This document shows, piece after piece, positions 1 to 64,000 of a stretch of 64,000 nt of DNA. Both the position numbers and the translations under genes were made by a program. Numbering within the stretch: the stretch's first letter is position 1; every line of letters begins with the position of its first letter. The notes below the pieces were generated by a model that had not been told where the DNA came from, did no database searches, and was given only the letters and a program-made list of their open reading frames with translations. Source of the DNA: Basidiobolus meristosporus CBS 931.73. Taxonomy: Eukaryota; Fungi; Basidiobolomycota. The stretch lies in assembly GCA_002104905.1 (NCBI GenBank), contig MCFE01000161.1:85348-149347 (forward strand), read 5' to 3'.

Positions 1-516
1 GAGAACAGCGATGGCATATTATGATTACTTACGATAGCCTGGTGGCCGATAAGGATCCATTTCCGCTAAAAAAACTTGGAAGATCGAATACAAGGAGAGG
101 TATTGTCAAATTTAACGTTCAACTCCCAATAGGATGTTTGATCAGTTTGAAGTTGAAGATGGCTGTTGATACACGTAGGCGAAAACGAAGTATGCGTAAA
201 TAATAAGCACGTTTTCGTTTAAGGTACTATGGAAACTAGTAGTATTCGCTTTGCCGTGTTGTGAGAAGTTTCCAACTGCTGGAATAGTTTCGTAAAATCT
301 GAGCTTTTACTTCATTACCTTGATTTGATGATGAATAGATGGTATTTTGAATGGAAATGGAAAAACGGCCTTGGATTCACGTGATTTCGAGGTACCATAA
401 AATTAGATCTGATACATTTTAAACAGTGTAGCGATGCAAATGACGTTTATTTTGTTCAAAATGCAGATGAGCAAATGGTATGGATGGAATGAATGTCATT
501 TATACCCCGAACATAA

Positions 517-1773
<1,257 letters not shown>

Positions 1774-2472
1774 TGTTAAAATTTACCCAAAGAGTTAACG
1801 ATTCGTTTCCGCGACCAAATAGAATTTATCATCCTAACATATCAATGATTGGCTCTGGGAAAAAACAGCAGTAAAAGCAATCTGATTATCCTGCAATTCA
1901 ATGATTTACCCCAAGCTGGTAACCAGTCCACTAATAGCTGACTCATATCTATGTGATGCGACAAAGTGATTATCAATCGTTTTTGCAACAACGTGTCCAA
2001 CGGTTTCGGCTCACATCATTCATCAGATTTAGTCTAGATTGTATGCAACAATGATCGTCATCAGTCAGAAGCATGATCGGTTTCGGCCTATGACACCTCA
2101 TTTGAAAAATAACCACAAGAGCTCATCAATACTGACTGATGCGTGGTCGGAACTGCGCATGCTGGTTGACTATGTCTCTGAACCCTAATCTCATTCCTCG
2201 AACCTGGTCTCTAATGCGAAAACACTCCTGCTGTATTGATTTAACAATGCCGCAAGGAATGGTATATAAAGCAACTAGGGATGAATCATCTCCAAATATT
2301 TCTTATTGCTGGATTGCTTCGAGCTCTCGCACTGAGCTCTTACCCACTCCACCCTTCCTAGTGTCCATCTAATACATAGAGGCCCTTGGGAACATTAAAT
2401 GTTAAGTTCCTTGCCGAATTCAGCCGCGAATACTCTCTCTTTCAACAGTCACAATCATCTGCAGAGTCCAAT

Positions 2473-3732
2473 ATGCTGACCTCGGCACCAGTATTCTCCA
2501 ACGTCAACAGTCAGTATGGGTCTGTGTTTACAGCAGCGATCGCTGCCCACAGCATCTCGATCATATGCTCAGCAATCGTCTTTCTGATATTAGTAGGTCT
2601 GAGGTATTACGACCGGCATCTGGTAGATCGGGTGTCATTGAGGTTGAACAAATGGGTAGCATTAGTGGATATTGGCTACTGTAGTGCTCAGATACTAAAC
2701 ATTCAAAACAATAACGATACCGTCTGGTGCATACTCAGCGTCTGGCTTCTCATATGGTTCACGCTGCTATATCTATTTTTAAATACCATGATAGCATTTA
2801 ATTTACAAATCGTTTTTGTCCATGGAAAGAGCAATACCTCGACCTACGTGAAATATTATTACATGACGTCGCTGTTCCTATCCTTGCTGATCAGCATCAC
2901 GCCCTTCTTTGGGCGCAAGTACGGTTTCTACTCTGTCTCTGGTACGTGTTGGTGGACGAACGGCTACACCTCAAAGACCATCTTATGGGAGTGGATGACC
3001 TACTTGGGCTGGATCGTTATCAGCGTCCTCTATTGCATCATCGCCATTAGTCTGGTGACCTACAAGTTAATCAAGGAGAGCCGACTGATCCGTGCACACA
3101 TCCACCATACAGCTAACCAAGAACTTGGATCCGAATGGCAGGGAAAAACCAACATTGACAAGGATATTTTGAAGGCTGTACGTCGTATCATACTGTATCC
3201 AATGATTCCAATCTTCACGCAAGGCATCAACATTGTTCAGGAGATGGATATATACATTCACCGCCGAGCGAACTTCTCGCTGTTTTTTTTGGCTTACTTT
3301 GCCGGTTCATTGCAGGGCACATTAAACGCAATTGTTTTATTGTTCGATCCGGCAGTGGTCCATGCGTGGCAGCGAATTCGGGCTGACCTTACTGATCGCT
3401 ATGTGCACTCTGTAACTTCGTCCGATTCCTTGGAAGTGGGTATCACTTCATGGAAGCCAAAAATACTCTTCTGGTGCATAACGAGATGCCTGCTTACTAA
3501 TAACGCAAGCTCGGCTGAGAATCGGGCTTCTGAGCGTCCTTATTTGGTCCATTTAAATCAAGCTATCAACTCGGATATGAGCCTCTCCATAGCCGGTGCA
3601 GAGGAGCGCAGATATGACGTTTATTCGGTTAATCATCAAAACTCAGAAGCGAATAAGGTTGAGATTTGCAGCGAACGGAAGAGCACAAGCCATTCCGAAA
3701 GATTTCCTAAAGACACTTCGTTGTACTTATAA
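2473..3732 (+). CDS. 7TM GPCR-like protein (cAMP-receptor/Git3-like), single exon
   Basis: Seven hydrophobic segments, DRVSLRL after TM1, TCWW in ECL2, RRIILYP in TM6 and QGTLNAIVLLFDP in TM7. First ATG at 2473; the ORF track starts at a TTG at 2386. Confidence 0.8.
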   Translation: MLTSAPVFSNVNSQYGSVFTAAIAAHSISIICSAIVFLILVGLRYYDRHLVDRVSLRLNKWVALVDIGYCSAQILNIQNNNDTVWCILSVWLLIWFTLLYLFLNTMIAFNLQIVFVHGKSNTSTYVKYYYMTSLFLSLLISITPFFGRKYGFYSVSGTCWWTNGYTSKTILWEWMTYLGWIVISVLYCIIAISLVTYKLIKESRLIRAHIHHTANQELGSEWQGKTNIDKDILKAVRRIILYPMIPIFTQGINIVQEMDIYIHRRANFSLFFLAYFAGSLQGTLNAIVLLFDPAVVHAWQRIRADLTDRYVHSVTSSDSLEVGITSWKPKILFWCITRCLLTNNASSAENRASERPYLVHLNQAINSDMSLSIAGAEERRYDVYSVNHQNSEANKVEICSERKSTSHSERFPKDTSLYL

Positions 3733-3944
3733 TTACATCTGCCATATACTTGTACAGTCACTTCACATTACTCTATTCGTCGTTTGAGATGAACGCCTAT
3801 TCCTCTGCCGACCTCTTTGATGACTTTCTCCACGGCTTAGATAAGATCGCATACATCGGCGCCAAGTGCTAAATAAACGATACCTACTGGGGCTGGATGA
3901 GTGTGCTATAAATTTTATTCGATATTCATTAAAAGGGCCATGCA

Positions 3945-5476
3945 TCATTGGGCTTTTTGATGCTCCGGTGCGTGACTGGTTTCATAGTCAACGTGAACAA
4001 AAGCGCGCTCCACATTTGGTAGCGTTTCTAGTTTGATTTGCAAACTTTCTCCTATGTCATGGCTCTCGTACAGAGGTGTTTCTGGTAGCATCACTATATC
4101 TACTTCGACAAATAGATTGTAGCCGGCGTGATAAGCACGACAAGTATCAACTTGCAAGACTTTAGGATGATGGGTCAATGCTACAATCAGAGCTCATTAA
4201 AAACAAGAAGCGTAGCAACGAGCGTTGTTTGGATTACCGATATATGTTACTTTCTTCAGGAAATTCGTGTCTGCTGACTTGCCAACTATCAGCTGAATAT
4301 TTTCTAAAGATGAGTAGCGTGGTAAGTTCAATTGGTTAACCCATTCTGTTTTGGTAAAAATGGCAAACCATATGCAGTAGCTGTCCATGATCGAAGTATG
4401 ACAAGCGCCACTATCAAGGCCCCCACCGGATCAATCCACCAGTAAATCTTGCTTCCCAATAACGAGGCAGTTAAACCAAAGCCATTGACTAGAAGGTCAT
4501 TCTGGTGATCTTGTGCGAATGTTTTGGCAGCAGGAAATTCTCTGAGTGTTCGACAGTAAAGGAATAGAACAAATTTGGTCCCCAAGGCAATCGAGACGCA
4601 CACTATACTCCATGTATCCAGCTTTGGTGAGTGATCACGCCCAAGTAGAGTCCTGACGCCTTCAATCTGTGAAATACGTGTGAAAACCACATCCAGTATA
4701 TATAACCATAACCTACATACAATCAACTCCAAAGAAAGAGTGCCCATTAACGCTGAAAAAACAATAATTCCAACGGTCTCCATACGAGCTTTACCCTAAG
4801 AGGCTTTTGATTAGACTTATTTTTGGCAGCTTAGCTCCCATACGTACAGTGGGATATTTGAGTATATTGCTTCTGGCGGCTGCACGGGCAGCAAAAACCA
4901 AGACTGCACTAGAGAAGAGATCCATGAACGAGTCGGCCATGGTGGCGAATAAGGACAATGATTTGGAAGCGATTGCTGCATATAGCTGCAGCATAAATAA
5001 TATGATATTTGCGGCAAAAGAGCCATATACCGCCACCTTGACCTTTACGTGACCAACGTTAGAAGTATGTAAATTTGCGTAATCGAGATACAGCAGCATA
5101 CTTTGAGTAAGTGAGAATCATCCTCTGAACCGCTGATATTCACGGGGGTTAGAAAGTCGTCGATAATCTGGTTCTGTTCCTCATAGAAGTCATATACACT
5201 TTTTCCTTGGTTTTTTTTCACTTGTTGTAATTCATCGAATGACATTCGCCTGGAACCTAGTAGTAGAGGATCCGACTCATCTTGAGTGTCCGAGTCGTGT
5301 TCGAAATCCTGAGGACTAGCTGCACGGTGTACAAGGTGAGACGTACGACTTAAATTCGGTAAGTAACCTGTACTCAAGGTAGGTGGACTAGGACAAACAG
5401 TGATTTCTTCCTGAAAGGAACATGGTAACATCTCTATAGAATATTGAGTTGAACTGGTTGCGCTAGGTGGACGCAT
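3945..5476 (-). CDS. Cation diffusion facilitator (MTP8-11-like Mn/metal transporter), multi-exon
   Basis: Exon pieces: SLSLFATMADSFMDLFSS, ETVGIIVFSALM, AQDHQNDLLVNGFGL, WWIDPVGAL, RAYHAG..LFVEVDIV, HDIGESLQIKLETLPNVERAFVHVDYE..H.PEH. Confidence 0.93.
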
Positions 5477-6185
5477 TTTGCTACAGTATTCTTCCGACTA
5501 CTACCATGACTGTTCAAAGCTTATATAGGTCACTGGAAATAACACCCCTTAGACGATGACTCATTTTCCACGGTTTTAATTCAGTTGATATGACTGCCTG
5601 TTTGTAACGTGTTCACCAAGTGATTGTCTTACCAATAAAAGGAAATATGTGGATTCCTAGGATAATATGGTTTAGCCACCCAAGATTTAACCTAAACTGT
5701 AATTCCCCAAAATGATATAAGATATGAACATCTGAAAACGATATAATTTTTGCATTCAGGTCAAGTATATTCTGGAAACGATCAATTCAATGATTCCAGG
5801 GTACATTAACAAAGTTCGAATTACAAGAATAATAAATCAGATCTAAAACAGTCTAGAGTTGAAATCAGTAGCCAATTAACCTGTGATCTCGTGGTAACCA
5901 AAAGGCTGGTAGATAGGGTGGTATTTACACCAAAACTGGCTCTCGCTTTTATTACTTCAGACAATCTAGGTCATGATAATCGGTTATCTACATTTAGTGA
6001 CTATTTTGTATATAACGTTGACGTAGCTGTAAAAGAAATCTCGCAGATATGGATTATTACTAATATTGAATCGGAGATAATACGGAATATTTTGACAGCC
6101 CCTTTTGATAGCTAGTTTATGAAGTTTATTAATTAATTACGCAAAATATAAAGAATAGTCTAATGTTTACGGAGTCTATAATTGA

Positions 6186-7115
6186 TTATTTTATGATATG
6201 GAGAGTTGGAGACTCGATATGCGGAGCGTTGCTATTTTCGGGCTGCTCGTTAAGCAGCGTTCCTTGAAAGTATCCCGTAGTATTGTTCTCCGGACTGTTT
6301 TCTGAGGACCATGCACTTTTGCGCCTCCTGTGGGTGGCTTGCATCATCTCTGACATCATTTTACTTTTTACTGCCCCTATACAAATCAACATTAGATATG
6401 TGTTCTTTGAAAATTTTTGAAGTAAACTCTTACACCCAATATAGAGAAGATACCAAGAATTGGCAACGTTTAGAGTGATAGTGATGGCCAATGCTATGTC
6501 GCAGGTGATAATAACTAATGCGAAAATTGCTCCATCTCTTGCCAAGATTCGATAAATCCCTTTGTTGTTGAACCGCGAGAGGTGAATAATATTGAAAACA
6601 AAGATGGCGCTTAATAGGATCATGATTGTGGTAGTGGTTGATACCAACGTCAGCGTGTACGCAAGCGGGAAATGGATCGTGCAACCACCTAGTGGCCCTT
6701 TAGTATAGTTGAAATGAGAAAACATCTCAATAAGACAGAACATCTCTAATCCTTGTAAAGCGATGCAAATGAATGCTACTAGCTTTGTTGACAGTGCTGT
6801 GTGATATGCCTTGAGATAGAGAATCAGGTGAATGCACGATAGCGAGATAAAGGATGTTGTGTGATACTGAATGGTAATGGCGAAGCAATCTTTATCTGTC
6901 CGCATTTCCAGTATGACTTCCAATAGGCTGTTGATGCATCTAACAAGAGCTTGAATGAAGTTCAATTTGTAGACCAAAGCCGTCTCTTTCATAGCAATCC
7001 GGGTGGCATGGTAAGCACCTTCTAGAGCTAATGGAAGTGAGATGCCAATCATAACTATGGTGATGCTATCATGTAGCTGCGCATATTCAATTGCATCGGA
7101 GGTTGGATAGTCCAT
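6186..7115 (-). CDS. Orphan multi-pass (about 7TM) membrane protein with an in-frame 57-nt intron
   Basis: The 309-aa ORF has about 7 hydrophobic helices and a Ser/Asn-rich tail. GTAAG...CTAAT...TAG at 6433-6377 is a plausible in-frame intron; removing it gives LLYIGWAVKSKMM. Confidence 0.7.
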   Translation of the reverse strand: MDYPTSDAIEYAQLHDSITIVMIGISLPLALEGAYHATRIAMKETALVYKLNFIQALVRCINSLLEVILEMRTDKDCFAITIQYHTTSFISLSCIHLILYLKAYHTALSTKLVAFICIALQGLEMFCLIEMFSHFNYTKGPLGGCTIHFPLAYTLTLVSTTTTIMILLSAIFVFNIIHLSRFNNKGIYRILARDGAIFALVIITCDIALAITITLNVANSWYLLYIGCKSLLQKFSKNTYLMLICIGAVKSKMMSEMMQATHRRRKSAWSSENSPENNTTGYFQGTLLNEQPENSNAPHIESPTLHIIK

Positions 7116-9675
7116 CGGAGGCGATTAGAGCAGCAATAGAGCGAAGTAAGGCCTTGGCTTTATACAAGAAATCTCAGGTTAGTTCATATCGTTAGACATT
7201 AAAGTACCAGTGTTTTCATTGCCTACTATGATTGTCCCACGTAACTTGTTTCTGTTTGCTGTAGTACGCCCTCCGGCTTCTGTAACATATGCCAATTTGA
7301 AAAGATGAGATCTGCACAATCAGGGATTGAAAGTAGTGCTGAATGAAAAAACTTTCATTTGAGCGATTTGGTATTACTTCCTAGATATAAGTAGGACACG
7401 GTTACCAATACATGCTCTGTGCAAATTTATTTTGGAGGTACATCGGCAAGAACTGCACGCCGAAACCCATTTTTTAGATATCGAGATCTTGATTCTGAAC
7501 AAATCATAAGCCACTGCTCAGTATAGATTTAACACTGGTTATAGTGCAAACTGGATAAAATCAACGGCAGTAAATGCATTACCGAAAACAAGCTTGGGTA
7601 ACGATAGGCGCACTGTAAGAACGAATGTGCCACCTTGCATACATTTATCATGTTTTCTGGAAAGTAAAACGTTCAAACTTGATCCAGAAACTGAAACATA
7701 GACCCTTAAGCTGTCTCAAGATCCTCCTTTGTTTCATTTTGAGAACCACCGATATGGATTTGAAAGGTGAGGGCATATGGATGAATGCCGTGTTCTATCG
7801 AAACAAGCACCAGACCGTTCTTGCGACTATGTACAGATAGTATCATAAGCTACACCAGAAAGGCAAGATTCAGATGATCGTACAAAGTAAAATGAGTTTC
7901 TCACACAAGAGGCCCTATTAAAGAGCTTTGATAGTTCACTTGGGCTCACAGCTTTGAAATGGGTTTTCCTTATCGAGACAATCGTTTTCACTTTCATTAC
8001 CTATCCAAAATTGCCGTGAATCTTTTAAATTATACTACAATTACATATTTGGTGTCGGGACTCCTCGCTGTAGCTGGAATCCTGTCCCAATTCGGATTGA
8101 AGAGCACAGTTTCGTACCCGTGAATTAACAGTTGTATATAAATCCGCGGATTTTCCACCTTTTCTCAATCTGACTCCCAACATTAGGATCATTTTACTTT
8201 TTGGATCTGCGGTAACGACCCCAGGTTATCAGGGTTCTATTGCGATAATAGACATCCTTTAGCAGCCTTTCACATTTTGTCAATCATTGATCAACCTTTT
8301 TTCCTGCATATTTTTCCTCAAAAATATCTTTATGGAGGGAGAGGAGTCTCATCCATCATGCTTTTCCTCAGAGGGCTCTTCATTAATCCCAAAGGCAATA
8401 GCCCGCCATTCTGGAGATGAATATGCACAAGAGCTCCGCTAGACCGGAGCCTCAGAGCAGTCATCAACAGGATCTAGATGCTGCACACAAGACGGAGATC
8501 GAGACTCGTCGATATCAAAAAGGTAAATCAGTGGAATCTGTACGTAATTGCACGTACAAAGCATAGCGGCCTCACCATCAGGAGATGTCACAGATGGGTT
8601 CACATGCGGTAAATGTATTTAGTATTTCGTCTGTATTTCATTCCATTTTAACCTAGCTTCACTCTAGTACATCCATCCATCGCGAGTGATGGGTTTCCCC
8701 ACACCCATATCACCCGCATCTCCATTAGATCAGGTTATCTTGTGACACAGACGCTTCTCTGTCATGGAAGGAAGCATAACCCCCTAATCCCATAGAGCCC
8801 CCAAAGTTTACAATTAGAGGTCGTTTAGGCCAAGATAAACCACTCTCATGGAACGCGTTGACATACGATGAGAGGGGAGTAACATACAGAGAGAGTATGC
8901 ATAGTCCAGCAGCAACGCCTACTCGCAGAATGGAATACTGTGACTACTGCGACAACTATACATTTACGATGCTACAGCAGTGTGGACATCGGTACGAATT
9001 TATGGCACATCCTACAGTGTGTATCTGCTAGATTTCCACATAATTCATACTCATCAACTATTAGGAGTTGTTTCCAATGCTGGTCTCTTTACAGCCTATC
9101 CAAAAAATCTGGTCATAAATTCGGTTATAACTCGTTTTAACGGCATTGAACAGCACAACATCAATGAAACTCTTCTATTGCGCATGGTATTGATTCTCAT
9201 CCTGCCTTGCCCTCTTTGAAAACTACCTCTAATTGTCCCCAGGTTCGAGCAGGGTTAATGGTTCCTAATTTCACTGAGAAGCAAAAATCAATGCTGTTAA
9301 CAATAAGTATAAGCTTGTGGAATTGTGTTGGGTTTCATTTCATTGAACAACTGTACGATTTAGAACCTGGAGTGTCCTTATGATCTGGCCCATAATTTTT
9401 CCACGGCTTCCTTCACTAACACAAACAAGCCATTTGAAGATAGTTTTAGATTCGCACTTGCTAATAATCCGACTCCTTAAATTGATCAAAACATCTACAC
9501 AAGCACCGTTTAACAAGCACTCTGCAAAATCTCCTTCTACCTTGTGCACTGCAGGGATTTCCAAATCAATATTTGATACAACAAAGTATTATCAAAGTCA
9601 AATAGAAACGCTCGGGAATCAAGGTTAGTCTTACTCTCTGATATAACCAACTACAAATACTTATCGATTCGCCCA

Positions 9676-9867
9676 GCAATAGAAGCAGAAAAAAAGGTTC
9701 AGAATCTTTCGCAAGATAACCTTAAGCAAAACATTCTTATAATGTAAAATGAGGAACTCAAGAACGAACTAAAGCGAGCTCAAGCAGAAAATATTGCTTT
9801 GCGCAAACGTATTCAAAAAATAGAAAGGTTTGTTTTTGCGCCCTCTTCCACATCTACTGTTTCTTAG
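9676..9867 (+). pseudogene. Possible decayed coiled-coil coding remnant
   Basis: The frame reads AIEAEKKVQNLSQDNLKQNILIM*NEELKNELKRAQAENIALRKRIQKIERF with one in-frame TAA (9745-9747). No family recognised. Confidence 0.25.
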
Positions 9868-12361
9868 CTCTCCGTTACAGTACGCTCAATCAGGTTTCAT
9901 GACTTGATTTAACTTGACATGCGAGTTGGATTTTATGATTGCTATGCGCTTTATAGATTGCTCAGTTCGTACGTGCTTATGTTAATCAATAGCTACTTGA
10001 ATCTATATTTTGCTGATCTTCAAATCTATATCTGCATATTTGAAGAAAAATATGTAGTATATATGTATTACTCTACAACGATGTTGATAAAACTTTGGCC
10101 CTAAACCTTGGAAGATTGCTATGTCTATCTACAACCTAAAAAGCAGCGTTAGTACCGAGGGGACTTGGAAAATAGACCCATAGTGGTAGCGTGGTACTTG
10201 ACCACTAGACTGCCTCTTGATCACTGTGTGTTGGCCGCTATTAATCCACTTTACGGTGAAGATCTTGAATTCCAAGGAATTGTATGGAGAATGATTTGTC
10301 CCTAAAAGGTATCGCCCTGTTGATCATTAGATGTCAAGACAGCTAACTTGAGCAAAACCTCTAGTCAAACTTCGTATTTTGATTACAGAAGTAGCATTAT
10401 AACTTAATTATATTCTAACAATTGCATCGTCATGTGTTGGCCAAATAACATGAAGTTCATTATTCTCCCCTAGAATTATTTATGGTTGGTAGGACAGATA
10501 AGCGATAATTTCCAAAGCTTGCCCTTGATACATCATGTGACAAAGCTCTCCATGAAGACACATAATAGTTGACCCGCTATTTCATGTCCGCTCCAAACCA
10601 AAGTTCCAAGATATCAACATTTATCTTCAAGTTTTCCAACGGGGCTCAATTCCAGAAGAGTGAAGATGAATTTCTATATACAGTTGAAAATGCGTAGAAT
10701 TGGCACTGATTATAAATCAGTGGTAATCAAACAAAAAACCATTAATTTATACATATCTATCTGGAAACATGAAGCAGACATCTGACATAAGATACACTGC
10801 AGTCAAGTATCAATATAGCTAATGACTTCTGCTTGAATGGGGTATTCTTCAAATAGAAAATCACAGTTGATCATGCGAGGGTTTGCTCATCGATTTCTGA
10901 ACCAGCTTATTCATCGGTTTGCGGTACAACAGGAATTTGAGATTGGGCAACAGCTCACGAAGTATAGATGTGCTATTCTGAGATCAAGAACAAGCAGTAT
11001 GGCTGGGTTTGTGATACTGATTGCTTTCCACGGTCAAGTAAAACTATTTCCCAATTCGTAGTCTGATGCCGGGGCATGTAGAACAATGCATGTTGCTAAT
11101 TTTCAGACGAAGCCTCGATTGTGAGTTATGTAGATAGCAATGGGTTAGAAATCTAAACGGTCCAATCTCACATTCAAGCCATCCACATCAGATAGGGTAT
11201 GCCACATGATCCAACCTCGAGCGTTAAGCAAATGATCAAGGATAACCGCAAGTGCTGAAAAGTTCTACATAAAATGGTTCAGGGATTCTCGGTGGATGTA
11301 AGACGGCTTTTTGTGCAAGATCACTAATAACCAATGTGCTTCCACATCAAATCTATAGCTCAAATGGCCTCCAACCTTTCCGGTTATCTAGAACTTTGAT
11401 GCACACTTCACTAAACAGACCATTATATCCTAAATGAGAAGTACCAGTACCAATTAAAGTTCGCCGTTGCGGGAAGTGACCCGGAGCCTATTACGATACT
11501 CCATCTTAGATGCAATCATGTAGGAGCTTACTATTCTTGCTACAAGGAGGCTATCAACAAGTGAGCAATCAAATAGCCAGCATACAGCTTGTCGATAATG
11601 AGCCCTACCTCTAATGCATATCATACGTATGGAAGCTGCACCAAATTCTAGTTCCCAACCTGCGAATTTTGAACAGGCGTGAAAGATCGTCATTCTGTTT
11701 GCTTATGTATAGATATGCATATATGTGCACACCGAGAATACACGAATTCAATATGATTAATTAAATTTGGAATAAAAAGTTAGATTGGCAGGAAAGTGTG
11801 TCTAAGCCATAAAACAAACGGGTTGCTCGTCTGGATTGCCATATATACATGACCTCACTACATCACAGTACTTGAGCCGAAAGAACTATACATGCTCTTC
11901 TGAGCGTCACGATCCGAGAATACCAAGTGATATGGTCAGGCTAATCTAACATTTATCCAACCGGAGTTGTTGGCACATCGGGGGTTGGCCTCTTTCAAAC
12001 GTAAGAAGTGCATGGTTCTTACCAAGTATGCTGCTAAATTAAATTTGGTGAGCTCAATGTGCAAGTACGATCATAGTCCAAGGCACATAATTCAATCAAT
12101 CTGATAGTCTGATTTGACTTTTTAGACATTCCTCCGCGTATTTGCCCCCCTTTATGGATGCTATAAAAGCCGCTTTAGAAGTCTGCTGGAATCGTTTGAA
12201 GTCCACCATTTCTGTCCTATACCCATTTAGACTATTAGATCGCGCATACAATCAAACCGGCTTTTCACCACATCGTCACCATTTTTTGAATGAGCTTAAA
12301 GACAGCTACTCCAAGGATCCCTTGTCGAGTGGGATTCCCATCCAACTTAGTTCAAACGAAC

Positions 12362-15255
12362 ATGAAAAAGCCCTCTTGCAGGCATTCGGTTTTCCCTAGT
12401 CTGGGTTTATCGGAGGCCTCTCATCACGGGGACAATTTCTATCTGAGCCAGTTTCCTCGTCAGGCACGCCGATCAAGGATTCTGGCGGCTCGTCATCAGA
12501 CAGCGTTTGAACATATTGAATCATACATTAGGGTTACCGCCTTTGTATCATTACACCATTACTTTACAGTAACTGTATCCCGTGCAAGTACAGTGGAGGA
12601 GCTTTGCAAACTAATCGAGGCCGAATATGCCTTTAACTATTTGTGCTCTCCGACCCCAGCTAGTAGTCTGGATTACGTTCGGGAGTCTACTCAGAGTTTA
12701 AAGCAACTACTAGATAGGGGCTTGATGGAAGATTTGGCTGACTCAGAGCTGTTAGGTTCCGACAGTACATTGGAGGAAGATGAGGGTAATGCCAAGCCCC
12801 TAATTTGTGGAGCCATTTTCTCCGGAAAAAGGGAGTTGCGCTTTTCCGATACTGTTGGAGATGTCTTGGATAAGAATGATATCGTTCGTGTAGTGAACAT
12901 TTACGAAGGTATTGTGTAGGCATCTTTCGGCCCAAAGTCGGAACATACTAAGATTTTCCTACCTAGAAATGACGATGATCAACGAAACGAGTGGGATTGG
13001 ACACGACTCTCGAAGGTGGTCTAGTCCGACTGCCAATGTCCGGTTAGACGAAACTTTTGTGGATAAACGAACCGGCACATCCCTGCTAACCCAACCCTCA
13101 GATGCCAAGCCGCTAACAGAACAAGTTCGCAATAATTCCGCCGAAATGCGATTTCAGAATATCTTTGAAAACAAGATCTGCCTGAACTATTTTCGACAGT
13201 TTTGCTTGCACGAGTGCACTATAGAAAGTTTTCTCTTTTGGGTAGAAGTAGAGGTGTATAGGTGCACCAAGTCAGCTTTGGTCCCGGTGATTGCAGAATA
13301 TCTTTACAAAGTCTACATTGACACCGATGGTCCATTGCGTATCAACATCCCTGAAGCAATCAGGAGCAATATACTGCCGCCAATTTCATCTTCTGATTAT
13401 CTTCCAAACTTGAACATGTTTGATGAAGCTCAAGAATATGTTTTCGATCTTCTGGCACATCATGTGCTACCTCAATTCGAGGCCAGTGAGCTTTACATAA
13501 AGCTTGTGAATGACCAAGCTGTTGGTAAGCGACTCTATGCCGTAATCTGAAGATGTATCACTATGCTAATACTGCTCAATATTTTAAGATCGGACCAACT
13601 TTGAGCAAGCTTACATCAGTGAGTCGATTACTAAATGGCTTCAATTCGATATCGGAACTGTGGCTAATGTGATGGATACTATAAGTAAATATCAAGAAAA
13701 TCAGCAAGAGATGCAGAGTGCACTACAGGAGAGAGATCATATACTGGAGTTGATTATGAATCAGATGTTCACACATATCCCTATGCGACCGTATTTCACC
13801 GAATCAAGGCATGGCAATGGCGGTCAAAGCACTAAGAACGTCTTGCTTAAGAAAAGACTGGCAAAGCTGGTGGGCCGGAGATCAGTAGAAACAGAAAGCA
13901 TCCAGCTTATCATAAATGAGCTGTTGCCGACCCAAAAACCGTCGTTGAATGATCAAGAGTCCTGGCTTCATCGCAACTCTTCCATTAACACCAACCAAGG
14001 AATGATCAAGAAGAAGAAAATAGAAAGGTTAGAAAAGTTAGAGGATTTTTTTGGGAAAAAGCTGTCTACTACCCAGCTTGCCCATCAGAACTTGGTTAGC
14101 CCAGAGGATGATTTCGAAATCCAGAGCATTCCAGAGGATGTCGATGCTCCATTATGTCCATTGACTACTTACAATGAACTTTCCGCAGGCGAACGCCGAT
14201 TACTTGCGAAGCGTACCCGGAAATTGAACCTTCTCTTTGGAGAGCCAATGAATGAACAATTGGTCTCCAAATCCCTAACGAATCCCATAATTGCAAACAA
14301 GCTGGCCAGTACCACCGCTCAAAACCCATATGATTCTTGCAAGTTTGCTCCCGAGCATGAAGAACTGGGAAGGGAGCAGAAAAATCCAGATTTAGGTGTG
14401 AAAAGCAACTCGAAGGAGATCAAACGCAAAAAGCTCGTCAAACTTCATCAACTGCTAGGAGTGTACCCACCTCCCAATCAGATCGAAAAAGGCTCCTCCC
14501 CAAATGTGAAATGTGAAGAGAGTATGATTCAACGAAATGTCAAGACTGCACCACCTGAGATTCGAAAACTGCAAGTGAAACGAGCCAACAAATTAGAGAA
14601 GGTATTCGGTCAACATCCTCCCAAGGAGTTCATCAAGGTCAATAAAGAAACCGAAATTCCTCTGCAAAAGCGCACCTCCATTGTATCCTACTTGCTAGAC
14701 GCCGAGAGTTCTATGGATGATCTGATGCACTACCTTAAACTCTTGTCAGCAATCAAGGATAAACAACCACTCACTGGGCCGCTACTTAGGGATGCATCGG
14801 ATAGCTGTGAGGAACTGTCTGAGGATGAAGATCACTTGGCATGCGATAGTATCGATAAGGCGACTCGTCAGAAGAAACTGTCAAAACTTCGTAGATTCTT
14901 TGGCAATGATCTCGGTTTAGAGTCGCTAATCACGCAGAATATACTTCTTCGCCAGCAACTGGTCGCTGAAAGCTTATATGGTATGAATAAGGAGAGTGAA
15001 TTATTTGGACAACACTTGAATGATTTGGAGCTTACTGAGGACGAAGCAGCTGAGGAGTATGTACGTCAAGCGATGAAAACCGATTTTGAGCAATTACGCA
15101 GAGAGGTTCAAGATTTACATCGCTTGGATTCTCGTGATTATTCACAAGGTAATATCATGAAGCGGGTAGCCAGAACTTCCAGTGCTCCAGGAGCCAACCC
15201 CTTCCGCCCTCTGCGCACCAACACGTACTCGGCAACTAATAACACAAACAAATGA
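12362..15255 (+). CDS. RGS-domain protein, 3 exons: N-terminal ubiquitin-like/RA-like segment, RGS domain, repeat-containing C-terminus
   Basis: RGS signature FQNIFENKICLNYFRQFCLHECTIESFLFW...YIDTDGPLRINI...FDEAQEYVFDLL....LPQF..SELY. Introns 12909-12966 and 13525-13588 join the three track ORFs in frame. Start codon uncertain. Confidence 0.85.
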
Positions 15256-16844
15256 AGACCCCGAATCTTACTAACGTATTCCCGCAAGTAGCTGCGCTAT
15301 ACTTTCCAGATACCCTTTTTGATATAGCATGTACACAATCAGCCTTTTTTCAACACCTTGGGCCCACTAAGAGGACCCTCAAGCTTTCCTAATTCCATTA
15401 CAGCCCATCAACATCATACTGCAAACCAAGCTTAAATTATCAACCCTCGTATTTACTATAACCGTTAAAGCAAATCCTAAGTCGTACGCCAGTAACCTTA
15501 CACAACGCATCTCAACCAGTAGAATATTAATAAACCTTAATTGACGATCTGATTGAATTCAATATGGGTTTAGAATATTGCCCTATAGTGTTCATTGAAG
15601 TATAAAAATGACCGTTATGTTTCATATCACTCAACCCATAATTGTAACGATATCTTAATGTACTAAATATGTCTGCTAGCAAGCCGAATAACTCGGTTTG
15701 ACTAACTTGGAACACAACTGAGTGTTAGTTGATATCTATAATCCCGCACAAAGGCGCATCACGAACCTTTCCACTCATTGATGTACAAAGAAGTCAGGCA
15801 TTCCGCTACAAAACACCTGAATACATAGTGTAATGATATTTATGCTAATTACATACATTTATTATTCTGCAATGGCATACGAAAGATTCTTGATAGAAAA
15901 TTACCAGATGCCAAATATCCATTCAAACATTGAGATGCCTCAGCAGTACTAAGAGTAGCAGTGTATTCCTCCGGTAGACAACGGGTTCTCGGTGGATATG
16001 AGCTGAATACTTTCACAGTCTGTGCAATTGAAGCATCGGTCAATCCCACCCCAGTACCCCGAACCCTTAGTAAATTATCCGTGCCAACATATTCCAGGAT
16101 TATTGATTAGCTACTGGTACTCCGTCCAAATATGTACTTTTCGAAGGGAGGGGGTGACAGTATCGATAGACGGTTGAACACATTACCATAACGAGCGTGG
16201 ATGATGGAAACTTGAACACATCCTTAAAACATTCAGAATTGTTCTGGAGAAATGGCAAGCCCTAGGTCTGAGCTGGCCCTGCCTACGATCATGCACGATG
16301 TAACCTTTCTTTTTCAGCTTTGACGAAGATTTCCTACATAGAAACGTTTTTCCCGCTCACGTCCTTCAGGCTCTATCACAGGCGTTTCTGTGAAAGAGAC
16401 CCTATTTTAATGAGATACAAAATTTTTATCTAGAATATTAACATATTTTGAATCCTGACGCCAAAGCTATTAGAAATCAGGTTTCCACCAGCATGTTGAG
16501 TATGTTGGGTTCTCAATAATTACCACGGTTTCTAGGGTACTCTTGCAAGTATCTCTGGGATGGCCCAGGTCTGTATATCAGAACGTGACATACCCCTACG
16601 TGTAAGTGTGTAGGCTTGTGGGACCTGCGAACAGATGTTCAAGGTTGTCTAAGAGTGAAGAATATTTAGTAGAATGGCTTGGGAAAATACGTTGAAAGGA
16701 TTGCTGAGACTGTATTAGGGATGTTGATGATTAGTATAATAATTGTACCGATTTTCTCTATTAATCGAAATAAACAGCAGGTATCAGCGAATATTAGATC
16801 AGGAATTACCGATCAAACAATACCTACTGGGGCAGCTTACACCA

Positions 16845-16871
16845 CTACTACTATTATTATTATTATTATTA
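16845..16871. repeat. (CTA)3(TTA)6 microsatellite
   Basis: Read directly: ctactacta followed by six TTA units. Confidence 0.9.
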
Positions 16872-17710
16872 TGGAGAAACCTTGATTTTGTTACCAATGA
16901 TTTCCACCGAATCCAACCCCTGCCCCAATACACTTTGATGGCTGGGAAAAACCTATATTTGCGGAGAGACCGAGTCACAACACCAAGTTATTCAACATTT
17001 TATCTTGCTGATTATTCCAAGACATAATATTGACTAGTAACAGGAAGTGAATGTGAGACAGCTGCCCTTGTGTGTGGGAACTGTTATCAGCGAAATTGGC
17101 CAATCCAAATGAGATGGTGTGTCACTACTTGTGCCATGGACCTATGAAATTAACAGCGGTTTGGCTTCTAATACACGGCAGGTGCACTCTAAAATCACCA
17201 TCTTGCGGCTGAATTGGCTTATATGGGAACCAGTGGAGATAATCTCGAGATTCCTCTTCATCTTATGAATTCAAGTCACAACGCATCTGTAAAAAGTAGT
17301 TTTCTGTATATTGTGATCATATAATTATCCTTGAAATATGGGAGCTCCTTCCAAACTTGGCACTAAACACTGCACATATGATGATGAGGGTTTCACTGAT
17401 GAAAATTCCACTTCCCTTGCACCAATTAATAGCATTCAACTGTGTGGGACGCTGAACCCATTTGGTTGCATTATGAGTGTTTCTATGTATGGCTGCATTC
17501 ATTCGAAGAATCCCATCACTGTACATTCCAATATTGTGGAGAAATGCACGTTACTCATGTAACGTGAATATTGCTCAGCTCCTCTGTATATAAGTTCTTG
17601 GGAACTTCTCCACAACCTCACTGCGCTGCCCTTTTCCGACTCGTATTTATACACCCATTCCATATCATTCGTTTAGCATATTCTATTTTTGAGCATTTTA
17701 TTAAAGCAGC

Positions 17711-20700
17711 ATGAGTGTACAAAGCTATTCTGACACTTTGACATTTTACGTTAATGGAACCCGTGTGGCTCTGAGAAATCCAGACCCTGAGATGACTCTA
17801 CTTCAATACCTCCGTCACGCTGGTTTGACTGGGACCAAACTTGGTTGCGGCGAAGGTGGTTGTGGTAAGCTAACTATTCTTTACCTCGATGAATATGTTA
17901 GTATACATGCTGAACACTGATTTGAATTAGGCGCCTGTACACTACTAGTCTCTTCCTATGATCCTGACACCCGTAAAATTTCTCACACTTCTGTCAACGC
18001 ATGTTTGGCTCCGCTTTGTGCTATGGATGGAAAGCATGTGATAACCGTTGAAGGCCTTGGTAATTCCAAGAATCCACATCCAGTCCAGGAAAGAATTGCC
18101 CTAAGCCACGGATCGCAATGTGGCTTCTGTACCCCTGGCATTGTCATGTCTCTATACGCGCTATTAAGAAATAACCCGAATCCTACCGAACACGAGATTG
18201 AAGAAGCATTTGACGGAAACCTTTGCCGTTGTACTGGTTACCGACCCATTCTTGATGCTGCAAAAACGTTTGCTGTTCCCTCTGGTGGTTGTTGTGGTGG
18301 AAAAGCCAGTGGTGGTGGCTGTTGCATGGATGAAGGCCCAGTGGTCGCTAAAGAAGAGGTCACTGGATGCGGCAGAGCTGGAGGCTGTTGTCAAAATAAG
18401 AAGGATTTTGATCAAGAGCTCAGCAATTCAGTGACCACTGATAAATTCGAGCCAGTGAAGCTCAAGAAATACGATCCTACACAGGAGCTGATCTTTCCTC
18501 CAGCCTTGATCAAATATGCACATGCGGAGAAGGGCGCTGACAATGGTGTTAGACCATTAGCTTTCTCCAACAACAAGTACAAGTGGTATCGCCCTCTCGA
18601 GCTTGAAGAGCTATTGCAACTCAAAGCCGAATATCCTGATGCCAAAATCATCGCCGGTAATTCGGAGGTTGGAATTGAAATCAAGTTCAAGCACATCTAC
18701 TATCCAGTTATGATTTACGTTGGAGACATCAAGGAGTTGAAGAAGGTGGAGTATACAGAAGATGGCATCACTTTCGGCGCCAACGTCACCTTATCTTATT
18801 TCGAGCATGTCTTGAAGGAGGCAGTAGAGAAGTATGAGCCTTCAAAAACCGAGAATTTCAAGGCTTACCTGAGCAATCTTCGTTGGTTTGCTGGCCGCCA
18901 GATCCGAAACGTTGGTACCATTGCTGGAAATATCGTCACCGCCTCTCCAATTTCCGATTTGAATCCCGTATTTGTTGCTTCTCGTGCAGTGATGGTGGTT
19001 GCTTCAAAGGATGGTGGTTTACGATCAATCAAGATGACCGAATTCTTCCTTGGATACCGTAAAACAGCACTTCGTGCAGGGGAGGTTGTAATTTCCCTAT
19101 CGATCCCCTTCACATCTGAATACGAGTTTACCCAATCATTCAAGCAAGCAAAGAGAAAGGATGATGACATTGCCATCGTTAACGGTGGTTTGCGAGTGAA
19201 GTTTGAGAAGAGGGATGGAAAGTTCATAGTTAAGGATTCCGTCTTTGCATTTGGTGGGATGGGTCCTACCACATTGCAAACCGCATCTGCCACTGAATTC
19301 TTGATCGGTAAGGAATGGGGATACCGCGAAGATTACTTGGAGGTTATCAATCGACTTGGATATGATCTTCCGATTCAGTATTCCTCTCCAGGAGGTATGG
19401 CGGAGTACCGTAAGGCTTTGGCATCAAGCTTCTTTTACAAGTTTTGGTGCTTCATTTCGGAGAAGTTAGGACTTGATATTCCTGAAGCCAAATTTGCCAA
19501 TGAGCTGAAAGACATCGAACGTGCTATTTCACAAGCTTCCCAATCTATGCCTACGCGTCCTGAGTCCATTGTTGGAAAGAACGTTGCTCATTTAAGTGCT
19601 GTCAAGCAGGTTACCGGTGAAGCTATATATGTGGATGATATGCCTTCATATAGCGGAGAGCTTTACGGAGCGGTTGTAACCTCCAAGAAGGCCCATGCCA
19701 AGATTTTAAAGGTTGATTCTAGTATGGCTGAAGAAGCTGATGGGTTTGTGGGCTTCTACTCTGCTAAAGATGTTCCTGGCTCAAACACTTGGGGTCCTAC
19801 TTTCCAGGACGAGCAAATTTTCGCTACCGATGAGGTTTACTTCTTGGGTCAGGTGATTGGTATTGTTATTGCGAAATCTCAAAATGAAGCACAAGCTGCA
19901 GCTAGAATGGTTCACGTGGAGTATGAAGAACTTCCTCATATTCTTACAATCGAGGAGGCCATTGAAAAGGAGTCCTACATCCCAGCTGACCGAGATATCA
20001 CCCGAGGTGATGTGGATAAAGCTTTCACAGAATGCGACCATATATTTGAAGGAGAGTCAAGAGTTGGAGGTCAGGAACACTTCTACCTTGAGACCAATGC
20101 TTGCATTGTCGTCCCCAAGGAAGATACCGAAATGGAAGTTTTCAGTAGCACACAAAATCCAACTGAGACTCAGCATGTCGTTGCTAAAGTTCTTGGGTGC
20201 CCAGACAGCAGAATTACCGTTCGTACCAAACGTCTTGGCGGTGGTTTCGGTGGCAAGGAGAGCAGAACTGTCATGCTAACAGCCCCATTAGCTGTTGCTG
20301 CCTATCATCTACGTAAACCTATTCGCTGTATGCTTGATCGTGACGAGGATATGCTTTTGACCGGACAAAGGCATCCTTTCTTGGGTAGATGGAAGGTTGG
20401 TGTCAACAAGGATGGCAAGATCCAAGCACTAGACATCCAACTATATGCAAATGCTGGTTGGTCTGCTGATCTGACCATGGCTGTCGTCGAGCGTGCTATG
20501 TCCCATAGTGATAATTGCTACTACATCCCTAACGTTCGTGTCATTGGCAAGGGATGTATCACAAACATTCATTCGAATACCGCCTTCAGAGGCTTCGGTG
20601 GCCCTCAAGGAATGGTCATCTGTGAGAACTGGGTACATGAGGTTGCAGAGAACCTCGATATTCCAGTAGACGAATTCCGGGAAATCAATATGTACAAGGA

Positions 20701-21850
20701 AGGCCAACTCACCCACTTCAACCAAGAGATCACCGACTGGCACATCCCTTTGATGTGGAAGCAAATCAAAGAAACGTCGAACTATGCGGCCAAACGTCGT
20801 GAGGTTGATGAGTTCAACAAAGTTCACAAATTCAAGAAGAGAGGTTTGGCGATCATCCCTACCAAGTTCGGTATCTCATTCACCGCCAGATTCCTTAACC
20901 AAGCCGGTGCCCTGGTTCACATCTATACAGACGGGTCGGTGCTTTTAACCCATGGTGGTATTGAAATGGGACAAGGTATTCACACGAAAATGGCGCAAAT
21001 TGCTGCTGAAGCCTTAAACGTGCCATTGGAGAAGGTCTTTATCAGCGAAACTGCCACTAATACCGTCGCCAACACAAGTCCAACTGCTGCTTCAGCCGGA
21101 TCCGATCTTAACGGCCAAGCCGTCAAAGCTGCGTGCGACCAGGTTGCTGAAAGATTAAAGCCGTATCGTGAGAAGATGCCTGAAGCCTCTCTTGGTGAAC
21201 TTGCCAAAGCTGCTTATTTCGACCGAGTGAATCTCTCTGCCAATGGACATTATAAGACTCCTGATATTGGTTACACTTGGGGCAAGAACGAAGGAATGAT
21301 GTTCTTCTATTTCACCTTGGGTGTTGCCGTTTCCGAAGTTGAGGTAGACATTCTCACGGGAGACCATACAATTTTGAGTACCGATGTGCTCATGGATGTT
21401 GGCCAGTCACTGAACTATTCGATTGATCTTGGTCAAGTCGAAGGTGCTTGGTTACAGGGTGCTGGCTGGTCCACTATGGAAGAAACACTATTTTTCCCCA
21501 ATGGCATGCTCTTCACTCGAGGACCGGGTAATTACAAAATCCCAGGCTTCCGTGATATTCCCCAACAATTCCGAGTTGACCTTCTCGATGGCGTGGAGTA
21601 CAAAAGACTCAAGACAATTCACAGTAGCAAAGGCATCGGAGAGCCGCCATTCTTCTTGGGTACATCTGTCTTCTATGCTATTCGCGATGCTATCTCAGCC
21701 GCTCGTAAAGATAATGGGGTCACTGGAACCTTTACTCTCTCTCACCCCGCCACTGCTGAGAAGATTCGCATGGCCTGCGCCGACGAGATTGCCACCCTGT
21801 CCAAAATAGAGCACAAGGAGGGAGAAAAGCCATGGGCAATTCGCGTATAA
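17711..21850 (+). CDS. XDH: Xanthine dehydrogenase/oxidase (2Fe-2S, FAD and molybdopterin domains), 2 exons
   Basis: [12 protein letters not shown]|ACT across intron 17865-17930; [10 protein letters not shown]; [12 protein letters not shown]; [12 protein letters not shown]; [10 protein letters not shown]; [10 protein letters not shown]; SKGIGEPP (catalytic Glu). Confidence 0.98.
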
Positions 21851-22866
21851 CCCAGAGATCTATTTGAGTTGTAGTTTTATTGAAAAGGTCCGTGAAATGT
21901 CGCATCATCCGGTGTATATAAACAGTCTCGACATTGATAATTTCTCATAAGCCCAAAATAAACCCATGATACCGCTATGCACTGAAATTTACATATTGAT
22001 CTATGGATATGGCCAAGGGTGCCGAGCCAATAATCCATTTCGAGCGGAGATTCTATTTCTATACCCGCATGTAGGCGACGACAGACCTAATTCGATGTCT
22101 GGCAGAGGGAGAGGGAGAGACGGACTGCTGAACCCATTAGGCTGAATTTCATGGCGCCAACTCTAGATGTGACAACTTTTGACTGGTGTTTGCAAGCCAA
22201 CCATGTGATCATCAGGAGTAGAAATGTTGGGCTACTAACCCATTATGATACAGTCTGACAGAAAGATGGAAGCTTAGCTAATTAGAGTGAAATCATTTCA
22301 AATTGGCGATCGCGATTGGTGAGAAGCATGCCCAGAAGCGGATTGTTGCAGTCGCAAAGGTTGTTGAATCGTCCAATTTAACTGAAACAACCTAAGGGAA
22401 GTGCTTCAACTCGTGGATGCCCCTGAATGACAGGAGAGGCTGCTTCCGCTATACCGTGAAATAAACTCAAGCTGGTGTGTGGATGGTCATCCCATTGGCT
22501 GGCGATGAACCTTCCCAATAAATGCTCCAATTACTAGCGGGGTTTGTGGGCGATATTATATCACAACTAAGCCATCATAATAACGGCTATCACTGCTTTC
22601 TTGCGTTCGACATTTTGTAACACAGTCGGATATAACATTCTCTACTCCATTACTACTGTTCTTAGCTCCCTGCATCGATTCTCTTCACCTCCATTCTCAT
22701 ACCTTTGAGGCTAGCGGAATCTCTCCTCTCCACCTTGTGCTTTTCTATTTATTCGCATTGCTCTTTTTTACTTGAACTCGTGTAGAGCAAGCCGCTCTTG
22801 TTATTGCGTGCTTTGGAAGGCATATCTCTCTTGAAACCATAAGGGGTGTTTGGTAACAGTATATCG

Positions 22867-25800
22867 ATGTGGCAGCCACTTCCTCGGATTGCAGAAGGAA
22901 TAGCCATCTTCCAGTTCTTATCCTTGAGCCCCGACGTAGTTGATGAAGCTCTTAGAGAATCTGCCTCCCCCAATCTCAAGTACCTAGTCGATTTAGAAGT
23001 AGGTGACATTGTTTATGCATATGAGCAGTTGGGAGGTTGGTTTAAAGGCTATGTGATATCGTCATTTCCGCCAAATTCACCACCTCGAACTGGCATATTT
23101 CCCGCCAATCACGTTCAGATCCGCTCGTATCGGACTAGCTTGGCGACGGTTGCGTCTAGCGAATTGCAACATGGGGTTACAGGATACTTGAGTTCAGAGA
23201 CACCAAAACTCTCCCCTGAGCACCAAAGAATGTCGCCCTTATTAAGATCAAATTCGGCGCTTGTGACTAAGAGTTCCTTGACTTCAAGCTCTGCAACAAA
23301 CCCCAACCGCCTTCGCCCATTGAGCCTACAGGAAAAAACTCTAGGCAATATCCAACCAAGCGCGCCAACAATCCCTCAATTGAAGCCTTATAGAACTGCA
23401 AGTGGATTTATGGAACCGTTGATTGATATCATCTCCAGTGTTTTGAAAGAGTGGTGCTCCTATTTACCAATCTACTTGCGGGATTGCAATTACGAGCTAT
23501 TCAACCAGGTGAAAGGATATATGTCAATTCTTTTCAAAGGGCGTAGACAACTTCTTTCACAAACGCTATCGTTAGAGGATTTGAATAAGCTGCGCTCGGA
23601 ACTGATCCACACGATATTGTTGTGCAACAAGCTTCAAGGATTGGACTCTATCGTTCTTCATAAGGAGAAAGGACTTCCTATTGACGAAAAAAACTCACCC
23701 TTGACTGCACTGTATAAAAGCCATGTTGAGCTCTCAGGCGATGGAGATGGTAGGCAGCTCGAGGACCTGCTGGTGACGAGCCCTCCACACTCTCCACTGG
23801 GGTTGAACTCAACGCCAGTTAAGAAGATATTGCCCAAGGTTGGGATGGAGAGCATCTCCGGTTTGCACCATCTTTTCTTCGATTTGAAAGCCTTTGTTGC
23901 CTCCATATGTTCTACAGGAGAATACTCCGAGCTCCACTTCTCATTGTTCAACAGAACGACAGCCAAGTTCATTAGTGAGGAATTCCTGATTGTCCTTACA
24001 TCCCAAGGGATGCCTAGCGATCCCAACCGGATAGGCAGGTTACGCACCCTATTCTCCGATTTATCACAGAAGGATATTAGCGACCAGTTATATCTTGTGT
24101 GCAGGATAGTCCGTATCGGTCGAACTCTTTTATTAGAGAAGTCCAAGGATGGCTTAGAACTTTCATCATCTTCTGTAGACATGCCCAGTCGGATGAACTC
24201 GCTCAGCAGTAGATCAGGGAGCGAGGCAATTAATTACAGAAGGCCATTTGGATGTGCTGTATTGTCCGTCAGCGAGATGTTTAAAGCTAGCAATCAAGCT
24301 GATGCCCTGCGAGAGTCGGTTATCAAAATATATACTCCCTTGAACGATACCACCTTCTTCTCATTGCACGAAAGCATCATCAATCAAACCGGTGAATACG
24401 AGCAATCCTCAAGGGCTGAAAGTATTTGTGTGTCGTTTCGAGTGTTTCAAGGACAGGCCCAGGTCCTCGTAAGGGAGCATCCCACTCTGTTACTCGGCAT
24501 CCCGATCACCCCGCGACTAGGGTTTCCGGATGTAGTACTGCCCGGCGATAACCGAAATGCCATGCACTTGACACTTTGCTCCGGCGATTTCCAGCAAGGC
24601 CGTAGAGCAACCGCCAAGAATATTCAGGTCAAAGTGGAGGTGCGCTCGAATGAAGGAAACGGAGTGCCATTGAACGGCGCCATATGCCGTGGTTCTGGGG
24701 AAGCCAATGTAACTCAGTATGACTCAGTGGTGATCTATCACTCAAATAACCCCCGATGGGATGAATCCATCAAGATTGAAGTGACTCCGGACATCTTCAA
24801 GAGCTCCCATATCTTCTTCACATTTCGCCATTGTTCCAGCAAGGAACAGTCTGGCTCTACGCTCTCTCTAGGCAGCAAGGAAAAATCCACTGACAGCAGT
24901 AATTTTGCATTCGCATTTTTGCCTCTCTCGCTCGACAATCATCATACCATAGTTTCGGATGGCACTCATTCACTGGCGTTGTACAAGTACGACCCAAAGA
25001 TTGTCGCATCAACGACGTATCTTAAATGCTGCACCAACACTTCAAGGCCTAACAAGCTCATGTCTTTTGAAAGCCTAGACCTGGTCAAGAACTATACTTC
25101 ACCATCCGGAATAACCCCTTTGAAGGATACGTTCGTTGTAAGGACGTTTTTATGCTCGACGAGATTAACCCACAGCGAGTCTTTAGTCAACCTTCTACAC
25201 TGGAAGGAGGCACTGCTTACTCGGCACGATATGCGTTCTATTCTGAAGAATTTCACTTTCATAGGGGAGTTGGAGATTGTTAAATTTCTACAGGATATAT
25301 TTGATGTATTGTTCGACTTGTTAGGCGCACCTTCTTCCTCTTTTCAACACAGAGATACCCCGGTAAAGCAAAGCTCTCATCAGCGCCAACCCTCTGTGTC
25401 AGGGGCCGGGCCTACACTGGATGATTTAGTGTTTGCTGCGTTGGTATTTGTGCTAAATATAGTGTCCGACCGACGTTTTACCAACTTCAGACCGGTTCTA
25501 GATGTATATATCGAGAATCATTTTTCTTCCTCTCGAGTATCCAAGCATCTTATCTCCTCTATGAGAAAGTTGCTCTTGGATCCAACGAACTCTACGCAAG
25601 CGATGGGACTCCGCTCTAGCATAAAAGCCTGGGAATATCTGTTCAAGTTGATCGTTAGGTCGTGGGGTATTCACAGAGCCGAGGAGAAGGACAAGGCCGT
25701 CAATACTGAACCCCCTGGAGCCGCTCCGCCATCGAGGGATGACTCTGTAGATAGCCAGAATGAGTTTAAAATGAGCCTTTGGAGCCTCTTTGGAGATATC

Positions 25801-28800
25801 AACCGTCTTATGTCACTTTCCACTCCGCTTTCAGTTCTTGGAACTCAAACGATCGCTCTACAGCATTACCACGCCATCTTCCACGATCTGATAACTCGGT
25901 TTCCTATCAGCGAGCTTGCAGAGGTCGCAGTTTCATTTGTCGATTCAGTCGTCAACTTCCGCAAAGGGAATCTTGCCCATCACCGATTGCGACTTATATA
26001 CCAGCTGATTCACGGAGTATTATTTGACTGCCCAGAGTCACGCCACATACTTGTTAAGGCGGCAGTCGGGTGGATTGAAGAGTACTTGAAGCAACCTATG
26101 ACTGATTATGTCGATTTAGAGCAATGGAGAGAAATGCTTCGATTGAGTTATCTAGTTGTGACTGAAATGCTGGAAAAGATCCATTCCACCCATTACAAAG
26201 GTCGAGGAGACGGGTATCTTACTTCCAACGAGATAGAGCTGGAAGACCCTGACGTAGAGGTTATGTTGAATATCTTGCCACTTCTTTTAGAAGTTTATCA
26301 CCGGCTTCGCCAAGTATCCATGCCTACTACCTTTGATCACACCAGAGCTGCTGCTTCCAAGCATAATTCTGGATTAAGCGGGGCTCTCTCTCCACCTTCT
26401 TCTCCCGACCTGCCGCCGACGGAGTTGTTTGACAGAGGCTCTAATATTCTGGGAGAAACGGCGTCCATGATCTTGACTCTTGTATCGCTGGCATCTACCA
26501 ACCAACTGGAGCGCTTTTTTCGAACTTGTTTGGTTGACACTGGCTCTGAAAAAGGGCTTCAAGTCGTCGTGCTATTACTTGACATCCTTCATTCGACTCT
26601 ATCGGAGAATGCGTTTCCGAAGCATTGGCTTAATATGACGGTACTGTCGCTGAGAATGACTTTTAAAGCGCTTGTTCCTTTGAGCACTGTCCTCAGGCAA
26701 AATCTTGAAACTGACGACCAGTTCTCGGAGCATATAGTTAACATCTGGGTTAAATTTTATACAGTTTTGGCTTTTATCTTGGCCAGTAAACGGCTCAAGA
26801 CTGAAGCCCTTAAGCCTCAGAAGCAGAGTGCCACAATCTATTTACTTCAGGACGTCACTGCTCAAGGGCCCCATCTTCTTAGTGTTATGTGGCAGTGTCT
26901 TGAGACTTTCAAACCTCGGATCGACCCCGATCAATACCGACATATAATTCTTACTCTGTTAGGGCCTATCTTGGATTTAAACCTCACTCTTCACGACGAT
27001 CTGCGTCAACGTGCTCTGGACATACTCTACGCGATACTGCTGTCGGAATACGAGATCAAGAAGGATTTCAAGCATATGGAAGTTGAGTGCTTCGATCGCC
27101 TGGAGCATCTTGTTATGACCGAAACAAAAGGTGATTTGACTACGTACAATCTGTTCGTACAGGGCCTCACTTCCAAAATCGAGGAAGAAATATCCGAGGT
27201 GAGTTTGAACCTCGCACTTGTCAAACTAGTGGATTCCTTGGATAAGTTCTTGGAATTGCTGCTGAACGTGAGGGATCTCCCGAACGAAGCTCAGTATGAA
27301 GATGAAAGACTCATGGGCACAATGAAACTGCTCAAATTCATCAAGATCATGAACCAGGACGAGATCTACATCAAGTACGTTCATCAATTGGTCGATATGC
27401 ACATTCAGAGTCAGAATTTCACGGAGGCGGGAGTCACCCTAAAACTCCATGTTGATCTCTTGGACTGGACTTCGAAGAACCATTTGGAAGCCATGGCCAG
27501 CCTCGGCCTTCCTTCGCAAACCACATTTGAGCGAAAGGAGTTGTTGTTAACGAAAATTCTCAACTACTTCAATGAGGGACAAGCGTGGGAGCATGGCATA
27601 GATGTCTGCAAGGAGTTGACATATCAGTATGAACACGTCATATTCGACTATGGCAAACTAGCATCCATCCTGCGTACAAGAGCTCAGCTCTACGAAAACA
27701 TATTACACAAGGAGCGATACTACAGTGAATATTTCAGAGTTGGGTTTTACGGAAAAGGATTTCCGATCAGTGTTCGAAATAAGCAGTACATCTATCGAGG
27801 TCTGGCTTGGGAGAAGATTAGCGCATTCTGTGATAGAATCCAGAACAAGCACCCCTCTGCTCAGCTGCTAAATTCCAATGGAGCACCCTCGGAGGCCATT
27901 CTCAACTCGAATGGGCAATATCTTCAAATAACCGCGGTTACCCCCGAGCCCAATCTGCAGCTTTCTGTGTTCCAACAATCGAGCCTTGCCCCAGGGCCTA
28001 TCCGTGAGTATTACGAGGCCAACGAAGTGAATACATTTAGCTTCTGCAGACCTGTCAAGAAATCCGCTACTGGTGAGATGGCATCACCCAGGAATAGCAC
28101 TTTGCTAGGCAGCAAACTAAATGCCGGTGGTAACAAGCAAGTGACTGCACCAGGAGGTACTGACCAGGTCAACGAGTTTCTAATGCTATGGACAGAGAAG
28201 ACCATTTTTGCCACCGAATCCAAATTCCCCTCGCTACTTCGCCGCGCAGAGGTTATTTCAATAGTCACGAAAGAACAATCCCCAGTAGAAAACGCTGTAG
28301 CGGCCATGGAGAGCAAAACCAAGGAGCTTTCGCATTTGGAGAAGAAGTATCAACAATACGTTGGCACTGACACCTCCAAAGTAAACAGCAACCCCCTGGC
28401 AATGGCGTTGAATGGGGCCATTGACGCGGCTGTTAACGGTGGTGTTTCAATGTACAAGCGGGCATTCTTGACCAGTGATTTTATCCAGCAAAACCCCGAA
28501 ACGGAAGAGATGGTGGAAAAACTGGACCAACTTATAGACGAGCAGGTGAGACCCTTGGATTGGTGGATGTTCAACAACCGAGATCTTACATTTCCTTTTT
28601 CCTAGACATTGGTCATACAGAGTTGTCTTGAGATCCACAATCATATTGCGCCCTCAGAGATGAGGCCACTTCACGAAAATTTAGACACGTGTAAGTATCT
28701 CTGTAGACATTGCATACTGGAAATGTTTTGGTAACTTTGTGCGGTAGTGTTCCGGAAGAATTTCGCCAATGAATTGACAAGGATAACTGCCAAGAAACCC

Positions 28801-29310
28801 ACGCTCGGTCTGTATCAGCCCCCGATCCCTGTGGATGCATCCAACTCGCAGATGACTAGTCAAACCACCCCTCTCCCCAATACGTCATTGTCGAACCCAC
28901 ACAAACTCACAGGGAGCACTCAAAGCCTACAATTAGATAAGCGAGATAGCCAGCTCTCCGACCTGAGCGGCTTCGACCCTGCGCTAGCACTGTCTTCCCC
29001 AGCGTCTCAATCAGCTGAAAATACTAGCCCACCCACTCGTAGCTCTAACCCCTTCACTAATGCACTTAAACGCTTGTCTGGTGGCTCAACCACCACTTGT
29101 AGCAGTATGGATGGAATTGATATCGACTACCAAAGTCTAACAGCTACATGCTCTCCCTCCCTCGCCACCACCAGCTTCACCAACCCAGCAGACTTGCCCA
29201 ATCTCGGGAAAAAAAGCAGATGGTCACTCAAAAAGTACCGAGCACTGCTGGAACGCCATTTGGCCACAAGCAGTCCCACAACAACTACGACCGAAAGCAC
29301 GCACTCTTAA
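22867..29310 (+). CDS. DOCK-family Rho/Rac GEF (SH3, C2/DHR1, DHR2), with short introns near the 3' end
   Basis: N-terminal SH3 (LEVGDIVYAYEQLGGWFKGY...GIFPANHVQ), C2 (YHSNNPRWDESIKI..HIFFTFRH) and DHR2 (YFRVGFYGKGFP...ALNGAIDAAVNGG..Y..AF). ATG at 22867; intron 28546-28605 and a second intron at ~28692-28747. Confidence 0.95.
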
Positions 29311-30212
29311 GACAAGCCGTGCTTACACACCGACCAATAGCCATTTATAATCCCATTTTCGACCATGATAATCGGTTCTAGGACCATCAACAACCTCTCT
29401 TCATGTAGCATTTACAGGCACCCGCCGGCCTAATCCGTTGTAATTTCACCCTAATTCCCACTTTCGTAAAGCCTTCAACCTACCATTTGGACCGATTTTC
29501 TGCAACCCGATACCCACCTCTCACCCCTGCCCCATAGTTAGCCCGTATTTTGAAATCGATCCATGTTCACCTCTAGCAATGGCAATCAGACCCGTAAATT
29601 AATTTCTCTAAAACCAATCTGTGCGTCCGTTTGGTTCTCAGCCACCCCATTTCAGCATGAGCCGAGATCCATCGAATATACTGGGTACTTGCGAATAAAC
29701 CAACGGTGCTCTTGAGTAACCCAACCAGGTAAACTGCATTTCAATCTGGCCTGGTGGGCCAATATGCATGTGGATCCTCCAAGATCCCAATTCCTTGAAC
29801 CTCATTTGCGACGCTGTGATAAGGAAGTTGGATGATCTACTGACTTTCAGGGTCGAATTGGTGGTTCCTCATTTGTCTCGGTTGATTGGATCCCATTTTG
29901 AGACTACTCCGGCCTGAAACAAATGTTATAGGAAAATCCTTTCCACATGTCCTCTCGCTTGTTTCCGTGAGCCATCTGCACAACATGTGTTTCGTGCTCG
30001 GATTCTCGCCCTACTGGCGGTTGCCATGAATAGACGCTGAAGGATCCCCTTGATGATCCCGATTTGTTTCTTCCGTCCGGTTTCATCACTGGCTGGGTAT
30101 TGGTAAAGGGAATGGAGTGTCTGGCACATTGTTTCCGCTTACGTATTTCCATTGAGAAACAAGTTTGATTCAACACTCTAAGGAACCCCGAAATCGAGCG
30201 GCCTCGTAGCCC

Positions 30213-30220
30213 TATATAAA
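30213..30220 (+). promoter_or_regulatory. TATA box upstream of small ORF
   Basis: TATATAAA in GC-rich context, about 115 nt upstream of the ATG at 30335. Confidence 0.5.
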
Positions 30221-30334
30221 GGAGCACGGCCAAGGAGGTTTCAAGGCAACTGTGCTAATCTACCATTAAAAGCCTTGGATAGCATCCGCACCACGACGAA
30301 CCTTCTTTTCCTTATTCGTTTCTGGCTCATTTAA

Positions 30335-30574
30335 ATGGAAACCATCTACATCACCTCCATGGTTGGCGAGAAACCCAGGTATATCCCTGAGATATACCCC
30401 ACATCCCTTCTCCAGCAACCAAAGACCCCTCATCATCGGAAAAGTTGTCACTTTCCTGGCCCCGAACCCTTCCCAATAGATGCACTCCCCCGGTCCGTCG
30501 CACGCTCCGCGACCTGGCCTCGCATGAAGATGACCCAATCCCTGGAATCCATTACTGAAGATCCGCAAGAATAG
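30335..30574 (+). CDS. Small (79 aa) Pro/Ser-rich, probably disordered protein
   Basis: ATG-started ORF with an upstream TATA box and an A at -3. No domain recognised. Confidence 0.45.
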   Translation: METIYITSMVGEKPRYIPEIYPTSLLQQPKTPHHRKSCHFPGPEPFPIDALPRSVARSATWPRMKMTQSLESITEDPQE

Positions 30575-31148
30575 TGAAAACGTGACCACCGATTTTCTTG
30601 CCAATTCCCCTCCTCCAGTCACGTGAATTCACTCACATCGTGCTTAGAAATCATCCATGCAACGTATCATTTCGGACCATCGCCAGACAAACCATGTTTT
30701 TAAGAGCCATATATATTTTGCTATTTGTGTGTGGAGGGGGAGGAAGGTAGGAGTTAGGGCCTCAGGGAACCGAGCCCCAACACTACCCCTATCGCTACTG
30801 TGCTAATGGCAAGTATGTGTTGTAGCCCCATGCACCGTCTCCCACCCCCCATACATCTCCTTAACGGCCTTATGAAAAGCACCAGGAATCCATATATTAC
30901 CATCATTGCTAGAAAATAAATAGAGATGTTCATCCAGGCGTATGTCGGCTGAGATATGGCTTGTAAACTGACCACCCAGCCTCGTTGGGAACCAGTCGCC
31001 CAGCTCGGTTTCCTCCAACAACCATTGGACAGCTCATGACTGCCAGGCCCCCTCCTTCAAGAGATATACATGGTGTGTTTATTGAAATGTTGATCTTTGA
31101 TATTAGTTGGATGTACAGGGATGGTATATAAGCGCGATTCTTCGGTCA

Positions 31149-32812
31149 TTATAGGATGCCACTATCTCTGAGTGCGTTCTGAAGTATCGTTTCTTTGACG
31201 GCTGCAAATACAATTCTGAAAGCCCCCGAGGTGAGTCAGTACTGGCTTCAATGACAAGCTCGATTGTCTGGCCACTTACCTTATCTGCGTTGCGATTCCA
31301 GAGCAAAGGGGGCATGCGAGGGAAGAGGTTAGAGATGGGGGAGATGTATGGTTGTGGCGGGGGATGTGTACAAACCTTGGATGTGTCGGTTGCTTGTGTG
31401 AGACTAGTGAAGGTGAATGTTGGTTAACTCAGGGTAAACAGGTGGATAGCTCGGGATGGACTTACTGTGGATATATATTGAGCTTCGCTCGATTGGTCTG
31501 TGTGAATCTCCAGAGAATGTATTTGGCAGCTTTGGTGATATCAGGACCACCTACAAAAGTCTCCGGGGTTAGCGCTCGTCAATGTGCGGGAAGTGCATGC
31601 CGAGGCCCATACCGGTATACTCTGGGAAATAGTTCTCAAGGGGTACTCGAGGAAGTTTCTCTCGGAATAGATCAATCTTGTTCAAAAAGAAAATGACCGA
31701 CGTGCGCAAGAACCATCGGCTGTTCACCACCGACTCGAACAGGGTGATGCTCTCGATCATCCGGTTCTGTGAAGAACAATCAGTACGTCTCCGTGGTTGG
31801 GAGGTGGGGTTCCGCATGCGCGGTGTTACCTGCTCCGACTCCTCCAATAGAACTTGGTCATATTCGCTCAGCGCCACGCAAAAAATAATGGAGGTGACAG
31901 CCTCAAAGCAATGGATCCATTTCTTCCTCTCGGACCGTTGCCCGCCAACGTCGAACATGCTACCAAGAAATCGGGTTACCTCAGTGAAATCAAACATCCG
32001 GTAAAGAGAACCTCCTACTGTATATTAAGCTGGCCCATGTTGAACCGGGTCTCGATGATGCCAGTGGTCTTCGTCCGTGCCCTCAGCGCATCTGCCTCGT
32101 TGGGGATGTAGTTGGGGGATCCGATCCGTCGAACGTGACTAAAAAAACTGGTTGCAATGGATGAGAACCCAGTGACGATCGCGCACGGGGCATTCGTGTG
32201 CTGTACTTACTACGTGGCGGAGTCCATCAGATAGAACTCGCTCTGCCGATCCAGTAAACTTGCGACCACCGGATCTTTCCACAACGAATCTATGGCTTCC
32301 ACAAGGTCGGGCGTGAGCTTCAAGGCGTACGCCCCCTCGTAGCTCACGTCAAGTACCAGCCTAGCGTAATCCTACACCCACGATCAGTCACCCAACCTAC
32401 ACTACTCTGCCCTCAACACCAGCGTACCTTGTTTTTCGGCTCGAAAGGCTCCAGGTCGAACTTTCTCAACGCGGAGACGAGGCTCTGCGCGGAGTCCACT
32501 ATATTCTTGAATATCGTCACTCGAAATAGGGACAGCTCTTCGGTGGTATATCCATTCTGGTGGATGATTTTCATCTGCTTCACGATAGTGGACTTTCCCG
32601 ATTCTCCGCTTCCTAGATGAGAAGAGTGGAGGTGAGGTGAGGTGAGGGTTGATAGAGGGTCGGAGGTGTCGGGGCCATAGCACGTATTACCAACCTAATA
32701 GAAGGATTTTGCATTCCTTATTGATCCTTCGGTTGTCCACCTCTATCAGCCTGTCGATGGCTGTACTTCGTTCACGAGCCTCTCTTTCTTCTTGAGATAG
32801 ACAAACCCCCAT
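31149..32812 (-). CDS. Heterotrimeric G-protein alpha subunit (fungal group I / Gi-like), multi-exon
   Basis: MGVCLS acylation N-terminus; [18 protein letters not shown]; RARTKTTGI; [17 protein letters not shown]; FLNKIDLF; C-terminus [15 protein letters not shown]. Confidence 0.97.
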
Positions 32813-33709
32813 AGTTGAGGAAAAACAAGTGGGGTGAGGGAAGGGGGTGAGTTGCGATATCAAGAGATAGTTTTGATTGGTTGGGGTCAAGCGTGTAGCC
32901 TTCCGGGATACGATGAGCGAGGGAGGGTCGACAAGGTGTAGGGTATGTAGTGTGGTGGCGTGATTAAACTAACTAGTCAAGTTGCCATCAAGGCCTGAAA
33001 AATGGACGGGAATAAGGGTAGGTCAACTGACCCCGAAGAAAGGATAGTGAGATGGACGTAGAGGTTGTAGGCTGGAGACCAATTCAAGGGTATCAGGTTG
33101 TTGAATGGAAAGCCAGAAGGTAGCGTACACTACTACTAATATTCCAAACGCCCTCGTGCCTTTTCCTTAGCTGTATTGGGGCACTCTGACACAGTGGATA
33201 GCTTTGTTAAGAAAAGAAACAAAACTCAGTGAATTGCCAAAGGAGTGGGTGAGCGGATGAAGAAGCTACAAAATGGGTGAGGCTTGGATGTTGAGCCAGG
33301 AATCAAGGAAAATCCCACCAGGAATTAGCATGGTTTACGAAGCTAAAACCATCGGATTTCCAAGGATCGATTGCCATACTTGTGCTCATTTCCAAATGAT
33401 ATATATCCTCTTTAGGCAGTGCCACTTCAACCGCCATCCATCATTCCTTAATCAAGCACGAAGGCCTCAATTAGTGTAACTTGTGCTGCCTGATGGCCAT
33501 TATATTTGACCCACCCTCAACCAGATGTTCGTTGATTATTTGTTCAATAGTGAATGGGATGGCTCCACTGGAACGTAGAATGGTATTCTAACCACCCCGA
33601 TCGCATAGACCACTGGTTCATTTTGTATTTATTTATATCTTGATATTGGCCAATTAAATGGCTGATGGATGAGTGAATGCACATGTTTTGGTAGAAAGAG
33701 TAGGAGCGC

Positions 33710-35188
33710 CTAACGCAAGGTGACATTCAATTGCGCAGCAACTCGGGAACGAACTGTCTCTTGAATAGCGTTGATTTCCTCGTTGGTCACATTTCTAGCG
33801 ATAAAAGCAGCGTCAGTTGGGCTCTAGAATGAATGGCTATTAAAGCGTTACCTGTCCATGGAGCGGTAGTTGATGCGGTAGCACAGGCTCTGCTTCTTGG
33901 TCTTCGGGTGAGTGAAATCGTCCACCTAGAGCAGCTAGCAGTGAGTTGCGAATCCGGTTGTGGAGAACATCATCAAGCAACTTACCAGTTTGACGTCCTC
34001 GACCAAATCTTCGGCAATATCGCGGATCAACTCACAGAAGTCGTTTTCATGGAATGCTTCGTTGACCCAGAAACTAATGTCCTTTGTACAGGACGGATGC
34101 TTCGAGAATGGCTTGAACTTCACAATCTCCTTGCTCTGGAATTGGCTCAAAAAGCGCTCATCCTGGCTCCAGAAGAGGCGGATATCCGGGATTCCGAAAA
34201 GCACCATGGCAAGTCGCTCCAATCCGAGCCCGAACGCCCATCCGATCTTGTCACCTTGGCCGGCGTTGTTCAAGATTTCTTGTTTGATCACACCGCACCC
34301 ATATACCTCTAGCCATTGACCCTTGTAGAAGATCTCCATCTCCCAACTTGGGCTAGTGAATGGGAAGTATGCGTCAATCCAACGAACCTGAAGGTCTTTT
34401 TCGTCGCTGAACAGTTTGCGCACCATGGAGTTCAGCGAGTGCTTCAAGTGAGCAATGGTGGCTAGCGCTGCCTCCTCCGAATGACAGGCTTGCAATGGAT
34501 TTTCGGGAGTGATGACAGTGTCGTCCTGCGTGCTAATTCCGGCCACGTTATCCTCACCGAACAGCGCGGCCTGGGCCTTGATATCCGCGTGAATCTGCTC
34601 CACCGCATTGTTCATATCGAAGATTTGCGCGCCTTCCATCTGATGGAATACCGGATAATGACTGGCATCGATTTCGTCCCGACGATAAACATCGGCGGCT
34701 ACCAGGAATTTGTCGCATCCGCTGCTCAAGATACTGGACTGGTGGGCAGAGGTGTGAGTACGGAGCATGGTGCTATTGTTGAGGTAGTATGTATCGGTCA
34801 ATGCTCTGCCAGGATGTCCGGGTGGAATCAGTAAATCGTCGAAGTTCTGTTTAGTAGTCACAACTGGGCTAAAGGTATCGAACTTATCGAAACTAGGGTA
34901 TTTGGAGTAAATAAGCGACTTTATGATCCCTATGGGGTGCTCTGGAATGTTGTGTAGGTTCCGGCCCACCTTGGATAAGATGGAGGGGGTCACATTGGTG
35001 GATTCGTCCGCGGGATATGTTTTCCCCTCAAGCTTAACTTGCTCCTTGGTCACCTCAGGAGTCTCCAACAACGTGGAAGAGTATCTTCTGGATACGCCTA
35101 GGAGGCCTGTGGTTCTGCGTAGGGTCAAAAGGGTTGTTTGTTTCAATCCCCCGTAGGGGATACGACAAGCTTGATACATGAATGCCAT
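33710..35188 (-). CDS. MSF1: Mitochondrial phenylalanyl-tRNA synthetase, 3 exons
   Basis: Presequence-like N-terminus; LRTHTSAHQ; YRRDEIDASHYPVFHQMEG; YFPFTSPSWEME; WAFGLGLERLAM; ferredoxin-fold tail SLCYRINYRSMDR...NEEINAIQ in the downstream exons. Confidence 0.96.
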
Positions 35189-35436
35189 GCTAGAATGCTT
35201 CGAAGAGACAAATTTTTTAGCCGGCTTGATAAATTGAATAAATCCAATGGAGCGAATTTTTTGTAGTCAAGCATGATCCGGAAACATATCGGGGCAATGG
35301 GATCTGTGCCGAATCAAATTGTTTAGTGTGGTGGGCGACTAATCTATTGTCAGCTCAGTTTAACCTTATGATTAAAAGCCGAGGATTTATTGACTGCATA
35401 CATGTAAAGGCGGAAGCCAGGTACACCCAAGCTGAT

Positions 35437-36255
35437 TTAACTGAAAATAAACGATACGATGTAGAAGAAGATGATGATGGCGAGGAGGACTGCCGCTACG
35501 CTGAGGATAGGATGTTTGTACAGGTAGAGCTCTTGCAACTGCTTCAAGTAGTTAATAATGACCTTTCCAGAAAGTTTACTCTCGCCAACAGTACGAACGC
35601 CAAACATGATAGGAACCTCGGCGTGTTTGCGGATCTCTGACTTGACATAAAGCTCCAAACAGATCTTGAATCCGATGGAATTAACGTTACGAGCACGACG
35701 GTAGGCTTCGCGGCGAATGGAGAAGAACCCGGTCATAGGATCCGACAGAGGGGTCAAAGGACGTGCCATGAGACGAGCACCCTTAGAGACGACTTGACGG
35801 TAAAGTGGCCAGTTTTCATCGACAACGAATTCGTCGGCAGCATAACGGGTGCCAATAGCAAACTCAGCCCCGCTCTTAGCGGCATCAATAGCCTGCAACA
35901 TCTCTGGAACCTTCTCAGGAGGATGTTGAAGATCGGCATCCATACATAGGAGAAGTTCACCCTGGGCTTCATTGAAACCTCTCAAAACCGCACTGGAGAG
36001 GCCACGTTCAGTGGTTCTAACGATAACGCGAACTGGGTATCCTTCGCTGGCAAGCTTGTTCACAAGTTCTTCGGTTCCATCTCGAGAGTTATCATCCACA
36101 ATAATAATCTCGGTGGTATTTTCCATCTGGTTTTCCTGCAGGGCAGCATACACTCGCTTGGTAAGCTGTTCGATGTTGCCAACTTCACGGAATGTTGGGA
36201 CTACAACGGAGGCCTCGGTGGGGCCAGTGGCGGACTTCTTACTGCGTTCGGTCAT
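35437..36255 (-). CDS. DPM1: Dolichol-phosphate mannosyltransferase (GT2) with C-terminal TM anchor, single exon
   Basis: VVVPTFRE..NI; IIVDDNSRDGT; RGLSSAVLRGF; MDADLQHPPE; SDPMTGFF; GFKICLEL; R..GESKL; hydrophobic C-terminus. Confidence 0.93.
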   Translation of the reverse strand: MTERSKKSATGPTEASVVVPTFREVGNIEQLTKRVYAALQENQMENTTEIIIVDDNSRDGTEELVNKLASEGYPVRVIVRTTERGLSSAVLRGFNEAQGELLLCMDADLQHPPEKVPEMLQAIDAAKSGAEFAIGTRYAADEFVVDENWPLYRQVVSKGARLMARPLTPLSDPMTGFFSIRREAYRRARNVNSIGFKICLELYVKSEIRKHAEVPIMFGVRTVGESKLSGKVIINYLKQLQELYLYKHPILSVAAVLLAIIIFFYIVSFIFS

Positions 36256-36830
36256 GGTTTTTTAGTATCAACTTACCAAGCTGTGAAGTGAGCTTGCGTT
36301 ATTCACCTAATCACAGTGAGAAATTGACCAGCAGTATCTGACTCGGGGTCTGGATTGACCAAAACAAATAAGTCTCCATTTAGGTCAGATTTGGAGTGGG
36401 AATTTACAAACATTACAATCCAATAAGCATATAAACCAACGTATCATATGTACAAGCACACGCTCCCCCACGTAGTCGAATAGGTTGTAACAGGGGGAGA
36501 GTCAGGTACGCTCGTATTGAAATTATTGTCACGCATCATTTTCACTCGTTCTGCGTTGGATTTCGGCCTTGAAACCCATAGCCGTCAAATGCGGATTTCA
36601 ACCAAAAGCCTAGTTACCCCATTAGTGCTTTAACGAACAGTGGGACTTTGAGAAAAATCAACGTCACAAAATAATTCATGATCTAGACGGCGTCATTGGC
36701 TGGAATAGTGCCATGCATTAAGGATGGTTGATCATTCGAGAGTAATGACGTGTTGTTGAACAGCAATTAACAATGACATTCCCTCATTCCTGACTTAATC
36801 ACTGATAATGGTAGACGGAAGATGTATATG

Positions 36831-36846
36831 TATATATATATATATA
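36831..36846. repeat. (TA)8 microsatellite
   Basis: Read directly. Confidence 0.9.
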
Positions 36847-36904
36847 TGGCGACAGTTTCTTTCTCCATTGATGACGCTTCTGGTAAATGTGTCGAGATGG
36901 ACAA

Positions 36905-36928
36905 TAACCCTAACCCTAACCCTACCCT
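36905..36928. repeat. Short interstitial telomere-type repeat (TAACCC)3 plus one degenerate unit
   Basis: taaccctaaccctaaccctaccct, equal to (TTAGGG)n on the minus strand. Confidence 0.8.
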
Positions 36929-37031
36929 ACATTTTGGAGAAACCCGCCGCCCACTGGCATTAAATAGATAGTAGATGGCTCAGTTGGAAGTTAGTTTTAC
37001 TTAAATAGACAATGGAAGAGCAGGTCGACTA

Positions 37032-37710
37032 ATGGCCTTGATCATTGCTGGGGAAGGACTAAGCTTTGCAGTGGGGTTTTGGCTCAAGGAGGATTTACAG
37101 GTACGGCAGCGTGTTCAAACTCAGCCACGATCATGTGTACGTTTGTTCTCTAGCTGTGCTCCTCTACTCTGCTGCTTTTACCTGGACTACAGCTAGCTTC
37201 GGCTGACCTGGAAATAACTTCTAGAAACGGTATATCCAGAGTGATGCGATTGGTTTGCGCCCTAGTACTGGCATTCATGTTGGGGCTGGGGTTAAACGTT
37301 GGTTCACAAGCGTGAGGTGCATTTGATCCAGGAGCGCTAGAAAGTGAGACCTGTACGCCTATCAGCTCTCTGTGGGATATTTTACTGATCCTTATATGCA
37401 GGGGAATACAGTATATCACTTTTTATACCAACAGGCAGTCGTCTTTGCCAGCTACATGGTCTCATACTTCCTTGCTAAGGTGATGGATGTCACAATCTCC
37501 ATGGCTATCTCCCCACCTGTATTACCAATCAATTTGGCTCCGGGCCGGTGCTGGCTGCGGTCTTGATCCTGGTTCCAGAATGCTTGGGAGTCCGAGGAAT
37601 CCCGCCGGCATTTAGGCAGGAGCTTGATTTTCGAAAGGTGATGGTGGGCTAAATCATCGCCATGGAGTTGCTCATGGTTTCGTTGGTGGCGTATCCTTGA
37701 GGGAAGAGGT
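37032..37710 (+). pseudogene. PRM10: ThrE/PRM10-family membrane exporter pseudogene (C-terminal half only)
   Basis: Piecewise translation: LLLPGLQLASADLEITSRNGISRVMRLVCALVLAFMLGLGLNVG, then an in-frame TGA; CTPISSLWDILLIL; ASYMVSYFL; AAVLILVPECLGVRG; SLVAYP*GKR. Several stops and frameshifts. Family recognised from memory of its motifs. Confidence 0.65.
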
Positions 37711-38604
37711 ACACCGAACTGTTCATGTTTAATAAATCATTCGTTTCATGTGTAATATTCCTCCATTTGCATCTACACATATCCATCCGATAAAGGAATA
37801 TCCAAGGAACAGCCTTCTCAAACATAGTTATGTTAGGGTTTGGCTTCAAAACTGCTTGGTGAACACCAAGTATGGCTACTGAGAATCATATGTGATCTCT
37901 CCACGTAACCCTCACAACAGAGGGTGGGAAATGTTCGGGGATTAGGGTTCGCTCAACTTTGAGCTTACACATATGCCTCGAATCCAGAGCCACCTCACCA
38001 TTATAGATTCCAAGATTCAAGCCACGTGTGCTGCTGAAGGCCAACCAGAGTACAAAGGTCAAATAATCCCACTTTTGGAATGCTTCTATCACTCTAGTTC
38101 ATACAGGCCAAGCCGTACAAATGGCTGGTGCCGATATTGCATAGTAGAGAGCATCGCTATCTCCTGATCCCTGAAATACTCGGGCGGCTACCTTGTACAC
38201 TATCCAGCAACGTATTTTGAATGAAGCATTTCTACATCAGATTGAATTGAAACACACCTATATAAAGTGCGTATACATATATATATATATACATACATTG
38301 CTACTCTTTGAATGACGTCAACCTCGAATATACTTATTCCAGCTCAGATGTTTATGAAGAAGCAAACCAACTATGGCTCTGCTTCACTATACCGTTGAAT
38401 TTAGACCGCGTCATCATGAGAAATATGATAGACCAGTTTTGTAGGGTTAGTTCTTGGTGGGGCACCCAAATTATCCACCGTGATATTGGTCAGTCATGCT
38501 GATGGCCATGCGTCTGATCGGTGTAGTCGTAATGTGAACCTTGCCTTATGCATATATAAACGAGATTCCTCACTGACCAGACCAAAATCACTCTGGAGAA
38601 CATC

Positions 38605-39434
38605 ATGGTGAGTTCCACATAGAAGTCCAGCATTAATTCTGTTGGTCCTGGTCTCACTTCCGTCTTTCTCCTCAGGAAGTCAGAAATAAGCTACCACGTT
38701 ACTGTCGTACTTTGTTCGATGCCAAAGAAAGTCTCGGACTGAGGTATTCACTGTAAGAAATGGATACTTGTACCGCTCCGCCCACTGACACTCTATTTCC
38801 TAGCTTCGAGGATATTGGTAGGAAGATAGATCGCAATGAGGTCTGGGTGGCTGCTGTCTTCTACGGACAGGTAACTCCACACACATTGCATATCATACAA
38901 GCCACTCCATTTTAAGTCCAGCTTCATCCATTCTAGGCCAAGCCCACCGAGAAAGATATGAAAAAGTTGGCATCGGTGTTGAGACTCACCGAAGTCCGAC
39001 TCACTGAAGAATCCATGCTGAGCTGGTTCCCAGATCGCGGGGGGTAAATTTCCATCCCAGTTAAACGATTCTAACGTTGCCGAGGTCTAACCTCTCTACA
39101 GTCTGATGTCAATCCCACCAACGGATCCTACCCTGTACAGACTCTACGAAATCCTCCAGGTGTACGGCTATCCCTTGAAATCGGTTATACACGAGAAGGT
39201 AAGAAGTAATGGTGGCCACTAGTGAGCCAGCGACTAATGATTGTTTTCAGTTCGGAGATGGCATCATGAGCGCCATCGATTTCGAAACCAAGGTGGAAAA
39301 GGTAGCCGGATATCAAGTTCAGTTGTTGCAAACATCAATACTAATGTCGTCTCCGGTAGGTCGAAAATCCTGGTGGTGGAGAGCGAGTTAGGATCACTCT
39401 GGATGGCAAATTCTTACCCTATAAAACCTTTTAA
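38605..39434 (+). CDS. CYN1: Cyanate hydratase (cyanase), 7 exons; first coding exon is the ATG only
   Basis: Spliced product: [29 protein letters not shown]...[12 protein letters not shown]...FPDRGG...[39 protein letters not shown]...[13 protein letters not shown]. All six introns are GT-AG. Confidence 0.95.
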
Positions 39435-39568
39435 ATAAATCTGTACCTCTTCCATTGAATTCAATTCGAAGATCGGACTCCACTCGACCTATCCAATTTT
39501 TTTCATTCCCTATAAACATCCCAGTGTCGGCGGAGTTCACGCTGCTTTGATTTCTGCGCCTAAGAATA

Positions 39569-40671
39569 ATGTCCGATCCATACACCGAAGAAGAGCTGGC
39601 CCAGTTGTATGCCGGCCTAGATATCACCGAGGAGGAAAACGTAGACGCTGAGGAGTTCTGGGAAAAGTAAGTCAACCGTATTGGTTTCTGTTCACTTCAG
39701 TTTATCTACCAACCGAAGTCACGTCCTCACATTTTCTCCTGTCGATAGCAAATATGTGGAGATCTTCGGCGATCGGAACCTGGTCGTAAGTCTTCTGCAA
39801 GATGCGGGAGTCCAGCTTCCTGAAGATACCTTGATTCAACCCGAAAGTTGGAAGCAATTCTTTTTAGAGAAGTACTCCCAATTCCAGAAAGCCAAAGAAT
39901 CCGAAGGGACTCAAACCACGACTGGTTTTCGGGAGGTTCAGCAATCACTCAAACAATTTCAACAAGAACAAGACATGGAGCATCTCATCAATGCCTGCCA
40001 GAAAATCTTCTCGATTTTGGGTAAGTTCTGCGTAGAAGTGGTTCTTTTCATGATGCAATAGTTGCTTAAATACCTTGACTATATTTGCAATAGATGTGAA
40101 CCCTGGAAATGCCGGCTGCTATCATCTGCTTGGCTTTATCTGTTACCTTCTGAACTCTCTGCACCAGGCGCTGACACTTCTTCAAATTGGCAAGTCGATC
40201 GATGAGTCCTACGAACCTATCGATGGTGAGTGTGAAATCAGATGTATTTCGTGCCCACAACATGGTGCTAACAGCCGTTATCCAACTGTAGAGCTTGAGC
40301 AAGAGATTCACGGGTTACTCGACGAGATCGAGGGGGACGAAGGGGAACAGCCCTTGCTAGAAGGTAATGAGTTGAGTGAAGCATTGAAATCCGTCCTGGA
40401 AGCCCTCTTCAGCCGATTCGATGTGGACCAAGATGGGGCTTTGAACATGACAGAGTTGAACGAATTCGTGTTCCAGACTAATGGCACCCATCCACCGCCC
40501 CCCTTCTTCCAGCAACTCTGCCACATTTTCGACTCCAACTCGCACGGTCTTACCAAGCAAGGTTTCTTCGAATTCTTCCTTCAGCAGTCCATGGATGATC
40601 CACTGGAAACCAGACAGGATCTAGCCAAGCATGGCTTCGATCCTAAAACTTTTGCCCCTAGCCAGTGCTGA
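39569..40671 (+). CDS. TPR-like plus EF-hand protein, multi-exon
   Basis: EF-hand loop DVDQDGALNMTE; helical segment AGCYHLLGFICYLLNSLHQALTLLQIGKSIDESYEP; C-terminus GLTKQGFFEFFLQQSMDDPLETRQDLAKHGF. ATG at 39569 with first donor at ~39668. Confidence 0.75.
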
Positions 40672-40949
40672 TTGTCCTTCGGACTTTGTGAATAGTACAT
40701 CTCCTGCGAATCCCTTCTCTTCTGCTCTCGTGATATTCCCCCTGCCACAAATCCAATAAATCGGATCGAACACTTTATTTCCATCAAACCTGGGCGATGT
40801 CGAGTAGCTCACACATGTAATGCCTGCTGCCACCGCCTTATGGGATCTAAAGTAGATTCATATGGTCAAACACCTGGGCCATCACTAGCTCCACCACCTA
40901 ACGCTGGATCTATATTCCTGTATTGCACTAAATTTTTGCTCTTTGCTTG

Positions 40950-42450
40950 AGATGATAGCTCATCCCAGCTGACCTGATAGTTATGTGGTACAACACACAA
41001 GTTTTATGACCTTATAATGGCCTTAGAATCCAGAATTCAAGACCTGGCTCTAAGTTTTGTTTATGGAAGGCTCCTGGATGAAGTAATACAAAAATCACAC
41101 CCCAATTGGCAGAGGAAAGTGCTTTAAAATAACCATAAGCATCAAAGAAGATGTTCAGCATTCTACAAGATCATACACAACTACTTTGGCAAATGGAAGA
41201 AAGATCAGTGGAATGCCAACATAATGCCTGCAGAAATCTAGTTTTACAACTTTCAGTATCAGAGGTTCTAGACTCCTTGAGGACAGGAAGACATCCCTAT
41301 GTGCAATAATTTGGTCCTGTGGGTAGATCCAATCCAGATCAGCCATCAGGATCCTGCAAGGAGACAGCTATAACACTGGCAAGTTGGAATTCTTATCCCT
41401 CTCAATGGACTTTTAGTGGGATCTTGATGGTTTTTTGCTGTTGGGACTGCCTAATATGGTGAACAGCTTGACAGTGTTTAACAGCTTCATGCTAGATTTC
41501 TGATGGCTTTATATGCTATAAAAGTTTTGGAGATATTGGATGTGAATGGGCAAATAATGTTGTAAGTTGCACAATTATGCCTAAATATTCATCTGACTTG
41601 GTCACTTGGATTGTTGTCTACAAATCTTAGAAATCCTGCCCAAGTTCCTTGTCAGGATTTGCTTTGAGATTTCTCATGTTCTGGGTGCCTGATGTGTTGG
41701 TGAAAATATTCCAAGTTCTCTAAACAGCACCAAGCTCTGTAAATGTGTTCTTGGTGTTAAAAGTCTTGTAACCACAACTAAATAATCACCTAACTCACTC
41801 AGTTAGATTATTGTCTACAAATTTTGGAGAATTTTGGCCAATATCCTTGTTTGGATTTGCTTGTTGTAACTTCATTAAAATATCAGGTAAATGGAGCAAT
41901 TCAAATCCCAAAGTTGCCCAAATAGCCCCAAAACTCTGCACACATGTTGTTGGGACCTTCCTAAGCCTATAATATGTACTTGTCTTGCCCAGGCCATGTA
42001 GGAGTATCAATATCACTTTCACATTCAATAAATCAATCAGTAAAAACCAGACAATCTTCTGGTTCTCCCAATAGCCTCCAATAGCTCCACACTTGAGACA
42101 TTCCGGAATTGGCTCCAGGTATTTATTTTGCTAAGAGTATGCAAATGTACAAATACTACTCTTGTTTCTAATTAATCATTATGTGAAATTCACATAATCC
42201 ACTATTACTCCCAGCTACTTCCTTGATCTTCAAGGCTCTTATACCAGGTTAAGAGCCCCCAAATATCACTTTAAAATGCTCACTACTACTATAACTGATA
42301 TTTTTTCCTCTGCTGAAAAGCTGGATAGATCTAATTACCAAGTGTTGAAGGTGAAGATCCAGATGATGTCACAGGAAATAGCCTTTTGGGATATTGTCAT
42401 GTGAGAAGAATACTCTCCCAGGGGTGTAGGAAAAGAAGCCCCAAAGAACT
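40950..42450 (-). mobile_element. Highly decayed transposon-derived sequence
   Basis: CpG-depleted. 41310-41345 repeats the ATCCAATCCAGATCAG segment also seen at ~42520-42540 and ~52775-52790, downstream of the CACTA transposase remnants. No long ORF. Confidence 0.5.
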
Positions 42451-44310
42451 AAAGGAAAGTACAGATTACCTTTTACTCCACATATCTAAGCCCTATCAAA
42501 ATTAATTTGGCCTTGCAGGTGGATCCAATCCAGATCAGCTGTGAGGATTCCGCAATGAGGCTGTAACAATGCCAGCAGCTTGGAGTTGCTGACCCTCCTG
42601 ACAATCTCATTGCAAGATTGTGATGTTGTTTTGCTGAACTTACTGTCAAATGTGGTAAAAAACCTGGTGGTGTTTACTGGTCCTTGCATGGGGTTAGCTT
42701 GGCATTCATGTGGTCCTTATGTGGTCCACATTTATTTGAGCAGACCTAAACAGCTATGCAAATGGTTGCCTTATATGGTAATAAAAATGACACCATTTTG
42801 ATGGCCTCTATGCAGACCACTGTTGATATCACCAAGGCAATACAGTGGCCAACAGCCAGTCTGGTATAATACTACTCTACCAGTTTACTAAATGGTATTT
42901 CATTTTTCTACCTCCCCTCTTATGAATAGCCACAAGGTAGGAGAGTAGAGCTAGGCAAGGCAGGACCAGGAAAGGACCAAGGTGTGGATTAACATGGCAA
43001 GGCTGTTTATTCAAGATCTGTGTCTATTGGACTGAGGTGTGCTTGTTAATGCCAAAGGCATAGGTGTCTCCATGTGCACATATGTCCTCAGTATTTTGCA
43101 ACCCTTTCTGGCAGTGCTCAATGTGCCAACTCATCACATCCATGATGGATTTAAAGGTCATATTCTTGATGAGACTGTGCTATGGTATTACCTGCAACTT
43201 GACTTGTCTTCCTATCTCCCCACACATCCACTCCATAAGAAACTCCCAAAAGGTGAAGCAAGGCCCAATATTCTCCACACACCAAGCAAGATTGAGTAGT
43301 AAATGGATACAGTAGTGGTAGAGATCTGTTCATTCAGCTCTATGCTTGTAGTATAGACACTCAAATCCTGTTACAAGCTTCTTGCATAAAAGCTGTAGGT
43401 GTGTAAAGTCAGCATTGGTGATCTGCTTCTGAGTAAATATTTCAACAATGTCAATATATGACTCCCAATGCTTCCAATATACTCTTGGTAGAAATGGCTT
43501 CAGAAGGCCACTTGAATAAATATATATCCAGTTCATCCACTCCTTGCATTTGTGTAGTTGCATATGCATATGAATACTGATTGGAGCCCATCAGAAGTAC
43601 TTAGGGTAGTAGATACTCTGTAATCTCTTGCCAATTCTTTACATTTCTCTGGTATCCTAAAGGGCTAATTTAGGTTGATATGCCCTATGTACTACTTGGT
43701 AATTAGTAAAGGGACATTGTTGAAAAGCAAATGCATTGCTCCCAGTTAAAGCTTTTTCACCAACAAATACCCTCTGTCTTAAGTATCTCTAGTTTACAAT
43801 CAATTCCAAATATGTGCCAGTAGCTTATAGCTTGCCAGCTTTGCTGCAATTGCATGCTGACTTTTGTAAATTCTCTCTCTGGGAAGATGATCTTTTCAGT
43901 GTTGGTGCTAAAATATTAATAAAGCATATGAGTTATGGAATAAATCTCCTGGCTCTGACACATTTTATATCAATACCATCCATTGTGCCCAGGAAAGCTG
44001 GCTCACTTGCTCATGGCTGGGGTATCTGCAATGCAGATAATAATATGTGCTTCAATATAACAGCTACTACATAGTATCCTGCTGGAAAGCATACAAAACT
44101 CATCCAGCAATGTATACAGGTATCTATCCAGGTTGGATGGTGATTTAGGACTAGCTACCAGTGAGGCTACCATCAGATTTCTGCTCTGATACTGTAAGAT
44201 ATGAGGCAGATTCCAGTTGATGAAAGTTGGTGGCCAGATAGATTTGCTGGTAGAGTACTTGTTTAATGAGAATCCATCAATTCCCAAGGCAAAGGTATAG
44301 TTGCCCTATA
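42450..44310 (-). mobile_element. CACTA/CMC (Tnp2, Transposase_21-like) transposase remnant A
   Basis: GIDGFSLNKYSTSKSIWP..INWNLP....NLMVASLV.SP....YL.TLLDEF...IIICIADTPAMSK; K..EWMNW...YSSGLLKPFLP..YWKHW. Multiple stops and frameshifts. Confidence 0.85.
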
Positions 44311-44648
44311 AAAAACTATAGTAATGATCCCATCAAAAGGCCATCACAGATTCCAAGTCCTGTGACTAAGAGGTGCTGATTCCATCAGGGAAATGTGCAA
44401 AGACCATAATAAAATAATTGCACACCAGATATCATAAAACTTGGTCAAATTATTCATTTCAACAATACAAAAGTGGCTTTTGATTGGTTTGCTGCCAATT
44501 TTCTCACTTTCTGATCATGGAAACTCTATCACCTCCTATATTTGTGCACATTGATTGGCTATTGCCTCTTTCTCACACTCCTTACTATCTGACTCAACTG
44601 TTTCTCTTACTTTTCATGCATACAGATTGATATATTTCTGTTGAATCT

Positions 44649-46719
44649 TCAGTTGTACCGCAATTGCCAATTGTATTGACCTATACAAGTCCCTATACCC
44701 AACACTAACACTAAGCCCAACCCCCACTCAAAAAGTAACTCCATTAAAATCCACCACTCAATAAGTATTTCTGTTGTAACACTCTGTTTCCACAACTTTG
44801 GCAGGAACCCTAAGGTATTATGCTGTTGATCATTTACTGGCTCTGATACATCCTGGTCTTCAGCCAGCACTGAAAGGTCTAGCTCCTCAACTGCCAGTCT
44901 TTGCAATAAGTCCTCCCAATATTCAAGTGCATTTGTTTGAGCATTGCTCTTGAAGAAGTGCTGCAACCTCTTGGTGTGCCTATTAATGCTCCAAAATTCC
45001 ACCAAAGGCATTGTGATTACCTTTTGAGTTCTTGACATCTTTACTCTGTCTGTCAGTGGTATATCCACTCTGTTAAGAGCTGCAGCTTTTTTCTTACACT
45101 TCCCTGTCTCTGGCTTGGGTAGACTTTTTCCCCATTACCTTTTCCTTTATCACTGCCAGGTCTTTCACTGCTACTTTGTCTGAGTACTTCCTGCATTGAA
45201 CTGCAATTTCTCCTTGATATATGTGGCTCTGATACATCTGTTTTGGCCCGCTTGTTCCTTGCTGGCACTCTGCAGGCTACCTGATGCTTCTGTCCTGCAT
45301 GCTTCAATCTCTCAGCCCATGCTGTGTGGGCTCCTGAGGTAGCTGCTCATTTTCATAACTGTCAAACCCTTCACTGCTACCTTGACTGAGTGCTTCTTGA
45401 GTAGAACTATCTTTTTCCTTGGTAAATGTTGTGCTGGTGCATTTGTGTATGCCTGCTTTCCCTTATTGGCACTCTTCCAGCTACCTGGTGCCTCTTTGAT
45501 GCTTGTTTGAAGCTTTTGGCCTGGCTTGTAATGGGCACTTGAGAAAGCTGCTGGCTTTTAGCCATTGCACCCTTGTTCTTCTGCCTTTGATAATTTCTGC
45601 TATTCTTGAGTTACTTTCTTAGCATACCAATGCTAGCCCAACATCTGTTTGCTTACTTGAATCAAGGATAATGCTCATGGAGCAAGTCAAGGGCATTCTG
45701 CTTGGCCTTGAGTTCCTGATGGTCCCATGGTATGCCAGCCTTGAAGTGTTGGTGTGCTAGACTTCTAACAGACTATTGAATATTATTTGTTTCACCCATT
45801 GTGTTAGAGAAAATCCATTTTTTGACCTTTTTTTTAGGTCAATGTTGTACAGGATGTGTAACAGCACAGAAGAACTGTAGACATGCATCAGGTACTCAAT
45901 GCCCATGGCACTCCAAATCTAGCTCCTGTGGCTTGTAACATGTCACAAAAATGCATGGCACTATCTTGGTCCACTGGTACTATCTGGCACTATATTTGAT
46001 TATTAGCCCTAAAGTAAGATCAACAGAAAGCACTTATAGTGCCAGATAGTACCAGTGGACCAAGATAGTGCCATGCATTTTTGTGACATATTACAAGCCA
46101 CAGGAGCTAGATTCTGAGTGCCATGGGTATTGAGTATCAGATGCATGTCTTCAATCCTTTTGTGCTCTTACACATCCTGCACAACATTGATCCACAAAAA
46201 AACATCAAAAAACGGATTTTCTCCTGCATCATAGGTGAAACACAGGGGCTACTTTGCATTTGATTGCTCTACACCTTTTGAATGCTCATCCCATTTTTGG
46301 ACTACTTCCTTATTTGTCTGGGCCATTACATCTATCCTATTGGCTACTGCACCTAGTTGCCACATTGATACTTCAGTATGAGCTGACAACATACTTGATA
46401 ATACAAGTGGTGGTGATGTTATGCCAGCCACTTGCAGATCTTCAACTGAAAGTACTACTTTTGCTACATTCTCATCTGCCTCAGTAATATGGTCAGCTTG
46501 CGGCTCTGTAGAGATTCCCAATTGACTACTTCACTGAGAGCCTGAGGAGTCCACATTATTACCTTCAGTGGGCACATTGTCCACAGGGCCTTTGTTGGAT
46601 GTAGCCCTGCTTGTTGCACTGAATGTCAAAGCAAGCAGTTGTCCAACTGTTCTTCTGCTGCTGTCAGTGGTGGAGTTTGGTTGGGAACCATGCAACTTTG
46701 CTTTATTTTTTGGCAGCAT
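44649..46719 (-). mobile_element. Accessory ORF of CACTA-like element B (pseudogenised, interrupted by foldback)
   Basis: Fragments 46531-46719 and 46249-46521 are homologous to the + strand ORF 59332-59739. The coding sequence continues beyond the foldback as basic, low-complexity fragments (45053-45780, 44649-45068). It lies head-to-head with the Tnp2 gene. Confidence 0.6.
45788..46248. repeat. Foldback/MITE-like inverted repeat: ~207-bp arms, 40-bp spacer
   Basis: 45788-45994 is the reverse complement of 46035-46242. The inner ~75 bp are near-identical and the outer part is more diverged. Confidence 0.92.
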
Positions 46720-46849
46720 ATATATGTAAGTGAGTCAAACCAAAGGTGAAATAGTGTTACATATATGTGTGTATGTGGTGCCAAAACTTTATTTAAAATG
46801 CTTACTATGGCAGATCATCATTGAATCTTACATTCATGTAGGTGCAGTG

Positions 46850-47404
46850 ACTCAAATACAAGACTGTCTTATATTCACATAGGTTTTGACAAAAAAAGCT
46901 ATATAATAGTGTTAGGTTACTGAGTGTCAAGCTGTTTGCCTGCTGGACAAGATTACTTGGATATAATACCGTTAGAGAAGAGAAAAAAGACCATGCAGCT
47001 ATTGTAACAAGCCTTTCAGCCATGAAGCATGCAGGCAGCATAGTAAGTATCAAAAGGATCATGGCCAGTGTTTTGCCACCCAGTTCATATGTAACCATTC
47101 ACCAGTCACTACTGTACCAACAATATCTTGCCAGCCACTTGATACCTCTATATCTGGCTGTACTGGTCACCTTGCACAAACTGAGTCAGGATAGTTTGTG
47201 ATGCCTTTAGGCTCACCCCAGCCTTCTGAATATTGCATGCAGAGTGATAGCTCTGAAGGATCAGGCTCACTGATGGATTGTGAGTGTATCTTCCCTAACA
47301 ACAGTACCCTGCACAAGCCTGGCAAAATCCCATTATGAGCCTATCTCCCTTAACAACAGTACCACACCTGAGCCTGGTCAAATCTCAATATGCAATAAGA
47401 TAAT
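46850..47404 (+). mobile_element. CACTA-like element B, transposase 5' part (continues at 50808)
   Basis: Inverted homolog of 58838-59100 (REKRPC..C Cys/His-rich N-terminus). Removing the PHIS insertion and one AAT restores the frame I-C-N-K-I-I-P-F-E across 47404/50811. Confidence 0.75.
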
Positions 47405-48147
47405 AGACTTGTTCCATCGTACCGTGCGAGGGCGCGCGGCGCAATCCGCGGTCGCAAAGAACAATTGGGCGTGATATTATGGCTACCAGAAGACAGGATT
47501 GTTCTTGGACGATTTCGCACTATGCGGGGCGATCTCGCACACTATGGCACAATCTGACACGATGAGGTTGGCACGGATGATTGCGCCAACTCGTAATGTT
47601 TGCATCACGTGCGCGATTGGATACCGCTATAATGGCAGGTAAAATCCGGTATTTGGATATGTTTCTTTAATGTAAATGGAAATAAATGTGTATCACACTA
47701 TAAACTATACTGATACTTACCATTTTGGTTACCCTCACTCCAATTGGACGGTATCTCAGTGGTTAATTGGTCCAAAAGTATCCTGAAGCTGGCATCCCCC
47801 AATTGGCTCATTGACTACTAAAAAAGCTACCTGATTTGCCAACAAATATCCCATTTTGCCCATTGAGCAAGTAAATCCCTGATCCTAGTGATTGGGCAAG
47901 GTGTCATAGCTAGCACGCAAGCGATTGTGTAGGTGCGGAACAGATCCAATTGCTGCACTAGTATTACAGATGACGTATATATATGCAGGGTGTTTATTTA
48001 TAGGGGTTCTGTCTCAAATGTGAGACGACCTTGATATTACTTATATCAAAAATTTGATGATCACTGATTTGCGATGGCTCAATTCGGATCGCAAAAAAAA
48101 AGGGTTGTCGGGATCATTACGAATGTGAGCGATTCAAAGCAATCGCA

Positions 48148-49380
48148 TCATCTTCTCCTGGGTTTTTTTCTCACAGGGATTACTACTGAAGCATTTGGTA
48201 GTGACTCACTTTGCACACCTATACTACTTCCAGGCTGACTATCATCTTGGCTACTTGTGTATTTGTAGTCAGTATTTTGCCTCCTAGTTGATGACTGCGA
48301 TGCTGCAGCTTGGCCGTGCTGAATCGCTCCGACTGAACTAACTGAACCGGCCTGTAGTGCCACGCGCTGACGCGTTCTTTTACTTGCCAAGGGCTCTGGT
48401 GGTTGAGGCACTTCATGTTGGTCATCATCAGTCAGTTCACCAGAAGTAACTCGCTGATGGTCGGGCAAAACGGCACGCACAGGCGCGCCTTGACGCGTTG
48501 AGATGGCCCTTGGCTGAGTTCAATGGGATGCCGCATGTTGACGTGACTTGGTCCGCTCCAATGGACTCGTGTCTAAATGAGCAGTTTGGCGAGTTCTCGT
48601 AGTTTTGCTCTGAAGCGCGCGCGTCGACTCGACGCGGGGCGTTTTGGTAAAGGGTGTTGGCGTGGTCTGGACTGACGTGCGCCGGTGCGCTGTGGTTGCA
48701 AGAGATGGTAGGGAATCCAGCGAGGCGTGCTGGCGCGATCTAGACAATGTTGCCCGTGGTCTGTATTCTTCCTCCTGAAGCTCACCATCTGATTCCTCAA
48801 GGTATTCACTTACCCTCTGTCTGATACTTTGGAGCTGTTGCCTGGATGAGTCCTGTGTATATTGCTCTCGGAAGCCACTTAGCTCTACTAATATATCACA
48901 TAGTACATTAGTCACTTGAGGCAAAAACTCATTCAAAATCTCATTGGTTCCCAAAGTTGAGGCACAAACGGACGCGTCCGGCCCGTACTGTGCAAATTGC
49001 GCGCGAAATTGTTCCCGCGTGGCTTCTTCGTCAAATCCCCTCACTCTCAGCTCATTCTTGATTTCAATACTTGTCTTTTTATATATCTTTTTACATACAT
49101 CGGCTGGCATCTTGATGTAGAACTCATGCCACAGCTTTCTACTCAAATTCTTCCATCTTTGTCAACTCTCTGAGGTATCTAGTTCTGCTAGATTAATCAG
49201 TAGTGCCCAAATATCTGTATGAAGGCTCATCATAGACACTTGAGCCATACTAAAATCATTTGGCGAGAACTCGAACGGATCCAACATCGACTTTTCCGGT
49301 CCAAACCGCGCTTGTGAGCTGGGGGATGGGTTTTGTCTGGGTTGTACTAAAGATGAGTTGAGGCTTGGTATGGGGACCAT
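48148..49380 (-). pseudogene. Partner ORF (ORF2) of PHIS copy 1, about 410 codons, two premature TGA
   Basis: Track ORFs 49162-49380, 48520-49146 and 48148-48480 are in one frame, separated by single TGA codons that are CGG or CAA in copy 2. C-terminal NLS-like RKKPRRR. Confidence 0.85.
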
Positions 49381-49739
49381 AGCAACGGATTTGGATACTT
49401 ATACAGCAGTATATTGGCATCAACCTGGTCTTATATGAAATATATATGAAAACTAATGTGATTGTTGAATTTTCCATATATTATGCATGATGCATCTCGG
49501 ATTGCGTTGACACGGATCAGATCACATTAATTGCAGATTTCCTATTTGATTATAGAACTATGATTAAAGCATCAATAAAAGTACCAAGGCATTGTTTGCG
49601 GATGATTTTTGCGACATAATGATGGGATACATGGCAATTGATGGAGATTTAACCATAATGTGTTAAAAATCAGATAAATAAGGCGGATCGCGCTGAATCG
49701 ATTCAAACCACCTTTATACGATCATCTATCAATTTTAAT

Positions 49740-50624
49740 ATGACTTACTCATCTGAATGGTCTTTTCTCATCAATCCCATCACTACCACTGGATTTCCTT
49801 TTGACACACTGGAGGAGATCTATACCAAGTACTGTGGACCATCAACCCCAATCTACTCAAGGAGATCCCTTGTTAAGCTTCTCTGCTATTACAAGAACTA
49901 TTGCCCTACAAGGTTTCATCCCACCATCCATGGCAACAAAAGTCCTAGAAGCTTTCATTCCCAGCTGACAGCAATGGAGAACCACCTTGCAGAGGGTATG
50001 AATGACTTAGAGCAAGCTTGGAATACTAGGTTCAGAAGCTCCAATAGACTTCCATATCCCAGAGTGTTCAGCAACAGGTTCCATATCAGGAGTATTTTGG
50101 ATACCTTCCCAGTGAGGATTAACAGACCTTCTAGAGGGCAGAGGCACTTTTATTCTGGCAAGTACAAGGCACACTGTGTGAAGTTTCAAGCACTGTCTGA
50201 CATTGAGGGCAACATCATCTGGTTTAGTGGGCCATTTGCTGGAAGTAGGCATGACAAAGCACTCTGGGTAGAGAATCATCCTGAATTCAGTAGAGGGGAG
50301 AAATGTATGGCAGACTTAGCCTATATAGGAGAGGATTGTCAGAGATTAGGATGTATTACAGCTTATAGGAAGCCAAGGAATGGTGTGCTTAGCAGGAAGC
50401 AGAAGCTCTACAATGAGATATTTAATCATTTCAGAGTGAGGGTAGAGCACACATTTGGATATCTGAAGAGATTCAGCATATTGGCAGGTAAATACAGAGG
50501 AAAGTCATATATAGGTGAAAACAGCAGGATAGGTAAAATAGTTAAGATACTTATTAATGCACAGTATGTTCATACAAGAAGACATCCACTGAGAGAAATG
50601 TGTCTGGAGCATTATGAAGAGTAA
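49740..50624 (+). CDS. DDE transposase (DDE_Tnp_4, PIF/Harbinger-IS5 type), 294 aa, intact
   Basis: ILDTFPVRINRP (D1); YSGKYKAHCVKFQ; SGPFAGSRHD; MADLAYIG (D2); RVRVEHTFGYLKRFSIL (E). Confidence 0.93.
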   Translation: MTYSSEWSFLINPITTTGFPFDTLEEIYTKYCGPSTPIYSRRSLVKLLCYYKNYCPTRFHPTIHGNKSPRSFHSQLTAMENHLAEGMNDLEQAWNTRFRSSNRLPYPRVFSNRFHIRSILDTFPVRINRPSRGQRHFYSGKYKAHCVKFQALSDIEGNIIWFSGPFAGSRHDKALWVENHPEFSRGEKCMADLAYIGEDCQRLGCITAYRKPRNGVLSRKQKLYNEIFNHFRVRVEHTFGYLKRFSILAGKYRGKSYIGENSRIGKIVKILINAQYVHTRRHPLREMCLEHYEE

Positions 50625-50807
50625 ATAAAGCAAGGAAAGCACTATTCTGAGCAACATAAGTAAGATTGAGTAAAATTACCAGTAACTGTATCATACCACT
50701 GGCATCGTGGTAGAAATTATAGTGCCAGATAGTGCCGTAGAGTGCCAGATCAATCCGGCACTATAAACAGGCTGGCACTATGTGGCACTATCCAACGGAA
50801 CAAGTCT

Positions 50808-51692
50808 AATACCCTTTGAAACAAATGCCAAGGATAATTCATGGAGTCAAGTGAGCCCAGTAATCTATCTACTGGTGAATAATATGATGTTGTTGCTAGA
50901 GAAGTGCTGCCTTTCCAATAATATCAGTAATGGGGGCTTTGAGGATTTACTACTACTTCTTACCAAAATCATCCTGAGATGCAACTTAACATGTATATGG
51001 TATAAATGGAAAACCATCATGCAGCTGCCAACATGTGACCCAGAGACCATCCTGATACCAGCATGTGTTAACAGTTGCATGGCATTCACATCAGAAAGTA
51101 CCACCATTGCAGGTGTCCAACTTATCAGGAATCCACCACTATTGGGGGAAAACATTGTTCACACTCAAGATATTCTGGTAATACCCTTTATAAAGAAGCT
51201 CATTCAGTTCTATAAATATTGTGAAGCTACAGAGTACTGCACTCAGTGTCAATTGAGCTCAAACATTTCCAACATGCCTTTGCCTTGGCACATGATGGAT
51301 TTACATTAGACAAGTACTATACCAGCAAATCCTGCTGGTGACTGAGTCTCATCAATCTGGATCTGCCACCTATCTTAGAGTATCAGAGTGATAATCTGAT
51401 GGTAGTCTCACTGGTATCTGGGCCTATATCACTGTCCAACCTGGGTGGCTACCTATCTCCATTGCTGGATGAATTTTGTATGCTTTTCAGCAGGATAACA
51501 GTCAATGGCTGCCATATCAAAGTGCATATTATTATCCGTGTTGGAGATACCCCAGCCATTAGCAAGATAGCAGGTTTTCTGGGCACAATGGATGGTATTG
51601 CTGGAAAGTTACCTGTAACCATTGCCAGATGAATTTTGTATGCTTTCCAGCAGGATAGCAGTAAATGGCCATCATCAAAAGTGCACACTATT
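50808..51692 (+). mobile_element. CACTA-like element B, transposase middle part, with a ~160-bp tandem duplication
   Basis: ACVNSCMAF; NLMVVSLVSGP..LSNLGGYLSPLLDEF; IIRVGDTPAISKIAG. The segment from ~51460 is repeated from ~51619. Confidence 0.85.
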
Positions 51693-52740
51693 AGACTTTT
51701 CTTTTGGATAATGCCAAATAGAGCCAGCTTGTTTATAGTGCCAGATTGATCTGGCACTCTATGGCACCATTGGGACTCTAACTTCTACCATTATGCCAGT
51801 GGTTTGATACAGTTACTGGCATTATTACTCAATCTTACTTATGTTGCTCAGAACAGTGCTTTTCTTGCTTTATTTACTCTTCATATTGCTCCAGACACAT
51901 TTATCTCAGTTGATGCCATCTTGTATAAATATGCTGTGCATTAATAAGTATCTTGACTATTTCATCTATTCTGCTGTTATCTCCTATATATAAGTTTCCT
52001 CTGTATTTACCTGCTAATATGCTGAATCTCATTAGATATCCAAATGTATGCTTTACTCTCACTATGAAATGATTAAATTTCTCAGTGTAGACCTTCTGCT
52101 TCCTGCTAAGCACTCCTTTCCTGGGCTTCCTATGAGCTGTATTACATCCTAATCTCTGGCAATCCTCTCCTATAAAAGCCAAGTCTGCCATACATCTCTC
52201 CCCTTAACTGAGTTCTGGAAGATTCTCTGCCCAGGGTGCTTTGTCATGCCTACTTCCAGCAGATGGAACACTAAACCTGATGATGTTACCCTCAATGCTA
52301 GACAGTGCTTGAGACCTCACACAGTGCGCCTTGCATTTGCCAGAATAAATGTACCTCTGCCCTCCAGAAGGTCTATTGAGCCAGGCTGGGAAGGTATCCA
52401 AAATATTCCTGATATGCCACCTGTTGCTGAACACTCAGGGAAATGGAAGTTTACTGGAGCTTCTGAACCTACTATTCCATGCTTGCTCTAAGTCACTCAG
52501 ATGCATCATACATAATATATGGAAAATTCAACATTCATATTAGTTTTCATATGTATTTCATATAAGACCAGGTTAATGCCAATATACTACTGTATAATTA
52601 TCCAAATCTGCCACTATGGTCCCTATAGTAAGCCTCAGCACATCTTTAGTACAACCCAGACAAAACCCATCCCCCTGCTCACAAGCATGGTCTGGATCAG
52701 CAAAGTCAATGTTAGATCTGTTCAAGTTCTTGCCAAATGC
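51693..52740 (-). mobile_element. PHIS copy 4: truncated, diverged, internally deleted
   Basis: Degenerate right TIR agacttttcttttggat preceded by ATT (51690-51692); transposase 3' half as ORFs 51901-52191 and 52204-52434; ~0.5-kb deletion near 52497; ORF2 5' region to ~52740; left end missing. Confidence 0.85.
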
Positions 52741-52759
52741 TTTTACGCTTTGAAAATAA

Positions 52760-55422
52760 TTTGGTCCTGCAGGAGGATCCAATCCAGATCAGCTGTCATG
52801 ATCCTGTTCAGAGACCATCATAATACCAGCAGCTTGGAATTAGTGACCCTCTTAACAATCTTATGATGGGATCATGATGGTATTTACTAATTTGCAACCA
52901 AATAAAGGGATATAACTTGACAATATTTTATTGGTGCTGTGTTGATATTTGCATGGTATTGTTGCAGTCTTTTAGTGCTGTATAACTATTTTAAGTGGAT
53001 CCAGTTTGCCAGGACATCCAATTGCCTTATATGGCAAGAAACTTGACAGTATTTTGACAGCCTCACAGCAAGACTCTGATGGCATTATATTGGCAATATG
53101 ATGGCCTACAGCTGGTGCAGTATAATGCAACCATACTAATTTACCAAATGGTATTTCCTTTTTCTACCTCCTCTTGTGCAATTCATATATTCCACTGCAG
53201 AATCACCCCTCTTTATTTGCTTACCCACTACTACCTTGGGTATTCCACATATAGTTTGAATCAAAAGTAACTATGAACACTTGCTCACTGACCTCTACAA
53301 ACACACATATCTGCCACAGTTGGCATACTTCTATAAACTTAACATTATGGCTTTTTAGTATGATACTTGCAAAGTTGCTATATACCTTGTACTGCTGGTA
53401 ACATATACATCTTGCAAACATATGCTTAGTTGTTGCCACCTCTGCCATGAATACCTCCTGAATATCTGCAAAGAACTTCTTGGTATTTAGCCAATATATT
53501 AGTTCTCCCTGCTGGATTCTAGTCCCCCTTATAGGTACAATCTGGCTTTTGTTTGTGTGACTTCCATATTGAATGGTGTAGAAGTTGGCTTGTGACAATG
53601 CGAAATCTGTCATATATTGGTAGAGTTCTTCTCATAAGAATTAGTTGCTAGTTGAGCCCAACCCAACTTTGCATTACTTAGCTGATTACCCACCTGTTGG
53701 GGCTGCTTAGCTTCTTAATGCCATAGGCATAGGTGTCTCCATGCGCACATTTGTTCTCAGTATTTTCCAGCTCTTTCTGGCTGTCCTCCATGTGCCAACT
53801 CATCACATCCATGATGGAATTGAAGGTTAGATTCTTGATGAGATTGGGATATGGTAGTACCTACAACTTGAGTTGTCTTCCTATCTCCCCACACATCTGC
53901 TCCATAGGAAACTCCCAAAAGGTGAAGCAAGGCCCAACATCTCCACACACCATGCAAGATGGAGTTGAGAATGGATACATAGCAGCAGAGATCTATGCAT
54001 TCAGCTTTATGTGTGTAGTATGGCTGCTCAAATCCTTTCACAAACTCCTCACACAACAGTTTTAGATGTGTCAAGTTGGTATTGGTGATCCACTTCTGGA
54101 TAAATATTCTTACAATGTCCACATATGACTCCCAATGCTTCCAATGAACTCTTGATAGGAATGGCTTCAGAATGCCACTTGAATAAATACATATCCAGTT
54201 CATCCAGTCATTGCATTTGTATTGTTGCATATGAGTATAAATATTAATTGCAGCCTGTGAGAAGTACTTAGGGTAGTAGATACTTTGTAATATCTTCCCA
54301 ATTCTTTCAGATTACTCTGGTATCTCAAAGAGCTCATTTAGCTTGAAATGCCCCATGTACAACTTAGTCATCAGTATGGGGATATTGTTGAAATGCAAAT
54401 GCATTGCTCCCAGTGGAAAGCTTTTGCTCCAAAAGATACCCCCTATCTTAAGTATCTTCAGTTTCCAATTAATTCCATATTCCAGCCAATGGCTTATACA
54501 TTGCCAACTTTCATGCAATGGCATGCTGACGTCTGTACGTTCTCTCTATGGAAAGTTGATGTTCTTAGTGCTGATGTTTGGGTAATAATAATGTGTGTGA
54601 GTTATGGAGCAAATCCCCTGGATCTCACGCATTCAACAGCAATACCATCCATTGTGCCTGGAAAACCTGCTATCTTACTGATGGCTGGGGTATCTCCAAC
54701 ACATATAATAATATGCACTTTGACATGGCAGCCATTGACTGTTATCGTGCTGAAAAGCATACAAAATTCATCCAGCAATGGAGACAGGTAGCCACCCAGG
54801 TTGGACAGTGATATAGGCCCAGATACCAGTGAGACTACCATCATATTATTGCACTTATACCATAAGATGGGCAGCAGATTCAGATTGATGAGAATCAGTG
54901 GCCAGCAGGATTTGCTGGTAGAGTACTTGATCAATGAGAATTCATCAAGTGCCAAAGCAAAGGCATGGTCATAAATACCTTCAAAGTAGCCCTTGCTTCT
55001 TAGCTGTTTGTAAGATTTGCCATCAAATATATCCAATATGTTTGTGCTTGATTGATACTAAGTGCAGTACTGTATAGCTTTGCAATATTTGTCAGACTGC
55101 ATCAGCTTCCTCAGACAGGATATGACCGGAATATATCTGGAGTGTGAATAATGTTTTCCCTTAATGGTAGTGGATTCCTGACAATTTGGACACATTGCAA
55201 TGGTAGCATTTTTGGATGTGAATGCCATGCAACTGTTGACACATGCTGGAATCAGGACAGTCTCTGGATCATATGTTGCCAGCCGCATGACAGTTGTCCA
55301 CTTGTACCATGTACATGGTAAGTTGCATCCCAGAATGATTTTGGCAAGAAGTAGTAATAAATCCATGGTGATAAAGATGGCCAGGTGCCAATATTGATGT
55401 ACCAACTGGCCGGCAAGATAAT
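52760..55422 (-). mobile_element. CACTA-like element C, transposase body (pseudogenised)
   Basis: DIFDGKSYKQL...ALALDEFSL...SCWPLILINLNL...VSLVSGP...LSPLLDEF...VGDTPAISKIAG; WMNW...YSSGILKPFL..HWKHW; C-terminal domain 53221-53613. Confidence 0.88.
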
Positions 55423-56096
55423 AGACTTGTTCCATCGTACTGTGCCAGGGCGTGCGGCACAATCCGTGGTTGTAAAGAACGATTGGGTGTGATATTATAG
55501 CTACCAGAAGGAAGGATTGTTCTTGGACAATTTTGCACTATGCGGGACGATCTCGCACACTATGGCACAATCTGACACAATGAGGTTGGAATGGATGATT
55601 GCGCCAACTCGTAATGTTTGCATCACGTGCGCAATTGGATACCGCTATTATGGCAGGTAAAATCCGGTATTTGGATATGTTTCTTTAATGCAAATGGAAA
55701 TAAATGTGTATCACACTATAAACTACACTAATACTTACCATTTTGGTTACCCTCACTCCAATTGGACGGTATCTCAGTGGTTAATTGGTCCAAAAGTATC
55801 CTGAGGCTGGCAGCCCCCAATTGGCTCATTGACTACTAAAAAAGCTACCTGATTTGCCATCAAATATCCCATTTTGCTCATTGAGCAAGTAAATCCCTGG
55901 TCCTAGTGATTGGACAAGGTGACATAGCCAGCACGCGAGCGATTGTGTAGGTGTGAAACAGATCCAATAGCTGCACTGGTATTACAGATGACGTATATAT
56001 ATGCAGGGTGTTTATTTATAGGGGTTCTGTCTCAAATGTGAGACAACCTTGATATTACTTATATCAAAAATTTGATGATCACTGATTTGCGACGGC

Positions 56097-57411
56097 TCAA
56101 TCCTGATCGCAAAAAAAAAGGGTTGTTGGGATCATTACGAATGTGAGCGATTCAAAGCGATTGTATCGTCTTCTCCTGGGTTTTTTTCTCACAGGGATTA
56201 CTACTGAAGCATTTGGTAGTGACTCACTTTGCACACCTATACTACTTCCTGGCTGACTATCATCTTGGCTACTTGTGTATTTGTAGTCAGTATTTTGCCT
56301 CCTAGTTGATGAGTGCAATGCTACAGCTTGGCCGCGCTGAATTGCTCCAACTGAACCAACTGAACCGGCCTGTAGTGCCACGTGCTGACGCGTTCTTTTA
56401 CTTGCTAAGGGCTCCAGTGGTTGAGGCACTTCATGTTGGTCATCATCAGTCAGTTCACCAGAAGTAACTTGCTGATGGTCAGGCAAAACGGCACGCGCAG
56501 GCGCGCCTTGACGCGTTGAGATGGCCCTTGGCTGAGTTTGATGTGATGCTGCAAGTTGACGTGACTCGGTCCGCTCCAATGGACTTGTGTCTAAATGAGC
56601 AGTTTGGCAAGTTCTCGTAGTTTTGCTCTGAAGCACGCGTTGACCCAACGCGCGTTGACTCAAGGCGGGGCGTTCCGGTAAAGGGTGTTGGCATACTCTG
56701 GACTGACGTGCTCCGGCGCGCTGTGGTTGCAAGAGATGGTAGGGAATCCAGCAAGGCGTGCTGGCGCGATCTGGATGATGTTGCTCGCGGTCTGTATTCT
56801 TCCTCCTGAAGCTCACCATCTGATTCCTCAAGGTATTCACTTACCCTCTGTCTGATACTTTGGAGCTATTGCCTGGATGAGTCCTGTGTATATTGCTCTT
56901 GGAAGCCACTTAGCTCTACTAATATATCACGTAGTACATTAGTCATTTGAGGCAAAAACTCATTCAAAATCTCTTTGGTTCCCAAAGTTGAGGCACAAAT
57001 GGACATGTCCGGCCTGTACTGTACAAATTGCCCGCAAAATTGCTCCCGCACGGCTTCTTTGTCAAATCCCCTCACTCTCAGCTCATTCTTGATTTCAATA
57101 CTTGTCTTGTTATATATCTTTTTACATACATTGGCTGGCATCTTGATGTAGAACTCATGCCACAGCTTTCTACTCAAATTCTTGCATCTTTGCCGACTCT
57201 CTGAGGTGTCTAGTTCTGCTAGATTAATCAGTAGTGCCCAAATATCTGTATGAAGGCTCATCATAGACACTTGGGCCATACTAAAATCATTTGGCGAGAA
57301 TTTGAGCGGATCCGACATTGACTTTTCCGGTCTGGACCGCACTTGTGAGCTGGGGGATGGGTTTTGTCTGGGTTGTACTAAAGATGAATTGAGGCTTGGT
57401 ATGGGGACCAT
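56097..57411 (-). pseudogene. Partner ORF2 of PHIS copy 2 (stop and frameshift)
   Basis: Homologous to 48148-49380; stop at 56866 and a frameshift at the expanded 15-nt unit near 56640. Confidence 0.85.
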
Positions 57412-57769
57412 AGCAACGGATTTGGATACTTATACAGCAGTATATTGACATCAACCTGGTCTTATATGAAATATATATGAAAACTAATGTCATTGTTGAA
57501 TTTTCTATATATTATGCATGATGCATCTTGGATTGCGTTGACACAGATCAGATCACATCAATTGCAGATTTCCTATTTGATTATAGACTTATGATTAAAG
57601 CATCAATAAAAGTATCAAGGCATTGTTTGCGGATGATTTTTGCAACATAATGATGGGATACGTGGCAATTGATGGAGATTTAACCATAATGTATTAAAAA
57701 TCAGATAAATAAGGCGGATTGCGCCAAATCAATTCAAACCGCCTTAAACAATCATCCACCAATTTTAAT

Positions 57770-58654
57770 ATGACTTACTCATCTGAATGGTCTTTTCTCA
57801 TCAATCCCATCACTACCACTGGATTTCCTTTTGACACACTAGAGGAGATCTACTCCAAGTACTGTGGACCATTAACCCCAATCTACTCAAGAAGATCCCT
57901 TGTTAAGCTTCTCTGCTATTACAAGAACTATTGCCCTACAAGGTTTCATCCCACCATCCATGGCAACAAAAGTCCTAGAAGCTTTCATTCCCAGCTGACA
58001 GCAATGGAGAACCACCTTGCAGAGGGTATGAATGACTTAGAGCAAGCTTGGAATACTAGGTTCAGAAGCTCCAATAGACTTCCATATCTCAGAGTGTTCA
58101 GCAGCAGGTTCCATATCAGGAGTATTTTGGATACCTTCCCAGTGATGATTAACAGACCTTCTAGAGGGCAGAAGCACTTTTATTCTGGCAAGTACAAGGC
58201 ACGCTGTGTGAAGTTTCAAGCACTGTCTGACATTGAGGGTAACATCATCTGGTTCAGTGGGCCATTTGCTGGAAGTAGGCATGACAAAGCACTCTGGGTA
58301 GAGAATCATCCTGAATTCAGTAGAGGGGAGAAATGTATGGCAGACTTAGCTTATATAGGAGAGGATTGTCAGAGATTAGGATGTATTACAGCTTATAGGA
58401 AGCCAAGGAATGGTGTACTTAGCAGGAAGCAGAAGCTCTACAATGAGATATTTAATCATTTCAGAGTGAGGGTAGAGCACACATTTGGATATCTGAAGAG
58501 ATTCAGCATATTGGCAGGTAAATACAGAGGAAAGTCATATATAGGAGAAAACAGCAGAATAGGTAAAATAGTTAAGATATGTATTTATGCACAGTATGTT
58601 CATACAAGAAGACATCCACTGAGAGAAATGTGTCTGGAGCATTATGAAGAGTAA
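57770..58654 (+). CDS. DDE_Tnp_4 transposase of copy 2, 294 aa, intact
   Basis: Near-identical to 49740-50624 (about 10 substitutions by eye); DDE motifs retained. Confidence 0.93.
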   Translation: MTYSSEWSFLINPITTTGFPFDTLEEIYSKYCGPLTPIYSRRSLVKLLCYYKNYCPTRFHPTIHGNKSPRSFHSQLTAMENHLAEGMNDLEQAWNTRFRSSNRLPYLRVFSSRFHIRSILDTFPVMINRPSRGQKHFYSGKYKARCVKFQALSDIEGNIIWFSGPFAGSRHDKALWVENHPEFSRGEKCMADLAYIGEDCQRLGCITAYRKPRNGVLSRKQKLYNEIFNHFRVRVEHTFGYLKRFSILAGKYRGKSYIGENSRIGKIVKICIYAQYVHTRRHPLREMCLEHYEE

Positions 58655-58837
58655 ATAAAGCAAGGAAAGCACTATTCTGAGCAACATAAGTAAGATTGAG
58701 TAAAATTACCAGTAGCTGTATCATACCACAGGCATCATGGTAGAAATTATAGTGCCAGATAGTGCCGTAGAGTGCCAGATCAATCTGGCACCATAAACAG
58801 GCTGGCACTATGTGGCACTATCCAACGGAACAAGTCT

Positions 58838-59723
58838 AATGTTGGTACAGTAGTGACCAATGAATAGTCAAATAAGACTTGGGTGGCAAAACACTGGCCA
58901 TGATCCTTATAATACTTCCTATGCTGTCTGCATGCATCATGGCTGAGAGGCTTGCCACAATAGCCACATGGTCTTTTTTCTCTTCTCTCACAGCATTGAG
59001 TCAAAGTAGTCTTGTCCATGGGGTAAACAGTTTGACCTTCAACAATACAATGCTATTATATCACTTCTTGCTCAATACTCATGTGAAACTAAGACAGTTT
59101 TGTATTTGAGACATTGCACCTACATAAATGTAAGATTCAATGATGACCAGCCATAGTAAGCATTATAAATAAAGTTGTGGCACCACATACACACATACAT
59201 GAAACACTATTTCCCCTTTGGTTTGACTCACTTCCATATATATACCGCCAAAAGATGAAGCAAAGTCATCTAGTTCCCAACTAAACCCCACTGCTGATGG
59301 CAACAGAAGAACAGATGGACAACAGCTTGCTTTGACATTGAGTGCAACATGCAGGGCTATATCCAATAAAGGCCACATTGACCATGTGCCCACTGAAGGT
59401 ATTAATGCAGACTCCTCAGGCTCTCAGTCAAGTAGGCAATTGAGAACCTTGGTGGAGCCACAAGCTGACCATTATTCTCAGGCAGATACAAATGTAGCAA
59501 AAGTAGTACCCACAGTTGAAGACCAGCAAGTGGCCATGTTAACATCACCACCACCTATATTGGCAAGTATGTTGTCAGCTCATACCAAAGCATTAATGAA
59601 GCCATTAGGTGCAGTAGTTGATAGGATAGATGCAATGGCCCAGAGAAATCAGGAAATAGTCCAGAAACAGGATGAGCGGATAATATATGTAGAGCAATCA
59701 ATATTCCAGGTTGAGGAAGCAAT
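58838..59723. mobile_element. CACTA-like element C central part: transposase 5' end (minus) and accessory ORF 5' end (plus; resumes after 63964)
   Basis: Inverted homolog of 46249-47140. Minus strand ERREKRPCGYCGKPLSHDACRQH; plus ORF 59332 onward reads on as EEAISLLQRRNSSRS once PHIS copy 3 is removed. Confidence 0.8.
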
Positions 59724-59906
59724 AGACTTGTTCTGTTGAATAGTGCCACATAGTGCCAGCCTGTTTATAGTGCCAGATTGATCTGGCACTCTATGGCACT
59801 ATCTGGCACTATAATTTCTACCATGATGCCAGTGTTATGATACAGGTACTGGTAATTTTACTCAATCCTACTTATGTTGCTCAGAATAGTGCTTTCCTTG
59901 CTTTAT

Positions 59907-60791
59907 TTACTCTTCATAATGCTCCAGACACATTTCTCTCAGTGGATGTCTTCTTGTATGAACATACTGTGCATAAATACATATCTTAACTATTTTACCT
60001 ATTCTGCTGTTTTCTCCTATATATGACTTTCCTCTGTATTTACCTGCCAATATGCTGAATCTCTTCAGATATCCAAATGTGTGCTCTACCCTCACTCTGA
60101 AATGATTAAATATCTCATTGTAGAGCTTCTGCTTCCTGCTAAGCACACCATTCCTTGGCTTCCTATAAGCTGTAATACATCCTAATCTCTGACAATCCTC
60201 TCCTATATAGGCAAAGTCTGCCATACATTTCCCCCCTCTACTGAATTCAGGATGATTCTCTACCCAGAGTGCTTTGTCATGCCTACTTCCAGCAAATGGC
60301 CCACTGAACCAGATGATGTTACCCTCAATGTCAGACAGTGCTTGAAACTTCACACAGCGTGCCTTGTACTTGCCAGAATAAAAGTGCTTCTGCCCTCTAG
60401 AAGGTCTGTTAATCCTCACTGGGAAGGTATCCAAAATACTCCTGATATGGAACCTGCTGCTGAACACTCTGAGATATGGAAGTCTATTGGAGCTTCTGAA
60501 CCTAGTATTCCAAGCTTGCTCTAAGTCATTCACACCCTCTGCAAGGTGGTTCTCCATTGCTGTCAGCTGGGAATGAAAGCTTCTAGGACTTTTGTTGCCA
60601 TGGATGGTGAGATGAAACCTTGTAGGGCAATAGTTCTTGTAATAGCAGAGAAGCTTAACAAGGGATCTTCTTGAGTAGATTGGGGTTGATGGTCCACAGT
60701 ACTTGGAGTAGATCTCCTCTAGTGTGTCAAAAGGAAATCCAGTGGTAGTGATGGGATTGATGAGAAAAGACCATTCAGATGAGTAAGTCAT
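59907..60791 (-). CDS. DDE_Tnp_4 transposase of copy 3, 294 aa, intact
   Basis: Near-identical to copies 1 and 2; shares the ARC and CIY variants with copy 2. Confidence 0.93.
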   Translation of the reverse strand: MTYSSEWSFLINPITTTGFPFDTLEEIYSKYCGPSTPIYSRRSLVKLLCYYKNYCPTRFHLTIHGNKSPRSFHSQLTAMENHLAEGVNDLEQAWNTRFRSSNRLPYLRVFSSRFHIRSILDTFPVRINRPSRGQKHFYSGKYKARCVKFQALSDIEGNIIWFSGPFAGSRHDKALWVENHPEFSRGGKCMADFAYIGEDCQRLGCITAYRKPRNGVLSRKQKLYNEIFNHFRVRVEHTFGYLKRFSILAGKYRGKSYIGENSRIGKIVKICIYAQYVHTRRHPLREMCLEHYEE

Positions 60792-61150
60792 ATTAAAATT
60801 GGTGGATGATTGTATGGAGGCGGTTTAAATTGATTTGGCATGATCTGCGTTATTTATCTGATTTTTAATACATTATGGTTAAGTCTCCATCAATTGCCAT
60901 GTATCCCATCATTATGCTGCAAAAATCATCCGCAAACAATGCCTTGGTACTTTTATTGATGCTTTAATCATAGGTCTATAATCAAATAGGAGATCTGTGA
61001 TTGATGTGATCTGATCTGTGTCAACGCAATCCAAGATGCATCATGCATAATATATGGAAAATTCAACAATCACATTAGTTTTCATATATATTTCATATAA
61101 GACCAGGTTGATGCCAATAGACTGCTGTATAAGTATCCAAATTTGTTGCT

Positions 61151-62412
61151 ATGGTCCCCATACCAAGCCTCAATTCATCTTTAGTACAACCCAGACAAAA
61201 CCCATCACCCAGCTCATAAGCACGGCCAGGACCGGAAAAGTCAATGTTAGATCCATTTGAGTTCTTGCCAAATGATTTCAGTATGGCCCAAGTGTCTATG
61301 ATGAGCCTTCATACAGATATTTGGACACTACTGATTAATCCAGCAGAACTAGACACCTCAGAGAGTTGACAAAGATGGAAGAATTTGAGTAGAAAGCTGT
61401 GGCATGAGTTCTACATCAAGATGCCAGCCAATGTATGTAAAAAGATATATAAAAAGACAAGTATCAAAATCAAGAATGAGCTGAGAGTGAGGGGATTTGA
61501 CAAAGAAGCCGCACGGGAACAATTTTGCCCACAATTTGCACAGTACAGGCTGGACGCGTCCATTTGTGCCTCAACTTTGGGAACCAAAGAGATTTTGAAT
61601 GAGTTTTTGCCTCAAATGACTAATGTACTACGTGATATATTAGTAGAGCTAAGTGGCTTCCAAGAGCAATATACACAGGACTCATCCAGGCAACAGCTCC
61701 AAAGTATCAGACAGAGGGTAAGTGAATACCTTGAGGAATCAGATGGTGAGCTTCAGGAGGAAGAATACAGACCGCAAGCAACATTGTCCAGATTGCGCCT
61801 GCACACCTTGCTGGATTCCCTACCATCTCTTGCAACCACAGCGCGCCAGCGCACATCAGTCCAGACCACGCCAACACCCTTTACCAAAGTGCCCACATCA
61901 AGTCAACACGCATTGAGTCAATGTGCATTGGGTCAACATGTGCGCTTCAGAGCAAAACTACAAGAACTTGCCAAACTGCTCATTTAGACATGAGTCCAGT
62001 GGAGCAGACCAAGTTGTGTCAACATGCAGCATCACATTGAACTCAGCCAAGGGCCATTTCAATGCGTCAAGGCGCTCCTGCACATGCCATTTTGCCTGAC
62101 CATCAGCAAGTTACTTCTGGTGAACTGACTGATGATGACCAACATGAAGTGCCTCAACCACTGGAGCCCTTAGCAAGTAAAAGAACGCGTCAGCACGTGG
62201 CACTACAGGCTGGTTCAGTTGGTTCAGTTGGAGCAATTCAGCGTGGCCAAGCTGCAGCTTCACACTCATCAACTAGGAGGCAAAATACTGACTACAAATA
62301 CACCAGTAGCCAAGATGATAGTCAGCCAGGAAGTAGTATAGGTGTGCAAAGTGAGTCACTACCAAATGCTTCAGTAGTAATCCCTGTGAGAAAAAATCCC
62401 AGGAGAAGATAA
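61151..62412 (+). pseudogene. Partner ORF2 of PHIS copy 3 (stops and frameshift)
   Basis: Homologous to the ORF2 of copies 1 and 2; TGA at 61367-61369 and 62038-62040. Confidence 0.85.
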
Positions 62413-63035
62413 TGCAATTGCTTTGAATTGCTCATATTTGTAATGATCCCAACAATTCATTTTTTTTGCAATCCAAATTGAGCCATTGCAAATCAGTGAT
62501 CATCAAATTTTTGATATAAGTAATATCAAGGTCATCTCACATTTGAGACAGAACCCCTATAAACCAACACCCTGCATATATTTACGTCATCTGAAATACC
62601 AGTGCAGCTATTGGATCTGTTTTGCACCTACACAATTGCTTGCATGCTAGCTATGACACCTTGTCCAATCACCAGGGTCAGGGATTTACTTGCTCAATGG
62701 GCAAAATGGGATATTTGATGGCAAATCAGGTAGCTTTTATAGTAGTCAATGAGCCAATTGGGGGCTGCCAGCTTCAGGATACTTTGGACCAATTAACCAC
62801 TGCGATAATGTCCAATTGGAGTGAGGGTAACCAAAATGGTAAGTATAAGTGTAGTTTATAGTGTGATACACATTTATTTCCATTTACATTAAAGAAACAT
62901 ATCCAAATACTGGATTTTACCTGCCATAATAGCGGTATCCAATTGCACACATGATGCAAACATTACAAGTTGGTGCAATCATCCGTGCCAACCTCATTGT
63001 GTCAGATTGCGCCATAGTGTGCAAGATTGTCCCGC

Positions 63036-63838
63036 TGTGGTGGTGTAGAGGTACTCCTGGGAGAAGCTACACAACTCAAGGTGTGTGAGGAGTCTGATGG
63101 GTGCAATAACCTCTGTGTCTAAACTGCTGGTGTCTTTGTCAATATGCCACTATGGTAAAAGCTCCTGCTTCTCTAGCTTCCTAGGTGCTCCAAGTGTCTC
63201 CAAAGGCCTCTGTGTGTCTTGTGCACTACCCTGAAAAGCTCCTTGATTGCAGGTCTGAGATGTACTGTTGAAGGCAGGTGCAGTGATCAATTGCTAATCA
63301 ATAAGGTTGAAGTGTTACTGATAGAAGGGATGATTTATTGATGAGGGATTGCTTTCCCTTAAATACTTTTCCTGATTGCCAAGTGATTACTAATGACAAG
63401 GTTCTAGAAGATTCTAGGTATCAGTGGAATTCTTGATGACATCACTATGAGCTAAAAATATGCCAAGAATGTCCTGGAAGGTTCTAAAAGGCATAGCACT
63501 TTTGACCAATCAGGATCAGTAGTCTGAAACCTGTGCAACATAGAAATACCATATATGGTATTGAAATGGTAGGGATGGTAACACAGACCTAGGTCATGGG
63601 TCACAGGTACTGACGCGGGCACTTGCCTTATATAGATACATCTAATGATCACAAAGCTGAATAACATCTGGGATAACTAATGCTAATAACTAATCAGGGT
63701 AAACATCATATGGGGATAACACTGATAATATGGGCAAAAGAAGAATGGGATAATACTGATAAGATGAAATATGGATAAGTATATCATGATGACTATATGA
63801 GTAAACTTGTCTGTGGGAGGTATGCTTACCCTACCACA
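63036..63838 (-). mobile_element. Solo LTR, 803 bp
   Basis: TGTGGT...ACCACA termini; 4-bp TSD CCGC at 63032-63035 and 63839-63842; absent at the equivalent site in copies 1 and 2; minus-strand TATATAA (63634-63628) and AATAAA (63339-63334) suggest orientation. Confidence 0.88.
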
Positions 63839-64000
63839 CCGCATAGTGCAAAATTGTCCAAGAACAATCCTGCCTTCTGGTAGCTATAATATTGCGCCTG
63901 ATTGTTCTTTACAACCGCGGATTGTGCCATGCGCCCTGGCATGGTACAATGGAACAAGTCTAAAATCTTTGCTGCAAAGAAGGAACTCAAGTAGATCAAT

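Follow-up and report, generated by a model that had tools for sequence, protein, structure and literature searches.

At their targets DDE transpososomes normally show two-fold symmetry, and the target logos of cut-and-paste transposons are palindromic. The target of PIF is the 9-bp palindrome CWCTTAGWG. Targets extending past the target site duplication (TSD) are known in the PHIS superfamily, e.g., C|TNA|G in NuwaII (PMC4482050). The Pangu group of PHIS elements has been reported in fungi, with a 5'-ANT-3' TSD as the only target and an ORF2 without known domain (Han et al., 2015; PMC4482050), and in a DDE-domain tree its transposase clade lies next to bacterial IS5 (PMC4482050). In a survey of barley repeats an asymmetric target was found for Helitrons only (AAA located 8 bp downstream of A-T), and the authors knew of no earlier report of such a target for any transposable element (PMC5738225).

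The window analyzed here is a 64,000-nt stretch of the Basidiobolus meristosporus CBS 931.73 genome (GCA_002104905.1, contig MCFE01000161.1, positions 85,348-149,347, forward strand). It contains three ~3.4-kb two-ORF elements with a DDE_Tnp_4 transposase (copies 1-3, Table 1), each preceded by the pentamer AAGAT.

Results

A Pangu-type element in three full copies

The element is 3403-3415 bp long and is bounded by a perfect 11-bp TIR, AGACTTGTTCC, which begins with AG. Pairwise identities between the copies are 92-95% by self-BLAST, and by this measure the copies appear to be old, roughly 5% diverged. Copies 1-3 all lie within one 17-kb TE island, which also holds degenerate repeats including a Tnp2/CACTA-like relic at 54602-55036. 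The family is very abundant in B. meristosporus, its copy number being of the order of thousands. No annotated protein record matched the transposase exactly, and the nearest relative found, at 63%, is on a 1250-bp Logan contig that ends short of the TIR. The gene-centered loci of B. meristosporus and B. ranarum that were examined contained no element copy, and a metagenome scan with the left end AGACTTGTTCCATYGTAC returned 15 loci, all of them 18-21-nt chance matches.

The copy 2 transposase matches PF13359 with 82.8 bits against a Pfam cutoff of 24.8 (E-value in Table 1), giving the element the IS5-like DDE transposase (Pfam DDE_Tnp_4) that characterizes the PHIS superfamily. ORF2 is transcribed divergently from the transposase, and the left element end is the ORF2-proximal one. 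ORF2 is frameshifted in all three full copies; its pieces produced nothing above cutoff in Pfam and no Myb/SANT domain, and a search for ORF2 homologues found none. Scored against ANT, the TSDs of copies 1-4 are AAT/AAT, AAT/AAT, ATT(/TTT), and AAT, respectively. Given this 3-bp TSD with an empty site, a TIR of 11 bp (Pangu range 11-40 bp, starting with AG or GG), a size of ~3.5 kb, and two ORFs, the element fits the Pangu group of the PHIS superfamily by TSD, TIR, size, and ORF content. It does not fit classical PIF/Harbinger elements, since the TSD is AAT/ATT and not TWA (TAA/TTA) and ORF2 is without Myb/SANT.

AAGAT adjoins the left TSD of each full copy

The left junctions, read in element orientation, are AAGAT-AAT-AGACTTGTTCC at copies 1 and 2 and AAGAT-TTT-AGACTTGTTCC at copy 3, as an earlier note on this DNA had reported for the pentamer. 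The right junctions are ...AAGTCT-AAT-accct, ...AAGTCT-AAT-gttgg, and ...AAGTCT-ATT-gcttc at copies 1-3 and AAT-agtgt at copy 4; the right flanks are thus as unconserved as had been stated for the first three. Duplication of AWT, which the earlier note had assigned to every copy, was observed at copies 1 and 2 and on the right side of copy 3, but the left side of copy 3 reads TTT. Because only its right TSD fits AWT, one TSD copy is taken to have mutated. Every TSD observed has A or T as its middle base. A 5-bp TSD (TANTA) was rejected: it fits copy 1 only, and its constant T and A are the last and first bases of the element.

Identity between the copies in self-BLAST ends exactly 8 nt to the left and 3 nt to the right of the element, and the flanks beyond are unrelated. 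The insertions are therefore independent events at non-homologous sites, as had been claimed, and segmental duplication, which would have undermined that claim, is excluded by the lack of homology past 8 nt. Two further candidate relationships were examined. That copy 3 and a palindromic element at 45788-46242 fill the corresponding site of two host paralogs was not supported, as homology stops ~10 nt short of either boundary and no alignment is obtained for the far flanks; that the left flanks are relics of older right ends (AAGAT ~ AAGTCT) was rejected, as scores of the flanks aligned to right ends fall within the null (p=0.09-0.99).

Table 1. Coordinates of the elements, their junctions, and related host DNA within the window.
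Feature	Position	Strand	Remarks
Host repeat copy A	46260..47125	-	83% paralog of the segment separating copies 2 and 3 (58837-59701)
Unoccupied paralog of copy 2 target, AAGAT-ATT	47122..47129	-	inside host repeat copy A
AAGAT 5' of copy 1 left TSD	47397..47401	+	host DNA
Copy 1 TSD AAT	left 47402..47404, right 50808-50810	+	
Copy 1, full Pangu-type element	47405..50807	+	TIR AGACTTGTTCC at both ends
Copy 1 transposase ORF	49740..50624	+	294 aa, DDE_Tnp_4 (Pfam match obtained on copy 2 ORF)
Copy 4 right TSD AAT	51690-51692	-	ATT on + strand; flank agtgt
Copy 4, older internally deleted right-end fragment	51693..52745	-	without left end
AAGAT 5' of copy 2 left TSD	55415..55419	+	host DNA
Copy 2 TSD AAT	left 55420..55422, right 58838-58840	+	
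Copy 2, full element	55423..58837	+	
Copy 2 transposase ORF	57770..58654	+	294 aa from ATG, DDE_Tnp_4 E=2.6e-23
Copy 3 TSD	left 63962..63964, right 59721-59723	-	left reads TTT, right reads ATT (element orientation)
Copy 3, inverted full element	59724..63961	-	~800-bp foreign insert at 63036-63838
Copy 3 transposase ORF	59907..60791	-	294 aa, intact
AAGAT 5' of copy 3 left TSD	63965..63969	-	ATCTT on + strand

Empty sites carry AAGAT

The empty site reconstructed for copy 2 is colinear with 47030-47225 (- strand) over both flanks, which bears out the unoccupied paralog proposed in the earlier note. The alignment of ...GGCCGGCAAGAT-AAT-GTTGG... with the paralog ...GGCTGGCAAGAT-ATT-GTTGG... demonstrates that exactly 3 nt were duplicated on insertion. 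At copy 1, the site is bridged by contigs publicly available for this strain, which join 47400 to 50807 with 3-5 shared letters (AAGA-TAATA-CCC), and such contigs also contain variant paralogs that read CAACAAGAC-AAT and GAGGCAGC at this position. Because the contig joints and variant paralogs carry the site without the element, AAGAT at copy 1 is host DNA as well. Judged from these sequence comparisons, AAGAT is pre-existing target DNA at copies 1 and 2, in agreement with its earlier assignment to the target. The 3-bp A-W-T target duplicated by each insertion was already adjoined by AAGAT on the side that took up the left (ORF2-proximal) end.

Frequency and sidedness of the motif

AAGAT stands upstream of 0.24% of the 4672 AWT sites in the whole window (background given as 0.24-0.36%). 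The probability that three random AWT sites have a common upstream 5-mer is 5e-7 when computed over the whole window and 5e-6 over its TE-rich part, and the coincidence of AAGAT at three sites is far beyond local chance. An extended target preference is plausible.

The motif is on the left in 3/3 cases and on the right in 0/4 (Fisher p≈0.03). None of the four right flanks of copies 1-4 contains the mirror motif ATCTT, and these flanks are also mutually unrelated. Contigs from four sequencing runs of the strain (~28,000 contigs per large run) were compared with 47000-51200; the ~34-40 right-end flanks obtained are AT-rich with no strong consensus (agreement 0.41-0.42). The best-supported loose ends listed for this interval include the right end at 50808; rows for left ends lay below the cut of the listing, and the lack of a strong pile-up at 47397 in it therefore counts neither for nor against the motif. 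With n=3, asymmetry of the target preference is unproven. The term "orientation-fixed" in the earlier note could not be upheld on three insertions, which would all have the motif on the same side by chance with p=0.25 under a half-site model, and its extension to every intact-left-end insertion holds for the three in the window but reaches across a family of thousands of copies.

Discussion

We tentatively favor the interpretation that the window records three independent cut-and-paste insertions of a high-copy Pangu-type PHIS element whose integration complex would prefer the extended target AAGAT-AWT. The complex would dock on this target in one orientation, presumably owing to the difference in subterminal sequence between its two ends of the element. 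The stronger proposition, that a eukaryotic DDE/TIR integration complex reads a strong one-sided AAGAT and so fixes orientation on an 8-bp asymmetric site, is doubtful.

The family may instead target A-N-T only (perhaps T-ANT-A), with AAGAT a rare chance event picked post hoc. Around 250,000 windows were read in the scan, enough for a 1e-5-order event to be expected in one or another of them. Of the 14 perfect AAGAT-AWT sites that the present window contains, 12 have no insertion, and one of these empty sites lies 275 bp from copy 1. Against this stand the local probabilities given above and the occurrence of the motif at offset 0 from the TSD, with a perfect 5/5 match, in all three copies; we regard coincidence as rather unlikely.

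A symmetric preference is less probable still. Here the target would be a degenerate palindrome (AAGAT-AWT-ATCTT, or T-ANT-A plus context) of which one good half-site is enough, the common side being due to chance. Such a target would resemble the palindromic extended targets of PIF and of NuwaII (C|TNA|G; PMC4482050), the TAATA target of copy 1 is itself palindromic, and under the half-site model a shared side has p=0.25. However, the right flanks of copies 1-3 agree with ATCTT at no more than 3/5, 1/5, and 1/5 positions, and the right-end contig consensus is without a strong motif.

It is very unlikely that insertion was unselective and that copies whose left end adjoins AAGAT persist among the old ones because they are poorly excised: the age of the copies (92-95% identity) would allow it and an effect of cleavage context could conceivably be one-sided, but no precedent was found and only an extremely strong effect would account for 3/3. 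Most improbable is that the 8 nt are part of the mobilized DNA or that the copies arose by segmental duplication. AAT does occur just upstream of AAGAT at copy 1, as in its right TSD, but AAGAT is present in the empty sites of both copy 1 and copy 2, no TSD match is seen beyond the 8-mer at copies 2 and 3, and the flanks are non-homologous.

If the one-sided reading of AAGAT-AWT is true, the transpososome would be functionally asymmetric, with the left and right ends or ORF2 differing in target capture, and such a motif, if strong, would make the family a natural exception to symmetric target capture by DDE transposons. It would point to end-specific target-capture roles in two-protein PHIS systems and provide a start for orientation-defined, semi-targeted integration; the use as a semi-targeted integrase suggested in the earlier note is speculation. 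Should AAGAT not hold up across the genome, the finding would reduce to a new but otherwise ordinary Pangu family in Basidiobolus.

The element resembles published Pangu elements in its ANT TSD, a TIR that begins with AG and is 11 bp or longer, its length of ~3.4-3.5 kb, and its combination of a DDE-only transposase with a domainless ORF2, but differs from them in its very high copy number in an early-diverging fungus and in the possible additional one-sided AAGAT. With PIF/Harbinger and NuwaII it would share a PHIS transposase that reads bases outside the duplicated triplet; their motifs are palindromic and orientation-neutral with a TWA or TNA TSD, whereas here only one side shows the motif and an ANT triplet is duplicated. 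A one-sided target motif linked to element orientation is a likeness to Helitrons, which are rolling-circle elements without TIRs or TSDs, whereas the element described here is a DDE cut-and-paste transposon.

Pangu-type copies in the transposon island

An exact match to its Dpm1-like protein puts the window in the final 64 kb of contig MCFE01000161.1 (GCA_002104905.1), and neighbouring paralogs bear the name Basidiobolus meristosporus CBS 931.73. A transposon island takes up the final 21 kb of the window; within it, self-BLAST and a search for terminal inverted repeats (TIRs) delimit three full copies of one element, 92–95% identical in pairs, next to an older fragment. Each full copy carries a perfect 11-bp TIR, AGACTTGTTCC, and encodes in an intact ORF a 294-aa transposase of the DDE_Tnp_4 type (E=2.6e-23 for copy 2). 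ORF2 (∼410–440 codons, divergently oriented relative to the transposase ORF) is frameshifted in the same three copies in which the transposase ORF is unbroken, and searches of Pfam and for homologs detected neither a domain nor a homolog for it. Structurally, the element shows every feature that characterizes the Pangu group within the PHIS superfamily (PMC4482050): an ANT target site duplication (TSD), confirmed by an empty site; a TIR of at least 11 bp starting with AG; and a length of ∼3.5 kb with a DDE-only transposase and a second ORF lacking a domain. Its assignment to Pangu is a structural one.

Pangu-type copies in the window, with junctions read in element orientation (left, the ORF2-proximal end)
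Copy	Coordinates	Strand	Left junction	Right junction	Identified by
1, full element	47405-50807	+	AAGAT-AAT-[element]	[element]-AAT-accct	self-BLAST, TIR search
2, full element	55423-58837	+	AAGAT-AAT-[element]	[element]-AAT-gttgg	self-BLAST, TIR search
3, full element	59724-63961	-	AAGAT-TTT-[element]	[element]-ATT-gcttc	self-BLAST, TIR search
4, older internally deleted right-end fragment	51693-52745	-	no left end	[element]-AAT-agtgt	

Copy 3 also holds an ∼800-bp TG...CA insert (63036-63838) in its left subterminal region, which begins TGTGG, terminates CCACA, is bordered by an apparent 4-bp CCGC duplication and looks like a solo LTR at a CpG-containing site. Within copies 2 and 3, TTGATTATAGACTT (57577-57590, 60972-60985) resembles a TSD plus TIR start and could be a cryptic internal end.

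The ∼455-bp near-perfect palindromic element at 45788-46242 (arms of 174 nt that are 90% identical, and an outer pair of 47 nt) lies directly at one end of host repeat copy A and has neither AGACTTGTTCC ends nor a clear TSD; its centre carries TATAGTGCCAGATAGT(A/G)CC, near-identical to the right subterminal repeat of the Pangu element. Among the degenerate repeats of the island, 54602-55036(-) is a relic of Transposase_21 (Tnp2, CACTA/KDZ-like; E=7.7e-12). In the repeat arms that surround the Pangu copies, 50812-51309(+) and 55058-55414(-), neighbouring ORF fragments lack any Pfam domain; judged by contig depth, these arms are repeated about as often as the element itself.

In the genome as a whole the family reaches an extremely high copy number, with ∼28,000 variant contigs per run matching the copy 1 region in public runs from the same sample. 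Comparison of this region (47000-51200) with the other copies in the genome gave C>T and G>A at ∼110 places each, A>G and T>C at 45–50 and each transversion at 5–13, which indicates strong deamination-type decay. The protein collections searched yielded no member of this family, the gene-centred loci examined held no element copy, and a metagenome pattern scan for the left end returned chance matches only. A 1250-bp Logan contig from SRR949943 encodes a 63%-identical 294-aa transposase followed downstream by TAGTGCC subterminal repeats of the same kind, and stops before the TIR; it represents a related, second Pangu-like family.

AAGAT is host DNA that preceded insertion

Re-reading of the three AAGAT junctions gave the same coordinates as the earlier note, whose AAGAT + AWT at each left end is literal in copies 1 and 2; the left duplication of copy 3 now reads TTT, its original target presumably having been ATT. 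In self-BLAST, inter-copy identity runs exactly 8 nt past the left end of the element and 3 nt past the right one. Outside these shared nucleotides the copies have unrelated flanks, which speaks against segmental duplication, and the similarity of the flanks to the family's own right end is not above that of random AWT-site flanks.

AAGAT belongs to the host and not to the element, as had been proposed. The copy 2 flanks, joined via one AAT, align colinearly with a host-repeat paralog (47030-47225(-), 83% identical) whose empty site reads GGCAAGAT-ATT-GTTGG, which shows a duplication of exactly 3 nt and an AAGAT already in place before insertion. The copy 1 site is bridged by contigs from the sample's public sequencing runs, in which 47400 is joined to 50807 with 3–5 ambiguous letters; the contig joint AAGA-TAATA-CCC is as an empty site should read, with the small caveat that the intervening sequence of the main joint is marked 'not known'. 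Further paralogs of the copy 1 site in such contigs read CAACAAGAC-AAT or GAGGCAGC; for copy 3, no empty counterpart was seen. The three copies are independent cut-and-paste insertions at A-W-T, each with a 3-bp duplication and with an AAGAT that was already present beside its left end.

The left flank of copy 1 (47290-47396) is an ∼52-bp tandem duplication within a host repeat; in other genomic paralogs of this flank the unit occurs once (contig joint 47337->50808).

Target preference, chance and asymmetry

AAGAT lies upstream of 0.24% of the 4672 AWT sites in the window (0.36% in the TE-rich part), and three random oriented AWT sites would have an upstream pentamer in common with P=5e-7 to 5e-6. 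Even with two sides and a few offsets allowed for, chance explains these three insertions poorly. The observation itself is confirmed and an extended target is a plausible reading: we tentatively favor a model in which the integration complex would prefer AAGAT-AWT and the two non-equivalent element ends would set its orientation on the site. The finding was, however, selected out of a scan so large that an event as rare as 1e-5 should occur in it somewhere; a chance event brought out by the scale of the scan is unlikely given the P values, though it retains real weight. By itself the motif is clearly not enough for insertion: of the 14 AAGAT-AWT sites in the window (8.2 expected), insertions occupy only two, and an empty one is found 275 bp from copy 1.

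Right flanks agree with the mirror motif, ATCTT to the right of the element, at just 3/5, 1/5 and 1/5 positions. Right-end loose ends (34–40 contigs per run) read A|TT and then an AT-rich consensus with an agreement of only 0.41–0.42, so that genome-wide the right side shows no strong motif, in line with the earlier description of these flanks. The occurrence of AAGAT at 3/3 left flanks versus its mirror at 0/4 right flanks (one-sided p≈0.03) suggests a left/right asymmetry of the target motif. The claim of a one-sided, orientation-fixed motif draws support from this count, but the asymmetry is unproven; all three would fall on one side with p=0.25 if one half-site suffices. A symmetric preference of that kind, in which the copies share a side by accident, fits poorly with the right flanks and appears improbable. 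Retention bias is a very unlikely source of the pattern, and co-mobilization of the flank with the element, or segmental duplication, is contradicted by the empty sites and scarcely credible. The left terminus of the element is CpG-rich and heavily decayed, with a depth about one-third that of the right end in reads at copy 1.

Comparison with known target preferences

The target of PIF is a 9-bp palindrome. NuwaII, also of the PHIS superfamily, has the extended palindromic target C|TNA|G (PMC4482050). The putative extended target described here would resemble those of these elements in reaching beyond the TSD, but theirs are palindromic whereas AAGAT is seen on the left only. A survey of barley repeats found an asymmetric target for Helitrons only, and its authors knew of none described before in any TE (PMC5738225). 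A literature search on asymmetric targets in Harbinger-type elements brought up nothing closer, so a motif on one side only would, if true, be a new variant for a DDE/TIR element.
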